Assembly: GCA_963847445.1 (NCBI GenBank)
Contig: CAWJZV010000006.1
Location: 144,133 to 208,132, forward strand
Reading direction: 5' to 3'
Source of the DNA: an uncultured delta proteobacterium
Lineage (GTDB): Bacteria > Desulfobacterota > Binatia > UBA9968
DNA length: 64,000 nt
The notes beneath the pieces were generated by a model. That model saw nothing but the letters and a program-made list of their open reading frames with translations, was not told where the DNA came from and made no database searches. Every line of letters starts with the position of its first letter. Within the stretch, counting starts at the first letter, position 1. Below are positions 1 to 64,000 of this stretch, one piece after another. The translations under genes were made by a program, and so were the position numbers.

Positions 1-602
1 CTCAGCAGCGCCAGCAGCGACAAGGCTAAGCCGATCCACAAAGCTTCGCGGCCGAGTAGATAGGTTGCCAAGACTAACGTGATGAGTGTCGTGACCGCAA
101 GGTGCCATAGTTTGGTATTCTCAGCGATCGGCCGCATGGTCTCCTCACAGCGGTCGTGGTAGCCGTAGAGCAGCACCACCAAGGCCCAGCGCGCCAACGC
201 AGGTGCGAGAAAGATATTGGCGGTCACTTTGTCGTCCATGATGTCGACGGCGTGGACTTTGAGCAGGGTCACGATGATGATCGCGGCGAAGCCAAAAATA
301 TCCCCGCCACGGTCGCGCGCCGCCGCGGTGGGCCACTGCATGGAATCGAACGTGCTCTTGGTCCCGGCCAATGGCATGGCGCCGGTGGCGACGATCAAAA
401 GCGCGATCATTAAAACGCTGAGAATTTCCGAATCGACGTGCAAAGCCAGTAGGTAGTAGATCGCCGCCAAAACTACACCGATCGCTAAACCGACCAGCGG
501 AAACCATAGTGGAGCGTTGCCAAATCCCGCAGGATCGCTTGCCGGCGCGCGCCAACGGCCCAAAATCGTTAAGTATTTGAACGCTGTGACGAGGCTTTGC
601 AC
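1..602 (-). CDS. CobS-like (adenosylcobinamide-GDP ribazoletransferase-like) membrane protein, divergent; frameshift near 120; runs off the window edge
   Basis: Manual translation from GTG at 602 (AGAGG upstream): VQSLVTAFKYLTIL...WFPLVGLAIG...LIVATGAMPLAG...IFGFAAIIIVTLLKV...APALARWA, a CobS-like pattern. The hydrophobic C-terminal part continues in another frame. Not in the ORF track. Confidence 0.65.
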   Translation of the reverse strand, partial: MQSLVTAFKYLTILGRWRAPASDPAGFGNAPLWFPLVGLAIGVVLAAIYYLLALHVDSEILSVLMIALLIVATGAMPLAGTKSTFDSMQWPTAAARDRGGDIFGFAAIIIVTLLKVHAVDIMDDKVTANIFLAPALARWALVVLLYGYHDRCEETMRPIAENTKLWHLAVTTLITLVLATYLLGREALWIGLALSLLALL

Positions 603-830
603 GGCCTCTGTTGTCGCTCAGTGGGGTCATAGAGTCAACCGACCGAGCGGCAAAAGCGTAGCGCCTTTACGGCAATTTCCCAAAGGTCCGAAAAATTCAA
701 ATAATTGCTTGGTAATTCAATGCCTTATAGCTCTTTTTACGCTTTACTTTCGCGCTCCTTTCCGGTACTATTTTGGTTAGCTGAAACTCTGTCTAACTCC
801 AGAACTTTTCTAGCAAATTTCGAAATTTAG

Positions 831-3284
<2,454 letters not shown>

Positions 3285-3361
3285 TGCGCCGTTGGCGGTG
3301 CTGGCACCTTGCCCAGCGCCGCACCGAGAAATAATTCACCTAGCAGATTGGCGAGCGATTC

Positions 3362-5821
3362 ATGGAAGCTACTATCAAACCGCAAAAGGTTCCGGTCTAC
3401 ATCGAAGAAGAGATGCGCGAGTCGTTCATGGCCTATGCCATGAGCGTCATCATCAGCCGGGCTCTGCCGGATGTGCGCGACGGCTTGAAGCCGGTGCATC
3501 GGCGCGTGCTCTACGCCATGTACGACGCCAGCAACACTTCGGATAAGCCCTACAAGAAATCCGCCCGTCTGGTCGGCGATATCATGGGTAAGTACCATCC
3601 CCATGGCGACACGGCGATCTACGACACCGTGGTGCGCATGGCCCAGGACTTCAACCTGCGCTATCCGCTGGTCGACGGCCAGGGTAATTTTGGTTCCATT
3701 GACGGCGATAATCCGGCGGCCATGCGTTACACCGAGATCCGCATGACCCTGTTGGCCGAGGAGATGCTCGCCGACATCGAGAAAGACACCGTCGAATTCG
3801 TCCCCAACTACGACGATTCGCTCAAAGAACCGTCGGTGCTGCCGTCGCGGATTCCCAATCTGCTGATCAATGGCTCAGCCGGCATCGCGGTTGGCATGGC
3901 GACCAATATTCCACCGCATAATCTGAGCGAAGTGATCGATGCCTTGGTGGCGCTGGTGGATAACCCCGAGATGACGATCAAGCAGTTGATGCGCCATATC
4001 CCCGGACCGGATTTTCCCACCGGCGGATTTATTCATGGCCGCGAGCCGATCATTCGCGCCTACCACGAGGGCAAGGGCATCATTCAAATGCGCGGCAAGG
4101 CGTTTACCGAAACGGTCAAGCGCACCGGCAAAGAACAGATCATCATCGGGGAAATTCCCTACCAGGTAAACAAGAAGCGGTTGATCGAACAGATCGCCGA
4201 ACTGGTCAACGAGAAAAAGATCGAAGGCATCGGCGATCTGCGCGACGAATCGGACCGCGACGGCATGCGCATCGTCATCGAGCTCAAGCGCGACGCGGTG
4301 GCCGAAATCGTCATCAACCAGCTGCACAAGCATACCCAACTGCAAGATTCTTTCGGCATGAACATGCTCGCCATCGTCGATGGCAAGCCCAAGCTGCTTA
4401 CTCTCAAGGACGCGCTGAAATGCTTCCTCGATCACCGCAAGGAAGTAGTGACCCGGCGCACCGCCTACGATCTGCGCAAGGCCGAAGAGCGGCTGCATAT
4501 CTTGGAAGGGTTTCGCATCGCGCTCGACAACCTCGACGCGGTGATCGCGCTGATTCGCAATTCCGCCGACGGCAAAGAAGCCAAAGAAGGGTTGATGAGC
4601 AATTTCGCGTTGAGCGAATTGCAGGCCCAGGCGATCCTCGACCTGCGCTTGCAGCGCTTGACCGGCTTGGAACGCGACAAGATCATGGACGAGCACCGCG
4701 AGACCGTCGCGCTGATCGCCAAGCTGCGGGCGATCCTCGCCGACGAGAAAGAGATCTACAAAATCATCGTCGGCGAGCTCAAAGAGATCAAGAAGCAGTA
4801 TGGCGACGAGCGCCGCACCCAGATCGTCGATCACTCCGATGATATTTCCATCGAGGACATGATCGTCGACGAAGACATGGCGGTGACGATCTCTCATGAG
4901 GGCTATATCAAGCGCAACCCGGTGACTCTCTACCGGGCGCAGCGGCGCGGCGGCAAGGGCAAGATCGGCACGACGACCAAGGAAGAGGACTTTGTCGAGT
5001 CGTTGTTCATCGCCTCGATGCATTCCTATATTCTGTTTTTCACCACCGTCGGCAAGGTCTATTGGATCAAGGTCCATGAGCTGCCGCAGGCGAGCCGGGC
5101 GGCGCGCGGCAAGCCGATCGTCAACCTGCTCAATCTCGAGCCCGGCGAAAAAGTCTCGGCGTTTCTCTCGGTGCGCGAATTTCAAGAAGGGCGATTCATC
5201 ATTTTCGCCACCAAGAACGGTCTGATCAAAAAGACCGAGCTGATGGCCTACGCCCATCCCCGGCCCAGCGGCATTCGCGCCATCGGGCTCGAAGAGCATG
5301 ACGAGGTCATCGGCGTGCGCCTGACCGACGGCCTGCAGGAGTTGATACTTTCCACCGCCGAGGGACAGTCGATTCGTTTCAAGGAAGAGCAAGTGCGTTC
5401 CACCGGCCGTGGTACCTTCGGCGTCGTCGGCATGCGTCTGGACGAAGGCGATCATATTGTCAGCATGGAGATTCTCACCCGTGGCTTCGCGGTCTTGACG
5501 GTTTCTGAGGGCGGCTACGGCAAGCGCACCGAGATGGATGAATACCGGCTGCAATCGCGCGGCGGCAAGGGCATTATCACGATGAAGACCAGCGACCGCA
5601 CCGGCCGTGTCGTCGGCGTGCAACAAGTCACCGAGGAGGACCAGCTCATGCTGGTCTCCAACATCGGTAAGATCATTCGCCTGCGTATCAAAGATATCCG
5701 CATCATCGGCCGCAACACCCAAGGGGTGCGCTTGATCGAACTCGAAGAAGGCGAGCGGCTGGTGTCGCTGGCGCGTGTGGCGGAAAAAGAGGAAGAGGAC
5801 GATGGCGGGGGCGACGCCTAG
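3362..5821 (+). CDS. gyrA: DNA gyrase subunit A
   Basis: [26 protein letters not shown] (catalytic Tyr), GyrA box QRRGGKG and C-terminal pinwheel repeats. Confidence 0.99.
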
Positions 5822-5922
5822 ACGCGCAGTGCCTTGCGTGGCGATAGCCCTGACGAACAATCGTTGATCTATCGCGGTAACGAGCCGATTTCAGCCAATA
5901 ATCATTTTTCGTGTGGATCGAC

Positions 5923-6935
5923 CATGGCTAGAGAGATTGGCGTCGTCGGCGCCGGCGGTTGGGGTACGGCGCTGGCCAAGCTGCTGGCCGACAAGGGCGA
6001 GCGGGTTACTTTGTGGTGTCATGGCGACGGCTAGTTTTCGCGAACTGGCGGAACAACGGCAGAATTTGACTTATCTCCCCGGCATTTTGCTGCCCGACAA
6101 TCTTGCCGTCACTCAGACGTCTAAAAGATGCGGTGGCCGATAAATCGCTGGTGATTTGTGCCGTGCCATCCCATGCGGTGCGCGCAAGTATTCACCGACG
6201 CGGCGCGCGTACTTCGATCGCCAAACGCTTTTGCTGTGCGGCACCAAGGGGCTGGAAGAGCCGACACTGCAGACCATGGCTGAGCTGTTCGGCGATATTC
6301 TCGGCGCCGCAAGCAAGGAACGCCATGGCTTTCTTTCCGGGCCGACCTTTGCGATCGAAGTTGCCCGGGGCTTGCCGGCCGCGGTGACAGTCGCTTCCAC
6401 TTCAGAAAACGTGGCGCTCTCGATCCAAGAGATGCTCAGCACCGCCAGTCTGCGGGTTTATACCTCGCTCGATGTGGTCGGCGTGCAAATGGGCGGCGTG
6501 GTGAAAAATGTCATCGCCATCGCCGCTGGCATTAGCGATGGTCTCGGCCTCGGGCAGAACGCCAGGGCGGCGTTGATCACCCGCGGTTTGGCGGAAATCA
6601 CCCGTTTGGCTGTACGCATGGGTGCCGATCCGACGACCTTGGCGGGATTGCCAGGTTTGGGCGATTTAGTGCTTACCTGTGCCGGTGACTTGAGCCGCAA
6701 CCGCGCGGTGGGTTTACAGATCGCCGCCGGCAAGAGTTTGCAGGAGATTACGAGTTCGACTCGCACCGTGGCTGAAGGGGTACGCAATACCCGCGCGCTG
6801 CACGCTTTGGCCCAGCGTTTGGCGGTGGAAATGCCGATCGTCGAGCAGATGTACCAGGTGCTCTATGGCGCTAAGCGGCCGGCCGACGCGGCGCGCGATT
6901 TGATGCAACGGTCGCTAAAACCCGAGGCCGGTTAA
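5923..6935 (+). CDS. gpsA: NAD(P)H-dependent glycerol-3-phosphate dehydrogenase (several frameshifts at ~6030-6210, probably assembly errors)
   Basis: MAREIGVVGAGGWGTALA, then SGPTFA, KNVIAIAAG and GLGDLVLTC...SRN motifs split across the ORFs at 5834, 5913, 6103 and 6156. Confidence 0.93.
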
Positions 6936-7009
6936 AATTGACTTCGCCTGGACGGTATGATTGATATAGTCACTTGGCTGTGCAGGCGGCCTGAAGGGGA
7001 AGTAGTCTT

Positions 7010-7174
7010 ATGAGCAAAAGAACCTATCAACCGAGCAACATCCGTAGAAAGCGCACTCATGGCTTTCTCGCGCGCATGGCGACTCCGGGCGGGCGCAATG
7101 TCATCAAACGGCGCCGCGCCAAGGGACGCAAAAAATTGACTGTGTCGGTGCCGCCCAAGCGGGCGCGCACCTAA
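7010..7174 (+). CDS. rpmH: 50S ribosomal protein L34
   Basis: Manual translation: [54 protein letters not shown]. Confidence 0.98.
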
Positions 7175-7189
7175 CCACGGGGGAAGGCG

Positions 7190-7549
7190 CTGAAGGATAA
7201 TCAAGCGTTCCCGAAGTCGGCCCGCCTGAGAAAACGACGCGAATTTTTGCGATTATCGCGATCCGGTCACAAGATCCATTCCGCAAACTTTGTCGTTATC
7301 AGCAAAACTAGCGATCATGCCGAGTCCCGCGTGGGAATCACCGTTAGCGGTAAGGTTGGCAACTCAGTGATCCGCAATCGGATCAAACGGCAAGTACGGG
7401 AGTTCTTCCGCCGCCGCCGCGCGGCATTGCCGCAAGCGGTGGATTTCCTCGTCATCGCGCGTCAAAGCGCGGTGAACCTGCCGTCGAGTATGCTCGACGC
7501 CGAATTGGCCAAAAGTTTCTCGCCGCCACGCGGGCGCCGGATGGTATAA
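7190..7549 (+). CDS. rnpA: Ribonuclease P protein component (likely CTG start)
   Basis: FPKSARLRKRREF and RVGITVSGKVGNSVIRNRIKR (RNR motif); lies between rpmH and yidD. Confidence 0.95.
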   Translation: MKDNQAFPKSARLRKRREFLRLSRSGHKIHSANFVVISKTSDHAESRVGITVSGKVGNSVIRNRIKRQVREFFRRRRAALPQAVDFLVIARQSAVNLPSSMLDAELAKSFSPPRGRRMV

Positions 7550-7553
7550 CCGC

Positions 7554-7766
7554 ATGATCCGCTGGTTATTGATCTTGCCGATTCGCGCCTATCGCCTGTC
7601 GGTCTCGCCCTGGTTGCCGCCCGCTTGCCGGTTTTACCCCAGTTGTTCGGCCTATGCGCAAACGGCAATTCACCGTCACGGTGCGGTCAAAGGTCTGCTC
7701 TACACTCTATGGCGTTTCTGCCGCTGCCACCCTTTCAGCGCCGGCGGATACGATCCGGTCAGTTGA
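7554..7766 (+). CDS. yidD: Membrane protein insertion efficiency factor
   Basis: CRFYPSCSAY and RCHPFSAGGYDPV motifs. Confidence 0.96.
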   Translation: MIRWLLILPIRAYRLSVSPWLPPACRFYPSCSAYAQTAIHRHGAVKGLLYTLWRFCRCHPFSAGGYDPVS

Positions 7767-7775
7767 ACTTAATCA

Positions 7776-9404
7776 ATGGATAAACGCGCACTCATCGGCA
7801 TCGCATTATCGGTCCTGGTCTTGGTCGGTTACCAAGAATTTATTAGCCGTTATTATGGCCCGCCGCCGACAGTTCCGGCGCCGGCCGCGGAAAAGACGGA
7901 CGCCGCTGCGCCGCCCTCCGGCGCTACTCCCGCCGCGCCCAGCGCTGTCCCGGCGCAAGTTGCGCCGGCTCTCGTACCGCCTGGCCAAGCGGCTCGAAAC
8001 ATTCAGGTTGAAACCGATAACTACATCGCCGTTTTCACCAGCCACGGCGCGCGCCTGAAAAGCTTTCAGTTCAAAAACTATCGCGCCAGCGCGGATACTA
8101 AAAGCCCGCTCCAGGAAATAATTACCACCGCGAAAGATGTGCCGTTGCCGCTCGGTGTGCGCTGGCAGGCGCCGGCGCCATTCGATGATGCAAGTGTGTC
8201 TTACTCCGTTCAGGGCGCCGATCTTAAACTCACAGGCGAAGCCAAGGGTACCTTGGTATTTCAAGGCCAGACCGCCGATGGCGCGACGATTACCAAGTCT
8301 TTGACATTTACCGGCAATGTTTATCCTATTCAGTTCGATGTTGCCGTTCAGTCCGCCGCGGCCACTGCGCCGGTGCCAGAAGTTTTTCTGACCGACAAAA
8401 GCGATCATACCGTGGTCAATCCCGGCGCGCCGTTCGAAGGCTTCGTCGCCTTGGTCGATAACAAGATCAAGCGCGAGGCGACGGTGGACGCGAGTAAGGG
8501 ACATGAGTTTAGCGGCGACGTCGCCTGGGCCGGTTTCGGCCACACTTATTTTTTCGTGGCTTTGATGCCGGAAAATGGCGCCGGGCACAAAGTTTCGGTG
8601 CGGCAAAATGGCGCCGCGCTCGTCGCTTCGCTGAGCGGACCGGCGGCCGGCGGCCGCTATCGTCTGTTCATCGGACCCAAAGAACTCGAACTCCTACAGT
8701 CGGTGGGCAAGGACATCGATCGTGCCATCGACCACGGCTATTTCGGCTTCGTCTCGGTGCCGCTGCTCTACGTGCTCCACTTCTTTCACCGTTTCACCGG
8801 CAGTTATGGGATCGACATCATTATACTGACGGTGCTGATCAAGCTGATCATGTGGCCGTTGACGCATAAGAGCTTTAGTTCCATGAAGTCGATGCAGAAG
8901 CTTGGGCCGCAGATGGAAAAGCTCAAAGAACGCTTCGCCAACGACAAAGAGAAACTCAATAAAGAGATCATGGATCTGTACAAGCGTAACGGTGTCAATC
9001 CGTTGGGCGGCTGCCTGCCGATGGTGCTGCAATTTCCGGTTTTCATCGGTCTGTACAACGCGCTCAGCACGCCCATCGAGCTGCGCCATGCGTCGTTTAT
9101 GTGGATTCAAGATTTGTCGCGGCCCGACTGGGAAGCGCTGCAGTTCACAGTTCCCGGCTGGTGGCCTTCGCTCTTGCCGTCCGGCATTCCGATTCTGACC
9201 ATTGTCATGGGCGCCACCATGTTTATCCAACAATGGATGACGCCGTCAGCGGGCGATCCCAACCAGCGAAGAATAATGATGTTGATGCCGCTCATGTTTA
9301 CCTTCATGTTCGTGTCGTTTCCCGCTGGCTTGACCGTTTACTGGCTGGTGAACAACGTGCTGAGCATCGCGCAGCAGTACTGGATCAATCGCAGCGATAA
9401 GTAG
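7776..9404 (+). CDS. yidC: Membrane protein insertase
   Basis: N-terminal TM segment, periplasmic domain, GVNPLGGCLP and LTVYWLVNNVLSIAQQ motifs. Confidence 0.98.
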   Translation: MDKRALIGIALSVLVLVGYQEFISRYYGPPPTVPAPAAEKTDAAAPPSGATPAAPSAVPAQVAPALVPPGQAARNIQVETDNYIAVFTSHGARLKSFQFKNYRASADTKSPLQEIITTAKDVPLPLGVRWQAPAPFDDASVSYSVQGADLKLTGEAKGTLVFQGQTADGATITKSLTFTGNVYPIQFDVAVQSAAATAPVPEVFLTDKSDHTVVNPGAPFEGFVALVDNKIKREATVDASKGHEFSGDVAWAGFGHTYFFVALMPENGAGHKVSVRQNGAALVASLSGPAAGGRYRLFIGPKELELLQSVGKDIDRAIDHGYFGFVSVPLLYVLHFFHRFTGSYGIDIIILTVLIKLIMWPLTHKSFSSMKSMQKLGPQMEKLKERFANDKEKLNKEIMDLYKRNGVNPLGGCLPMVLQFPVFIGLYNALSTPIELRHASFMWIQDLSRPDWEALQFTVPGWWPSLLPSGIPILTIVMGATMFIQQWMTPSAGDPNQRRIMMLMPLMFTFMFVSFPAGLTVYWLVNNVLSIAQQYWINRSDK

Positions 9405-9420
9405 CCGAGGAAGGTCAGTT

Positions 9421-10467
9421 ATGGATTTCGTCGAAACCGAAGGCGATAACATCGACGCCGCCATCGAAAACGCGCTGAAGGCACTCGGCGTCGGGCGCGA
9501 AAAGATCACCGTCGATATCATTTCGGAAGGACGCAAGGGGATACTCGGTTTTGGCGCGCAGAAAGCGAAGGTTCGTGCTTCGCTGCGCAAGCTCAATCTT
9601 GAACCCGACCCGACGCCCGCCAAACCCCAGGCCGCGCAGACCCAGCAGGCACCGGCAAGAGCAGCGGAGCCCAGACCGCGGCCTCCAGAGCGGCGCCCGG
9701 CCGAATCGCGCCGAGCGGAACCACCAAGAGCCGAGTCGCGCGCCAGGGCGCCGGAACCTAGACCGCGACCGCCTGAGCCGCGTTTCCGGCCTGAACCACG
9801 TCCGGCCCAGGCTCCTTCGCCCCGTCCGCCAGCGGAACCGCGCGCGGCCGACGCGCCGCCGCCGCTGACACCAGCGGAGGTCGAGGCGATGGTCGCCAAG
9901 GCGAAGACGGCGCTGGCTGAGATTCTAAATTTAATGGGCATGAACGCGACGGTCGCAGAAAAAGCCGGCGTCGACAGCGAGGAAACGATCCTCGAGGTCA
10001 AGAGCGATAACAGCGGCTTGATCATTGGCCGCAAGGGACAGACCTTAGAAGCGTTGCAATACCTGATCACCCGCATCGCCGGCGAACGGCCCGGCAATGA
10101 AGCGCCGCATGTCGTCATCGATATCGAGAACTACCACGAGCGCCGTCGCCAGACCTTGCAAGACATGGCGCTGCGCTTGGGCGAGAAGGCCAAACGCCAG
10201 CGCAAGACTGTCACCATCGATGCGCTCAGCGCAGCGGATCGCCGGGTCGTTCATGCGGCGCTGCAAGACGATCCTTGGTTGACCACGCGCAGTCTCGGCC
10301 AGGGCGCTTATCGCCGCTTGCTGATCATTCCCGAGGGTGATCGTAAAATAAAAGATGATGGCCCTGCACCGGCGCAAGAGCGCGAGGGCGAACGGCCGCA
10401 GAGAAGCAAGCGGCCTAATCCGCCGCAGCCGGATGAACCAGAAGAAGATGATAGCGGTGCTTCGTAG
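9421..10467 (+). CDS. jag: RNA-binding protein Jag/EloR/KhpB with Pro/Arg-rich linker
   Basis: Jag_N (GRKGILGFG), KH (IIGRKGQTLEALQYL) and R3H (RRVVH) domains; follows yidC. Confidence 0.95.
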   Translation: MDFVETEGDNIDAAIENALKALGVGREKITVDIISEGRKGILGFGAQKAKVRASLRKLNLEPDPTPAKPQAAQTQQAPARAAEPRPRPPERRPAESRRAEPPRAESRARAPEPRPRPPEPRFRPEPRPAQAPSPRPPAEPRAADAPPPLTPAEVEAMVAKAKTALAEILNLMGMNATVAEKAGVDSEETILEVKSDNSGLIIGRKGQTLEALQYLITRIAGERPGNEAPHVVIDIENYHERRRQTLQDMALRLGEKAKRQRKTVTIDALSAADRRVVHAALQDDPWLTTRSLGQGAYRRLLIIPEGDRKIKDDGPAPAQEREGERPQRSKRPNPPQPDEPEEDDSGAS

Positions 10468-10652
10468 TCTGGCGCGGACGCAGTAGCGGAGGATTCGAAG
10501 AGTTGACCAGGATGGACATGGTTCGACGGCGGTCACTACAGGCTCCGATCACGATGTTCGGAATTTTAGTGATCCAAATACTTCGTTAAGTTCTCGTTAC
10601 GGCGCAAATTTGTTAAGTTGACCCCAATGAATCGGTTCTCTATAGTCGAGCC

Positions 10653-11750
10653 ATGATTGAGCGACGCAAGACCAGGCAGATTGAGCTGGGCAAAGTGAAA
10701 GTCGGCGGCGACGCGCCGATCACGGTCCAGTCGATGACCAAGACCGACACCCGCGACGTGCGCGCCACGGTGCAGCAGATCTGGTCCTTGGAAGCGGCTG
10801 GTTGCGAAATCGTCCGCTGTGCCGTGCCGGTGCGCGAAGCGGCCGAGCAGCTTGGTGAAATCAAGAAAAAAATCCGCATTCCGTTGGTCGCCGACATCCA
10901 TTTCAATTACAAACTGGCGTTGATCGCCATCGAGCAGGGCGTCGACGGCCTGCGCCTCAATCCCGGCAACATCGGCGCTCGCAAGTATGTCGAAGAAGTG
11001 GTCAAGGCCGCGTCCGAGCGCAAGATTCCCATCCGCATCGGCGTCAACGCCGGCTCGCTGGAAAAAGACTTGCTGCAAAAGTACAACGGCCCGACGGCTG
11101 AAGGCATGGTCGAAAGCGGTCTGCGCCATATTCATATTCTCGAAGATGTCGGTTATTCCGAGATCAAGATTTCCCTCAAAGCTTCCGATCCGTTGATGAT
11201 GATCGAAGCCTATCGCATGCTCGCCGACCAGGTGAACTATGCATTTCATCTCGGTGTGACCGAGGCGGGGACACCGGGCATCGGCACGATCAAATCCGCC
11301 GTCGGCTTAGGCACGCTCTTGGCCGAAGGTATCGGCGACACCATTCGCGTGTCGTTGGCGGCTGACCCGGTGGAAGAAGTGCGGATCGGTTTGGAAATTT
11401 TGAAAGCGCTCAAGCTGCGCAAGGACGGCATGACCTTTGTCGCCTGTCCGTCCTGCGGCCGCGCCGATGTCGATCTTATAGCGCTGGCGAAGGCGGTGGA
11501 AGAGCGCATGCTGCCGTACAGCAATCAAAACATCCATGTCGCGGTGATGGGTTGCGAAGTCAACGGTCCGGGCGAAGCGCGGGCGGCGGATCTCGGCGTT
11601 GCCGGCGGCAAGGGCATCGGTCTGATCTTCAAGCGCGGCGAAGTCATTCGCAAAGTTCCCGAAGCGCAGATCGTCGATGCGCTGATGGAAGAAGTCGCCA
11701 AGTTCGCCGCCGAAAAAGCCGCTGAAGCCTCGACGGCCGCGCTCAACTGA
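10653..11750 (+). CDS. ispG: HMB-PP synthase
   Basis: VQSMT, VADIHF, RLNPGN, HLGVTEAG, CPSCGR and GCEVNGPGE motifs. Confidence 0.98.
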   Translation: MIERRKTRQIELGKVKVGGDAPITVQSMTKTDTRDVRATVQQIWSLEAAGCEIVRCAVPVREAAEQLGEIKKKIRIPLVADIHFNYKLALIAIEQGVDGLRLNPGNIGARKYVEEVVKAASERKIPIRIGVNAGSLEKDLLQKYNGPTAEGMVESGLRHIHILEDVGYSEIKISLKASDPLMMIEAYRMLADQVNYAFHLGVTEAGTPGIGTIKSAVGLGTLLAEGIGDTIRVSLAADPVEEVRIGLEILKALKLRKDGMTFVACPSCGRADVDLIALAKAVEERMLPYSNQNIHVAVMGCEVNGPGEARAADLGVAGGKGIGLIFKRGEVIRKVPEAQIVDALMEEVAKFAAEKAAEASTAALN

Positions 11751-11795
11751 GCTTTTCTGTCTCGTTCGACATTGCCCATTCTCAATCGAGCTACT

Positions 11796-13523
11796 ATGCG
11801 TTGGAGTAAAACCCTCATCCCGACATTGAAAGAAGACCCGGCGGACGCCGAGGTCATCAGTCACAAGCTCTTGATGCGCGCCGGCTACATTCGCCAGGTC
11901 AGCCGCGGCATCTACGATTACTTTCCGTTGGCTCTCAAAGTCATTCGTAAGATCGAAACCATCGTGCGCCAGGAAATGGACCGCGCCGGCGCGCAAGAAC
12001 TTTTGCTGCCGATTGCCGCGCCCGCCGAACTGTGGCAGGAGAGCGGCCGCTGGGAGTTTTACGGCAAAGAACTGCTGCGCTTCAAGGACCGCCATGAGCG
12101 CGATTTCTGCCTCGGTCCGACCCATGAAGAGCTAATCACTGATTTAGTCCGGCGCTCGGTGCGCTCCTATCGTGAGCTGCCAATCAATTTGTACCAGCTG
12201 CAGACCAAGTTTCGCGATGAAGTGCGACCGCGCTTCGGTTTGATGCGCGGGCGCGAGTTCATTATGAAGGACGCCTACAGTTTTCACACCGATGTCGAGG
12301 ATTGCCGGCGCGAATACGACAACATGTATCAGACCTACAAGCGCATCTTCAGCCGCTGCGGTCTGAGCTACCGTCCGGTGGAAGCGGACACCGGCGCCAT
12401 CGGCGGCAGCCTGTCCCATGAGTTTCAAGTGCTGGCCGCGTCCGGTGAAGACGCCATCGTTAGCTGCGACGGCTGCGAGTACGCCGCCAACGTCGAAAAG
12501 GCCGAAGTCAAAGGCAGGCCGCCGGCGGCGCGGGATATTTCCCAGGAATCCCCTAAGCTGAACAAGGTCGCCACACCGGGTAAAAAGACCGTGCCCGAGG
12601 TCGCCGAGTTGCTAAAATTACCTGCCAATCAATTCATCAAGACGCTGGTTTACAAGACCGATGGCGGCGACTTGATCGCGGCGCTGGTGCGCGGCGATCA
12701 TGAAATCAACGAACTGAAACTGCGCACGGTGCTCGGCTGCCGCGAAGTAACCCTAGCCGACGAAACCGCGGTGACGGCGGCGACGGGTGTGGTGCCCGGC
12801 TATATGGGGCCGATTGGTTTGCAGTTGCGCATCGTCGCCGATCTGTCGGTGCATGGCATGCGCGGCGCGGTCACCGGCGCCAACGAAGCCAATTTCCATT
12901 ATATCGATATCGATCAGGAGCGCGACTTCACGCCGAGTGCGTTCGCCGACTTGCGCCTTGCCGTGGCGGGCGATCCTTGTCCGCGCTGTGAGTCGGGCAA
13001 GCTGCAGACCCATCGCGGCATTGAAGTGGGCCAAGTTTTTTATCTCGGCACCAAGTACAGCGAGAAGATGGGCGCGACCTATCTCGACGCCGAAGGCCGT
13101 GAGCAGGCCATCGAGATGGGCTGTTATGGCATCGGCATCAGCCGCATGGTCGCTGCCGCGGTCGAGCAGAACCACGATGCCAACGGCATCATCTGGCCGT
13201 TGTCCATTGCGCCGTTTCAAGTGCTCGTCCTGCCGATCAATTACAAAGAAGAAAAACTGCGCGATGCCGCCGAGAAACTTTATCTAGAGTTGCAGCGCGC
13301 CGGCGTTGAAGTGATGCTCGACGATCGCGATGAGCGCGCCGGGGTCAAGTTTAAAGACGCCGACCTGATCGGCATCCCGCTGCGCGTCACCATCGGCGCC
13401 AAGGCCCTAGACAAAGGCTGTATCGAGCTGCGTAACCGGCGCAACGGCAAGACCGACGAAGTGGCGCTCGGCGAGGCGGTAAAATCCATTCAAACCATCA
13501 TCGCCCAGGCGGTCCAGGGATAA
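11796..13523 (+). CDS. proS: Proline-tRNA ligase
   Basis: LGPTHEE, KFRDEVRPRFGLMRGREF and GCYGIG motifs; INS editing domain. Confidence 0.98.
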   Translation: MRWSKTLIPTLKEDPADAEVISHKLLMRAGYIRQVSRGIYDYFPLALKVIRKIETIVRQEMDRAGAQELLLPIAAPAELWQESGRWEFYGKELLRFKDRHERDFCLGPTHEELITDLVRRSVRSYRELPINLYQLQTKFRDEVRPRFGLMRGREFIMKDAYSFHTDVEDCRREYDNMYQTYKRIFSRCGLSYRPVEADTGAIGGSLSHEFQVLAASGEDAIVSCDGCEYAANVEKAEVKGRPPAARDISQESPKLNKVATPGKKTVPEVAELLKLPANQFIKTLVYKTDGGDLIAALVRGDHEINELKLRTVLGCREVTLADETAVTAATGVVPGYMGPIGLQLRIVADLSVHGMRGAVTGANEANFHYIDIDQERDFTPSAFADLRLAVAGDPCPRCESGKLQTHRGIEVGQVFYLGTKYSEKMGATYLDAEGREQAIEMGCYGIGISRMVAAAVEQNHDANGIIWPLSIAPFQVLVLPINYKEEKLRDAAEKLYLELQRAGVEVMLDDRDERAGVKFKDADLIGIPLRVTIGAKALDKGCIELRNRRNGKTDEVALGEAVKSIQTIIAQAVQG

Positions 13524-13526
13524 GCC

Positions 13527-14282
13527 ATGACCTCGAAGCTCGAGCTGGTACGTAAACATGGTTCCATGCGCGAGCGATTGATCGTCGCCCTCGACGTCGA
13601 TGACTTGGAACAGGCCGCCGAGTTAGTGCGCCAGCTCGCCGGCGAAGTCGGCATGTTCAAAATCGGCAAGCAGCTCTTCACCCACGCCGGGCCGCAGGCG
13701 GTGCGGCAGATTCAAGAGCTGGGCGGCGAGATCTTTCTCGACCTCAAGTTCCACGACATTCCCAATACCGTCGCGAAAGCGGCCATCGAAGCGACCCGGC
13801 TCGGCGTGAAAATGTTCAACGTCCACGCCTCGGGCAGCTTGGAGATGATGCGCCTGACCGCCAAGGAAGTAAGACGGGTGTGCCGGCAGCAAAAGCTGCG
13901 CAAGCCGATCATGCTGGCGGTCACCGTGCTGACGAGCTTGAACCAAGACGATCTGCAGCGCGTCGGCGTCGAGCGCAAGGTCGCCGATCAGGTGGTGCGT
14001 TTAGCTCTGCTTACCAAGGAAGCGGGGATGGATGGTGTAGTCGCTTCGCCTCATGAAGTGGCGGATATCCGCGAGGCCTGCGGCCGGCGCTTCGTCATCG
14101 TCACGCCGGGGATTCGCCCGTCAGATGGCAATCGCAACGACCAACAGCGCGTCATGACACCGCAAAATGCCGTGCGCGGCGGCGTCGACTACATCGTCGT
14201 CGGCCGGCCGATTATCGAAGCCAAAGATCCGGTGGCCGCCGCCCGCGCCATCGTCGCCGACATGCAGCTGGGCGCCAAGTAG
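13527..14282 (+). CDS. pyrF: Orotidine-5'-phosphate decarboxylase
   Basis: DLKFHDIPNT, VTPGIR and VVGRPI motifs. Confidence 0.98.
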   Translation: MTSKLELVRKHGSMRERLIVALDVDDLEQAAELVRQLAGEVGMFKIGKQLFTHAGPQAVRQIQELGGEIFLDLKFHDIPNTVAKAAIEATRLGVKMFNVHASGSLEMMRLTAKEVRRVCRQQKLRKPIMLAVTVLTSLNQDDLQRVGVERKVADQVVRLALLTKEAGMDGVVASPHEVADIREACGRRFVIVTPGIRPSDGNRNDQQRVMTPQNAVRGGVDYIVVGRPIIEAKDPVAAARAIVADMQLGAK

Positions 14283-14361
14283 CCTCATAGCCTCGCTGGC
14301 GCGAGACATTTCACATTGCAAATTTCACACGGCAAATTTCGGGTTGGCTGAGATTCGCCTG

Positions 14362-15156
14362 CTACGCTTTCCAATACCGATAGAAATGATGCACCGGGCT
14401 GTGGCCTGAGCCAATCCGGTAGCTGTGGCGCAACGCATCGGTGATGTAGCTTTTCGCGTTGGTCACTGCCGCGACAATATCCTGGCCTTTGGCCAGGTTC
14501 GCCGCGATGGCGGCGGAGAGAGTGCAGCCGGTGCCATGGGTGTTTTTGGTAACGATGCGCGGCGCGTTGAGCGCGGTGAACTTTTTACCATCGTAAAAAA
14601 GATCCATGGCTGACCCTTTGAGATGGCCGCCTTTGATGAGCACGGTTTTTGCGCCCATCTTGACGATTCGTTTTGCCGCTTCCTTAGTTTCCTCCGCGCT
14701 GCGAAGCTTCATGCCGGTGAGCACCTCGGCTTCTGGAATATTCGGCGTGACGACAGTGGCTAATGGAATCAGTTTACTGCGCAGCGCGGCGACGGCGCTT
14801 TTTTCAATCAGCAAATCGCCCGAGGTCGCAACCATCACCGGATCGACGACGATATGCTTTAAGCGATGCTGGCGAATCTTCTTTGCCACCAGGTCGATGA
14901 TCGCAGCGTTAGCGAGCATACCGGTCTTCACCGCATGGGCGCCGATGTCGGCGATGATCGCGTCGATCTGCGCGCCGACGAGTTTGGCATTGACCGCCAA
15001 CACGGCCGTGACGCCAATGGTATTCTGCGCCGTGATCGCAGTGATCGCCGAGGTGCCGTAGACGCCATGGGCGGCGAAGGTTTTCAGATCGGCTTGGATG
15101 CCGGCGCCGGCGCCGGAGTCCGAGCCGGCGATGGTGAGGGCTTTGCGGATGGTCAT
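14362..15156 (-). CDS. thiD: Hydroxymethylpyrimidine/phosphomethylpyrimidine kinase
   Basis: [24 protein letters not shown] and THGTGCT motifs. Confidence 0.97.
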
Positions 15157-16226
15157 GATGATTTCGCGTCGCGCATGATCAGTCGATTGTAGAGTTGCAC
15201 GAGTTCAGCGGTGCGCTCGCCCCATTTCTCGTGGGATACCACTTGTTGCTTACGCGGTCCGGGGTCGACTTGATACTTGACGTCTTTGCGGCTCACCCAG
15301 CGCCCCTGGTTGGCCATGATCTCTTGGGCTTTTTTCGCCAGCATGAAGTCGACGAAGAGCGCCGCCCCGTGCGGATGGGGCGGCCGGGCAGCGACCCAGA
15401 ATCCCTGCGGGATCATCACTGGGATGAACGGCTCGGGAAATATATATTCGATCGGCGCGCCTTTTTTCTTTAGATCGTGGGCCAAATGATTCGAGCCGTC
15501 GACCATGATGGAGAATTCACCGGCGGCCACCAGTTGGCCGACTAGTGTAGTACCGCGGCGAAAACCGGGCTCCTGCTTGCCCAAGGCTTCTGCCATGCGC
15601 CGGCCCTCCGTGTCGCCGTAATGATCGAGCATGGCGGCAAGCAGGTCGTAGGACTCGTTGTCCATGGCGAGCTTGCCCTTCCACTTGGGCTCGAGCAGAT
15701 TGGCAAAGGATTTCGGGTAGTCTTTCGGCGCGACCAAATTCTTGTTGACGATGAACATGAAGGCGCGCGTAAAGGTGGCGTTGAAATAGCCCTCTTGATC
15801 GACGAAGCCGGGGCGGAGAAATTCCCGCAGCGGCGTACGGTAGCGCATGATCACGCCCGCTTTGCGCGTCGGCGTGAGAAAAGTCGCGCGGTAGCCGGTG
15901 GCGTCGTAGAGATGGGCGCCGGCGCGGTATTCGGCGGTGATGCGGTTCAACGTCTTCGGTCCGCCGGCGGTGACGAAGCTCAATTTAATATAGGGATAGT
16001 CGGTTTCGAAAGCGCGAATCAGCTCGTTGGAATCTTCACGATTCATCGTCGAGTACCAGACGACCTCGCGTTCTTTCTTCGCGCCGTCTTCGAGGCGGCG
16101 CTGGCGTTCGACGGCAGGCAGGCGATTGATTTCTTCGAGCAAATCTTCCGGTGATTTCTGCGCCGACAAGTCAGGCGCGAAAAACAGCATGGAAGCGAAG
16201 ATCGATATCCATACTCGCTGTTTCAT
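15153..16226 (-). CDS. ABC transporter substrate-binding protein (Fe3+/AfuA-like family)
   Basis: Signal peptide; [18 protein letters not shown] and [12 protein letters not shown] motifs; overlaps the thiD start (ATGA). Confidence 0.85.
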
Positions 16227-17698
16227 GCTTGAGCTCCGTGCGGCAACTTCGGCGAACTGCTCGCTAACAGCTGAGCCACCGCACTTTCGCAGACGGTGCC
16301 TGTGAAGAAGTCGGGGTTCATGCCGGCGTACAGCATCGCCGCGTTGGTGAAAGTATAATCGCGAAAATCTTCTTCGCCGATCAAGCCGTCGTCGACCAGT
16401 TCATGGGCCTCTTCGACGACTTCGTTCATCTCGGTGACATCCCAGTGGCCGATGTCGGAGCTCATCATCGCTTTCAATTTGGCGCCCATGGGATTGGTTT
16501 TCGCATTGAACGCCCAGGCCACCATCGGGTCGTCGGCTTCGCAGCCGAAATAAAAATTCGGAATGAATAGATCGCGCAGATCTTCCAGCTTCTCGGCGCG
16601 GCAGGCGGCCCAATCGTCGAGATTCTTCGGATGGCGCTGGGGCTGGCTTAGCCAGTCCATGATGGCGTCAACCTTGGCGGTCATTTTCTCATTGCCATGT
16701 TCGCCGATCAGTTGGCGCATCAGTGCGCGATCCAGGTTGGCGGGATCGAGATCGTGAATCGCCTTGGCGTTGCGTTTCTTCCAGTGGCCGACGATGTCCG
16801 AGTAAACGCCGCAGGCCCAGTGCACGCCGCCTTCGAGAAAAGCGAAGTTCAACGTCGGAAAACGGCGCGTCACGCCGCCGAAAAACAGCGCCTTGCACAT
16901 CGCTTCGCCGGCGGCGCCGAAGTGGCCGATGTGGTTGAACATATAATTGGACACCGAGCGGCGGCTGCCCCAGCCCTGGCCGGTGGCATGAGTGGTAACG
17001 GCGACTTTGAGCTCGACGCATTTGGCCCAGAACGGGTCATAGTCATACTCGCTGTCGAGGGCGAGCAGATCGATATACGTCATGTTGGCGGCCAGGTCGG
17101 GATGTTCTTGCAACATTTTCGGCACCGGCCGTTGCACATGAGAAATCACCGCGGCTTTGAAGCCCTGTTGCTTCACGGCAAATTCCACTTCCTCCATGGC
17201 TTCTTGCGGCGAGTGGACCGGGATCACCGCCACCGGCGTCATGCGGTCGGCATAGTCGCGATAGATGTCTGAGTGAAAGGCATTCAAAGCGCGGCAAGCG
17301 ATCCGGCGCACTTCTTCTTCCTCAATGCGCGGCGGTTCGGTTAGACCGAAGGTCGGGTAGAGCACGGTGAAATCCATGCCGAGCTCATCCATGCGCCGGT
17401 GCAGCAAGCGCGGCAGTGAGGCGGTCGCGCGGTCGAGGGTGTTTTTCGCCGGGCGCGCCCACCAGGGCGGACAAGTCGCACGCGAATAGCGGCGCTCGTC
17501 ATCGGTCAGTTCCATCCAGCGGTTGTTGGCCCGGCTGCCGACGGCTGTCTTGTAGCGTTCGATCATACCGGCGCCGCCGATCGCTTTAATGTAATCGAAA
17601 AACACTGGCGTCAGCTCGACGGTGTGGCCGTCGGTGTCGATGATCGGGTGATCGAGCTGCGCGCGGACCTGAGATGATTTGGAACCGTTCGCTGACAT
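16223..17698 (-). CDS. Amidohydrolase_2 family protein
   Basis: IDTDGH, LYPT, FLEGG and SSDIGHWD motifs. Confidence 0.88.
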   Translation of the reverse strand: MSANGSKSSQVRAQLDHPIIDTDGHTVELTPVFFDYIKAIGGAGMIERYKTAVGSRANNRWMELTDDERRYSRATCPPWWARPAKNTLDRATASLPRLLHRRMDELGMDFTVLYPTFGLTEPPRIEEEEVRRIACRALNAFHSDIYRDYADRMTPVAVIPVHSPQEAMEEVEFAVKQQGFKAAVISHVQRPVPKMLQEHPDLAANMTYIDLLALDSEYDYDPFWAKCVELKVAVTTHATGQGWGSRRSVSNYMFNHIGHFGAAGEAMCKALFFGGVTRRFPTLNFAFLEGGVHWACGVYSDIVGHWKKRNAKAIHDLDPANLDRALMRQLIGEHGNEKMTAKVDAIMDWLSQPQRHPKNLDDWAACRAEKLEDLRDLFIPNFYFGCEADDPMVAWAFNAKTNPMGAKLKAMMSSDIGHWDVTEMNEVVEEAHELVDDGLIGEEDFRDYTFTNAAMLYAGMNPDFFTGTVCESAVAQLLASSSPKLPHGAQA

Positions 17699-17805
17699 AT
17701 CGAATACCTCTATGCCCGGTATATTACGCGGGCTTCCTGACTGTCAATTCGATTGCTCACGCTAAGTTGCGGTGCTACGTGTATCGGAAGCAGCAGAGGG
17801 AATTA

Positions 17806-17835
17806 TCCCCGCGCAAAGGCGCAAAGCGCGCTAAG
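17806..17835. repeat. Half copy of a CGCAAAGGCGCAAAG-type intergenic repeat
   Basis: Sequence ccccgcgcaaaggcgcaaagcgcgctaag. Confidence 0.45.
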
Positions 17836-17863
17836 CGAGTCAATGATGCGCAAGGGTGTTGAC

Positions 17864-18712
17864 ATGAGCGAGAGCAAAACCGTGGATATTCGCCTCGATG
17901 TGCCGTATGGCGGCGGGGCGGCGGGAAATCTTTGTGTCGATCTCTATTTGCCGACTGGCGCAGGAGCGCATCCGGCACTGCTCTGTCTGCACGGTGGCGC
18001 GTGGCTGCGCGGGTCGCAGCGGCAATACAAGAGCTGGGGGCCATGGCTGGCCGAGCGCGGCTACGCCGTAGTGGCGGTCGACTATCGTCTGTCGAGCCAA
18101 GCGAGTCCGGCGTGGCCGGGCGTGTGGCAAGATGTCTGCCGCGCGTTGCAGTGGTTGATCGACCAAGCCCCAGCGCTCAATCTCGATCCATTGCGGCTCG
18201 GCGCCATCGGCGACTCCGCCGGCGGCCACATGGCGGCGATGCTGTCGCTGCATGAAGCCACGGCGAAACATATTCGCGCCATGGTCGGGGTTTACGGCAT
18301 TTACGATTTGCCGGATTGGTGGCGCGTCACCCAGCCGCCCAAGCGCACCGACGATCCAGTGAGACAGCTCATGGGCAAATCCTACGCCGAGGCGAAAGCG
18401 GACTACGAATACTTCTCGCCGCTGCACCGCGTGCAAGCGTTGAAAGCGCGGCCCGGCGCAAATTATTTAATTATCCACGGCGACGAAGACGCCATCGTGA
18501 ATCACAATCAATCGGAGCGTTTCATCGCCGCGTTGCGTGAGCAGGAAGCCGGTGTCGAAGACATGCTGATCCCCGGCGCCGGCCATCACTGGTTTACCGC
18601 TCGCGACGACAATCCGGCGCGCCGACGCGTCGATGAGGAGCCGAATGTCACGGTGGCGCCGGTGCTGCTGCGATTTCTGCAGCGGACTCTACTTCGGGGA
18701 AGTGAGGAGTGA
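17864..18712 (+). CDS. Alpha/beta hydrolase (esterase, BD-FAE-like)
   Basis: HGGAW oxyanion motif, GDSAGG nucleophile elbow, HGDEDAIV and GAGH. Confidence 0.9.
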   Translation: MSESKTVDIRLDVPYGGGAAGNLCVDLYLPTGAGAHPALLCLHGGAWLRGSQRQYKSWGPWLAERGYAVVAVDYRLSSQASPAWPGVWQDVCRALQWLIDQAPALNLDPLRLGAIGDSAGGHMAAMLSLHEATAKHIRAMVGVYGIYDLPDWWRVTQPPKRTDDPVRQLMGKSYAEAKADYEYFSPLHRVQALKARPGANYLIIHGDEDAIVNHNQSERFIAALREQEAGVEDMLIPGAGHHWFTARDDNPARRRVDEEPNVTVAPVLLRFLQRTLLRGSEE

Positions 18713-18776
18713 ATAGTAAGGAGTAAGGAGGCTCGGATCGGAAGCTATCTTTTGAAACCTTCAAGGAGAAAGCACG

Positions 18777-19674
18777 ATGAGCAATGATGCAAATATCCTG
18801 ACGCTTAGAACGCTATTGGGCGATTACCCGAACACCAAGGCGCTCAAGAGCGGCGCAGTTCATTCGTCCAGCGTCGCACTCGATTTCGCCGACGTGAAAG
18901 TGCCGAATACAGCCTTTAAAGATGTCGTGCGCCATTTGAAATACGATGTCGCCGAGTTGGCGATCGTAACCTATTTACAGGCGAAGGCGCATGGCAAACC
19001 GCTGGTGCTACTGCCCGCGGTGGTGGTCGGCGCATTGCCGCATCCGTTTCTGGTCTACAATGCCGAGCGCGGGCGGATTTCACCTGCTGATCTCAAAGGG
19101 AAGCGCGTTGGCATCCGCGCTTATTCCGTCACCACAGCGGCTTGGGTTCGCGGCGTCTTACAGAACGAATATCGAGTTGATCTCAACAGTATCAATTGGG
19201 TGACGTTCGAAGACCCCCATGTCGCGGAATATTCCGATCCGCCGACGGCAGTGCGGGCGCCGGCCGGCAAGTCGCTGGCGCAGATGCTCATCGACGGTGA
19301 GATCGACGCCGGCGTGGTCGGCGGCCCTGATCTCAAAGATGTCGCGCTTGCAGCCGGTGATTCCAAACCCTAACGAAGCGGCGCAAGCATGGTGCAAAAA
19401 ACATGGCGTGCTGCCGATCAATCATATGCTGGTTGTCAAAGAGTCGCTGGTGCAAACGAATCCGGCGGCGGTAAAAGAAATTTTCCGGATGGTTCGCGAA
19501 AGTAAACAAGCGATGTCACCGATGGGAACTGCGCTCGATCCGATACAGTTCGGATTGGCCAACATTCGCCGCAGCCTGGAGCTGATCGTCGATTATGCGA
19601 CACAGCAAGGGTTGATTCCGATGAAGTTTCCGGTGGATGATTTGTTCGACGATAGGACTCGGAATCTGCTTTGA
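18777..19674 (+). CDS. 4,5-dihydroxyphthalate decarboxylase-like (periplasmic-binding fold) protein; frameshift ~19345
   Basis: GDYPNTKAL, DVAELA, DLKGKRVGIRAYSVTT and PINHMLVV...GLANIRRSLE motifs, split over the ORFs at 18777 and 19219. Confidence 0.75.
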
Positions 19675-19731
19675 GCTTACAAAACCTTAAAAGCCATTGG
19701 CCGCTGTGTGAACATATTGAGGAGCCACGCC

Positions 19732-20439
19732 ATGAAATTAATCGGACTGATTTCACCGAACAGCAGCGAAGAAACTTTGGCGGATGTCTATAAGATCTTT
19801 CCCAAGGACATTCGCATCGAAGCGCGGAACTTGCATGTCGCTAAGTACACCGACGATGAATTTCACCGCGCCGAGATGACCTTTCAAGGACTCGTCCGCG
19901 ATTTGGTCAAGCAGCCGTTGGATTTTCTGATGGTCACCGGCGAACTGTTTCTGTCTTACAAAGGGCCGGGCTCGGATCGGGAAATCCTCGATCTCGTCAA
20001 ACAGATCACGGCGACGCCGGCTTCGACGGTATTGACCGCGGTGACGCGCGGTTGCCGCGCTCTGGGACTCAAGCGCGTGGTGATGGCTTCGCCATTTCCC
20101 GAGGACCAAGACGAGCGGCTGGTGAAATTTCTCGCCCACGACGGCATCGAGGTCGTGGCCTTTCGCGGCTTGGGCTGCCCCAACGCTGAAGTGATTTGGC
20201 AACTGGCGCCGGAAACCGGTTACGACTTGTCGATGGCGCTGTTGCGCGAACATCCCGAGGTCGATGGCGTCTACATGCCGTGCAACAAGTGGCGCACGGT
20301 TTCCGTCATCGAACGGATCGAAAAAGACAGCGGCAAACCGGTGGTGACCAATACTCAGGCGTGGACGTGGGAGGCGCTGCACGGGATGGGCATGCGCGAG
20401 CCAATTACTGGCTTCGGCCGGCTGTTGCGGCAGCAGTAG
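19732..20439 (+). CDS. Asp/Glu racemase / maleate isomerase / arylmalonate decarboxylase family
   Basis: LGLKRVVMASPF, PCNKW and GKPVVTNTQAWTW motifs. Confidence 0.82.
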   Translation: MKLIGLISPNSSEETLADVYKIFPKDIRIEARNLHVAKYTDDEFHRAEMTFQGLVRDLVKQPLDFLMVTGELFLSYKGPGSDREILDLVKQITATPASTVLTAVTRGCRALGLKRVVMASPFPEDQDERLVKFLAHDGIEVVAFRGLGCPNAEVIWQLAPETGYDLSMALLREHPEVDGVYMPCNKWRTVSVIERIEKDSGKPVVTNTQAWTWEALHGMGMREPITGFGRLLRQQ

Positions 20440-20491
20440 GAAGTTCACTCCAAGCTACCGCTGGCTCTGAGGGGGTCACAAGCTTCCCCTG

Positions 20492-20574
20492 AGTTCAACG
20501 TTCAAGGGTTCAAGGTTCAAAGTCAGATTAGGATCAGCTTCAATAGTTCCAACGGTTCAAATGGTTCGAACGTT
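20492..20574 (+). repeat. Degenerate tandem GTTCAA repeats
   Basis: gttcaacgttcaagggttcaaggttcaa...ttcaatagttccaacggttcaaatggttcgaacgtt. Confidence 0.6.
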
Positions 20575-20612
20575 AGCAAGTTGGCTACCGGCACCGGAAT
20601 GGTGTTAGAGAG

Positions 20613-20730
20613 TCAATTTTTTCCGCGCCCCAAAGCCTTCGCCGCGAAACTAAAATCGAACACTTGGCTCGGCGCGACTTCTTTGGTCAGGCCCATGCTT
20701 TTCTTGGTGAACTCGATCGAATGTAGGGTG
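20613..20730 (-). pseudogene. C-terminal fragment of an ABC substrate-binding protein
   Basis: SIEFTKKSMGLTKEVAPSQVFDFSFAAKAL* resembles NMT1-type SBP C-termini; there is no upstream gene body. Confidence 0.5.
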
Positions 20731-20833
20731 TTTATCCGGCAAAGTGATCTTGTCCCAGGTAACATGATGCAATCTAACTGGCCTTGGCCAAGGGCAATAA
20801 GAGAGCCGGGCAACAGATGGCATACGGATTCAA

Positions 20834-20958
20834 TCATTGAACGGATCGAAAATGACAGCGACAATCCGACGGTGACCAGCAGCCAGGCGTGAGCCTGAGA
20901 GACGTTAGACGGGTTAGCCCTTCGCGATGTGATCGCCAGTCATGACCGGAACTTGCGC
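20834..20958 (+). pseudogene. Decayed copy of the 3' end of the 19732-20439 gene
   Basis: atcattgaacggatcgaaaatgacagcgacaatccgacggtgacc aligns to gtcatcgaacggatcgaaaaagacagcggcaaaccggtggtgacc (20305 onward); two TGG codons have become TGA. Confidence 0.8.
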
Positions 20959-20977
20959 TTAAAGTTAAGATCCGCGC

Positions 20978-21175
20978 CTAAACGACCTGCTGCAACAGAG
21001 CAACCGCCCGGTCGCGGATGTGGCGCGCGTGCGCTACACCAGCCTTGAAACGGTCTTCGGCATTGCGCTCCTCTTCCGCCTTGCCCTGAGCAGCGGTGAA
21101 TGATTCGAAGAATACTCTATACATGAGCTGTATCGTTGCACCGTAGGCTTCCACAACATGCACTTTGTCATCCAT
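20978..21175 (-). CDS. Small hypothetical protein (65 aa)
   Basis: Strong RBS (GAGGAGGAG) before the ATG; helical-looking sequence. Confidence 0.6.
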   Translation of the reverse strand: MDDKVHVVEAYGATIQLMYRVFFESFTAAQGKAEEERNAEDRFKAGVAHARHIRDRAVALLQQVV

Positions 21176-21569
21176 TATTAACTCCTCCTCGGGAAAAATG
21201 ATTTGCCCAGGTTTGCGACAGCCAATTTGATTATCGCTCGCCGTCGTATAGCTGGCGAGCCGACAACAGGATTTTAACTTGGAATTGACTGCTGATTGGC
21301 GCTTCTATAGCGCCAACAGCCGATTGTAAAGCGTAGAGAGCGGCGTGAAGCGGGTTCATCGCGGTGACAATCTGAAGAAAATTTCATTTTACGCAATTTG
21401 GTAAAAAGCGCGGCCCGGCCACATCTACCGGTTGAACATCCCATCCCGTGTCGGCTCACGTTATACTGGACATATCCCCCGTGCCTGGATTAAGTTGTTT
21501 GCGGTGCTGGTTCCGGCGTCCACATTTACGGTGCGGATGAAATTTCGACTCGACTTGAGACGACAAACG

Positions 21570-22571
21570 ATGACCATAAGAGTGCTAATCATTTTGCTAT
21601 TACTTTCGCTCCGGGCGGATTTCGGCGCCGCCTATGGCCAGGCCACCAAGCTCATCGTCGCTTATGCTTCCCCGGCGGCGACTTTCTGCCCCGGTTGGAT
21701 CGCTCGGCGCGAGGGGATCTTCGCCAAGTACAATCTCGACGTCGAGATGGTTTTGATGCAGGGCGCGTCGGCTTATATGCCGGCGTTGGCCAACGGCAAC
21801 ATTCAGGTGCTTTATGGCGGCGGCACCGCGGTGTCGCGGGCGATTGCGACCAGGGATTTCGATGTCATGGTGATCGCCACCGAGACGCGCTACGTGCCGC
21901 TGCGCTTGATGGTCAATGCGTCGACGATCCGCACCCCGGCCGATTTGAAAGGCAAGCGCATCGGCGCCGGCCTCGCCGGTCTCGACGAGTACGCGACGTT
22001 GCTTTATTTGGAAAAACTCGGCCTCGTCGCCGGGAAAGACGTGCAGATGGTCTATCTCGCCGGCGGTATTCCCAGCCGGGTGGCGGCGATGAAGCAGGGG
22101 CTGATCGACGGCGTAGCGGTAAATCCGCCCAATGAATACGAGCTCGAAAAAGCCGGTTATCGCGAGCTGGTCAACTTTCTCGACTTGAAGATGCCCTACG
22201 CCGGCGTGCCGCACACGGTTAACCGGGCTTTTCGCGACCGCAATCGCCGGGTGCTGGAAGATTACATGACCGCCCACGTGGCCGGCATGCAATTGTTTCG
22301 CACCAATAAACAATTGGCTTTCAAAGCGATCGTCGAATTAACCCGGCAAAAGGATCCGGTGATTCTCGAGCGCACCTACGACACGTATTATAAACAATAC
22401 GAAGCCATCGACGGCCTGCCGCTGCCATGGCAAGCCGGTATCGAGAGCATGATCACCGGCTTCCACGAACGCTTCAATCCCCAGGGCATCAAAAACCGCG
22501 ATGCTTCGGGTTCTCTCGATGCGTCCTTCGTGCAGAAAGCCGCCGAGCGGCTGAAGCTCGGCAAGAAATAA
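21570..22571 (+). CDS. ABC substrate-binding protein, NMT1/SsuA-like
   Basis: Signal peptide; GIFAKYNLDVE, DLKGKRIG and ...LDASFV C-terminus. Confidence 0.88.
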   Translation: MTIRVLIILLLLSLRADFGAAYGQATKLIVAYASPAATFCPGWIARREGIFAKYNLDVEMVLMQGASAYMPALANGNIQVLYGGGTAVSRAIATRDFDVMVIATETRYVPLRLMVNASTIRTPADLKGKRIGAGLAGLDEYATLLYLEKLGLVAGKDVQMVYLAGGIPSRVAAMKQGLIDGVAVNPPNEYELEKAGYRELVNFLDLKMPYAGVPHTVNRAFRDRNRRVLEDYMTAHVAGMQLFRTNKQLAFKAIVELTRQKDPVILERTYDTYYKQYEAIDGLPLPWQAGIESMITGFHERFNPQGIKNRDASGSLDASFVQKAAERLKLGKK

Positions 22572-22658
22572 GCCACGGCGAGCAAGAGGTCGCGTGCAAG
22601 CCGTGCAAGTGTTGCGCGTTAGCGCCATTTGCAGCGGGCGGTCTCAGGAGGAAAATCT

Positions 22659-23885
22659 ATGTTGCCGAGTAAACGCAGTAATTCGTTCGTCACCGCCGGT
22701 CCAAAATTGCGGTCGAAATCTTATTGCCAGTTGGCGATCGCCGCTTGCCTCAAACGGTCTCTGCTCCTTGTTTGGCTCACGGGGTGTGCGTCCGGGCCGG
22801 TGCAAGGTCAGGCGCCGCGCTCGCCAACGCCAGCCTCGGTGAATGGCATTGTTCAAGTCCAGTCGATCGCCAAAGGGCTCGAACATCCCTGGAGCCTCGC
22901 CATCCTACCGGACAAGCGCATGCTTGTCACCGAACGTCGAGGGCGATTGCGCCTGGTGGGAGCGGACGGCCGCGTCTCCGAACCGCTCGCCGGAGTCCCG
23001 CAGGTTTACGCAAGCGGGCAGGGCGGGTTGCTCGACGTGGTACTGAGTCCGGGATTCGAAAAGGACCGGCTCGTTTATCTCTCTTTCGCCGAATCCGGCG
23101 AGGGCGGCGCGGGGACCGCGGTCGCCCGCGGGCGGTTCGGCGAGCGCGGGCTCGAAAACACCCAAGTGATCTGGCGTCAGCAGCCAAAGGTCGGTGGCTC
23201 GAATCACTGGGGGTCGAGAATTGTTTTTCATTCCGACGGCACGCTGTTCGTGACTTTAGGTGAGCGGTTCAATCACTCCGAGAGAGCCCAGGACCTATCG
23301 GCCACGCTCGGCAAGGTCGTGCGCATCAACCCGGACGGCTCGGCGCCGCGCGACAATCCGTTTGTCAATCGCGACGGCGCGCGCCCGGAGATCTGGTCGT
23401 ATGGGCATCGCAACGTCCAAGCCGCCGCGCTCCATCCCGAGACCGGCCAGCTCTGGACCGTGGAGCATGGCGCCCGCGGCGGCGACGAACTGAACCATCC
23501 CGAAGCGGGGAAAAATTACGGCTGGCCCGTGATCTCGTACGGTACCCACTACACTTTTTTGAAGATCGGCGAAGGCGCGGTGAAACCCGGGATGGAGCAA
23601 CCGGTCTACTATTGGGATCCGGTGATCGCGCCCTCTGGCATGACGGTTTATACGGGCGATCTATTCGCCGGCTGGAAGCACAACTTTCTCATCGGTTCGC
23701 TTACCCCGGGGGGGTTGGTGCGGCTGGTGATCAAGGACGGCAAAGTCGCGCAAGAAGAGCGTTACCTCGGTGATTTACGAGAACGCATCCGCGACGTGCG
23801 CCAGGCGCCGGATGGATCGCTCTATCTTCTCACCGACTCGCGCGACGGGCAGATACTGCGCATAACGCCGGCAGCCAACCGTTGA
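22659..23885 (+). CDS. PQQ-dependent glucose/sorbosone dehydrogenase (YliI-like)
   Basis: GLEHPW, GQGGLLDV, SYGHRNVQ, EHGARGGDELN and NYGWP motifs. Confidence 0.93.
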   Translation: MLPSKRSNSFVTAGPKLRSKSYCQLAIAACLKRSLLLVWLTGCASGPVQGQAPRSPTPASVNGIVQVQSIAKGLEHPWSLAILPDKRMLVTERRGRLRLVGADGRVSEPLAGVPQVYASGQGGLLDVVLSPGFEKDRLVYLSFAESGEGGAGTAVARGRFGERGLENTQVIWRQQPKVGGSNHWGSRIVFHSDGTLFVTLGERFNHSERAQDLSATLGKVVRINPDGSAPRDNPFVNRDGARPEIWSYGHRNVQAAALHPETGQLWTVEHGARGGDELNHPEAGKNYGWPVISYGTHYTFLKIGEGAVKPGMEQPVYYWDPVIAPSGMTVYTGDLFAGWKHNFLIGSLTPGGLVRLVIKDGKVAQEERYLGDLRERIRDVRQAPDGSLYLLTDSRDGQILRITPAANR

Positions 23886-23972
23886 GTGATAAAAAAGCTG
23901 ATAAGCTTGGTGCCGGGTCTGACCCTCCTGGACTGACCGAAGCCTTCCTGTGTTTCCTGAACCGATCTTCGA

Positions 23973-25022
23973 TTAGCGGGCCGGCAGTGGATCCGGACCC
24001 GAGAGTTTCTTGAAAAGTTCGACAACGTCGCGGTCACGGGGCAGCTCGCGAATCACTTTCTCCTGCTCTTCCGGCATCAGTGGCGAGGCCTCGAAGCCCG
24101 ACAGTTTTTTAAACTCGCGATGAAAATCCGGGTCCTTGAATGCTTTGCGCATTGCTTCCTGGAGAATTTGCACCTGCAACTTGGGGGTTCCCGGCGCAAG
24201 GACGTAGGGCGTGCCGACAAGCCGGAAGGCGCGGTACATGGCTAAAAGTTTTCGCTCAATGTCGGATTTGGCGAAACCTTCGATTTCGGGCAGGCGCTCG
24301 AATCCATCCGGTCTGTTGCCCTTCGGTATTTCAACCAGCGCGTGGAGATCGAGCAGTCCTTTTTTTATCTCCTCGAAATTGCGCTGGGCCAATGTTTCTG
24401 CGGCATTCGCCCGACCGTCCAATTCGCCACGCGCCAAGGCGATGTCGATTTCCGGACCGCCGTAGCCGGTAACAAATCGCGGCTCCTTCAAATTCATCAG
24501 ATAGGCAAACAACCGCCCGGTGATATAGATGTCGTGTCCCACTTCTTGAGCGCCGATTCTTACCCCCGTCGCCGCGCGCAATTTTTCCAAGTTGTTAAGG
24601 CCGGACTCTTTTCGCGTGAGAAAAACGTAATGAAAGACGCTGACGGGCGATCCCAGATAAATCAGTTTGTCGATATCGTACTGCACCCCGCCGGTGTCGA
24701 GTATCGCGTTGCTCACCAGAGAAGACGACACACCGCCGATGGTCAAGCCATCCGGGCGGGCGACGCGGTAAACGTGGTTTGCCGCCTTTCTACCTCCGCC
24801 TCCCGGCATGTAATCGGATACGATCGTTGGATTTCCCGGGATGTATTTCTGCAGAAACGGGAAAAGCGCTCTACGCCGCAGATCGCCGGTGCCGCCGGCG
24901 CCGACGATCTGCACCACGGTAATCGTTTTGCCCTTGTAAAAATCAGACTGGGCATGTCCACGCCCGGCCGAGCTTACGCAAGCGATTACCGCCAAGGCCG
25001 CTAAGACCGTAGGTTTTGTCAT
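23973..25022 (-). CDS. Bug/TctC-like tripartite tricarboxylate transporter binding protein
   Basis: FYKGKTIT, IPGNP, PGGGG, PDGLT, GELDG and PGTP motifs. Confidence 0.88.
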   Translation of the reverse strand: MTKPTVLAALAVIACVSSAGRGHAQSDFYKGKTITVVQIVGAGGTGDLRRRALFPFLQKYIPGNPTIVSDYMPGGGGRKAANHVYRVARPDGLTIGGVSSSLVSNAILDTGGVQYDIDKLIYLGSPVSVFHYVFLTRKESGLNNLEKLRAATGVRIGAQEVGHDIYITGRLFAYLMNLKEPRFVTGYGGPEIDIALARGELDGRANAAETLAQRNFEEIKKGLLDLHALVEIPKGNRPDGFERLPEIEGFAKSDIERKLLAMYRAFRLVGTPYVLAPGTPKLQVQILQEAMRKAFKDPDFHREFKKLSGFEASPLMPEEQEKVIRELPRDRDVVELFKKLSGPDPLPAR

Positions 25023-25088
25023 AACCACACCTCCCGCTGCTTCTAGCCGAATCTGCACCACGGGGTGCCCAGGTTTCGACAGACATTT

Positions 25089-25170
25089 CACACCAGAGGC
25101 GCGGAGAGCGCAGAGTTCGGATTATTTCTTGATGAAAAACTCTTTTTTCGCGCACTCCGCGCGTCCGCCG
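25089..25170. repeat. Palindromic CAGAGGCGCGGAG-type intergenic repeat
   Basis: gaggcgcggagagcgcagag ... cgcgcactccgcgcgtc forms an imperfect inverted pair. Confidence 0.55.
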
Positions 25171-25222
25171 CAATCATCCGAAGAGATCCTGTCCATCGTG
25201 ATGATATCAGATACCAAAGATA

Positions 25223-26581
25223 TTATTTAGCGAGCGAAGCCGCCGCGTGCTCCCCCGCTCTCATGCCTAGACCCAAAGAAGCGAGCAACCCGTTGCCCGG
25301 TAGATAGCCCTCCAAACCCTTGCCGGATACGCCGACGGCCACTCCGCCGCCGGCGTAAAGGTTGGGAATGATCGAGCCGTCGGCGCGCAGGACTTGGCCG
25401 TCGGCGGTTACTTTCAACCCGCCTTGTGTGTGGTACAGCGCCACCGTGACTTTGATGCCATAGAAGGGTCCCTGGAACGGTTGTGGCAGCGCGCGTCCGA
25501 AAGCGTCTTTGCCGCCGCTGGCCGCGCTGTCGTTATACTGTTCAATCGTTCGCTTCAGCCCTTCGGCGTCGATGGCCAATCTGCCTGCGAGTTGTTCCGG
25601 CGTCTCGGCCTTGAGCAAAAGTCCCTCATCGAAATAGCGCGACAAATTTCTCAGTCCCGGCGCGTTTCGATGCAGCTGGTAGATACGCTCGTCGAAGATC
25701 TCGTAGGCCTGCTTGCCGGGCAGCTCAAGCATTTTGATGCCGAGACCGCCGGGATAACGGGTCTCGTCGACGAACCGACTGCCGCCGGCGTCGACCATGA
25801 TGCCGCCGGATAGAGCCACCTCGGGCGCCACCGCGCGTTTTCCCGGACCGATGTATGCGGGGTAGGGCTGGAAGGCGCCCATGTTTTCCGTCGCCGCGCC
25901 GACCGCCAAACCCATCTTGATGCCGTCGCCGGTGCTGCCGTGGTGACCTGGAAAAGGAATGTCCAGCGCTTTGGGAATGTAGCGGTCCAACAATTCCGCG
26001 CTCGCGCCGAAACCGCCCGAGGCGAGAATAATTTTTCGCGCCGTGAGCACACCATCCTTTGTCGCCACTCCCGTTACCGCGCCGCCGGTTTCCTGTTGGA
26101 GCGACAATACCGGCGTCGAGAATCGCACCTGGATATTTTTCTCCCGCTCGACTGTTTCGAAGAGAAAATCGGTGATGGTTTTATCCGCCTTCCACGAGTG
26201 CGATCGCTGCGCCCCATGACCAAAGGCGAACTCGCCGATTTGAAATTCGATCCCGGCCATATCGGTCAGGAAATCGGCCACGCGCCCGGAAGTTTCCGCG
26301 AGCCGCCTGGTCAGGACGGCATCGCTCTCGTTGTTGTTCCGGCGCAGGATATCCTGGGCGTAGAGTTCCGCACTGTCCGCGATCTTCAACTCGCGCTGCC
26401 GGCGGCTGCCGGCGGCGCGGATGCCCTTGGAAGAGAAAGCGGTCCCGCCTCCCGGTTTGTCCGTCTTCTCCAACAGCAGCACCCGCACGCCCTTTTTCGC
26501 CGCCACCAGCGCGGCCATGAGACCGCACCCTCCGGCACCGATGACGAGGATATCGCTGACCACCGAATCTAATTCCTGCAT
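25223..26581 (-). CDS. FAD-dependent oxidoreductase, fumarate reductase/flavocytochrome c flavoprotein-like
   Basis: IGAGGCG, LASGGF, STGDG, HTQGGL, IPNLYAGG and GNGL motifs. Confidence 0.88.
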   Translation of the reverse strand: MQELDSVVSDILVIGAGGCGLMAALVAAKKGVRVLLLEKTDKPGGGTAFSSKGIRAAGSRRQRELKIADSAELYAQDILRRNNNESDAVLTRRLAETSGRVADFLTDMAGIEFQIGEFAFGHGAQRSHSWKADKTITDFLFETVEREKNIQVRFSTPVLSLQQETGGAVTGVATKDGVLTARKIILASGGFGASAELLDRYIPKALDIPFPGHHGSTGDGIKMGLAVGAATENMGAFQPYPAYIGPGKRAVAPEVALSGGIMVDAGGSRFVDETRYPGGLGIKMLELPGKQAYEIFDERIYQLHRNAPGLRNLSRYFDEGLLLKAETPEQLAGRLAIDAEGLKRTIEQYNDSAASGGKDAFGRALPQPFQGPFYGIKVTVALYHTQGGLKVTADGQVLRADGSIIPNLYAGGGVAVGVSGKGLEGYLPGNGLLASLGLGMRAGEHAAASLAK

Positions 26582-26714
26582 CGAACCTCCAAGCAGCTCA
26601 GCCACAATATTTGAAAGCCACTCGGGATTGCAACTTCCTACTGGGTTCTGTTTGAACCAACTTTTAAGGTGATGCAATTCGGTTCGAGTAAAACTCGATG
26701 CAGGGAAACGAAAA

Positions 26715-26876
26715 TGGCCTGCGGCCATGGCAAGCCGGTATCGTGGGCAGGATCACCTGCTTCCACGAACGCTCCAATTCGCAGGGGATCAAGAACCGCG
26801 ATGGGGCGGCGTCTCTCGATGCATCTTTAGTGCAAATAGCCGCCGAGCGGCTGGAGCTCGGCAAAATAAGCCACGG
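26715..26876 (+). pseudogene. Decayed copy of the 3' end of the SBP gene 21570-22571
   Basis: PWQAGIVGRITCFHERSNSQGIKNRDGAASLDASLVQIAAERLELGK versus PWQAGIESMITGFHERFNPQGIKNRDASGSLDASFVQKAAERLKLGKK; similarity extends past the stop (taagccacgg). Confidence 0.92.
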
Positions 26877-27245
26877 GGGAAAGCGCGCTGCGAAATCTCG
26901 CAGCAGCTCATTCCCTCGATCGGTAAAAGCACAACTCAGAGGAAGAAGCACTCGATTGCAAATTGCGCAAATGAATCTGTCGGTAACGGAAATGGTTATC
27001 TTATCGAATGAGCGAACCGAATAACTCAATATTCAAGAACGATCCCGCGGCCGGACCATGAAAAAGTACTCGCGACTCGACGATCTATCCTAGTCCCAGT
27101 GGGCTATGATGAGATGTCCCAGCGACTGATCCGCAGAGTTTCGTACTGTTTAAAGATACGACCCTAAGTTCCGACCTCGCCGCTGCGCCTGCTTGGCTTT
27201 CCGGCTAACAACTGAGGCTCGTATTGATTCTCAGCGAAAGCCCGT

Positions 27246-29042
27246 CTAGGGCTGGGTGACGCCCGCAAACGTCACCAGGTCCGCCACTGTGAAATCTCCA
27301 GCTGCGGCAGATGGCAGAAATGGAGTGAACCCGCCTGTTACGTTCAGGTAAGACGTTGCATCTCGCTTCAACATGCGGACGAAAGTCTCCGCCACTATCC
27401 TGCCACCCACCGGGCCCAGTTCGTTTCCTCCGCCGATCACGGACGCTTCGCGTAAGATGTAGTACCACAACGGCGTTTTCTGCAGCAGGATGCCACCGTT
27501 AGAATTCAGCAGACTCACCTCCGTCGCTGGGAGCCCCTGGGTCAGTTGCGCTGTTGTCATCGGCGTGATCCCGAAGGAATTCGCCATGCCCTTGCCGCTG
27601 GGTAGACCTAGCGCCAAGCCACGCCTGAGGTTCCGCGTTGCGAGCACCGCCATCATTCCGGTAAATCCTGGCAGCGACTCTAACCCCGCCGCCATGAAGC
27701 TGTCGATGGTGCGGGCCTTATTGTGAACTGGGACTGGCACACCGGTATCGAATAGGGCGTTGAAGTCCACCACCCAATTTGAAAAAACCGGAAGCCGCGG
27801 ATTGCGGACGAATTCGAACACCTGTCCCAGTGTTGCCGCCGGAAAGTTGAAATTTACAAAGTATGTGTCCCGGATCATGCTATGGCCGAAGCGGTAGGCG
27901 GCCACAGCAAACTCAACGGGCATGCGAAAGGGACTGCCTTGCGGCGCCACTACCGTTGAAAGAGCGTTGGTCACCGTCGCTGCGCCACAAATTCGCTTGA
28001 GGAAATCGTTCACCACGGCCCACTGATAGTGATGTGTCACGATCTTTTTAGCCTCGGCGAAGATATCACCGGCGAACGAAGCCGCTAGTAGCAGTTCCAC
28101 GACTTTGTTATGAAACCTCAACATGGCGTGGTGGAATTGCGCGATGATCAGGTTTTCGTCATTGCGCGGATCTCCGATCACGGCTGTGTTCGTCCCCCCA
28201 ATGCGTGGCACGTCGAATTGGGATTGCGTTACCATTCCGCCAGGAGTCCCGTTGTTGCTCGGTCCGCCCGGCCCGGTATTTGTGTTCGTCCCGAGCTGGA
28301 ACTTCACTGCGGTCGTCGGACCCGTGGAAGGGAATGCATAGAGAAACGGATCGAGCGCCGGTCCCCTCCCATACACGGAATCGAGATCAAGTGTCGGAGT
28401 ACGCATATTGTGGATCGTGTTCGCATCCGTGGCGCTATCAAGCGACGACGAGACATCCAGGGTAATGTCATGGTCCACGAATTGGCCGAAATATGTGTAA
28501 CCCGCCGGGATGGACGACACGCCCTGATCCGCCGAATTATGCGATCCCGGATTCGGATCGCGGCCCGGATCGCCCATCAACCCACCCAGTTGGCCCAATA
28601 ACGACTGATTCACTGCGTTGAAGGCCAACTTGGTCGCGCTCCTAACCGCAGCGCTCGACATGTAGCCAAACCTCTCGGCGCACGGCGAGGCGAGCCACGG
28701 AAACGGAAACCACGTCAGCGATATCTTACTGCCATGCAATCTCCGCTGCTCCGGCTTCATCGCTCGCAGACTACTTTTGATTTCTTCCGGCATTTTCGCC
28801 ACAGACTGTCCGGCGTCCGGCTTGATGCGATTCACCGTTTCCACAAGTCGCTCCACTGGAACGCTGGGTCTCAGATTCAGCTCCGCAAGCCGCTCCCGTA
28901 GCTGACGGACGGAAACCGGAGCTGGATTTGCAAACCTTCTCGGAGCCGCCGTTTCTTTGAGCAGCGCCAACAACCTTGCAGGAATCGCAGGGGTCTCTTT
29001 CGGGGAACTACTCTCCTTGGTCCGCGTTTTTTTTGTGGCCAT
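27246..29042 (-). CDS. Animal-type heme peroxidase (peroxidase-cyclooxygenase superfamily)
   Basis: YFGQFVDHDIT (distal His), GDPRNDEN, AAYRFGHSMIR (proximal His) and TPLWYYILREA motifs. Confidence 0.9.
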   Translation of the reverse strand: MATKKTRTKESSSPKETPAIPARLLALLKETAAPRRFANPAPVSVRQLRERLAELNLRPSVPVERLVETVNRIKPDAGQSVAKMPEEIKSSLRAMKPEQRRLHGSKISLTWFPFPWLASPCAERFGYMSSAAVRSATKLAFNAVNQSLLGQLGGLMGDPGRDPNPGSHNSADQGVSSIPAGYTYFGQFVDHDITLDVSSSLDSATDANTIHNMRTPTLDLDSVYGRGPALDPFLYAFPSTGPTTAVKFQLGTNTNTGPGGPSNNGTPGGMVTQSQFDVPRIGGTNTAVIGDPRNDENLIIAQFHHAMLRFHNKVVELLLAASFAGDIFAEAKKIVTHHYQWAVVNDFLKRICGAATVTNALSTVVAPQGSPFRMPVEFAVAAYRFGHSMIRDTYFVNFNFPAATLGQVFEFVRNPRLPVFSNWVVDFNALFDTGVPVPVHNKARTIDSFMAAGLESLPGFTGMMAVLATRNLRRGLALGLPSGKGMANSFGITPMTTAQLTQGLPATEVSLLNSNGGILLQKTPLWYYILREASVIGGGNELGPVGGRIVAETFVRMLKRDATSYLNVTGGFTPFLPSAAAGDFTVADLVTFAGVTQP

Positions 29043-29485
29043 AGGATCTCCTTGTTTTGTTATGGTCGAGGTTAAGCTCGAAGCGACAACATAATTGTAA
29101 TTGAGTTAGGCTTTGACGAATTAACAGAAGTAGTGAAGCGCTCGAAGCGCGACCTTAAGCTGTTCCCGAGCTACGCCAACAGCGTTAGACGGGGTTCGTT
29201 TAGAGTTGGCATTGATCAATTCTCTACTTTAGTTTGATGGGAATGCTTATAACAAGCCCGCATGATTTTTCAGCTGAGACTTTACGCCCCGGTGTTCACT
29301 AGTCCGACATGTCGCAACTATTGATAGACTGTTTTCAATAAATAACACCGCATCCGTGGTCCTTTCTCAAGTCACTCCGGATAAAATGTTACCTCAGTAC
29401 TGCGTTAGCGCAAGTATAGTGCCATTGAATTTCAATCGTATCTTTGCGGAAAACACAAAAGTACCCAACTCGATTTGCCTGTGAC

Positions 29486-29565
29486 GTTTAGCGCTCGTCT
29501 ACTAAGTTTACAAACCTTCTACGCGTCGTTTACAAAACTGTCGCCAAAGTTTACGCGTCGTTGCG
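29486..29565. promoter_or_regulatory. Phased GTTTA(C) direct-repeat array, possible response-regulator boxes
   Basis: GTTTA at 29486, 29506, 29528 and 29549 (20-22 bp spacing), with weaker half-period copies. Confidence 0.4.
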
Positions 29566-29798
29566 CTCTACCGCTCGCGTCTCAATAAAGTAGTCAAAAC
29601 TTGGGGCATTTAAAGTCTACCATCGGAATTCTCGGCGCGGCGCCCGACGCACTGGGTAACCGTTGATTTTGTGCGCGAAGCTTTTGCACCGCTGATCAAG
29701 CGCGTCGGCGGGGTCAAGTCCCGCCTATGTAACCTTCTTGATTCGGCGGCCGTCGATCGATCTCGACTGAAATAATCATTTGTGATAGGGGGTTGAAA

Positions 29799-30128
29799 AT
29801 GCGAGTAGAGAGGCGAATTGTTTTCTTTGCGGCCTTATCCATGCTGCCGATTGCTTTCGGCTGCCAAACCATGCGCGGCGAAACCGCGGTGGCAATACCC
29901 GCGGTGGAAACGGAAACGCCGCAAGATCAGGCGTTGTCAAAGTCCGTACGGGCACGCCTGCTTGCGGATAAGAAAGTGAATCTATCCGGCATCAAGGTGG
30001 TATCCAACAACGGGACAGTTTATCTGAGCGGAGTCGTGAGTTCTCTAGATGCACGCCAGCAAGCGATCAAGCTCGCCTGGGAAACGCGCGGTGTGCAGAG
30101 CGTCGTCAACAGTCTTGAAGTTCAATAA
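29799..30128 (+). CDS. BON-domain lipoprotein
   Basis: Lipobox-like AFGC; DQALSKSVRARL, GTVYLSG and GVQSVVNSL motifs. Confidence 0.88.
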   Translation: MRVERRIVFFAALSMLPIAFGCQTMRGETAVAIPAVETETPQDQALSKSVRARLLADKKVNLSGIKVVSNNGTVYLSGVVSSLDARQQAIKLAWETRGVQSVVNSLEVQ

Positions 30129-30318
30129 ATTCCTGAAGCGAAAGTCGCGAGTCTGATTGCTCGTAAGAAAGCCGGGACAGGCTCTTTCAATCTAGACAAA
30201 TCTGGGTCGGATTCTTTAACCGTTCCAACTCTCCGAATAAACTACTCGCTTGTATCATCCGGGCTCATGGTCACAGTCTGTTCTACGCCCTTGGGGATTT
30301 TCCAGATGGTTTCATTTT

Positions 30319-30333
30319 GCGTCGCCCGGACGC
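30319..30333 (-). promoter_or_regulatory. Putative bacterial SECIS hairpin downstream of the selO in-frame UGA
   Basis: mRNA reads UGA GGCACCUGAGUGAC GCGUC-CGGGC-GACGC: 5-bp stem, G-containing loop starting 19 nt after the UGA, and no U-tract after the stem on either strand. Confidence 0.6.
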
Positions 30334-30338
30334 GTCAC

Positions 30339-31823
30339 TCAGGTGCCTCAGAAGGTTTGGTAGCGCTCTCGCCCTTCCGGTGCAGGTTCGGCATAGGCGG
30401 CAGACTCGAGCTGGTCGTCGAAAGGGCGCGATAGGATTTTCAGCAGCGTTTCGAAGGGCGCGTAATCGGCGCGTTGCACTGCGGCGCTCAACGCCTCCTC
30501 GACGCGATGATTGCGCGCGATGAACTTAGGATTGGCCCGCCGCATGGCTTGCGCGCGCTCCACGGGTGCCAGCGACTCGGGCTCAAGCCGCGCCCGCCAC
30601 TGTCCACTCCAGAGATCATAGGCCGACGGATCGGCAAACAGCGCGCGAATCTTTTCTTCCTCGCCTAGGGCCGCGTCGGCGAGGTAGCGGAACGCCAACG
30701 TGTAGTCGACCTTGTTGCTCTCTAGGACGGTAAGAAATCCATTGACAAGATTGAGATCGGCCTCGTCTTCACTGACCAGTCCGAGCTTGGCGCCCATGCC
30801 TTGAAGCCAGTGGCGTTTATATAAATCTGGAAAGCCATTGACCACCTCGCTGGCTTGCGCGATGGCGCGTTTACTGTCGGCATCGATCAGCGGTAGCAGC
30901 GTCTCCGCCAGCCGCGCCAGGTTCCACTGCGCGATGCTTGGTTGATTGGCGTAGGCATAGCGACCGCGGGTGTCGATGGAGCTGAAGACCGTCGCCGGAT
31001 CATAATGATCCATGAAGGCGCATGGCCCATAGTCGATGGTCTCACCGGAGATCGCCATGTTGTCGGTGTTCATCACGCCATGGATGAAGCCGACATGCAT
31101 CCAGCTCGCGATCAGCGCGGCTTGCCTGTCGCTGACGCTCGCAAGCAACTCAAGGTACGGATTCGCTTGGTCCTTTAATTCCGGATAATGGCGCGCGATC
31201 ACGTAATCAGCCAGGCGACGCACTTTGTCCTGCTCACCGCGGGCGGCGAACAACTGGAAAGTGCCGACACGGATGTGGCTCGCAGCGACGCGCGTCAATA
31301 CCGCGCCTGGCAACGCGGTTTCGCGATATATGGGCTCGCCTGTGATTACCGCGGCAAGCGCACGGGTGGTCGGAATACTTAGCGCGTGCATGGCTTCGCC
31401 GAGCAAATATTCACGCAAAACGGGACCGAGTGCGGCGCGGCCGTCGCCATTGCGCGAAAAGGGAGTGGGACCCGACCCTTTGAGCTGAATGTCGCGGCGC
31501 CGGCCCTGGCGGTCGATGACTTCTCCTAGAAGCAGCGCCCGGCCGTCACCAAGTTGCGGCGAGAAGCCGCCGAACTGGTGGCCGGCGTAGGCCTGAGCCA
31601 GGGGCAGCGCGCCCTCGGGTGTCTCATTGCCGGCAAAAATCCGCGCGCCTGCCTCGGAATCGAGAGCATCGGCATCCAGCCCCAATTCCTCGGCCAACTC
31701 ATAGTTGAGCTTTACCAACTCAGGCCGCGCTACCTGCGCCGCTTTCCACGGCACGTAGAAGCCCTCAAGTTCGCGCGCATAGGTATTGTCGAAGGTGAAT
31801 GGTCCGGCGGCGACGTGCATCAT
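30339..31823 (-). CDS. selO: Protein adenylyltransferase SelO/YdiU; probable C-terminal selenocysteine (YQTF-U-GT)
   Basis: YAGHQFG, QLGDGRA, QLKGSG, GFIHGVMNTDN and DYGPCAF motifs; ends TAC CAA ACC TTC TGA GGC ACC TGA. Confidence 0.93.
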
Positions 31824-32146
31824 AAGTGTGACTCTCTCGGTCAGAGGGAATAGTGAATCCCCCGGCCATCTTGCTTCTCGATACCGTTAAAAACGCGGAG
31901 CTAGCCAGGAGACTGCGCCAGCGTTCTCCAAGCAAATCTTCTCAATCGGGTTCTACCACGAAGATTTTGCGCTTAATAGGCTCGAGCGCGCAGCGCTAGA
32001 ACCAGTCTGAAATAGCAGCCGCCGCGGGCAAGATTTCGCGGGGGTATCCGTGGCTGGGTCTGGCGATCACAGATTATGGTAATGCAAGACCTGTCTCGAT
32101 CATCGGCGCGCTCTAGTTTATTTTTTAATGCAACGGTGCCTTTCTA

Positions 32147-32932
32147 TCAACCCTTCGGCGGGGTTGCCACTAACGCGCTGCGAATCTCTTTGAGTTTTGC
32201 CTTTACTGAGGCAGCATTTTCGCCGCCCATGCGCACGAGGATTTTCTGCCCCGCCGACAGTTTCTCCAGATTCGCATCGGCGAACTGGTAAAGTACGCTG
32301 GTCTGGGTAAGCAGCACGGGATCTTTCACTTCGGGTGCCGCCAGCAGATGGTCGATCACTTGGACCACTCGGTCGTTGAAGTACTTGCCCGGATATCCGA
32401 GCTTCTCGTACTGTTCCTGGAACAGCGGGTAAAACCTTGCGTATATCGACACCAGCGGCGCAACCGGCACCGATTTCGCGACGCCCACATAAGGCTGGTA
32501 GCGCGCCGCGTTCTTCGGGCTGAGGCGCAGCTCCTCGCCCTTGCCCGTCGTGATTAGCCAGCCAGGCAAGGATTTCATCGGCAGTATCTGCGCTGGCAAG
32601 TGTTCCAGGGGCAAATTGTCGACGGTGGCGACGACGCGGTGAATGATCCCCTGCAGATTGAAAAACTTTTGCAGATCCCGACCGAACAGTTTCGCCAGCG
32701 CGTCTTGCATCGCCTTGTCGCTATCGGCCAGCGCCGGCAACGGTTCGTCAGACCCCTGCGCTTGACCGGTCGCCTCGATCGGATAGCGGATCGCCGGTTC
32801 CTCTGGCGCAGAAACCGTTGGCGGTTGCGCCATCTGCGGTGCCGGTGTCTCGCTCGCGCGCCAAAGGTACAGGGCAACGGCGCCGCCGACTACAACCGCC
32901 AACAGAATCAACCACTGGAAGGTTTTATTCAT
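32147..32932 (-). CDS. DUF3014 family membrane-anchored protein
   Basis: N-terminal TM segment; LPALADSD, VATVDNL, NAARYQPY, LGYPGKYFNDR and LSAGQKILVRMG motifs. Confidence 0.85.
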   Translation of the reverse strand: MNKTFQWLILLAVVVGGAVALYLWRASETPAPQMAQPPTVSAPEEPAIRYPIEATGQAQGSDEPLPALADSDKAMQDALAKLFGRDLQKFFNLQGIIHRVVATVDNLPLEHLPAQILPMKSLPGWLITTGKGEELRLSPKNAARYQPYVGVAKSVPVAPLVSIYARFYPLFQEQYEKLGYPGKYFNDRVVQVIDHLLAAPEVKDPVLLTQTSVLYQFADANLEKLSAGQKILVRMGGENAASVKAKLKEIRSALVATPPKG

Positions 32933-33355
32933 AAGTCGAATTTCCCCCTAGGGACACTGCCGGCCGTAGGACATGATCGCAGCCGATTTGCCACGGCCCC
33001 GGACTCGCGGAAAAGCTCCGCCCTGTTCTAGTCGGACAAAATGATTTCCCAAGCGCGAGTTTGGAGACCTTCATCGCTTCCGTTTTCAAGCTGTTGCGCT
33101 AACGCAGATCGGATCCTAGGATTTTCCCGCCGAGCACGATTTCGGTACGTGTTACTGACAGAGAACTCATCCGCTGCATCACTGTCGGTCATGTTGCGGA
33201 AAGCATCATCAAAGCGGCTGGATGTGGGGCATCCTACTTCGGCAGTTCTTTCGGTCAAGTGGGTTTCGGATAAGGGTTCATAATTCTCTGCAGGCGAATC
33301 TCGAAGTGAGGGAGGGAATAATCCGCAAGGGGTTCCATGAAACTGCCGGCGCCGG

Positions 33356-34917
33356 TTATTGCAACCTCCGAACAGCCGCTTCGGCACAGCGCTCGCCGTC
33401 CATCGCCGCCGACACGATGCCCCCGGCGTAACCTGCTCCTTCGCCGCAAGGAAATAAATTTATCAGCTGCGGGTTTTGCAAGGTGACATTGTCGCGCGGA
33501 ATGCGCACCGGCGAAGAAGTTCGGCTCTCCACGCCGATGATCTGGGCGTCATTGGTTAGGTATCCCGCCATTTTATGGCCGAAGCTCTTAAACCCCTGAC
33601 GGAGCGCGTCGGCGACAAAGCCGGGAAGGAAGGCGCGCATATCGGCCGCAATTAGTCCGGGGTGGTACGAGGTCTCGAGCACACTCGACGACATTCTGTT
33701 TTCTATGAAATCGCTCAGGCGCTGGGCCGGAGCGGCTTGGGTCTTGCCGGCCACCGCCCAGGCTTTTTGTTCTACTTCCGCCTGAAACTGCATGGCGGCT
33801 AGAGGACCATAGTGGTGCAGATGTTGGTAATCATGCTCATCCACCGCCACGACAATGCCCGAGTTGGCAAAGCGGGCATTTCTTTGCGAAGGGCTCATGC
33901 CATTGACGACCAGCTCGCCCGGCGAAGTGGCCGCCGGCACGATAAAGCCGCCGGGGCACATGCAGAAGGAAAACACGCCCTTGTCCTTGCCATTGATCTT
34001 CGCCTGATGCACCAGGGCATAGGCGGCGGCGGGTAAATATACACCTCGGTCTGCCTGGCAATGGTACTGAATGCTATCGATGAGGCTCTGTCGATGCTCC
34101 ACCCGCACACCTAGGGCAAAAGGCTTGGCTTCGATCAGAATCTTCTTATCGTACAGTAAGTGAAAAATATCGCGGGCGGAGTGGCCGGTGGCTAAAATCG
34201 TCGCCCGGCCTTCGATGACATCGCCATGCTGCGTGCGCACGCCTTTCATCTCACTTCCATCGAGCAAGAAATCAGTCACGCGGGTTTGAAAATGAACCTC
34301 TCCACCTGCCTGTTTGATACTCTCGCGCAGTTCGGCAACGAGTTTAGGTAGCTTATTAGTGCCGATATGCGGATGGGCATCGAAGAGGATTTCATCCTTG
34401 GCGCCATGAGCTACCAGTATCTCCAGGATGCGCTGCACGTCGCCACGCTTCTTGGAGCGCGTGTATAATTTGCCGTCGGAATAAGTGCCCGCCCCACCTT
34501 CGCCGAAGCAATAGTTCGAGTCGGGATTGACGATATGTTCTTTGTTGATAGCGGCGAGATCGTAGCGGCGCGCATGCACATCTTTGCCGCGCTCCAGCAC
34601 GATCGGTTTATAGCCCAATTCAATCAATCGGAGCGCGGCGAACAAACCGGCCGGGCCTGAACCGATGATGACGACCGGATCTTTGCTATGGACCGAGGGT
34701 AGTCCTTGGTGCGTCGCGGCGGGATGTTGGCGCGCTCGACGATGTCGTATTGCACGCGCACGACTATGTTCCGGCCGCGCGCGTCCACCGAGCGCTTGAG
34801 CGGCACCACCGCCAAACTGCCATCGCGAGGGATGGACAGCTTCTTATACAAAACCGCAACAAACAAGGCCTCGTCAAAGGCCTCTTGCGGCGTCAGGACC
34901 AGTTCTTTTATGTTCAT
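33356..34917 (-). CDS. NAD(P)/FAD-dependent oxidoreductase (COG2509-type); frameshift ~34690
   Basis: KRSVDAR, IIGSGPAG, FGEGGAGTYSDGKL, FCMCPGG and GEGAGYAGGIVSAA motifs. Confidence 0.88.
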
Positions 34918-35139
34918 ATCCGGCAGGTTTTTATCCTGCAATTTTTGTCATTACGCACCTGCTATTCCACATAGACTATAACACGCGTCATGAAAAATAT
35001 CGGAACGCTTATGCATTCGGTGTAGGAGTGTCAAGTTTATCAAACGAATGCGGCCAGTAATTGAACTGAACAATCGAGTCGATCCGGCAGTGCTTCGTTG
35101 GACTTGCAGAGCGACCCCGTCCAGCAGTAGATTCCCGCC

Positions 35140-35976
35140 ATGGCTACGAACATTGAATATGAAGTCGCAGAGCGCGATGTCGAGTATCAACGCCAGGCAG
35201 GCAAGCCTTGGCTCGCGCGCGTCTATCAACCCAAAGGATCCGGGCCGTTTCCGACCATCGTCGACGTGCACGGCGGTGCCTGGCACAACGGCGACCGGAC
35301 TAACAACGCCGGCGTCGACCGGGCGCTGGCGGCCAAGGGTATCGTGGTGGCGGCGATCGATTTCCGCCAGCCGCCGGAGGCGGGTTATCCGGCGTCGATC
35401 TGCGACGTGAATTTAGCCATTCGCTGGCTCAAGACGCATGCGGCGGAGTTCAACGGCACGACCACTGTCGGCGCCTTCGGCAATTCCAGCGGCGGCCATC
35501 AAGTGGTGCTCAGTGCGCTGCGGCCGCGGCACGCGGCTTATTCTACGCTGCCGCTGCCGAACCATCCTGAGATCGACGCCAGCCTCGCCTATGTGATCGC
35601 GGCCTGGCCGGTGATCTGCCCGCTGTACCGGTTTCGTTTCGCCAAGGAGTTCAACCGTGAAGAACATATCACGGCGCATATTGAATACTGGCGGACGGAA
35701 GAAGCGATGGCCGAAGGCAGTCCGCAATCGATCATTGAAAATGAAAAGCAGGTCGAACTACCGCCGATTTTGTACTTGCTGAAGGCGAACGACAAAAATC
35801 ATCCGCTGGAAATGCAGGAGCGTTTCATCGCGTCGTATCGCAAATGCGGCGGCGCCATCGAGGTGCATACTTTCGACGGCCTGCCGGAGCACCGCATGGT
35901 GCCGTCGCCTGTTGAGCCGGAAACCATGCGCTTCATCGACATCGTCAGCGCATTCATTGGGCAGCAAAGCAAATAG
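35140..35976 (+). CDS. Alpha/beta hydrolase
   Basis: HGGAW and GNSSGG motifs. Confidence 0.88.
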   Translation: MATNIEYEVAERDVEYQRQAGKPWLARVYQPKGSGPFPTIVDVHGGAWHNGDRTNNAGVDRALAAKGIVVAAIDFRQPPEAGYPASICDVNLAIRWLKTHAAEFNGTTTVGAFGNSSGGHQVVLSALRPRHAAYSTLPLPNHPEIDASLAYVIAAWPVICPLYRFRFAKEFNREEHITAHIEYWRTEEAMAEGSPQSIIENEKQVELPPILYLLKANDKNHPLEMQERFIASYRKCGGAIEVHTFDGLPEHRMVPSPVEPETMRFIDIVSAFIGQQSK

Positions 35977-36283
35977 GAACTGCGGCCGGCCTCTTGATTC
36001 ATCGTTCGGCTAGTGGCGACACTCTTCCTCAGAGCGGATTTCTAAACCATCGGTAACGCGCCGTCATGCGGCAACAGAGTGTAGATCTCGGAACGGTGCC
36101 TTCACGAGAAAGAGATTTTGCTTTTAAGAAAATTTGTCGACTACAGGGCAACGTAGATAAAGTTCTGAGTTCGCAAGGGGGCGAGTAATCAACTCATACC
36201 CTGTTCGACGCTAAACCTTCCAACAAAAACTTGTATTCTGTGAGCGCCGACCTGATCATGGCGCCGGCGGAAAGTGACACAGC

Positions 36284-37342
36284 CTACGGTGCTGAAGGCA
36301 AGGCGTCCGCGCCGGAGAGCTTGTTAAACAATTCGACAACTTCACGGTCCCGGGGCAAGTCACGAATTGCCTTCTCGAGTTCCTCCGGCGGCAACGGCGT
36401 GGGCTCCTCGCCGACAAGCTTTTTAAATTCTGCGTAGAATTCAGGATCAGCAAAAGTCTTGCGCATCGCTTCTCGCAGGATCTGGACCTTATCGGGGGGT
36501 GTTCCCGGAGGAAGGATGAACGGAGTTCCCGCACTGACAAAGGCCCTTTGCATGGCAAGAAGTTTTCGGTCCTTCTCCGATTTCGTAAACCGTTCGATAT
36601 CGGGCAGCCGGGCGAAGACGGGATGAGGGTGTCTTCGCCCCTTCGGAACCTCGTTGACGACATGAAAATCCATCAGTTTCTTGTCGATCCAGTCGGGCGC
36701 TTCTCGTACCAGAGTGGCCTGAATGGTCCACCGAGCATCGAGCTCGCCTTGCATCAAGGCGAGATTGACTTCGTGACCTTGGGCGAATCCGGTAACGAAC
36801 TTTGGCTCTTTCATGCCGACCAGGTACGCGAGGATGCGGCCGATGTTGTAAAGATTATGCCCGACAGACTGGGCGCCGATGCGCACGCCTGAGGCGCTAC
36901 GGAGCTTCTCCATGCTATCCAGGCGCGCCTCCTTACGGCTCAAAAAAATGTAGGGTTCGCCGCTGGTAGGTGAGCCAAGATAGTTTAGTTTATTGATGTC
37001 ATAGAGAACCCCGGTGGAGTCGAGCACAGCCGCCGGTACAAAGCTTGAGAGCATAACGCCCATGGTCAGCCCGTCCGGTCGCGCCCGATAGATGTAGTTG
37101 CCGGCCTTTCGCGATCCACCGCCCGGCATGTACTCGATGATGAAGGTCGGTCTTCCCGGTATGTGTTTCCGCAGAACAGAAGCGGTCGCTCTGAAGCGCA
37201 AATCAACCGTGCCTCCGGGTCCGCCCCCGTAGACAACATTGATGGTCTTGCCTTGATAGAAGTGAGACTGAGAGATTCCGTGTCCGGGGAGCCCGATGCT
37301 CAACGGCATGGCCAAGAAAATCATCACAGCCAGTTTTTTCAC
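36284..37342 (-). CDS. Bug/TctC-like binding protein
   Basis: FYQGKTI, PGGGS, PDGLT, GELDA and PPGTP motifs; paralogue of 23973-25022. Confidence 0.87.
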   Translation of the reverse strand: MKKLAVMIFLAMPLSIGLPGHGISQSHFYQGKTINVVYGGGPGGTVDLRFRATASVLRKHIPGRPTFIIEYMPGGGSRKAGNYIYRARPDGLTMGVMLSSFVPAAVLDSTGVLYDINKLNYLGSPTSGEPYIFLSRKEARLDSMEKLRSASGVRIGAQSVGHNLYNIGRILAYLVGMKEPKFVTGFAQGHEVNLALMQGELDARWTIQATLVREAPDWIDKKLMDFHVVNEVPKGRRHPHPVFARLPDIERFTKSEKDRKLLAMQRAFVSAGTPFILPPGTPPDKVQILREAMRKTFADPEFYAEFKKLVGEEPTPLPPEELEKAIRDLPRDREVVELFNKLSGADALPSAP

Positions 37343-37637
37343 GGCAACCTCCTGGGCGATTTCACGGAGGATCAGATTGACACAGTGCCTCGTTAGCACA
37401 CACTGTTCCCTCAGACAATGGCGATGACCAGGCGCGAGTCGTGCACGCGACCCGGTCGCGGAGACGCACGCGCAACCTCGACGACAGCGGCTTTATCCAC
37501 CGGACCTTCACTGCGCTAGGAAAAGATTTGTTCTTGATCAGATTGATATGCCAGACCGGTTAGCCCATTCGATCACGGCACAGGATCACCGACACGGCGG
37601 TAAACGGTTTGATTGTCGGAAACGATTTATGCGCTCG

Positions 37638-38030
37638 TTAATCGATTAGCGCCTTACCGCCGGCCTTGATTTCTTGACCTTCGGGACCGAAACGAGAATT
37701 GGCATAGGTTTCCGCCCGGCTGCCCAAGAAAACATAGCCGGTGTGGCTTGGCGCTTCCTGTTGGTAATACTGCCCCTTGGGGATGACGACCATCACGCCC
37801 GGGGTAATGGATTGCCTCGTCCCGTCCGGGAAATTTATCATGCATTCCCCTTGGAGACCGTAAAAGGCTTGATCTGCCGTATGTCTATGCATCGGCCCCT
37901 TGTCGCCGGGTACACTATGGTGAATCCAGACATGATAGTTGTCGGAATTGAAAAGGAGCCTCTCATGCTTGCCAGCTCCCGCTCCTTTCAACGCCGGGTG
38001 CTGGTTAACATCGATACGCTTAGCGGGCAT
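37638..38030 (-). CDS. Cupin-domain protein
   Basis: MHRH...DQAFYGLQG...PGVMVVIPKG. Confidence 0.75.
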   Translation of the reverse strand: MPAKRIDVNQHPALKGAGAGKHERLLFNSDNYHVWIHHSVPGDKGPMHRHTADQAFYGLQGECMINFPDGTRQSITPGVMVVIPKGQYYQQEAPSHTGYVFLGSRAETYANSRFGPEGQEIKAGGKALID

Positions 38031-38339
38031 AAACACCTCCACTATTTTTATTCTAAATAATTTTCTTGGTAGGCGATGACACGGCGCGGTTGGTCGGCCT
38101 GTCGCTGTTTCCTCTCACTAGAAAACAGTCTTTTTGCTTCGTCAATGTTGTGCTCTGTGCCTCACCGATACTCTAAACTAGAATGTCGTGTCAACCAGGC
38201 AACCATTCGAATTGGCCTTGACACCGATCAGGCTTCGATATAGTCGACGAATGGCGGGAGGAGAGAGTGGTTGAATGAGTCGCGCAGAGGGTTGAACCGT
38301 CACTACGTCAGAGGATCAAGGCAGCGAAAGGAGATTGCT

Positions 38340-39392
38340 ATGAAAGAACGAGTGCTTTTGCTTACGCTGATTTTCTGTTTTCCAATGTTACTTCCGAACA
38401 TCGCTCCCAAAGCCGGAGCGCAGGGCGATCAGTTTTATAAGGGAAAGACCATTCGCATCATGGTGGGTTCGACGGCCGGTGGATTTTATGACCGGTGGGG
38501 CCGTCTGTTCGGCAAGTACATGAGCAAGTATATTCCCGGCCAGCCCGAGTTCGTCGTGCAAAATATGACCGGTGCCGGCTCCGTGATCGCCGCCAACCAC
38601 GTATTCAACGTCGCGAAACCGGACGGTCTGACCCTGGTGATGCCGCTCAACGGCGTCTACATCGACCAGTTTGTCGGCCGTAAGGAAGTCCAGTTCGATA
38701 TGCGCAAGTTCCGATTCATCGGCAGTCCGGTGACTGAAGCCATCGTCTTCTACATGCGCGCCGACGCTCCCTACAAGTCCATCGCGGAGATCATCAAAGC
38801 GAAAGAGCCGCCCAAGTGCGGCGGCAGCGGCACCGCGAGCAGCGATTTTATCCTGTCCAAAGTGTTGGAGGAGACGGTGGGGGCGAAGTTCAACACGGTG
38901 TTGGGCTATGCCGGCGGCACCGAGATCGATCTGGCGGTGGAGAAAAACGAGGTGGTTTGCCGCGCGCACAGCATGTCCGCCCACTTTGGCCGGGAACCCT
39001 TCGATACCTGGCACAAGCGGGGTTTCGACCGGCATCTCGTTTACACCTCCAGCAAAAAGGATCCGCGTGTCACCGACGCGCCGACGCTCAACGAACTCTT
39101 TGATCAATACAAGGTGCCGGCAAGCAGCCGCCGTCTCGCGCAGGTGCTTTTGGCGGCCGGGGATTTCGGCCGGCCGATGATGGTGACGCCGGGCACCCCG
39201 CCCGACCGAGTCAAGATGCTGAGAGACGCCTTTGTCAAAACCTTGAGCGACCCCGAAGTGATTGAGGAAGCGAAAAAAGGGCGGATGGATATAGACCCCG
39301 CGACCGGTGAAGAGCTGGAAAAATTAGTAAAAGAGATTTTTGACTCTCCGCCGGACGTCGTCGAGCGGGTGAAGAAAATTCTCGCCAACTGA
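38340..39392 (+). CDS. Bug/TctC-like binding protein
   Basis: FYKGKTIRIMVG, VQNMTGAGS, KPDGLT and PGTPPDRV motifs. Confidence 0.9.
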   Translation: MKERVLLLTLIFCFPMLLPNIAPKAGAQGDQFYKGKTIRIMVGSTAGGFYDRWGRLFGKYMSKYIPGQPEFVVQNMTGAGSVIAANHVFNVAKPDGLTLVMPLNGVYIDQFVGRKEVQFDMRKFRFIGSPVTEAIVFYMRADAPYKSIAEIIKAKEPPKCGGSGTASSDFILSKVLEETVGAKFNTVLGYAGGTEIDLAVEKNEVVCRAHSMSAHFGREPFDTWHKRGFDRHLVYTSSKKDPRVTDAPTLNELFDQYKVPASSRRLAQVLLAAGDFGRPMMVTPGTPPDRVKMLRDAFVKTLSDPEVIEEAKKGRMDIDPATGEELEKLVKEIFDSPPDVVERVKKILAN

Positions 39393-39728
39393 GCGGTATC
39401 GGAGTAAAGGCTTTTGCAGAATGTGTCCGGCTTCTGAGGCTGGTGCGAGATCTTGAATCAAGCGCTTATCGTTCGTCGCGGCGCGTCGTTTCGTTCTACT
39501 CCCTCGAACCCGGGTGAAACGAAACTGCGCGCCGCCTCGCTTGATGGTTTTTCGATCAAGAAGTAAGCGGCAAACGTGTTCACGGAAATCGCCGACGGCA
39601 AAGGAACGCGCACAATCAAATAAGCACTCTCTGATATCGTTTTCACATACTGTACCGGCGTCAGAATTTCTCACGCCGAAGAATAGTCTGAACAGTGAGC
39701 CGATTGCGAATGCCCGATGAGGAAAAAC

Positions 39729-40859
39729 TCAAAAGCCCAAGATCTTGAACTGAACCGTTCCGGTGAGATTTGTCTGCTGGTGGTCCGGCGCAGTGAGCCG
39801 GGATTCGTTCTTGTATTCCAGTTGCAACGACACCGATTGCTCGCCCAAGAAAGACTTACCGAGTTTCCAATTCAAGCCCGTGGCGGCATTTACAAGCGAT
39901 CCCGCTCTGAGCGGGTCTTCGCTCGAGTCTCGGGCGTAAGAAGCTCGTCCGATCCATTGCAGGTCGCGAGAAGGCGTATAGGTTAGACCGAAGCCGGCCG
40001 AACAAGTATCGGTCTTGAGGCTCGTGATCGGCGCCCATTCCTGCTTGAAGCTCACGTTGGGCTCAAGCGTAAGCAGCGACGTGAACCGGTAGGCGAAAGA
40101 CAGTCCATGGCTAAGCGCAAGAGTTTTTTGATCTAAATGTTCGTTGTTCGCCATCGTTGAATAACTCGACGACAATGCCGCGTTCCAGCCCGGTTTGTTC
40201 AGGTAAAAGGATGTCGCCGTCGTTCTGGTAAGGGTCAACTGGCGGGTATCGAAGTTGTCTTCCGACATTTCCCCGACGGCACCGCGCACCCGGTATGGAC
40301 CCAAGTCATATTCCGCCCAGATTTGACTTTCGTCGCGAGCGTGCTCCGTCTTCAAGCCAGCGGGCGATACGTAACCGCGACCGGAAGAACGAGTGGACAA
40401 CCCATAACCTAACTTTTCCCAGCGTCCGTGCACTCCTAACCGGGTCATCATGGGTAGTCGATCACTTGATGGCGGGATGCCCAGCGTGCTGTAAGCGGCT
40501 TCGGCCTCGCCGACGAGTTTCCCGCCAAATTGTGATGACACGGCGAGTAAATCGGCATATTTCCCCAACCACATCGGATCGCTCGCGCTGCCGAGGGCCG
40601 CGGGTTCCTGGATACGCTTCTCAAAGTAGGACGCTTTTACTTCGAGCAACTTGCGGCCGAACTCCAAGGCAAAATTTACCTTCGACAACGGTGCAGTGGC
40701 ATCTATTTGTACTCCATTGATGCCGGCGAACGCATTTGGAAAGAGCGCTGTCGCTTCGGAAATTTCCGAGGGAAACGTACCGGACACCTCTGCTTGTGCG
40801 AATGCCAAGGTGCGGCAAAGGCACGAGACGAGGAAAAGCAGTGAGGTAAGCCTGATCAC
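39729..40859 (-). CDS. Exported protein, probable outer-membrane beta-barrel
   Basis: Signal peptide (AFAQA), alternating amphipathic strands and a C-terminal Phe (QFKILGF). Confidence 0.6.
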   Translation of the reverse strand: MIRLTSLLFLVSCLCRTLAFAQAEVSGTFPSEISEATALFPNAFAGINGVQIDATAPLSKVNFALEFGRKLLEVKASYFEKRIQEPAALGSASDPMWLGKYADLLAVSSQFGGKLVGEAEAAYSTLGIPPSSDRLPMMTRLGVHGRWEKLGYGLSTRSSGRGYVSPAGLKTEHARDESQIWAEYDLGPYRVRGAVGEMSEDNFDTRQLTLTRTTATSFYLNKPGWNAALSSSYSTMANNEHLDQKTLALSHGLSFAYRFTSLLTLEPNVSFKQEWAPITSLKTDTCSAGFGLTYTPSRDLQWIGRASYARDSSEDPLRAGSLVNAATGLNWKLGKSFLGEQSVSLQLEYKNESRLTAPDHQQTNLTGTVQFKILGF

Positions 40860-41320
40860 AGCGTTTGAACCGCGACGCGTGCAAGGACGAGACCGGCTGC
40901 GGAAAAGAAAAATGGCCAGATCTAACTACTCCACCGGGCGAGTGGCTAAACGACTGCCCTATACCGAATCGAAATGGATGTCTGATCGAGATGCGGCAAC
41001 GAACCAGCAAAGTCGCAGCAGAAATGCTACTGCGATGCGGTAAAAAAGTCTAGATTTTTTTGGCCGAGGCAAAAATTTATTGTCGTGAGCAAATCACGGG
41101 TGATAAATTAGGCAGCCGGCCCATTAGTTAGGCACGTCACGGCGTGATTTCATGCACCGGGCTTGTGAAATCAAATGAATCTGCATGGCAGTTTCTCCTC
41201 CGGCATCGGCATGGCAGTTGCTCTTTAATAGCGCCTTCTCGTAAAACTATTGTCGAAGGGGCTTGATCCGTAGCCCCAGTGTATGGTGAAAAGTAAAATG
41301 ACCGCGAAGGGATTTAGACC

Positions 41321-43983
41321 TTGAGCCAAACCAAACCCGCGCTGCTTGATGCGGATTACGTTTTGACGTTGGAAGAAATCGCCGCATTGGCAGCCGAAGG
41401 CGGCAAGCCGGCGGAAACTTTGATGAACGTCGTCGCGTTGATCGCTAAGAGATTCCAGACCGACGTATGTTCGGCGTATTTACTCGAGCCGGATCGCGCC
41501 AACCTGGTCCTGGCCGCCACGCTTGGACTTCGACCGCAATGTATCGGCACCCTGCGCATGCCGATCCATGAAGGGCTATCCGGCCTGGTGGCGGAGGAAG
41601 TGCGCCCGATCGCGGTGCAGCAAGTGAGAAATCATCCACGCTTCAAATATTTTAAAGAAGCTGGCGAAGAGGCTTACCAGTCGTTCCTCGGCGTCCCGCT
41701 CGTCGATCGGGGAGTCTTGCAGGGAGTCCTGGTCGTCCAAACCATCGAGGATCGTAGTTTTCGAGACGTCGAAATCCGCATGATGGCCGAGGCCGCCGCG
41801 CAGCTTGCGCCGGTGATCTCTGAAGCGCGCACTCTGGCGCGCTTCATCGCGCCGCTTCAGGAGCGGCTCTGGTCGCTGGCGCGCAATCTCTGGTGGAGTT
41901 GGGATCAGGACTCTGTCAACGTGTTTCTCGACCTCGACCCGACGCAATGGCGCCAGCTCAATCACAATCCAGTCACGCTGCTTGGCGAGATGCCCTTAGC
42001 GGGGATCGAGCGCCGGGCCCGGGAGCTCGTGCTGCACGGCCGGATCAATTACGCCTACCGGCGCCAGCAGGAATATCTCCAGGCGGATCGCACCTGGGGG
42101 GCGAACCACGCGGGCGTGCTGCGGCCGCGTCCGGTGGCCTATTTTTCCGCCGAGTTCGGCTTGCATGAATCGATTCCGATTTATTCCGGTGGACTCGGCG
42201 TTTTGGCCGGCGATCACATCAAGAGCGCCTCGGATCTCGATATCCCGCTGGTCGGCGTCGGGCTATTTTACAGCCACGGTTATTTTCGCCAGCAGCTCGA
42301 TCTCAACGGCTGGCAGCAAGAAGTGTATCTCCAAACCGACGTGAATGAACAGCCGATGGAACCGGCGATCGGCGCCAATGGCGAGCCGGTCACCGTGCAA
42401 ATCGAGACCCGCGGCAGCTCGATCAAAGCCAAAGTTTGGCGCATGAAAGTCGGCCGCTGCGACCTGTTGCTGCTCGACTCAAACGTAGAAGGCAACACGC
42501 CGGAAGATTTGCAACTCACGGCGAACCTGTACGGCGGCGACGCGCGCATGCGCATCCGCCATGAGTTGCTGCTCGGCGTCGGCGGTTTTCGCGCGCTGAG
42601 AGCGATGGGCATCACGCCGAGCGTGCTGCACATGAACGAAGGCCACAGCGGTTTCGCCGTGCTCGAAGCGATTCGCACCCGCATGGAGGACGAGGGGTTG
42701 AGCTTCGATCAAGCGGCGCCGCGGGTTTCGCGCCAGGTGGTTTTCACGACTCACACCCCGGTGCCGGCGGGCCATGACCGCTTTCACTCCGACCTGATGG
42801 AGGAACATCTCGGACCGCTGCGCGAGCAGCTTGGCTTGTCGCACGATCGACTGATGGCGCTTGGACGGGAAAATCCCGGCAACGCTTACGAGGAGTTTTG
42901 CATGACCGTGCTGGCGCTTAAACTCTCGCGCCGCGCCAATGCCGTATCGGCTTTGCACGGCGAAGTGTCGCGCAATATGTGGACTGGACTCTATCCGGGC
43001 AAGCCGGAAGACGCCGTGCCGATCGGCCACATCACCAACGGCGTGCACGTCCCCACCTGGCTGGCGCCGCAAATGTTCCGGCTCTATGACCGCCATTTCG
43101 GCAGCGGCTGGCACCAGCACGGCGCCGAGGGGCGCATTTGGGAAGCGATCGAGTCGGTCGACGACGGCGAGCTTTGGGAAACCCACCTGAGCTTGAAGTC
43201 GCGGTTGATCGAATTCGTCCGCCAACGCGCCGTCGAGCAGGCCGAGCGCCGCGACGAGCCGCCGCAAAACCTGCGCCGAATCGCCCGAGTGCTGAGCCCG
43301 GACGCGCTCACCATCGGCTTCGGGCGCCGCTTCGCCACCTACAAGCGAGCCAATCTGCTACTGAAGGACATCGAAATGCTCGCTTCGATGGTCAACGATC
43401 CGAAGCGCCCGGTGCAATTCGTTTTCGCCGGCAAGGCGCACCCGCACGACGAACCCGGCAAGCGGGTCTTGCAGCAGATCGCCGAGTTGATGCGCAATCC
43501 GGAGTTCGCCGAAAAGTTCGTGTTCGTCGAGGACTACGACATCAACGTCGGCCGCCATTTCGTCCAAGGCGTCGATGTGTGGCTGAACAATCCGCGCCGG
43601 CCGTTGGAAGCCTCCGGGCACCAGCGGCATGAAAGTGGTTTTGAACGGCGGGCCTGAATCTCTCCGTCCTCGACGGCTGGTGGGCCGAAGCTTACGACGG
43701 GCTGAATGGTTTCGCCATCGGCACCGGCAAGACCCATACGAACATGGATGTTCACGATACCCGCGACGGCGAAGACTTGTACAAGACCTTGCGCGAAGAA
43801 GTGATCCCGCTGTACTACCAGCGCGACCGCGACGGCCTGCCGCGCGGCTGGATCAAGCGCATGAAGCGCACCATCCGCACCCTGGGCTGGCGCTTCAACG
43901 CCGATCGCATGGTGATGGACTACACGACGAAGTGCTACGTCCCCGCCGCCGGCGGCACGTCGAGCGATATGAGCCCGACGTAG
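41321..43983 (+). CDS. glgP: Alpha-glucan (glycogen) phosphorylase with N-terminal GAF domain; two +1 frameshifts at ~43616 and ~43653
   Basis: GAF domain (~aa 15-170), then LARNLWWSW, YSGGLGVLAGD, NEGH, RRFATYKR and the PLP-lysine motif EASGTSGMK, which is restored by removing the extra G and C. Confidence 0.93.
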
Positions 43984-44207
43984 GGCGGGTGAGATCCGCG
44001 CTGCGCTTTATTTGCTTCCTTGTCGTTCCGACCCATCAGGCTCAGGACTACCAAGCTTTTCTTGCCATCCTTGCGCTAGCGAAAGCGCGGCAGCACCCGG
44101 TTAAGCGGTATTGCCGTTTCGTCGATGCCGAATCATTTTCATTTTGTGATCGAGTCGTCACATCACCGAGCATGGCCCTGGTGTTCATTTTTCGTAAAGC
44201 GGGCGAC
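43953..44207 (+). repeat. Copy 1 of a ~250-bp imperfect direct repeat (glgP 3' end plus RAYT transposase relic)
   Basis: Aligns with 48034-48280; encodes QDYQAFLAILALAKAR...MPNHFHFVIE. Confidence 0.9.
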
Positions 44208-44356
44208 GTCGAGCAGAACGTTTCGATGTCATAGCTTTACTCCGGTTAGTGGCTTGAATCGTAGATGCCGCATCCAAGCCACTCTTGGCCGCTCTCACTC
44301 TGAGAGGTGCTTTTTAATGGCTGGATCTCAAACCGAGAATGCTCTGTTGGGAGATA

Positions 44357-44995
44357 TTAGACGAGATTCTTCTCTTGGGCGTAGCGCGTGAGTTTGGTTC
44401 GACTATCCAGATCGAGCTTCTGATAAATGTTGTGCAGATGTATCTTGACCGTTCCTTCAGAGATGAAGAGCCGCTTTGCTATCTCTATATTACGCAGGCC
44501 CGCGGCCACCTCCTTAACGATTTCTATCTCCCGGCCCGTCAGAATCTGAGCGGCTTCCTGCCTTCCGGACTCGCGCCGGATTAGTTTTTGTAACGCCGTA
44601 GTCACCGAGTGCTTCTCCAGCCAGAGCCCGCCTGCGTGCACCTCGCGGACGCATTGTATCAGGAGTTTGGGGGCTAGTTCTTTTAGCACCAGGCCACGTA
44701 CCCCAAGACGAATAGCCTCGACCACCTCTTCCTCATCAACTGCGGCCGTAAGAAGCACTACAGGTGTGGTTATATTTTCATCTCTCATCGCCTGAAGCAC
44801 CGCGAGGCCGCCTTTGCCAGGCATGCGGATATCGAGGATTAAAATATCCGGGTTGTGTTTGCGCAACGCGGTCAGAGTCTCCTCGCCGTCGAGGCAGCGG
44901 GCCATGATCTTGAGGTCTTTCTCAAGACTGAAGAGCTTCTCTAAGCCGTCAAGGATCAGAGCGTGATCGTCTGCAAGTATCAGACTAATAGACAT
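44357..44995 (-). CDS. NarL/LuxR-family response regulator
   Basis: ADDH, LDIRMP and LTGREIEI...ISEGTVKIHL motifs. Confidence 0.95.
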   Translation of the reverse strand: MSISLILADDHALILDGLEKLFSLEKDLKIMARCLDGEETLTALRKHNPDILILDIRMPGKGGLAVLQAMRDENITTPVVLLTAAVDEEEVVEAIRLGVRGLVLKELAPKLLIQCVREVHAGGLWLEKHSVTTALQKLIRRESGRQEAAQILTGREIEIVKEVAAGLRNIEIAKRLFISEGTVKIHLHNIYQKLDLDSRTKLTRYAQEKNLV

Positions 44996-44996
44996 C

Positions 44997-46697
44997 TCAA
45001 TTATCACGCATTGAAAGCGGCAGCATGATTTCAAGCCGCGCGCCAGATTCGCCGGAATGGATGATCAGCGAGCCCGCCAGAGAAGCGATTCTGCTTTTGA
45101 GCATGGTGGGCCCGATCCCTAAAGCGGTTAGCGTAGCCTCATCGTAGCAACCGCGAAAGGGAAACCCCACACCGTTATCGCAAACGCTGATACGGACCTG
45201 ATGATTTTCGACCTCTACCTGCGCGCGCGCCACCGAGCCCCGTGAATGGCGGGCGGCATTGATCAGCGCTTCCCGTACAACACGATAAATCTCGCGCCCC
45301 ATGGCGGCTTGTACGTGCGCATCCGAGCCAGTTATTGTTAGTTCGACGTGAAAACCCCATTGCCGCTCCACCCTCGTGGCTAACTCGCCAAGCAGATGGC
45401 CGACTTTAAAATCGGTCTCGCTCTGAGGTAGCGTGGTAAGCTTCAATTCCTCGACAAAAGAGCGCAGATCGCATTGCTCTTGAAAAATCAAATCTTGAAG
45501 CGCTCCTAACTGGACTCGAACTGCATCGGGATTTGCGTCTAGGACTTGCAGCGCGGCCTGGAGTTGAAGTCCAGTGGCGGTGAGCGACTGGAGCACCCCG
45601 TCGTGCAGATCGTGGGCAAGCCGCATGCGCTCCTCCCGGACCGCCAGCTGCTGAAGTCGCTGCAAGAAATAAAAGTGATCCATGCTTACTGCTGCTTGCC
45701 CGGCCACAACATCCGCCAGCATGATGTCGTCCGAGGTCGGGGAAGCTTTGTCCAGGAAGAAAAGTCGTCCCTTCAGGTTTTCGCCAATAATGCTTACGGA
45801 TAGAAGGCTCTTCATACTAAAACGCTCGACTAACTTTCGGGTCACGGGCTCTCCGTGCCAATGTTGAACTTCAGACGAAGACGCGTCAACGATCACAGCC
45901 GTGGAAGTCCGGACATCTTGGCAGAAGAAACTCTTCCCCTCCAACGATGGGGCGATTATGGAATCGAAGCTTCCCAGCGGTTCGCGGCTCCACTGTGGCT
46001 GGCCGTTGGAAACTGCAACCACATGAAGCCAGGGTTCCTCCGACTCCTCCCAGATCAGCAGAAGGCGCGGAGCCTTAATGATGGCGCCCGCTTGTTCCAA
46101 GGCTTGATTGACAACTTTTTCGAGCGCAAGAAGCGGCGTACGTGACCATGCGGCAAGCTGTGCGAGCTGATTGCGCCGCTGCGACTCATAGGCCCCCAAA
46201 TAGCCAAGCAGAGCCGCCACCACGGCCAGGTAGACGCTGCGAATGATAAATCGATCGATCTCAAAGGCCGGATCCTGGAGGATTTCACTCGCATAAAATC
46301 CAATTCCAAGAAATGCCGCGAGAACCGCTGCCGCGGTCCACAGGGTGCCCCGCCAGTGCCAGCGCAAGGTGGCGCAGACTATCGCAAAAACGAAATAAGC
46401 AAAAAAAGGGCTGGTCGGCCCTTCGATGAAATACATGAAAAGAGAGAAGATAATCAGATCAACGATGTGCGTCGCAACTCGGAGGCGGACCAGAGCACCA
46501 TGAGAGGCCCAGACGACGATGAGCACAACCGCCGCATAAAGCACGTAAGCGATTAGCAAAGGGTAGGCAATGCTGGCATATCTGGAAGGCGTTGTCGGAT
46601 CGAGCCAGATCGCTAGCAGAGAGAACGAGGCTAGCACCACCCGGCCGGCAGCGATGAGGCGTTCGGTTCGCCCCTCGAAAGAAAAGTTCAGATCCAT
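44997..46697 (-). CDS. Membrane sensor histidine kinase (HisKA_3)
   Basis: Multiple TM helices, a GAF-like middle region, ERMRLAHDLHD, EALINAARH and DNGVGF motifs. Confidence 0.92.
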   Translation of the reverse strand: MDLNFSFEGRTERLIAAGRVVLASFSLLAIWLDPTTPSRYASIAYPLLIAYVLYAAVVLIVVWASHGALVRLRVATHIVDLIIFSLFMYFIEGPTSPFFAYFVFAIVCATLRWHWRGTLWTAAAVLAAFLGIGFYASEILQDPAFEIDRFIIRSVYLAVVAALLGYLGAYESQRRNQLAQLAAWSRTPLLALEKVVNQALEQAGAIIKAPRLLLIWEESEEPWLHVVAVSNGQPQWSREPLGSFDSIIAPSLEGKSFFCQDVRTSTAVIVDASSSEVQHWHGEPVTRKLVERFSMKSLLSVSIIGENLKGRLFFLDKASPTSDDIMLADVVAGQAAVSMDHFYFLQRLQQLAVREERMRLAHDLHDGVLQSLTATGLQLQAALQVLDANPDAVRVQLGALQDLIFQEQCDLRSFVEELKLTTLPQSETDFKVGHLLGELATRVERQWGFHVELTITGSDAHVQAAMGREIYRVVREALINAARHSRGSVARAQVEVENHQVRISVCDNGVGFPFRGCYDEATLTALGIGPTMLKSRIASLAGSLIIHSGESGARLEIMLPLSMRDN

Positions 46698-47157
46698 AAA
46701 AGCAAATGATTCTACTTTTCCGGGGCGACGAGAGTCAACGACCCGAGGCACGACTGTCGTGCCGAAGGGTTGCAAGCACAAGCGAGTCACTGAATCAGCA
46801 GTCCTAGCACTTGGGTTTGAGGGTCCGCTCAGCGCGCTAACAGACTCTCCGCACCGTGACGTACGCATACGCGTTGCGCGTGCCCCCCTGCTCCCACACA
46901 TTGCCATAACCTCACTGGATGGGCTTACGAGCCTCCTCTTGGGTCAATAACCTATATATCTAAAGTTATAGAAAAATATCGCCCATGCTCAATTGTGCGC
47001 TTCTGGTGTAAATTCTAAAATCACTGGCATCGATTGTAACACGCCGACGAACCCGGAGCTCGGCGCTCGCCAACATGGAAAAAGCGAATGAAATCGCTGC
47101 GCACCGCGTAACGACCCGAGGTTGGTCAATGATTGAGACAGGATTAGGGGAAATTAT

Positions 47158-47595
47158 ATGTATGATGGATTGGGTGAAAAGCTGCTGGTCAAGTCAGACG
47201 TTCTCTTAATGTTTCGCGTTACCAAGCTGGAATGGGCCAAAGCCGCTTCCGGCCTGGCTGCGCCCGGATGGTCAATTCGCTATGCGGCTCATAATACCGG
47301 GGCGGAAGTGATTGGAGTGAGTCCGTATACTGGGGCTGGTCTGTCCATTCGGCCTTTCTTCGTGAATGAGACCGCTACGCCGGAATCAATAGTTATTGTC
47401 AACGTTTTGCCTCCGGGAACCTCGACATCAATGACTGCGAGTGGGAGAAAAGAGATGGAATCACTGGCGCAACAGGAACTCGGCCCCGCGTATTCGGTGA
47501 CTCTCAAGCACAAGATCAATGCAAATTTGCAAACGGTTATTGAATTTTGGATTACCAAGGCATTGAGGAAAGCTGCTCAAATCGCTCAATGCTAA
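47158..47595 (+). CDS. Hypothetical protein
   Basis: 145-aa ORF with a plausible RBS (AGGGGA); no recognised motif. Confidence 0.55.
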   Translation: MYDGLGEKLLVKSDVLLMFRVTKLEWAKAASGLAAPGWSIRYAAHNTGAEVIGVSPYTGAGLSIRPFFVNETATPESIVIVNVLPPGTSTSMTASGRKEMESLAQQELGPAYSVTLKHKINANLQTVIEFWITKALRKAAQIAQC

Positions 47596-47866
47596 AGTGT
47601 AATTACTCACGTTTGCCAACGATCTAAACTTGTCCCCAGCGACACTCTATATCGTCACCGATGCCTGGTGCATGGCAAAAAGCTTCGTACTCACTTAACA
47701 AGCCCCATAACATGTTTTCAAAAAAAGCCTCGGCGTGCAAATTGTCCGACTTCTGTCCGAGAACTGCGGCCCAAGTGACGCAAACAAGCCCAACGATCAG
47801 AACGTTGCGCAGCCCAAATCATTGCGAATGCTTGGGTCTTCTTGGTTAGTGTTTCGATCATCACTC

Positions 47867-47913
47867 GATTCGTAATCAGTAGGTCGCCAGTTCGATTCTG
47901 GCGGGTGGCTCCA
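47867..47913 (+). mobile_element. 3' half of tRNA-Thr(CGT): att-site remnant
   Basis: gaTTCGTAATCAGTAGGTCGCCAGTTCGATTCTGGCGGGTGGCTCCA contains the anticodon loop, T-arm and CCA; no D-arm or 5' acceptor strand upstream. Confidence 0.85.
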
Positions 47914-48033
47914 GTTTTTTCGTTGAGCGTTGAACGTGTCAGGCTTTGCTTCTTTGCCAAAGTTGCGTTTTCTTTCTACCGCGCAGGACCATTTCCAAAC
48001 AAGTAAATAACCAAAGACACGTTTCCTTCGTTT

Positions 48034-48280
48034 CGGCACATCGAGCGATATGAGCCAGACGCTGGGCGGGTGAGATTAGCGCTGCGCTTTATTTGCTTCC
48101 TTGTCGTTCCCACCCATCAGGCTCAGGACTGCCAAGCCTGTCTTGCCATCCTTGCGCTAGCGAAGGCGCGGCAGCCGGTTAAGAGGTATGCCTTTTCGTC
48201 GATGCCGAATCATTTTCACTTTGTGATCGAGGTGTCACATTATCGACCCAGGCCCTGTGGTCATTTCGTAAGCGCGCGAG
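48034..48280 (+). repeat. Copy 2 of the glgP-3'/RAYT-relic direct repeat
   Basis: cggcacatcgagcgatatgagcc...gatgccgaatcattttcactttgtgatcgag; translates to ...PVKRYAFSSMPNHFHFVIE. Confidence 0.9.
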
Positions 48281-48382
48281 GAGCAAAGGCTACATTTTCA
48301 GCGCCGGCACTTTTATTGAGAGTTTTAGAGTAGCGTTTGGAGCCGAAAATGGGCTATAGAAGTGTTTCGCGGATGGTGCAAC

Positions 48383-48644
48383 ATGAAGCTGTCGCTCAAT
48401 GCCATGATCATCGCCGGCGCGCTGTACAAAACCGCCGTCTTTCTTTTTATCTCGCTGATGAATCTCATCTTGCGTCCTTACGGCGGCGGCTACCTGGCGA
48501 TGTTAATCTCGCTCTACCCCGGATATGACCCGGTCAACGTGCCGATTGCCCTAATCGTCGGCACACTCTATTCATTACTTGCCGGAGGGTCTCGCAGGTC
48601 TTTTGTTCGGCTGGCTTTACAATCTCTTCGCAGCGAGACGCTGA
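48383..48644 (+). CDS. Small membrane protein (YPGY...GWLYN type); frameshift ~48590
   Basis: MKLSLNAMIIAG...SLYPGY, then AGLLFGWLYNLF* in the adjacent frame. Confidence 0.6.
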
Positions 48645-48801
48645 GACGCAAATTCACGATAATTCGGTTCAATTGATCAACCGGATTCACCTGTTGCAGG
48701 TGTGAGCGAGGCAACGAATAAAACAATAATCAGGCCTGCCGCTCATCCCATGACCCCATTGTCGCGGATGACACACTACCGCGCGGCTGGCGCTGGTTTG
48801 A

Positions 48802-49250
48802 TCACGGGATGATTCGCAGGGGATTTGTTTTCGAAAATGCGCTGAAGGTCGACTTGGCCGTGTATCCACCCCACATGAAAACAATTAAGGAACCAGCAAC
48901 CAACAAGACGGAGACAAAAATGCCAGCTACTACACAAGAATACCAGAATCTAAAGGGGTTCATTCCCTGAAAGAGATAGGTCAAATACGTTGTTCCAGCG
49001 GCGGCGGTACTCAATACACCTCCCCAGGCAAAAAAAAGAAGTGAGTCCGCCAAGACCTTTGCTTGCACTATCGTCTCTATAGATAGTGTTTTTCCAAGAC
49101 CTGGCCGAGGAATGCGAGAATCGCGACGCACGCAGCGCCGTTTATAAGCGTAGCGGTTTTCAGCACGGCTTGGCCGGATGTTCCCGTTGCACGCATAAGC
49201 TCAAGGTAGAGCTTAGATACTTCTCGGGTTTGAATTGGATTCGCTTCCAT
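48802..49250 (-). CDS. Hypothetical membrane protein; frameshift ~49090
   Basis: LKTATLINGAACVAILAFLG continues into a hydrophobic ORF in another frame; lower GC than the core genes. Confidence 0.5.
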
Positions 49251-49331
49251 GGGCTCTTCACTTATCAAAAGTTCGCGGCACGATCACCCGCTAGCCGCCC
49301 AAAGGTAATCGAAAGAAATAATCCCGTTGCA

Positions 49332-49655
49332 TTAGGCGGCTCGCGGAGTGGCAATGATCTGAGACAGCTCGCGGTCCGAAGCTCCGAGAGTAATCAAGGA
49401 GCGGATCAACAGGTCCAGGGAAACCGATGGGTCACCTGCTTCCATCTTGGCGACACGCGATTGACTCGACTGAAGTTTTCCGGCGAGGTCCAGTTGTGAT
49501 AAACCTTTTTGCTGCCGCCGCTGCCTCAAACCTGCTGCAAGCTTAATCTTCAGCTCGATGTATGCGGACTCCTCGTTGGAAAGACCCAGAAATTCTTTTA
49601 CGGTGCCAACTTTCCAACCCTTCGCCTCCAAACGTGTTTTCTTTTGCTTACGCAT
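49332..49655 (-). CDS. XRE-family HTH antitoxin (HigA-like)
   Basis: LEAKGWKVGTVKEFLGLS...LSQLDLAGKLQSSQSRVAKMEAG. Confidence 0.88.
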   Translation of the reverse strand: MRKQKKTRLEAKGWKVGTVKEFLGLSNEESAYIELKIKLAAGLRQRRQQKGLSQLDLAGKLQSSQSRVAKMEAGDPSVSLDLLIRSLITLGASDRELSQIIATPRAA

Positions 49656-49694
49656 GGTCATTCAACCAGACAAGTGGTTATCGCCCAAAGTCAC
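49648..49694 (-). pseudogene. Internally deleted RelE/HigB-type toxin relic
   Basis: GTG ACT TTG GGC GAT AA- CCA CTT GTC TGG TTG (D-K-P-L-V-W-L) joined directly to AAT GAC CAT GCG TAA, which overlaps the antitoxin start. Confidence 0.65.
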
Positions 49695-49701
49695 TAACCC
49701 G

Positions 49702-49730
49702 ACTGTATGTCACTTTTGACATGCCGTCAA
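49702..49730 (-). promoter_or_regulatory. Sigma70 promoter with palindromic operator for the TA operon
   Basis: TTGACG-17nt-TACAGT; the palindrome ATGTCA-AAAG-TGACAT lies at 49707-49722. Confidence 0.75.
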
Positions 49731-50048
49731 CCGAGCACTCGCCAGCACCCAAGCTTTGACAAACAACAAAGATAATTTGCGTCGTTCAGTCGCGAACTCC
49801 GCGGTAACCATCAAACAAGGCTTCGGAGCAGTTTTGCAGTTTTGCAGTCGAGTCTGAGTATCGACGTTTTTTACATTAGCATCGCTGGACAAGTGTACGC
49901 CGCCTCACGCCAGATCATCCAACTCGGGATAGTGGCGAAAGATCCCTTGCTGATTGAAGGGCAAAGCGCCGCTCGGACGCGAGATGCGCACCGGCATGCG
50001 TCTGCATTGCCGCCAGTTAGTGTTCCTAACTATCGGTGCACCGACTTT

Positions 50049-50483
50049 TTACTTGAGCGCTTTCCTCAAGAGGCTGACCGCGCTATCCGCGTCCGCCGCG
50101 CTGTCGAAAGCCAAGTAACTTACCGAGCGCCGCCCAAGCGCCGCCGCCGAAAGACCACGCAAGTTGATCCCGGCGTCGGCGATGGCTTTGGTCATTTTTG
50201 CGCCGAGTCCCGCTTTGTCGGGGCCTTCAACCCGCACCGAATGGAGGCTATCGGTGGTGGCGAAGCCTGTCCCTTGGGCCGCGCTTTTCTGTTTTGCTCC
50301 TTTGATTGGAGTGACGAAAACAACCCCTGCGCCAGGTTTATCGGCGGCGCGGCGCGCGATTAGAAACTCAAGATTTGCGCCGGCATTGCTTAAGGATTGT
50401 ATCTTCTCGGCCAGCCCTCCCGGACGATCGGCGATTTCGCCTGCCCAAACGTCGACTTTCTTTACGCTATACGCCATGGTCAT
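50049..50483 (-). CDS. Tandem ACT-domain protein
   Basis: DRPGGLA and GPDKAGLGA repeats; AAGGAGG RBS. Confidence 0.85.
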   Translation of the reverse strand: MTMAYSVKKVDVWAGEIADRPGGLAEKIQSLSNAGANLEFLIARRAADKPGAGVVFVTPIKGAKQKSAAQGTGFATTDSLHSVRVEGPDKAGLGAKMTKAIADAGINLRGLSAAALGRRSVSYLAFDSAADADSAVSLLRKALK

Positions 50484-50659
50484 TCCTCCTTACTGTTTGG
50501 AATTAAGACCTAAAGCCGGTCGTAATACATTCGCGCGCCGGTCGTCAAGGGCAATTTGTCGCTCTGTTGGTCCTTATCTCTGCTGGCTAGCGACTCGGGG
50601 TTCGAGCCTCACATTAATCATGGGCAATTCTCTTGTGACGCTCCTCTGCGGTTCGATTT

Positions 50660-51887
50660 TCATGAACGTAGGAGCTCCGGACTCACATGTTCCGGGCGGA
50701 TGCCGAGGCCGACGAGCCGAGCCGGGATTCGCCGGAGATATGGAACTTTAGCCAGCAAACGCAAGGCGAGCGGTGGCGTGAGCGGTCCGGTGCCGCCCAA
50801 CACCCGGGCGATGATCCGGCGCTGGACGGCGACCTGCAACCCTTGGGTCACGCGCGTGGGCCACTCGCGCCGCTGCTGGATCTGGCGCAGGTGATCGATG
50901 GCGAGGTGTCCTTGCCGCAGCGGTTGGAAAAGAACGTTGGCTGCCGCCACGGCATCCTGGATCGCGAGATTGATGCCGACGCCGCCGACCGGAGACATGG
51001 CGTGAGCGGCGTCGCCAATGCACAACAGACCCGGCCGAAACCAATCGATCAATCGGTCCACACGAACAGTCAGAAGTTTTACATCGTCCCAGCCGCGCAG
51101 CTCATGCACGCTGTCGCCGGCGTAGGGCGCAAGCTGCACGATCGCCGCGCGAAACGTGGCAAATTCTTGCCGGCGCAGCTCGTCAAACTGGCCCTTGGCA
51201 ATGACGTAGCCGCACTGCCAATAGTCGCCGCGATTGAGCGCGATAAAAATCCTGCCAGCTATCGAACCTGCCCATGGTCGCCACGGGATCTTCGGCAGTT
51301 CGACGGAGCCGAAACCAGAGAACGTCCATCGGCGCGCCGTATTCCTTTACTTGCAAACCGGCGCGTTGGCGCACGATCGAGCTCCGGCCGTCCGCGCCGA
51401 CGACCAGATCGGCGCGGACTTCCAGCGCGCCTTTTGGGGTATTCGCGCGCACCCCGATCACACGCCCCGATTCTTCGATAAGGCCGTTTACCTCTGTGTC
51501 CATGATCAAAACGAAGTTGGAATAGCGCGCGGCTTTTTCGGCGACGAAGTTGAGAAAATCCCACTGCGGCATGAGGGCGATAAAGCCGCAGCGGGTCGGC
51601 AGGTGCCGGAAGTCCGCGATAGTGAGCGACATCTCGCCGACTTGGGCGTTGAGCTCGTCGACCTCTTGATGCGGCAGCTTGAGAAACTCATCGAGCAATC
51701 CCAGCTCGTGCATCACCTCGAGGGTCGAAGGATGAATGGTATCGCCGCGAAAATCGCGCAGGAAATCGCCGTGCTTTTCCAGCACTAAGACTTTAACGCC
51801 GGCGCGCGCCAGCAGATAACCCAGCATCATGCCGGCCGGGCCGCCGCCGGCGATGCAGCAGTGCGCGGAAATTTTCTCAGGCGCCAT
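50660..51887 (-). CDS. FAD-dependent monooxygenase-like oxidoreductase; frameshift ~51240
   Basis: GGGPAG, DFRGDTIHP, GADG and GDAAHAMSPVGGVGINLAIQD motifs. Confidence 0.88.
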
Positions 51888-52050
51888 GGTTTAAATTAGC
51901 GAGCGTTTCCTGCCCTATCAAGAAAGACGGGATAAGAAAATTGCTGCGAAATCTGGACTCGTACATTAACTAAGGGAGCGGCTAAACGCGATCTGTTGCG
52001 AGCCTTCGAATGAATGTGAGTCGAAGGTGGGCGTGGGTCAACGGTCAGAC

Positions 52051-52099
52051 AGGGGTCAAGGCCGTTTTTTATTAAAGCTCTGCGGACAACTTGACCCAT
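52051..52099. repeat. GGGTCAAG...CTTGACCC inverted repeat (REP-like)
   Basis: aggggtcaag...cttgacccat; related GGGTCA-type sequence occurs at ~55195-55240. Confidence 0.45.
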
Positions 52100-52188
52100 T
52101 TCGCTTTTGGAGCCTAGGAAGAAGGGTCGACCAGTTGATCAACTGCGCTCAGCGAGAATTACGCTTAAATATCGCGTTGCCAGTCCGC

Positions 52189-53214
52189 TTACTCATTCAT
52201 AAGCGTTTTCAATCGTTGCAGCATCTCGGGCGATTGCACGACGACGCTCTTTGCCGACATCTCAAGCTCCTCACCGCGCGTCGGCGTAATGCTCAAGCTC
52301 CTTTTTTTCGCCTCGGCCAGGAGTTCAGGATCATTCATGGTTTTCATAAAGGCGTCGCGTAAAATTTTGACCTTGTCCGGCGCTACTCCTGGAGGTGCGA
52401 TAATGGGCCGGCCGAAGTCGCCGCTCGCCAAGACCACAGGCACCAATTGGCGTGCGGCGGCCGAGGTCTTGTGCTCGTCCATGAGCTCGGCAAGCGTAGG
52501 AGTATCCGGTAAGCGCGGGTCGCGTACTCGCCCGGTCTGCATCACGATCCGGGTAAAGTTGTTTTTACGCCAGCCATGATAGGGCTCGCGGGAATGAAAG
52601 GCCTGGACAGTCAACGCCCGGCATTGAAGCTCTCCCCGCTCGACGGCGAGGTCGATATCGCCACCGCCTTGATAGCCGGACACAACGGTAAATTTTGTCC
52701 CAAGTGTTTCCTCCAAGAGTTTCGGGATATAACTTTCCGACGTGCCGACTCCGGTGGAACCGCATTTTGGCGACGCATTAACCCGGCGCACGTCGGCCAG
52801 GCTCTTGTAAGGCAGATCGGCACGCATATAGAGCAGCCAAGCGGACTTGTCCGAGCTGCCGATCCAGGAGAACTTTGCCCAGTCGAATTTTACCTCTTGA
52901 TGTTTCTGGAGCTGGTTGAAGAATATCGACGGTTGAACCGCTCCGATCGTCAATCCATCGGGTTTGGAAATGTTATACAGATAATTGGCGCCGATGATCG
53001 ATCCCGCGCCGGTCATATTTTGCACAACGAAACTTGGATTTCCGGGAATATGCTTGCCCATGTGCTGGGTCATGAGCCGCGTGTACATATCGTAGACGCT
53101 TCCGGCGCTGACCCCGGCGACAACCGTAATGGTCTTGCCTTGGTAGAACTGGTTTTGCGCTGTCACTTCACACGGCGATAGGGCGAGTATCAACAACCAC
53201 AAAATTCGCTTCAT
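52189..53214 (-). CDS. Bug/TctC-like binding protein
   Basis: FYQGKTIT, VQNMTGAGS, KPDGLT and ERGELQCR motifs; paralogue of 38340-39392. Confidence 0.9.
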   Translation of the reverse strand: MKRILWLLILALSPCEVTAQNQFYQGKTITVVAGVSAGSVYDMYTRLMTQHMGKHIPGNPSFVVQNMTGAGSIIGANYLYNISKPDGLTIGAVQPSIFFNQLQKHQEVKFDWAKFSWIGSSDKSAWLLYMRADLPYKSLADVRRVNASPKCGSTGVGTSESYIPKLLEETLGTKFTVVSGYQGGGDIDLAVERGELQCRALTVQAFHSREPYHGWRKNNFTRIVMQTGRVRDPRLPDTPTLAELMDEHKTSAAARQLVPVVLASGDFGRPIIAPPGVAPDKVKILRDAFMKTMNDPELLAEAKKRSLSITPTRGEELEMSAKSVVVQSPEMLQRLKTLMNE

Positions 53215-53384
53215 AAGCGTTGCGTGTAGCATTGGTCTATAGCGAAAGCAATGAGGATCAGCCCTGGAGAGGTCGCACATTCTTGATTTGATTCTAAAGC
53301 GACAGATCGACGAAGGAAACTTTGCGATACAAACGAGCAGATCGCGCTTGAAAGTTAACACGGGCTCGTCCTATGCTCGCCGGC

Positions 53385-54392
53385 ATGGCGAAGAAAAAAA
53401 CGACTTTCGGTTTAACCTTGTCCAACCGCGCATTGATTACGCGCGGAACCCCGCCCGAGGAGCTCATCGACATGGCAGTAAGGGCCGAGGCCACCGGCGC
53501 GGTCGATGCGATATGGGTCGGCGACAGTATCTTGAGCAAGCCGCGGCTGGAATGCATTCCTCTGCTGGGCGCCATCGCCGCTCGGACTTCGCGCGTGAAA
53601 CTAGGCGTGGCCTGCATGGCGACGATCGCCCAGCGGAATCCCGTGCTGCTCGCCTTGCAGTGGGCGAGCCTCGACGTGCTGTCGGGCGGACGCACATGGC
53701 TGGCGGCGTGCATGGGTTATCCTGCGAGCCAGCATCCGATGGCGGCCAAGGAGCTCGAAGTCATGGGTGTGGCGAGTAAAGAGCGGCCCGGACGACTGGA
53801 AGAGATGATTCAGGCTTTGCGGCTTCTCTGGACGGACGAACACGCAAGCTTTCACGGCAAGTATTATTCGTTCGAAGACGTCAATCTTTTGCCGAAGCCC
53901 GCGCAACGGCCTTGTCCGATTTATATCGCCGGCACACCGCGCGCGGCGCAGATCGGCGAGCGCGGCGTCGAGCGCTCTTTGCGGCGCATCGCGCGCTACG
54001 CCGATGGTTGGATGAGCAACCAGATCGAGCTCTCGATGTTTCGAGATCACCAGGCCAGACTGCGGCAAATGTTGGTCGAGGAGGGCCGCGATCCAGACGC
54101 CTTCAAAACGGTTTTGTACTACGGCGTAGCCGTGAACAGCGATCGGGAACAGGCATTTCGCGAAGCCAAAGTTTTTCTCGACGCTTATTATCAAAAGGAC
54201 TTTACCCGGCAGGGCGTCGAGATCTGGACCGCCTGCGGACCGGTGGACCACTGCGTCCGCTGCGTCAAAGAGTTCATCGATGCCGGCGTCGATCACGTCG
54301 CGATTCGCCCGATCGGCGCAGATCTAAACGCGCAGTTGCGCATCTATCTGGAAGAAATTCTGCCCGCTTTGACCGCGGCAAACGACTCCTAG
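53385..54392 (+). CDS. LLM-class flavin/F420-dependent oxidoreductase
   Basis: IWVGDS, RTSRVKLG, LDVLSGGR, PKPAQRP and ADGW motifs. Confidence 0.9.
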   Translation: MAKKKTTFGLTLSNRALITRGTPPEELIDMAVRAEATGAVDAIWVGDSILSKPRLECIPLLGAIAARTSRVKLGVACMATIAQRNPVLLALQWASLDVLSGGRTWLAACMGYPASQHPMAAKELEVMGVASKERPGRLEEMIQALRLLWTDEHASFHGKYYSFEDVNLLPKPAQRPCPIYIAGTPRAAQIGERGVERSLRRIARYADGWMSNQIELSMFRDHQARLRQMLVEEGRDPDAFKTVLYYGVAVNSDREQAFREAKVFLDAYYQKDFTRQGVEIWTACGPVDHCVRCVKEFIDAGVDHVAIRPIGADLNAQLRIYLEEILPALTAANDS

Positions 54393-54522
54393 TTCGTGGC
54401 GCGGCTGTTGCGGGAAAGCGGTGTCCACCGACGGTTGCGAGTCGGGAAGGTGGGCGACGGGTGGGGTCTAGGCTTTGTAGCCTGGCGGAGTGAGTGTTAT
54501 CCTCAAAATTGGAGGGCATGTT

Positions 54523-54720
54523 ATGGCGGGCGATAAGCGAACCACGGTTCGACTGAGCGAAAACCTTCTTCGCAGAGCACGTAAAACCTTGAAGGCGTCG
54601 ACAAACGAGGACGCGGTGACCAAGGCGCTGCACGAAAGTCTTATCAATCGAGAGATTCACGCCACCCTAAAGGATTTGATCCGCAAAGGCCGCGGCCGAT
54701 TCGTCGACGTCTACGACTAA
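54523..54720 (+). CDS. VapB-type antitoxin
   Basis: KRTTVRLSENLLRRARK (RHH-like); directly upstream of a PIN gene. Confidence 0.8.
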   Translation: MAGDKRTTVRLSENLLRRARKTLKASTNEDAVTKALHESLINREIHATLKDLIRKGRGRFVDVYD

Positions 54721-54725
54721 CATTC

Positions 54726-55157
54726 GTGCCGATTCTCTTAGACACCAATGTCTATCTCTTTGCCATGCGCTCCGAGGGTGGCGCCGCGTTTTTTGAAAGA
54801 AGATTCCTACCTTTAGTGTTTCAAACCTATCTTGCGGGTGTTGTTGTAGAGGAACTTTACGCCGGGGCACTGGATAGCCAGGGTGTCCGCCTGGTCGAGA
54901 GATACGTCAGATCACTTGAACGGGCCAATCGCGTAATCGCTCCAAATTTCCAAGACTGGAAAGAAGCAGGCAAGATCATCGCCCGTATCACGCGGAAAGA
55001 GCCCGGCCTCAAGTCGAAGATGCAACAGATTTTAAACGATATCCTATTAGCACTTTGTGCCTGCCGCATCGGCGCCGACCTGTATACTTTCAATCGTGAT
55101 GATTTCGATTTGATCCGCCGCCATAGGCCATTTTCTCTCAAGACATTAAAACAGTAA
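54726..55157 (+). CDS. VapC-type PIN-domain toxin
   Basis: LLDTNV, EELYAG, NDILLA and TFNRDDF motifs. Confidence 0.9.
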   Translation: MPILLDTNVYLFAMRSEGGAAFFERRFLPLVFQTYLAGVVVEELYAGALDSQGVRLVERYVRSLERANRVIAPNFQDWKEAGKIIARITRKEPGLKSKMQQILNDILLALCACRIGADLYTFNRDDFDLIRRHRPFSLKTLKQ

Positions 55158-55296
55158 GGCCAGGTCGAGCAGTCCTGAGTCACTCGGATTCCGTCATGAC
55201 CGGGGAGTCATGACCAGGGTCAGGCCTGGAGTCATTGCACATTTCTCAATTTGTTTAGGAAACGAGGCCTCTACTGCTGGCCCTGTTGATCTTCCA

Positions 55297-56013
55297 TCAT
55301 GACCTATCATCGAGCTCGGGATAATACCGAAAGATTCCTTCCTGATTGAACGGCAAGCGCCGCTCGGAGGCAAGATACGCGGCAAGCCGGGGGCGCGCCG
55401 CGACTCGGTCGTGCAGTGCGATCACTCGGCGCTGTTTGCGTTCCTGCCTGGTCATCGCGCGGGGAAAGGCGTAGCGCAGCCCTTCGATCATCTGGAACAG
55501 CGACAAATCGACGTAGGAAACCTTATTGCCGACAAGCACGCGGCCGCCGTTGCGCGCCAAGACCTGATCAAAATAACTCAAGAACTTCGGCAGACGCTCG
55601 GCTATGAAATTCTCCGCGCGGCGCTTGGCTTCACGCTTTTGCTCTTCGTAATACAAGCCGCCTGCGATCGGATGATGGCTATCGTGAACCTCACTGACCC
55701 AATCGGCGATGGTGAGTTGTAATTGATGGGCCCAAAGCCGGCCGGCGTCTGGTTTCGGCGCGAGGCCGAGGCGCGGGCCGAGGAATAAGAGAATGTTCGC
55801 GGTCTGGGCGATGACGAGCTTGCCGGCTTGCAAAAACGGCGGCGCGAACGGCGGCCGCTTGACCGACGGGTTGTCCATAGCGCGCGACATCGCCGCCATC
55901 CCGCGCGGTCGGCGCGCGACCTCCACATATTTCGCGCCGGCGTCTTCCAAGGCGAGCCGGACGAATTCTCCGCGTCCCTGTATGCCGGGCCAATAATACA
56001 GTTCGTAGCGCAT
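55297..56013 (-). CDS. Glutathione S-transferase family protein
   Basis: YYWPGIQGRGEFVRL, PFAPP, AQTANIL and SYVDLSLFQ motifs. Confidence 0.92.
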   Translation of the reverse strand: MRYELYYWPGIQGRGEFVRLALEDAGAKYVEVARRPRGMAAMSRAMDNPSVKRPPFAPPFLQAGKLVIAQTANILLFLGPRLGLAPKPDAGRLWAHQLQLTIADWVSEVHDSHHPIAGGLYYEEQKREAKRRAENFIAERLPKFLSYFDQVLARNGGRVLVGNKVSYVDLSLFQMIEGLRYAFPRAMTRQERKQRRVIALHDRVAARPRLAAYLASERRLPFNQEGIFRYYPELDDRS

Positions 56014-56083
56014 GATATTCCTCCGCGAGATTCCACTCTAGATTATCGCGATGGCAAACATCTCAACTCAATGCTGGATTCGT

Positions 56084-56698
56084 TTACCAGGGATTTGCCC
56101 GGAGCCATTCGACAAGGATGTTCTGGAAATCGAGGAACGTCAGTTCGGCGACCGTAAGTTTTAGCGATTGGCAGAGTATCGGCAGATCACCTTGAAATTT
56201 GCCATAACGCTCGGCGAGCTTCGAACCGCTTGGAATTAAAACATTGCGTCTGGTTTTACCGAACCAGTTGCGCACGGCCTTGATCGCTTCTTCCGGATTG
56301 CCGTGGTGGGCGGAGATATCCTGGCCCGAGATATCAGAACAAAATTTCTGAAATCTGAACTTGTCACTGTCCAGGATCTTACAGGACTTGGTTCGTTGCC
56401 GCTTGTCTCCGTACCGCTTAGCCCCTAAAAACAATCCGAGCTCCAGCGGCATATTGAATCTCGGCAGTTGAGTCTGGGGATCGACTTCAACACGGCAGAT
56501 GTCGTGGATGCCGAACCGGCAATCAGCAATTATTTGCTCGATTTTTTGAATTCGAACTATGCCGGAATCATCGATTTCGAGGGCGCAGCGGGCGCTGTAA
56601 CCGCAGTCGTGAACGGCGAAGACAAGCGCGTAAAAAATCGCGCGGTATTCCGAATCGAACGGACAATTGATGAAGACGTTGTCCTCGTAAGAGGCCAT
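56084..56698 (-). CDS. Uncharacterised TIR/nucleoside-deoxyribosyltransferase-like fold protein
   Basis: VFINCPFD, IADCRFGIHDI, PRFNMPLELG and SDISGQDI motifs; the fold is inferred. Confidence 0.6.
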   Translation of the reverse strand: MASYEDNVFINCPFDSEYRAIFYALVFAVHDCGYSARCALEIDDSGIVRIQKIEQIIADCRFGIHDICRVEVDPQTQLPRFNMPLELGLFLGAKRYGDKRQRTKSCKILDSDKFRFQKFCSDISGQDISAHHGNPEEAIKAVRNWFGKTRRNVLIPSGSKLAERYGKFQGDLPILCQSLKLTVAELTFLDFQNILVEWLRANPW

Positions 56699-56701
56699 GC
56701 G

Positions 56702-57004
56702 TCAGTGATTCCGGCTGCGAGGCGGGAGAGGGTCTGCGGCGCGCGTGTCAATGTCTTGGATTTTTCCGTTACGTCCGTGAATGATCAGGCTGGTTCTGTT
56801 GCGTTTTGCCACCGACTCGCCAAATTGCACGGCGTCTTCCTTGCGCGTAAACTCTTGAGTCGGCTGGCCCGCTCCGCTTGTGGTCACGACCCAACCGCCT
56901 GATTTAGGGACGACGTGCAGAGCACTGATGACGTGGCGAATCTTTGTCAGCTCTATGTTGCCGGTTTGGCTCGCTGCCTTTATTTTTCGTTTCTTCGCTT
57001 GCAT
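56702..57004 (-). CDS. DUF2188 family protein
   Basis: HVVPKSGGWVV...FTRKEDAV...IIHGRNGKIQ..DP.PP. Confidence 0.85.
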   Translation of the reverse strand: MQAKKRKIKAASQTGNIELTKIRHVISALHVVPKSGGWVVTTSGAGQPTQEFTRKEDAVQFGESVAKRNRTSLIIHGRNGKIQDIDTRAADPLPPRSRNH

Positions 57005-57351
57005 CGATCGTAAACTACCATATTTCGTCGGCTCAGCAAAATTGTCGCAAGGATTGTTGCCACGGTCAGCCGCTGCCGTCATCGCCATGGCTGTAGTTGA
57101 TGAAAATATCGAAGACTAAAGGTGATCCGACATATGCCATCAGGATTCCGCATGGACGGTACGCGGCAGCGGGGTCGGCCAGTGGCAGATTGCCGTATTG
57201 ATATCATATCCAACGCGAAGAGATGTATCGACCAGCAGATTCATCTGTACGGCTCGATGTATTCGTCTCGCTATGCTATCCCGCGCACGGCCAACAGCCC
57301 GAGAACCTGCGCGATCATCGTCGATACTGCGCTTTTACTTCTTAATGTAAG

Positions 57352-58671
57352 CTACTGATGCACAGTGTATGATTTTATCAATGCCTCTGAATAGTCGGCT
57401 ACCCAAAAGGCAAATTGATTCGAATTCACCTTATAGCTGGTTGTTCGCCATACTTCATTGCCATTGATCGCAAAAACCAGGGCACTTCCGTTCATTCTCA
57501 TTTGCAGGGTGTCGAAATTATTCTCGCCATTGATGCTGGTAAATCCTTCCGATAGCCGTGAAAACGGCGCGTACGTTCGACTTCTTCCCGGACCGATGGA
57601 GTAATATCCTCTATTCGTCGAGTGAAGAGTAAACAGCAGAAAATCCTCGGGGCGGTAATTCCATGCGATGCCGTAGCGGGTGGAACCGCCATTTCTGGTC
57701 GATTTAATTTGAAAATTGATGAGAAAATCCCTGCTGAGATCCAAATGGTCAACTCTAAACGGACTGCTAATGTAACTGCCCTCAGTACTGATCTTCAATT
57801 GAAAATCAGATGAATTTAAAGTGTGGGTTTTCTCCTGGCCGCCGCGCTTATCAGAAACACCAGAGCTCGCGTTTTTTTTCTCAGTCAGTGACGCGTCGAG
57901 CAAATTCTTCGCCATCGATAGCGAAGACCCGCCCGCCTTCGGAGCCTCACCCAGAAGCTTACCTTTGCCCGCCGCGACGAGTGGGTTAGCACTTTCAGCG
58001 TCAGCAATAGGTTTGTTCGCTGCAGTGTTTGCGCCAGCCGACGGATCCGCTTTTTCGGTCTTAACCGTCTCTCGAGGAGTCTTTTGGTAATACAAAAAAC
58101 CACCGACTGCGACGGCGATCACCGACGCTCCGGCAATGGCAAACCAAGGCTTTTTCGCGGCTTGTCGCGTCGGCGCCGCTGCACCGGTCTTTGCGTCTGG
58201 CGGCGTATCATTGCGTGTCACCAGACCTAACCGCTTGACCAACTCCTGAACATCGGACTCCCAACGGTTGTGGCTAAGCTCGAATCCATTGCGGTACGCC
58301 AAGTCGCTGAGACCTTCCGGTAATTGTTCCGCCGTGGGCATTTGCGCGCCGTGTATCAGCAGCGGTGTGACCGGAATATTGCGTTTGAGAGCCGCGCTAA
58401 TTTCCATGCGCACGAAATCGCCGGGATTGTCGAGTCGGCGCCGACCTGACTTGTCCGTGCCATCAACCCAGTCCCGTCCAATCAGTGCCAACATCACATC
58501 ACAGGTCGCCAGCCGTTCCTGAAGGACCGCGCGAAAGTCCCGTCCTAAGCCAATGCTGTCCACGTCCATAAACACCGAGTCCCGGCCGAGCCTGGCCACC
58601 AGGTCCTGGAACAACGCTCTAGCTTGACCTTCGGAATCTTCCCTTCGATAACTTATGAAAACCGAACCCAA
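57352..58671 (-). CDS. TIR_2-domain membrane protein with C-terminal beta-rich domain
   Basis: VFISYRREDS, VFMDVDSI and DFVRMEISAAL motifs; one TM helix (WFAIAGASVIAVAVGGFLYY). Confidence 0.88.
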   Translation of the reverse strand: MGSVFISYRREDSEGQARALFQDLVARLGRDSVFMDVDSIGLGRDFRAVLQERLATCDVMLALIGRDWVDGTDKSGRRRLDNPGDFVRMEISAALKRNIPVTPLLIHGAQMPTAEQLPEGLSDLAYRNGFELSHNRWESDVQELVKRLGLVTRNDTPPDAKTGAAAPTRQAAKKPWFAIAGASVIAVAVGGFLYYQKTPRETVKTEKADPSAGANTAANKPIADAESANPLVAAGKGKLLGEAPKAGGSSLSMAKNLLDASLTEKKNASSGVSDKRGGQEKTHTLNSSDFQLKISTEGSYISSPFRVDHLDLSRDFLINFQIKSTRNGGSTRYGIAWNYRPEDFLLFTLHSTNRGYYSIGPGRSRTYAPFSRLSEGFTSINGENNFDTLQMRMNGSALVFAINGNEVWRTTSYKVNSNQFAFWVADYSEALIKSYTVHQ

Positions 58672-58962
58672 AAAAATCTCCTCACTTGTCGCCTTATGTC
58701 AAACGATTTTCCGTCACGTTCATGGCTGATATTTGCCGTTCATCGAAAACTCCTGGGAAGGTAGGCGCCCCAGGTATTTCGTCGCATTTAGCGAATGCGC
58801 GTCACAGGTTTCGAGATGATCAAATTTTATGATTCCTCAAGGTAATCTGCACCGAGCTGGCTCGACTGAAATGTTCAGCAAGGCTCTTCAGCGGTGCGTG
58901 ATCGAGATGCTCTCTATCCTCGGTCAGTTGAAAGACTCTCTCTGTACGGTCACATGGATTGC

Positions 58963-60022
58963 CTATAACCCGTAAAACCGGCGCGGATTATCGTCGAGAA
59001 TTTTGCGGGCGACGGCGGCGGGGATTTCGCCTTTTTCGCCGCGCTGCTCGATGACGTCGAGGGCGTGGATCTCGGCGGACTGATCCGCGTGGCTATAGTC
59101 GGTGCCGATCATCAGATTGTCTTCCATGCCGTACTTGAGGATGTAAGGAAGATCGTCGTTGGTTTGGCAGGCGACATAGAAGCGGTTGCGGCGGAACAGG
59201 TCTTCCTTGAAATTGATCGGCAGGAACGTGCGCCGAAGTTTCTTCGCCTCCAGATCGGCATAGAGATAGGGCACCCAGGAAGCGCCGGTTTCGATGAAGC
59301 CGACTCTAAGCTTGGGAAACATGTCCGGGATGCCATGCTCGGCGAGCGCGCTGAACGCGGCGATGGCGATCATGCCGCCGCCGAGGCCGGACCCTTCGGT
59401 CGTGGCGGACTCGATGTGTGCCCGTTGGCGTTGTGGATGCAAATAGGCAGGTCGAGGCGGCTGGCCTCGTCGTAGATTGGAAAGAAATGTGGATCGCTGG
59501 CGGCGCGGCCGCCAGCTTCGATGCCCTTCTTGAACACGCCGCAGGCGCCGTGATCCTTGGCCCAACGCAACTCTTCCACGGCCTTGTCGATATCGAGCAT
59601 CGGCAGCACCGCGACCCAGCGCAGCCTGCCGCGGCTCTTCTCCGTGGCCGCTGGCGATCCAGCGATTGTAGGATTTGCACAGTGCCACGTCGATCTCTGC
59701 GTCGAGCGGTGAAAGCGTGCAGGAATAGAGTCGGGTAGAGGACCTGCACGTCGACGCGCAACTCGTCCATGTGGCGCACGCGGGCGTCCACGTCGAGAAG
59801 TTCCCGGGTCGCCTGAACCGTTCCGGTTCGCAGGTCATCGCGCCAGCGCTTGAGCTGGATCGTGCCGTCAATCAGCCAGAGGCGGTGCGGCCGGGCATCG
59901 CCCGGCGCCGTCGCCGCTCCCGGATCGACCAATACCGGTTTGAAGCGGCGTGCGCCATCGTCGAGGTATTCCCAGGTTGCTTCCGTTTCGTCTATATGGG
60001 CATCGACGTCTACACGAAACAT
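58963..60022 (-). CDS. Amidohydrolase_2 family protein; frameshifts at ~59420, ~59645 and ~59712
   Basis: DVDAH, LYPT, FIETG, GTDYSH and DNPRRFY motifs spread over three frames. Confidence 0.85.
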
Positions 60023-60169
60023 GATTCCTCCTGCCGCGCTCTGGATGCTTGGCGCGGTTGCGATTGGTCAAAGCCCGACGATTCTGCGGCTACAGCAACT
60101 TCTAAGTGTCGTTTATTGCAGCAGAGAGAGGGAGCTGTCAAGGAAAGAAGTGCTGCTGCAACCGGAATT

Positions 60170-60480
60170 CAGCGTCCGCGACCAGCTTGCTTTCTTCCGC
60201 GCCCATGGACGTGTAGAAATTGACTCGGCCTTCTTTTTTGGCGAGCTCGACGGTCTTGTCGTCAGCTGCGTCGATGGCCGTCGGGTTAGGACCGGCGCAA
60301 ACGATCAGGAAAAATATCAGAAAGACTTTTCTCGTTGCGCTCATTTTCGATCCCAAATCGCGCTGATGTCGGCAGCCGAGACAACTTCGAAAAACGTCTG
60401 TTCCATCAACTTGAGCGCCATTTCATGCAACTCGCGGTTGCGCGAGCCGACACAATCTTTCAAGACCACCACGTCGTAGC
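60170..60480 (-). pseudogene. Operon-junction fragment: isochorismatase-like 3' end plus ABC SBP 5' end
   Basis: YDVVVLKDCVGSRNRELHEMALKLM...DRK* overlaps (ATGA) with MSATRKVFLIF...AKKEGRVNFYTSM; both genes are truncated. Confidence 0.7.
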
Positions 60481-60488
60481 ATGGGTAT

Positions 60489-60570
60489 GTAGGATGTGGT
60501 GACCAAAGGGAACCACATCGTTGATAAGCTGCACTCCTTCGATGCGGTTCGCGGACTCACCACATCCTAC
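60489..60570. repeat. GTAG-family REP doublet (REPIN-like)
   Basis: Perfect 14-bp inverted ends GTAGGATGTGGTGA / TCACCACATCCTAC; each half has an internal hairpin. Confidence 0.8.
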
Positions 60571-60732
60571 GGGTTCCGCCATTTTATCCGTAGGTGTGCG
60601 TAAGCACCTGAAACACTTCGTGGCGAAAAACTCTTTCCCGTTGGGTTGCCGCGCAGCCGCGCTAGGAAATCTGTGCCTCTGTGGGCAATTACTATAGCTT
60701 TCCACGGGGCTGTCGCATTTAGCCGCTGACCT

Positions 60733-62439
60733 CTACAAAGATGCGTGGCCGTTGTGGTGGTTTCTCAAGACGCGGCCGGGAAAAGCGCCGGTGTGCTCGC
60801 CGTCCTGTACTAAGATTGCACCATTGACTATCGTCGTTTTTACGCCGGTGGCGCGTTGGATGAGACGCTTTTCACCGCCCGGCAAGTCGTTGACCATTTC
60901 AGGCTCACACTCGCGCACGGTCTGCGGGTCGAAAAGCACCAGGTCGGCGGCCATGCCTGGGCGAATCAGGCCGCGATCGTAGAGACCGAAGACCGACGCG
61001 ACCATGAAAGTAAGCTTGCGGATCGCTTCTTCCAACGGCATCACGGCCTTTTCGCGCACCCAGTAACCGAGAAAGCGCGTCGCGTAGCCGTAGCCGGCAT
61101 GGTAGACGAGATGAGCGCCGGCATCCGATTGGCCGACCAAAGTGATCGGACTCTTGAGGATCTCGGCGGTGGCTTCCTCGTCGCGACTGCCGGAATTCTG
61201 GAACATGGTCTCGAGGTTTTCTTCCACCGCGATATCGAGAAAGGTGTCGATCACGTCCTTATTCAGCGACTGGGCGATTTCTTCGACGCTCTTACCCTCA
61301 AGCCGTTGATTTTTCGCCTGGGCGGCTTTGATTAAAAAGATCTGATCCCAGCGCCGGGAAAACGTCGTCGGTCGTTTATCTTCCACCGCTTCGAAACGGA
61401 GCTGGCGGCGCCGTTCGGTGTCGCTGAATAGCTCCGCCCGTTGCTCCACCGGGGCAAACATCACCTGTTTCCAACTCGGCAGGTCGTCGAAGGTTTGCGC
61501 GTTCTTGAGAGTAAAGCGGCCGTTGAACAGACGGGCGTTGGTGAGCGGATAAGAGGGTGCTCCCGACGCGAGGGAGTCTTGCGCCAGATCGAGCAGCTTG
61601 CGCCACAGCTCGGGGGCGTTCCAGCGATGGGCGATGCTTTGCCAGATCACCGGCCGGCCCGAGGTCGAGGCGAGGCGGCGAAAGAAATCGATGTCTTCCT
61701 CCACCGGGCGCGCAGTTCCCAGGGTGCCGCGCGAGATTTGCATGGAGCCGCAATTGAGTTCGCCCAGCACGCTCGCCAACTCGACAATCTCCTCGTCGGT
61801 GGCCAGGCGGCTCGGTATCGGCCGACCATCCTCGCGCATATGGCGGCGATTTTGATTGGTCGAAAAACCGATCGCCCCAGCCTTCATGCCTTCTCGGACC
61901 AGGGCTTTCATCTGAGCGATTTCCGCGGGCGTCGCGGCGCGCTCCGAGGATTCCTCGCCCATGACGTATTGACGCACGGCGCAGTGTCCCATGAGCGCGG
62001 CGACATTGACGCCGAGTTTCTCCTGCAGCCGGTCGAGATATTGCGGGAAGCTGGTCCATTCCCATTTGACCGCTTGGCGCAGCACTTGAGAGGGCATCGC
62101 CTCGACCCGAACGAAGCTGCCGATGACGTTGTCGCGGTCTTGCGCGCGGCAAGGGGCGAGCGACAGGCCGCAGTTGCCGGGAATCAGGGTCGTCACTCCG
62201 TGGAAACAAGAGGAAGTTGCCAGCGGGTCCCACAGGAGCTGGGCATCCATGTGCGTGTGGAAATCGATAAAGCCAGGCGACACGGCCAGCCCCTCGGCGT
62301 TGACGACGCGCCGCGCGCTGTCATTGATCCGCCCCACTTCGACAATCCGATCGCCGTTAATCGCGACATCGCCGAAATAGGAAGGCAATCCGCTGCCGTC
62401 GTAAATCCGTCCGCCTTTGATCACGACATCGTAAGCCAT
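60733..62439 (-). CDS. N-acyl-D-amino-acid deacylase family amidohydrolase
   Basis: PGFIDFHTHMD, GVTT..GNCG, SDAGAH and ADLVLFDP motifs. Confidence 0.9.
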   Translation of the reverse strand: MAYDVVIKGGRIYDGSGLPSYFGDVAINGDRIVEVGRINDSARRVVNAEGLAVSPGFIDFHTHMDAQLLWDPLATSSCFHGVTTLIPGNCGLSLAPCRAQDRDNVIGSFVRVEAMPSQVLRQAVKWEWTSFPQYLDRLQEKLGVNVAALMGHCAVRQYVMGEESSERAATPAEIAQMKALVREGMKAGAIGFSTNQNRRHMREDGRPIPSRLATDEEIVELASVLGELNCGSMQISRGTLGTARPVEEDIDFFRRLASTSGRPVIWQSIAHRWNAPELWRKLLDLAQDSLASGAPSYPLTNARLFNGRFTLKNAQTFDDLPSWKQVMFAPVEQRAELFSDTERRRQLRFEAVEDKRPTTFSRRWDQIFLIKAAQAKNQRLEGKSVEEIAQSLNKDVIDTFLDIAVEENLETMFQNSGSRDEEATAEILKSPITLVGQSDAGAHLVYHAGYGYATRFLGYWVREKAVMPLEEAIRKLTFMVASVFGLYDRGLIRPGMAADLVLFDPQTVRECEPEMVNDLPGGEKRLIQRATGVKTTIVNGAILVQDGEHTGAFPGRVLRNHHNGHASL

Positions 62440-62627
62440 GGTCGCCTCCTATGCTTGTGGAATCGCCAAAATCTCCCGGTCGGTGTTGGACCGGCGTGAG
62501 GAAATGCTTCGGTTGCTACGAACTTGGTTCTGAGGTCGCTTATAATCAACGCCCTTGTCGGCTGTCAACGTCAAATCGAATTAACGTTATTTTCGCCCTC
62601 TCATGGATCTTATGGTTCGACTCCTTG

Positions 62628-62709
62628 TGCCATCCCGAGTGCCTTGGACTTTGCTCAGGATAAACTCCGCCGAGGAATCTCGATATCCTCCGCTGCGCTC
62701 AGGACGGCA
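62628..62709. repeat. Degenerate GTCATCCCGAG...CTCAGGATGAC-type palindromic repeat
   Basis: tgccatcccgagt...ctttgctcaggataaactccgccgaggaatct...cgctgcgctcaggacggca. Confidence 0.6.
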
Positions 62710-62759
62710 GCGATCGGACTTTTGCGAATTGCGACACAGTCTCGAAGCTGGCATGCGCT

Positions 62760-63770
62760 TTAGCGATCCCAGCCGTAAAGTCTCATGGCGTTGGCACTTA
62801 GAATTTTATTCTTCGCGCTTTCCGAAATATCCTTACGGTCTTTCAGCGTCGAGACCATGTAGGGAAAGTTGCCGTCCCAGTGGGGATAATCCGACGCGAA
62901 AACAATCACGTCCTCGCCGACGCGATCGAGGACAAAGGGTAGCGTCGCCTCTTCCGGCTCGGCGGCGTAGAACCAGTTGCCGCGGGCCATGTACTCGCTG
63001 GGCTTAGCCTTGAGCAATGGCGCCTCTGATTTTCGCTTCTCCCACTCCTCATCCATGCGATCCATCCAGTAAGGCACCCAACCCGCGCCGCATTCGAGAA
63101 AGGCGATGCGCAGCTTGGGAAATTGCTCCGGCACGCCGCCATACATGAGCGCAGCACAATCGATCAGCGTCTCGATGGGGCGGCCGATCGTATGCTTGAA
63201 GAGAAAAGTATCGTAACGAATCTCGCCCGCCGGTCCCTGGCGGGAATTGTGCACTAGCAGCGGCACGTTGAGCCGCTGGATCTCCTCGTAGATCGGCCAA
63301 AATTCCGGCTTGCCGAGATGCTCTTTCATGCCAAAAGAGGCAATGGCAATCCCCGCCAGTCCGAGCTTGCTCACGACACGATTTACTTCCTCCACGGCGG
63401 CGGCGACATTTTGAAAGGGCACGAGAGCTACTCCCTTGATGCGCGGGCTTGCTTTGCAGTGTTCAGCGATCCAGTTGTTGTAAGCGCGGCAATACGCCGC
63501 TGCGTAGTCCTTCTCGGTAAGCCGGCTCATGTGAAAGGCACTGGTCGGGAACAGCACTGAAGTATCGATGGTCTCTTTATCCATGTCGCGAAGTCTCATC
63601 GCGACGTCGCTGACCCTCAGCCCAAGCGTGCCATACATGCTGGAATCCCACTCATCACCCGGCAACAGCGACCCGCGTCTTTTGCAATAGGGCTCTTCCA
63701 GGTGCGGTCTGATATCGGCATCGCGCTCTTGGACATGTCCGTCGGAATCTATGACTCTCAGAGTTGACAC
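62760..63770 (-). CDS. Amidohydrolase_2 family protein
   Basis: IDSDGH, LFPT, FLECGAGW and ASDYPHWD motifs. Confidence 0.9.
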   Translation of the reverse strand: MSTLRVIDSDGHVQERDADIRPHLEEPYCKRRGSLLPGDEWDSSMYGTLGLRVSDVAMRLRDMDKETIDTSVLFPTSAFHMSRLTEKDYAAAYCRAYNNWIAEHCKASPRIKGVALVPFQNVAAAVEEVNRVVSKLGLAGIAIASFGMKEHLGKPEFWPIYEEIQRLNVPLLVHNSRQGPAGEIRYDTFLFKHTIGRPIETLIDCAALMYGGVPEQFPKLRIAFLECGAGWVPYWMDRMDEEWEKRKSEAPLLKAKPSEYMARGNWFYAAEPEEATLPFVLDRVGEDVIVFASDYPHWDGNFPYMVSTLKDRKDISESAKNKILSANAMRLYGWDR

Positions 63771-63887
63771 TTTAGCCTCCTATCTCACACGGAGTTTTTA
63801 GGTTTCCCTCGACCATCGCTACTTGATTCCACGCTGCCGCTGGGCGCGTTTCAGAGCCGCGCTTGAGTGCGTTCATGCGCTACGAAC

Positions 63888-64000
63888 TCATTCAAATACG
63901 TCCAACAGATTTCCCTCCGGGTCCCATAACTGGTGCCGGTGAGGACTTCCAGATATTTTTTAAAATTCGCGACGCTCACGTTCTAGGTAAATGCATCGAC
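63888..64000 (-). pseudogene. C-terminal part of a VOC/glyoxalase-like gene (disrupted or frameshifted)
   Basis: ...LWDPEGNLLDVFE*; an in-frame stop occurs shortly upstream. Confidence 0.4.

Follow-up and report, generated by a model that had tools for sequence, protein, structure and literature searches.

The selO gene of an uncultured bacterium of the class Binatia raises the question of where its protein really ends. In the window (the whole 64,000-nucleotide stretch of DNA that we analysed), this SelO/YdiU gene appears as a table-11 open reading frame on the minus strand, at 30348..31823, coding for 491 residues up to its first TGA. An earlier note on this DNA had pointed out that two sense codons and a second TGA follow. 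We read the sequence in the same way: the 3' end of selO is TAC CAA ACC TTC TGA GGC ACC TGA, that is, Y-Q-T-F-stop-G-T-stop, with the two TGA codons at 30348-30350 and 30339-30341. Read via the first TGA, the gene occupies 30339..31823 of the minus strand and comprises 494 codons plus the stop (M1...F491-U492-G493-T494-stop).

The note took the first UGA for a selenocysteine (Sec) codon standing at the position of a C-terminal cysteine. This proposal is supported by a TGA/TGC alternation among relatives (24 TGA and 19 TGC genes), by the alignment of the codon with Cys476 of E. coli SelO, by the association of the TGA with a hairpin and by the presence of sel genes. On the strength of these sequence comparisons, we regard it as likely that selO here codes for a selenoprotein, a Sec form of the bacterial enzyme, with UGA-492 decoded as Sec.

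The assignment to the SelO/YdiU family is based on a full-length family match and on conserved motifs. The open reading frame matched the Pfam profile PF02696 (E 2.4e-120) over positions 7-464 of 466, and scored 581.2 bits against NF000658, the NCBIfam model of the YdiU family, whose cut-off is 431. Its scores against the equivalog models NF045949 (434 bits; cut-off 850) and NF040880 (409 bits; cut-off 900) were below both cut-offs, and by NCBI's rule the sequence counts as a YdiU family protein and not as an equivalog of the enzymes from Pseudomonas or E. coli. It could be aligned end to end with the solved SelO/YdiU chains 6k20, 6iii, 9jym and 6eac (E about 1e-105), and both the kinase-like catalytic loop (HGVMNTDNM) and the metal-binding motif (DYGP) were identical or nearly identical in the four chains. 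The roles of the catalytic-loop and metal-binding residues are those given in reviews and generally attributed to them; AMPylation or UMPylation activity can be predicted for the product.

An in-frame TGA at the C-terminal cysteine position

The proposed Sec codon (codon 492; 30348..30350, minus strand) aligns with the third-from-last cysteine of the E. coli, Salmonella and P. syringae SelO proteins. In E. coli this is Cys476, the redox-switch cysteine, which is a Sec in human SELENOO. At codon 492, Sec would take the place of the conserved C-terminal cysteine of the [CU]xx> motif (E. coli Cys476, human Sec667), and the tail U-G-T-end has the form of that motif as defined in the account of Dudkiewicz 2012 (PMC3281104). 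A CxxU arrangement, with a cysteine three residues before Sec, is absent, the sequence being R-Y-Q-T-F-U.

We scanned 123 genomes of the order and found SelO in 47. The matches that reached codon 492 numbered 43, with TGA at that codon in 24 and TGC in 19 (all 19 non-TGA genes were verified as TGC). These counts include the unpublished genomes G005 (no SelO match) and G076 (a match ending at residue 199), neither of which carries a Sec/Cys call. Outgroups from the phylum had TGC or TGT at the codon in eight cases out of eight, and TGA was found there in 25 SelO loci of a species-representative collection. The ending (Y)xTFCGT, which the note had ascribed to one bacterial SelO subfamily, holds for the Cys relatives.

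On the SelO tree, the sequences of the order group into one clade (SH-aLRT 95; 22 Sec rows, 16 Cys rows) that is nested within all-Cys outgroups. The tree requires a minimum of seven Sec/Cys changes, two of them forced by starred branches. Sec and Cys orthologues, each making up about half of the lineage, share 77-88% protein identity. Judging from these genes, the Sec form of SelO is very probably common to many uncultured Binatia-type bacteria.

The two codons behind the TGA, GGC ACC (codons 493-494, Gly-Thr; 30342..30347, minus strand), are kept in the 24 TGA genes and show a coding-type conservation. Codon 493 is GGC in 13 of these genes, GGT in 8 and GGG in 3, and codon 494 is ACC in 22, ACA in 1 and ACT in 1, so every change is in the third position and synonymous (with only two codons to compare). 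The true stop codon, at 30339..30341 (minus strand), is likewise TGA in 24/24 Sec-form genes.

Gene callers, as the note expected, cut such proteins short by three residues. Among the best 120 of 2581 homologous public protein clusters, all of them from the same lineage, 40 have ..T[FY] as their exact annotated end; because the annotation drops three residues, the functional residue is lost from these entries. For Binatia-type MAGs, the annotation of SelO needs Sec awareness.

A hairpin beyond the stop codon

A SECIS-like hairpin is found at 30319..30333 (minus strand), composed of a 5' arm GCGUC (30329-30333), a loop CGGGC (30324-30328) and a 3' arm GACGC (30319-30323). Its start is exactly 14 nt downstream of the first TGA (13-15 nt in the relatives), which places the whole hairpin past the real stop codon. 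The spacer between stop codon and hairpin, GUGAC (30334..30338, minus strand), is variable among relatives, with a pairwise identity of 0.70 and a length of 4-6 nt. After the 3' arm the sequence continues with AAAA, and a terminator scan found no terminator at the hairpin. The stem, the G-containing loop, the distance from the UGA and the A's had all been described in the note, which had also argued that this was no terminator; the sequence and the scan agree with that description. The loop, CGGGN among relatives, puts the G's 21-23 nt past the UGA, about where the SECIS loops of fdhA and selD in the same genome are located. Under the consensus rule of bSECISearch, one of the first bases of the loop reportedly has to be a G, at a distance of 16-37 nt from the UGA.

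Considered by itself, the hairpin does not rise above chance. A 63-nt single-sequence fold gave -10.2 kcal/mol, and an equal or better fold was reached by 158 of 200 shuffled sequences (z = +0.88). The 15-mer of the hairpin occurs once in the genome, and hairpins with a CGGGN loop and a stem of at least 4 pairs occur 1350 times. The significance of the element consequently comes only from the comparison with relatives. There, the stem is unvaried in 24/24 Sec forms except for one U-A to U.G change, and the fifth loop base is free (C in 16, G in 6, U in 1 and A in 1 of the 24). Pairwise identity amounts to 0.955 in the hairpin, compared to 0.396 in the next 15 nt and 0.633 at third codon positions.

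The hairpin was intact in 22 of the 22 full-length Sec rows and in none of the 25 Cys rows; mutated remnants of it are left in about 11 of the Cys genes. Together with the TGA/TGC alternation and the conserved Gly-Thr-stop, this is the pattern that the note had suggested looking for in related genomes. A phylogenetically independent comparison of hairpin and TGA gave p 0.5, with only two pairs on well-supported branches. Covariation speaks neither for nor against the structure, since the stem is nearly invariant: variation is absent from 4 of 6 pairs, and 328 of 500 shuffles reached the observed score. No match for the hairpin was found in Rfam (window at the gathering threshold; 30240-30420 at E up to 10), where a bacterial SECIS of such small size may simply not be represented by a model. 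Genome-wide scans for a TGA with a similar hairpin returned 47 and 45 candidates; these were too noisy to define the selenoproteome and were dropped.

In the mechanism that we propose, SelB and Sec-tRNA(Sec) would decode UGA-492 as selenocysteine, after which Gly-Thr would be added and translation would stop at the next UGA. The signal would be the minimal 15-nt hairpin (5 bp, loop CGGGN), wholly 3' of the real stop, to which SelB would presumably bind.

The selenocysteine machinery and the fate of tRNA-Sec

The note had also called for a search of the genome for Sec machinery, and here the outcome was mixed: selA, selB, selD and a Sec-type fdhA are present, and an intact tRNA-Sec gene (selC) is absent from the assembly. 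The sel genes lie at C14:191714-195726. There, selB is split into four frame pieces, selA scored 495.7 bits, and selD, which contains an in-frame TGA, scored 360.3 bits. This Sec-type selD has the hairpin GGUC-CGGGC-GACC 12 nt past its UGA, with an 11-mer in common with the SelO hairpin. The fdhA gene (ARI-U-HSS) has its SECIS, GUCCCC-GGUCU-GGGGAC, also 12 nt past the UGA.

Six 1-nt insertions are present in selA, selB and selD. We considered whether they reflect a decay of the Sec trait and rejected this idea. They look like assembly noise, because all six are +1, a non-Sec neighbour is broken too, the extra bases are missing from contigs of four other samples (including a 694-nt piece with 1 mismatch), and frame changes are found genome-wide, with 31 in 93 kb of orthologous coding DNA (about 0.33/kb) and 19 of 69 genes split. 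The sequencing runs share at most 0.39 of words with the assembly, implying that they come from other strains or samples and that the assembly's own bases are not confirmable from them. For the RNA runs the figure was only 0.05-0.09 of words.

No intact tRNA-Sec was found in the assembly, which is 91.8% complete with 6.9% contamination, and no tRNA-Sec match in it passed the Rfam cut-off. The best match to RF01852, at 45 bits, is a tRNA-Ser. A tRNA-SeC called by ARAGORN at C2:139122-139203 and a 92-nt 'tRNA-Gly' on C8 were rejected as false, both having a poor structure and no Rfam support. The tRNA-Sec locus is instead split over two contigs, its middle missing: a 5' piece of 23 nt, with 2 mismatches, is found at C4:239464-239486, and a 3' piece of about 24 nt at C12:77575-77602. 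The flanks of both pieces are syntenic with the relative G003, and the 3' piece has a gene for a tyrosine integrase (Arm-DNA-bind_2 + Phage_integrase) at a distance of 51 nt. Among related genomes, tRNA-Sec is present in 29 of 41 (73-78 bits) and selA in 40 of 41, counts that include the unpublished genome G005. Three of the relatives (G014, G015 and G029) combine a Sec-SelO with intact selA, selB and selD open reading frames and a tRNA-Sec of 74-77 bits. Sec decoding of selO appears highly likely for the lineage; that it is still working in this strain is, in our view, reasonably likely.

The state of the tRNA-Sec locus bears on an alternative reading in which Sec decoding is gone, or on its way out, in this strain after an integrative element broke selC. 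The UGA would then be a stop and SelO would end at Phe491 without a redox-active residue, the lineage still having Sec-SelO. What speaks for such a loss is that tRNA-Sec survives only as two short pieces with syntenic flanks, next to an integrase gene, and that the assembly holds no other copy. However, at the completeness and contamination given above, it must be considered that tRNAs often go unassembled, and an element inserting into a tRNA gene usually restores that tRNA at its other end. The present selO has kept its TGA, its Gly-Thr codons and its hairpin intact, and the sel frameshifts, in a genome so rich in frame changes and with the extra bases missing from other samples, are no evidence of decay. 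Overall, we consider it unlikely that the strain has abandoned Sec decoding.

An ordinary stop function of the TGA across the whole lineage seems very improbable. The protein would then be three residues shorter, and the hairpin would be a Sec-unrelated RNA element of the 3' end, involved in stability or processing; the shortness of the hairpin, its lack of covariation and of an Rfam family, and the public gene calls that end at Phe491 would fit. Such a reading, however, has to face a TGA that falls exactly on a conserved Cys codon and is followed by two codons with only synonymous changes in 24 genes, as well as a hairpin that is no terminator, accompanies only TGA, has decayed in TGC genes and resembles the fdhA and selD SECIS of the same genome in distance and G-rich loop. 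The conservation of the two codons requires read-through and not Sec as such, and would also be accounted for if a near-cognate tRNA inserted Trp or Cys, giving a full-length protein without selenium. This would leave unexplained the strict link of the hairpin to TGA and the occurrence of selA and tRNA-Sec in relatives, and we give it very little credence. A further point against it is that insertion in E. coli is described as being virtually absent when there is no SECIS (PMC3834832). As for an error of sequencing or assembly, or a nonsense mutation private to this genome, the TGA is known here from the assembled sequence and the assembly is error-prone (about 0.33 frame changes per kb), but its observed errors consist of 1-nt insertions rather than substitutions, and the same TGA recurs in 23 further genomes of the order and at the 25 species-representative SelO loci. 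A private mutation, which the note had named as a threat to its own proposal, or a read error is to be considered excluded for practical purposes, because the TGA is common to 24 genomes of the order.

A possible redox switch, and other SelO proteins

With UGA-492 read as Sec, the candidate partner of Sec492 is Cys268 (DYGPC; 31020..31022, minus strand), which is the sole cysteine of the protein and is invariant in 47/47 aligned SelO rows. Cys268 belongs to the activation-loop region and precedes by 12 residues the position aligned with E. coli Cys272; the residue at that position is Phe, and E. coli has Phe where Cys268 stands. E. coli SelO is described as having a regulatory disulfide between Cys272 and Cys476, the latter being Sec in higher eukaryotes (PMC7278666, PMC8097203). 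By analogy with that pair, Sec492 and Cys268 would most likely form a reversible selenenylsulfide, whose redox state would gate the AMPylase activity. We would put the chances of such a Cys268-Sec492 switch at about even.

The protein shares with the SelO (YdiU) proteins of E. coli, Salmonella and P. syringae (6k20, 6iii, 9jym, 6eac) the full-length alignment, the HGVMNTDNM and D[YF]GP motifs and a C-terminal position that is Cys there and U492 here. It differs from the E. coli enzyme in having the proposed Sec for Cys476, Phe for Cys272 and a tail that ends in GT. Human and vertebrate SELENOO (Sec667, CVTUSS>) belongs to the same family and also has Sec third from the C-terminus, in a [CU]xx> motif, according to the descriptions in PMC3281104 and PMC7278666. 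Unlike SELENOO, which has a CxxU, the present protein ends in YQTF-U-GT with no Cys at -3; its proposed SECIS is a bacterial hairpin beside the UGA instead of a eukaryotic kink-turn element in the 3'-UTR, and there is no mitochondrial targeting context.

All prokaryotic SelO proteins are said to carry Cys in the review PMC7278666, and our limited literature search found no paper on selenocysteine or selenoproteins in Binatia or Binatota. However, the statement of the earlier note that there was no characterised example of a bacterial Sec-SelO stands for experimentally characterised proteins only, as a predicted one is in print. A Sec-containing SelO-like protein of Desulfosediminicola ganghwensis IMCC35004 was predicted by deep-Sep, as reported in mSystems 2025 (PMC12013277), and is listed as PF02696, WP_136798779.1, in a 2026 review in AEM (PMC13188914); the deep-Sep authors also mention TGA-containing SelO homologues in other Sec-using bacteria (PMC12013277). 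Compared by description, that protein too belongs to bacterial SelO (COG0397/PF02696); its gene has an in-frame TGA, its homologues include Cys forms, and a bacterial SECIS was predicted for it (PMC12013277). It comes from Thermodesulfobacteriota, whereas our genome belongs to Candidatus Binatota (NCBI taxonomy), and it was reported from one organism (PMC12013277), as opposed to the 24 genomes and the repeated Sec/Cys switching seen here. Bacterial Sec-SelO was already known as a prediction; the present case, which we regard as well supported, adds a new lineage, and its proposed SECIS is located entirely past the stop.

A more far-reaching picture can be drawn, which we offer tentatively and find doubtful as a whole. 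SelO in Binatia-type bacteria would toggle repeatedly between two chemically different redox tails, a one-residue Sec tail, [RH]-Y-x-T-F-U-G-T, and a two-Cys tail, C-Y-x-T-F-C-G-T, one Sec being worth a Cys pair and Sec-to-Cys switches being compensated by a helper Cys at -5. Recoding would depend on one of the smallest natural SECIS elements, placed after the stop. In the present strain, an island in selC would have knocked out the Sec trait, stranding SelO, SelD and FdhA with unreadable UGAs.

Few AMPylases are as widespread as SelO, whose C-terminal Cys or Sec is regarded as its redox switch. A lineage that is about half Sec and half Cys amounts to a natural experiment on what selenium adds to the switch, and the near-identical Sec and Cys enzymes are open to direct biochemical comparison.

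The E. coli SECIS is numbered with a bulged U17 and with G23/U24. The SelO hairpin resembles the fdhF-type SECIS and the engineered 17-nt SECIS in being a short, G+C-rich hairpin with loop G's about 20 nt past the UGA. It differs from the fdhF type in its 5 bp, the lack of a bulge and a loop that is CGGGN, not GGUC. It also occurs naturally, unlike the engineered element, and all of it follows the stop codon; it is a putative SelB ligand. In the construct for rat TrxR1, the SECIS is said to stand behind the stop codon. This protein, whose Sec498 is penultimate, was made in E. coli with a 17-nt bacterial SECIS, as described in PMC3834832. The hairpin of selO would be a natural bacterial SECIS wholly outside the reading frame, in the same layout that is used for recombinant selenoproteins.

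The SelO gene and its 3' end

The minus-strand ORF at window positions 30348..31823 (491 aa under translation table 11) was identified by profile search as a SelO/YdiU protein adenylyltransferase (PF02696, E 2.4e-120); its product scored 581 bits with NF000658 (cut-off 431) and lay under the cut-offs of two SelO equivalog models. The gene ends TAC CAA ACC TTC TGA GGC ACC TGA, and the hairpin GCGTC-CGGGC-GACGC (30319-30333, minus strand) lies 14 nt past the first TGA, followed by AAAA, with no terminator detected there by a terminator scan. An earlier note, made from the sequence alone, had described this 3' end exactly, and had read the first TGA (codon 492) as selenocysteine (Sec, U492) and the hairpin as a SECIS-like element.

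By itself, the hairpin is proof of nothing. Its single-sequence fold gave z = +0.88, with 158 of 200 shuffles equally stable; zero Rfam families matched the region; and 1350 hairpins with a CGGGN loop and a stem of at least 4 pairs occur across the window's genome. The neighbouring genes encode a DUF3014 protein (32147-32932, minus) and, upstream of SelO, a FAD-dependent protein (33356-34645, minus), a BON-domain ORF on the opposite strand (29793-30128, plus) and, 3' of SelO on the same strand, an animal-haem-peroxidase-like protein (27246-29042, minus), which suggests a possible oxidative-stress context.

Cys forms and proposed Sec forms among relatives

When 123 genomes of the window's order were scanned with SelO translated through the TGA, the gene was present in 47 and the match reached codon 492 in 43. 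A single TGA was found in 24 of these and no TGA in 19, all 19 carrying TGC when their 3' ends were fetched and inspected. The alternation of TGA with a cysteine codon before a kept GT-stop, which the earlier note had proposed looking for, is therefore present, and the hairpin goes only with the TGA genes. All 24 Sec forms read TGA-GGN-ACN-TGA, then a spacer of 4-6 nt, then the hairpin. Codons 493 (GGC 13, GGT 8, GGG 3) and 494 (ACC 22, ACA 1, ACT 1) vary synonymously only, the pattern of a translated sequence behind the TGA. The true stop is TGA in 24/24 Sec forms, which may be inherited or imposed by the recoding context; the order's 21 Cys rows end in TGA (16), TAA (3) or TAG (2).

The five pairs of the hairpin core are the same in all 24 Sec genes, bar a single U-A to U.G change in one relative (G075), and the fifth loop base is freely variable (C 16, G 6, T 1, A 1). 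Mean pairwise identity reached 0.955 in the hairpin, against 0.396 over the 15 nt that follow and 0.633 at the third positions of the last 12 codons. An intact hairpin was found in none of the order's 21 Cys rows and none of nine outgroup rows; among the 47 full-length rows, it accompanied 22/22 Sec and 0/25 Cys forms. In about 11 Cys rows the hairpin survives as a recognisable but mutated remnant (ACGAGTCAGGG.GACGC). Because the stem is invariant, there is no covariation support, and a phylogenetically independent test of the Sec/hairpin association comprised just two well-supported pairs. In the Cys-form genomes G003 and G004, a second, partial SelO copy (C-terminal 79 residues, ending CGT) lies roughly 3 kb away from the complete one (G003:C29:435912-436148, L033; G004:C9:295149-295385, L034).

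A quick maximum-likelihood tree was computed from the 47 SelO rows that reach 380 aa (7 shorter ones left out); in it the order's SelO formed one clade (SH-aLRT 95; 22 Sec and 16 Cys) against the nine Cys outgroup rows, with at least seven Sec/Cys changes needed, two of them forced by starred branches. Of 401 genomes drawn evenly from the phylum, 23 have SelO, and among these the TGA is restricted to the window's genome. Scanning a species-representative collection for the exact pattern (TGA-GGN-ACN-TGA plus hairpin) returned 33 loci, 25 of them where a SelO gene ends (74-84% identity), in records titled Candidatus Binatia bacterium (10), uncultured delta proteobacterium (10), Deltaproteobacteria bacterium (3), Pseudomonadota bacterium (1) and Chloroflexota bacterium (1); the other eight, without SelO, were dismissed as chance matches. 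Among the best 120 of 2581 public protein clusters, 78 end CGT and 40 stop at ..T[FY], the truncation by gene callers that had been predicted for the Sec form.

Selenocysteine machinery and its condition in this assembly

The expected sel genes were found in part: selA, selB and selD adjoin one another on contig C14, and of selC, the tRNA-Sec gene, there are two fragments only. With its in-frame TGA, selD (C14:194887-195726) is itself a selenoprotein gene (G-U-A-A-K-L), as in four relatives, and an fdhA-like formate dehydrogenase is of the Sec type (ARI-U-HSS; C34:150014-153297). The fdhA SECIS (GUCCCC-GGUCU-GGGGAC) begins 12 nt past the UGA, as does the selD hairpin (GGUC-CGGGC-GACC), and the SelO, fdhA and selD elements are alike in having a G+C-rich stem of 4-6 pairs, a 5-nt loop and G's about 18-23 nt past the UGA. 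The selD and SelO hairpins also have in common an 11-mer with 6 copies in the genome; we gave it little weight, since in selD this stretch also codes for Gly-Pro-Gly-Asp and is not conserved in the relatives G015 and G029.

No match to the Rfam tRNA-Sec model RF01852 passed the cut-off in this 91.8% complete assembly. ARAGORN's tRNA-SeC(tca) at C2:139122-139203 was rejected as a false call (poor structure, no Rfam match at E up to 0.1); taken at face value, it would have led to selC being wrongly counted as present. Its 92-nt tRNA-Gly(gcc) at C8:162919-163010 was also poor in structure. What we could find were the first 23 nt of tRNA-Sec, with two mismatches (C4:239464-239486), and its last ~24 nt (C12:77575-77602), both adjoining flanks that match G003; the middle is absent throughout the assembly. 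The 3' piece has a tyrosine integrase gene (Arm-DNA-bind_2 and Phage_integrase; C12:77653-78855, L097 and L098) at a distance of 51 nt. The split pieces and the adjacent integrase suggest that an integrative element inserted in selC, a classical target.

Relative to two relatives, selA, selB and selD also carry six single-base insertions (region C14:190000-198000, L038), which might be read as decay of the Sec trait. We rejected this reading because all six are +1 insertions, because a non-Sec neighbour (a glucanotransferase-size gene) also has one, and because the extra bases are missing from contigs of four other samples wherever a listed match covers them (2737, four runs; 3252/3255, three; 5730, two; 7140, three), including a 694-nt contig with one mismatch. 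Frame changes are moreover genome-wide, with 31 in 93 kb and 19 of 69 genes split when compared with intact ORFs of G004, so that gene calls for this genome will be badly fragmented. Among relatives, selA occurs in 40/41 genomes and tRNA-Sec (73-78 bits) in 29/41; a Sec-form SelO, a tRNA-Sec and intact ORFs for selA, selB and selD occur together in G014, G015 and G029. Since the machinery is also present in genomes with a Cys-form SelO, G003 and G004 among them, loss of the trait does not account for the Cys forms.

The TGA/TGC relatives, the codon pattern, the hairpin association and the sel genes thus support the Sec interpretation for the gene and its lineage, where genuine Sec decoding of SelO is very probable; that it still operates in this strain is rather likely, a lower estimate because the selC locus is broken.

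Relation to known SelO proteins and the cysteine partners

Passages of a 2020 review state that Sec is replaced in all prokaryotes by an invariant Cys (PMC7278666), and excerpts of Dudkiewicz et al. 2012 (PMC3281104) give the general SelO tail as [CU]xx>, usually Cxx> in bacteria. A Sec-containing "selenoprotein O-like" protein was, however, predicted in Desulfosediminicola ganghwensis by deep-Sep (mSystems 2025, PMC12013277), in a passage calling it the first such bacterial detection and mentioning TGA homologues in other bacteria; the table of a 2026 review includes it (PMC13188914). That single earlier prediction concerns another phylum, whereas the present case is well documented and in a new lineage; our literature search found no paper linking Binatia/Binatota with selenocysteine or selenoproteins. 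A 17-nt bacterial SECIS is described as inserting the penultimate Sec of recombinant TrxR1 in E. coli (PMC3834832, in part), so the layout proposed for SelO can work in that host. Compared with the literature described, a SECIS wholly past the stop codon, repeated Sec/Cys switching among close orthologues, SECIS decay in Cys genes and an additional Cys at -5, nearly confined to Cys forms, would all be new.

In alignments with the solved proteins of E. coli, Salmonella and P. syringae, U492 falls on their cysteine third from the C-terminal end. According to passages in reviews citing Sreelatha et al. 2018 (PMC7278666, PMC8097203), E. coli SelO has a regulatory Cys272-Cys476 disulfide, Cys476 being the residue that Sec replaces in higher eukaryotes. 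In the window's protein, by contrast, the Cys272-aligned position is Phe, and the sole cysteine, Cys268 (DYGPC), lies 12 residues before it. Since Cys268 is invariant (47/47 rows) and U492 occupies the Cys476 position, a Cys268-Sec492 selenenylsulfide would be reasonable.

The extra Cys at -5 (C-Y-x-T-F-C-G-T) was counted from SelO tails (loci L012-L096, proteins P0002-P0121). It occurs in 16/21 Cys versus 1/24 Sec forms of the order, and in 66/78 Cys versus 0/40 Sec-type ends among the best 120 of the 2581 public clusters; Sec forms have Arg or His at this position. The residue may be a compensating helper cysteine, but relatedness of the rows could also be the cause.
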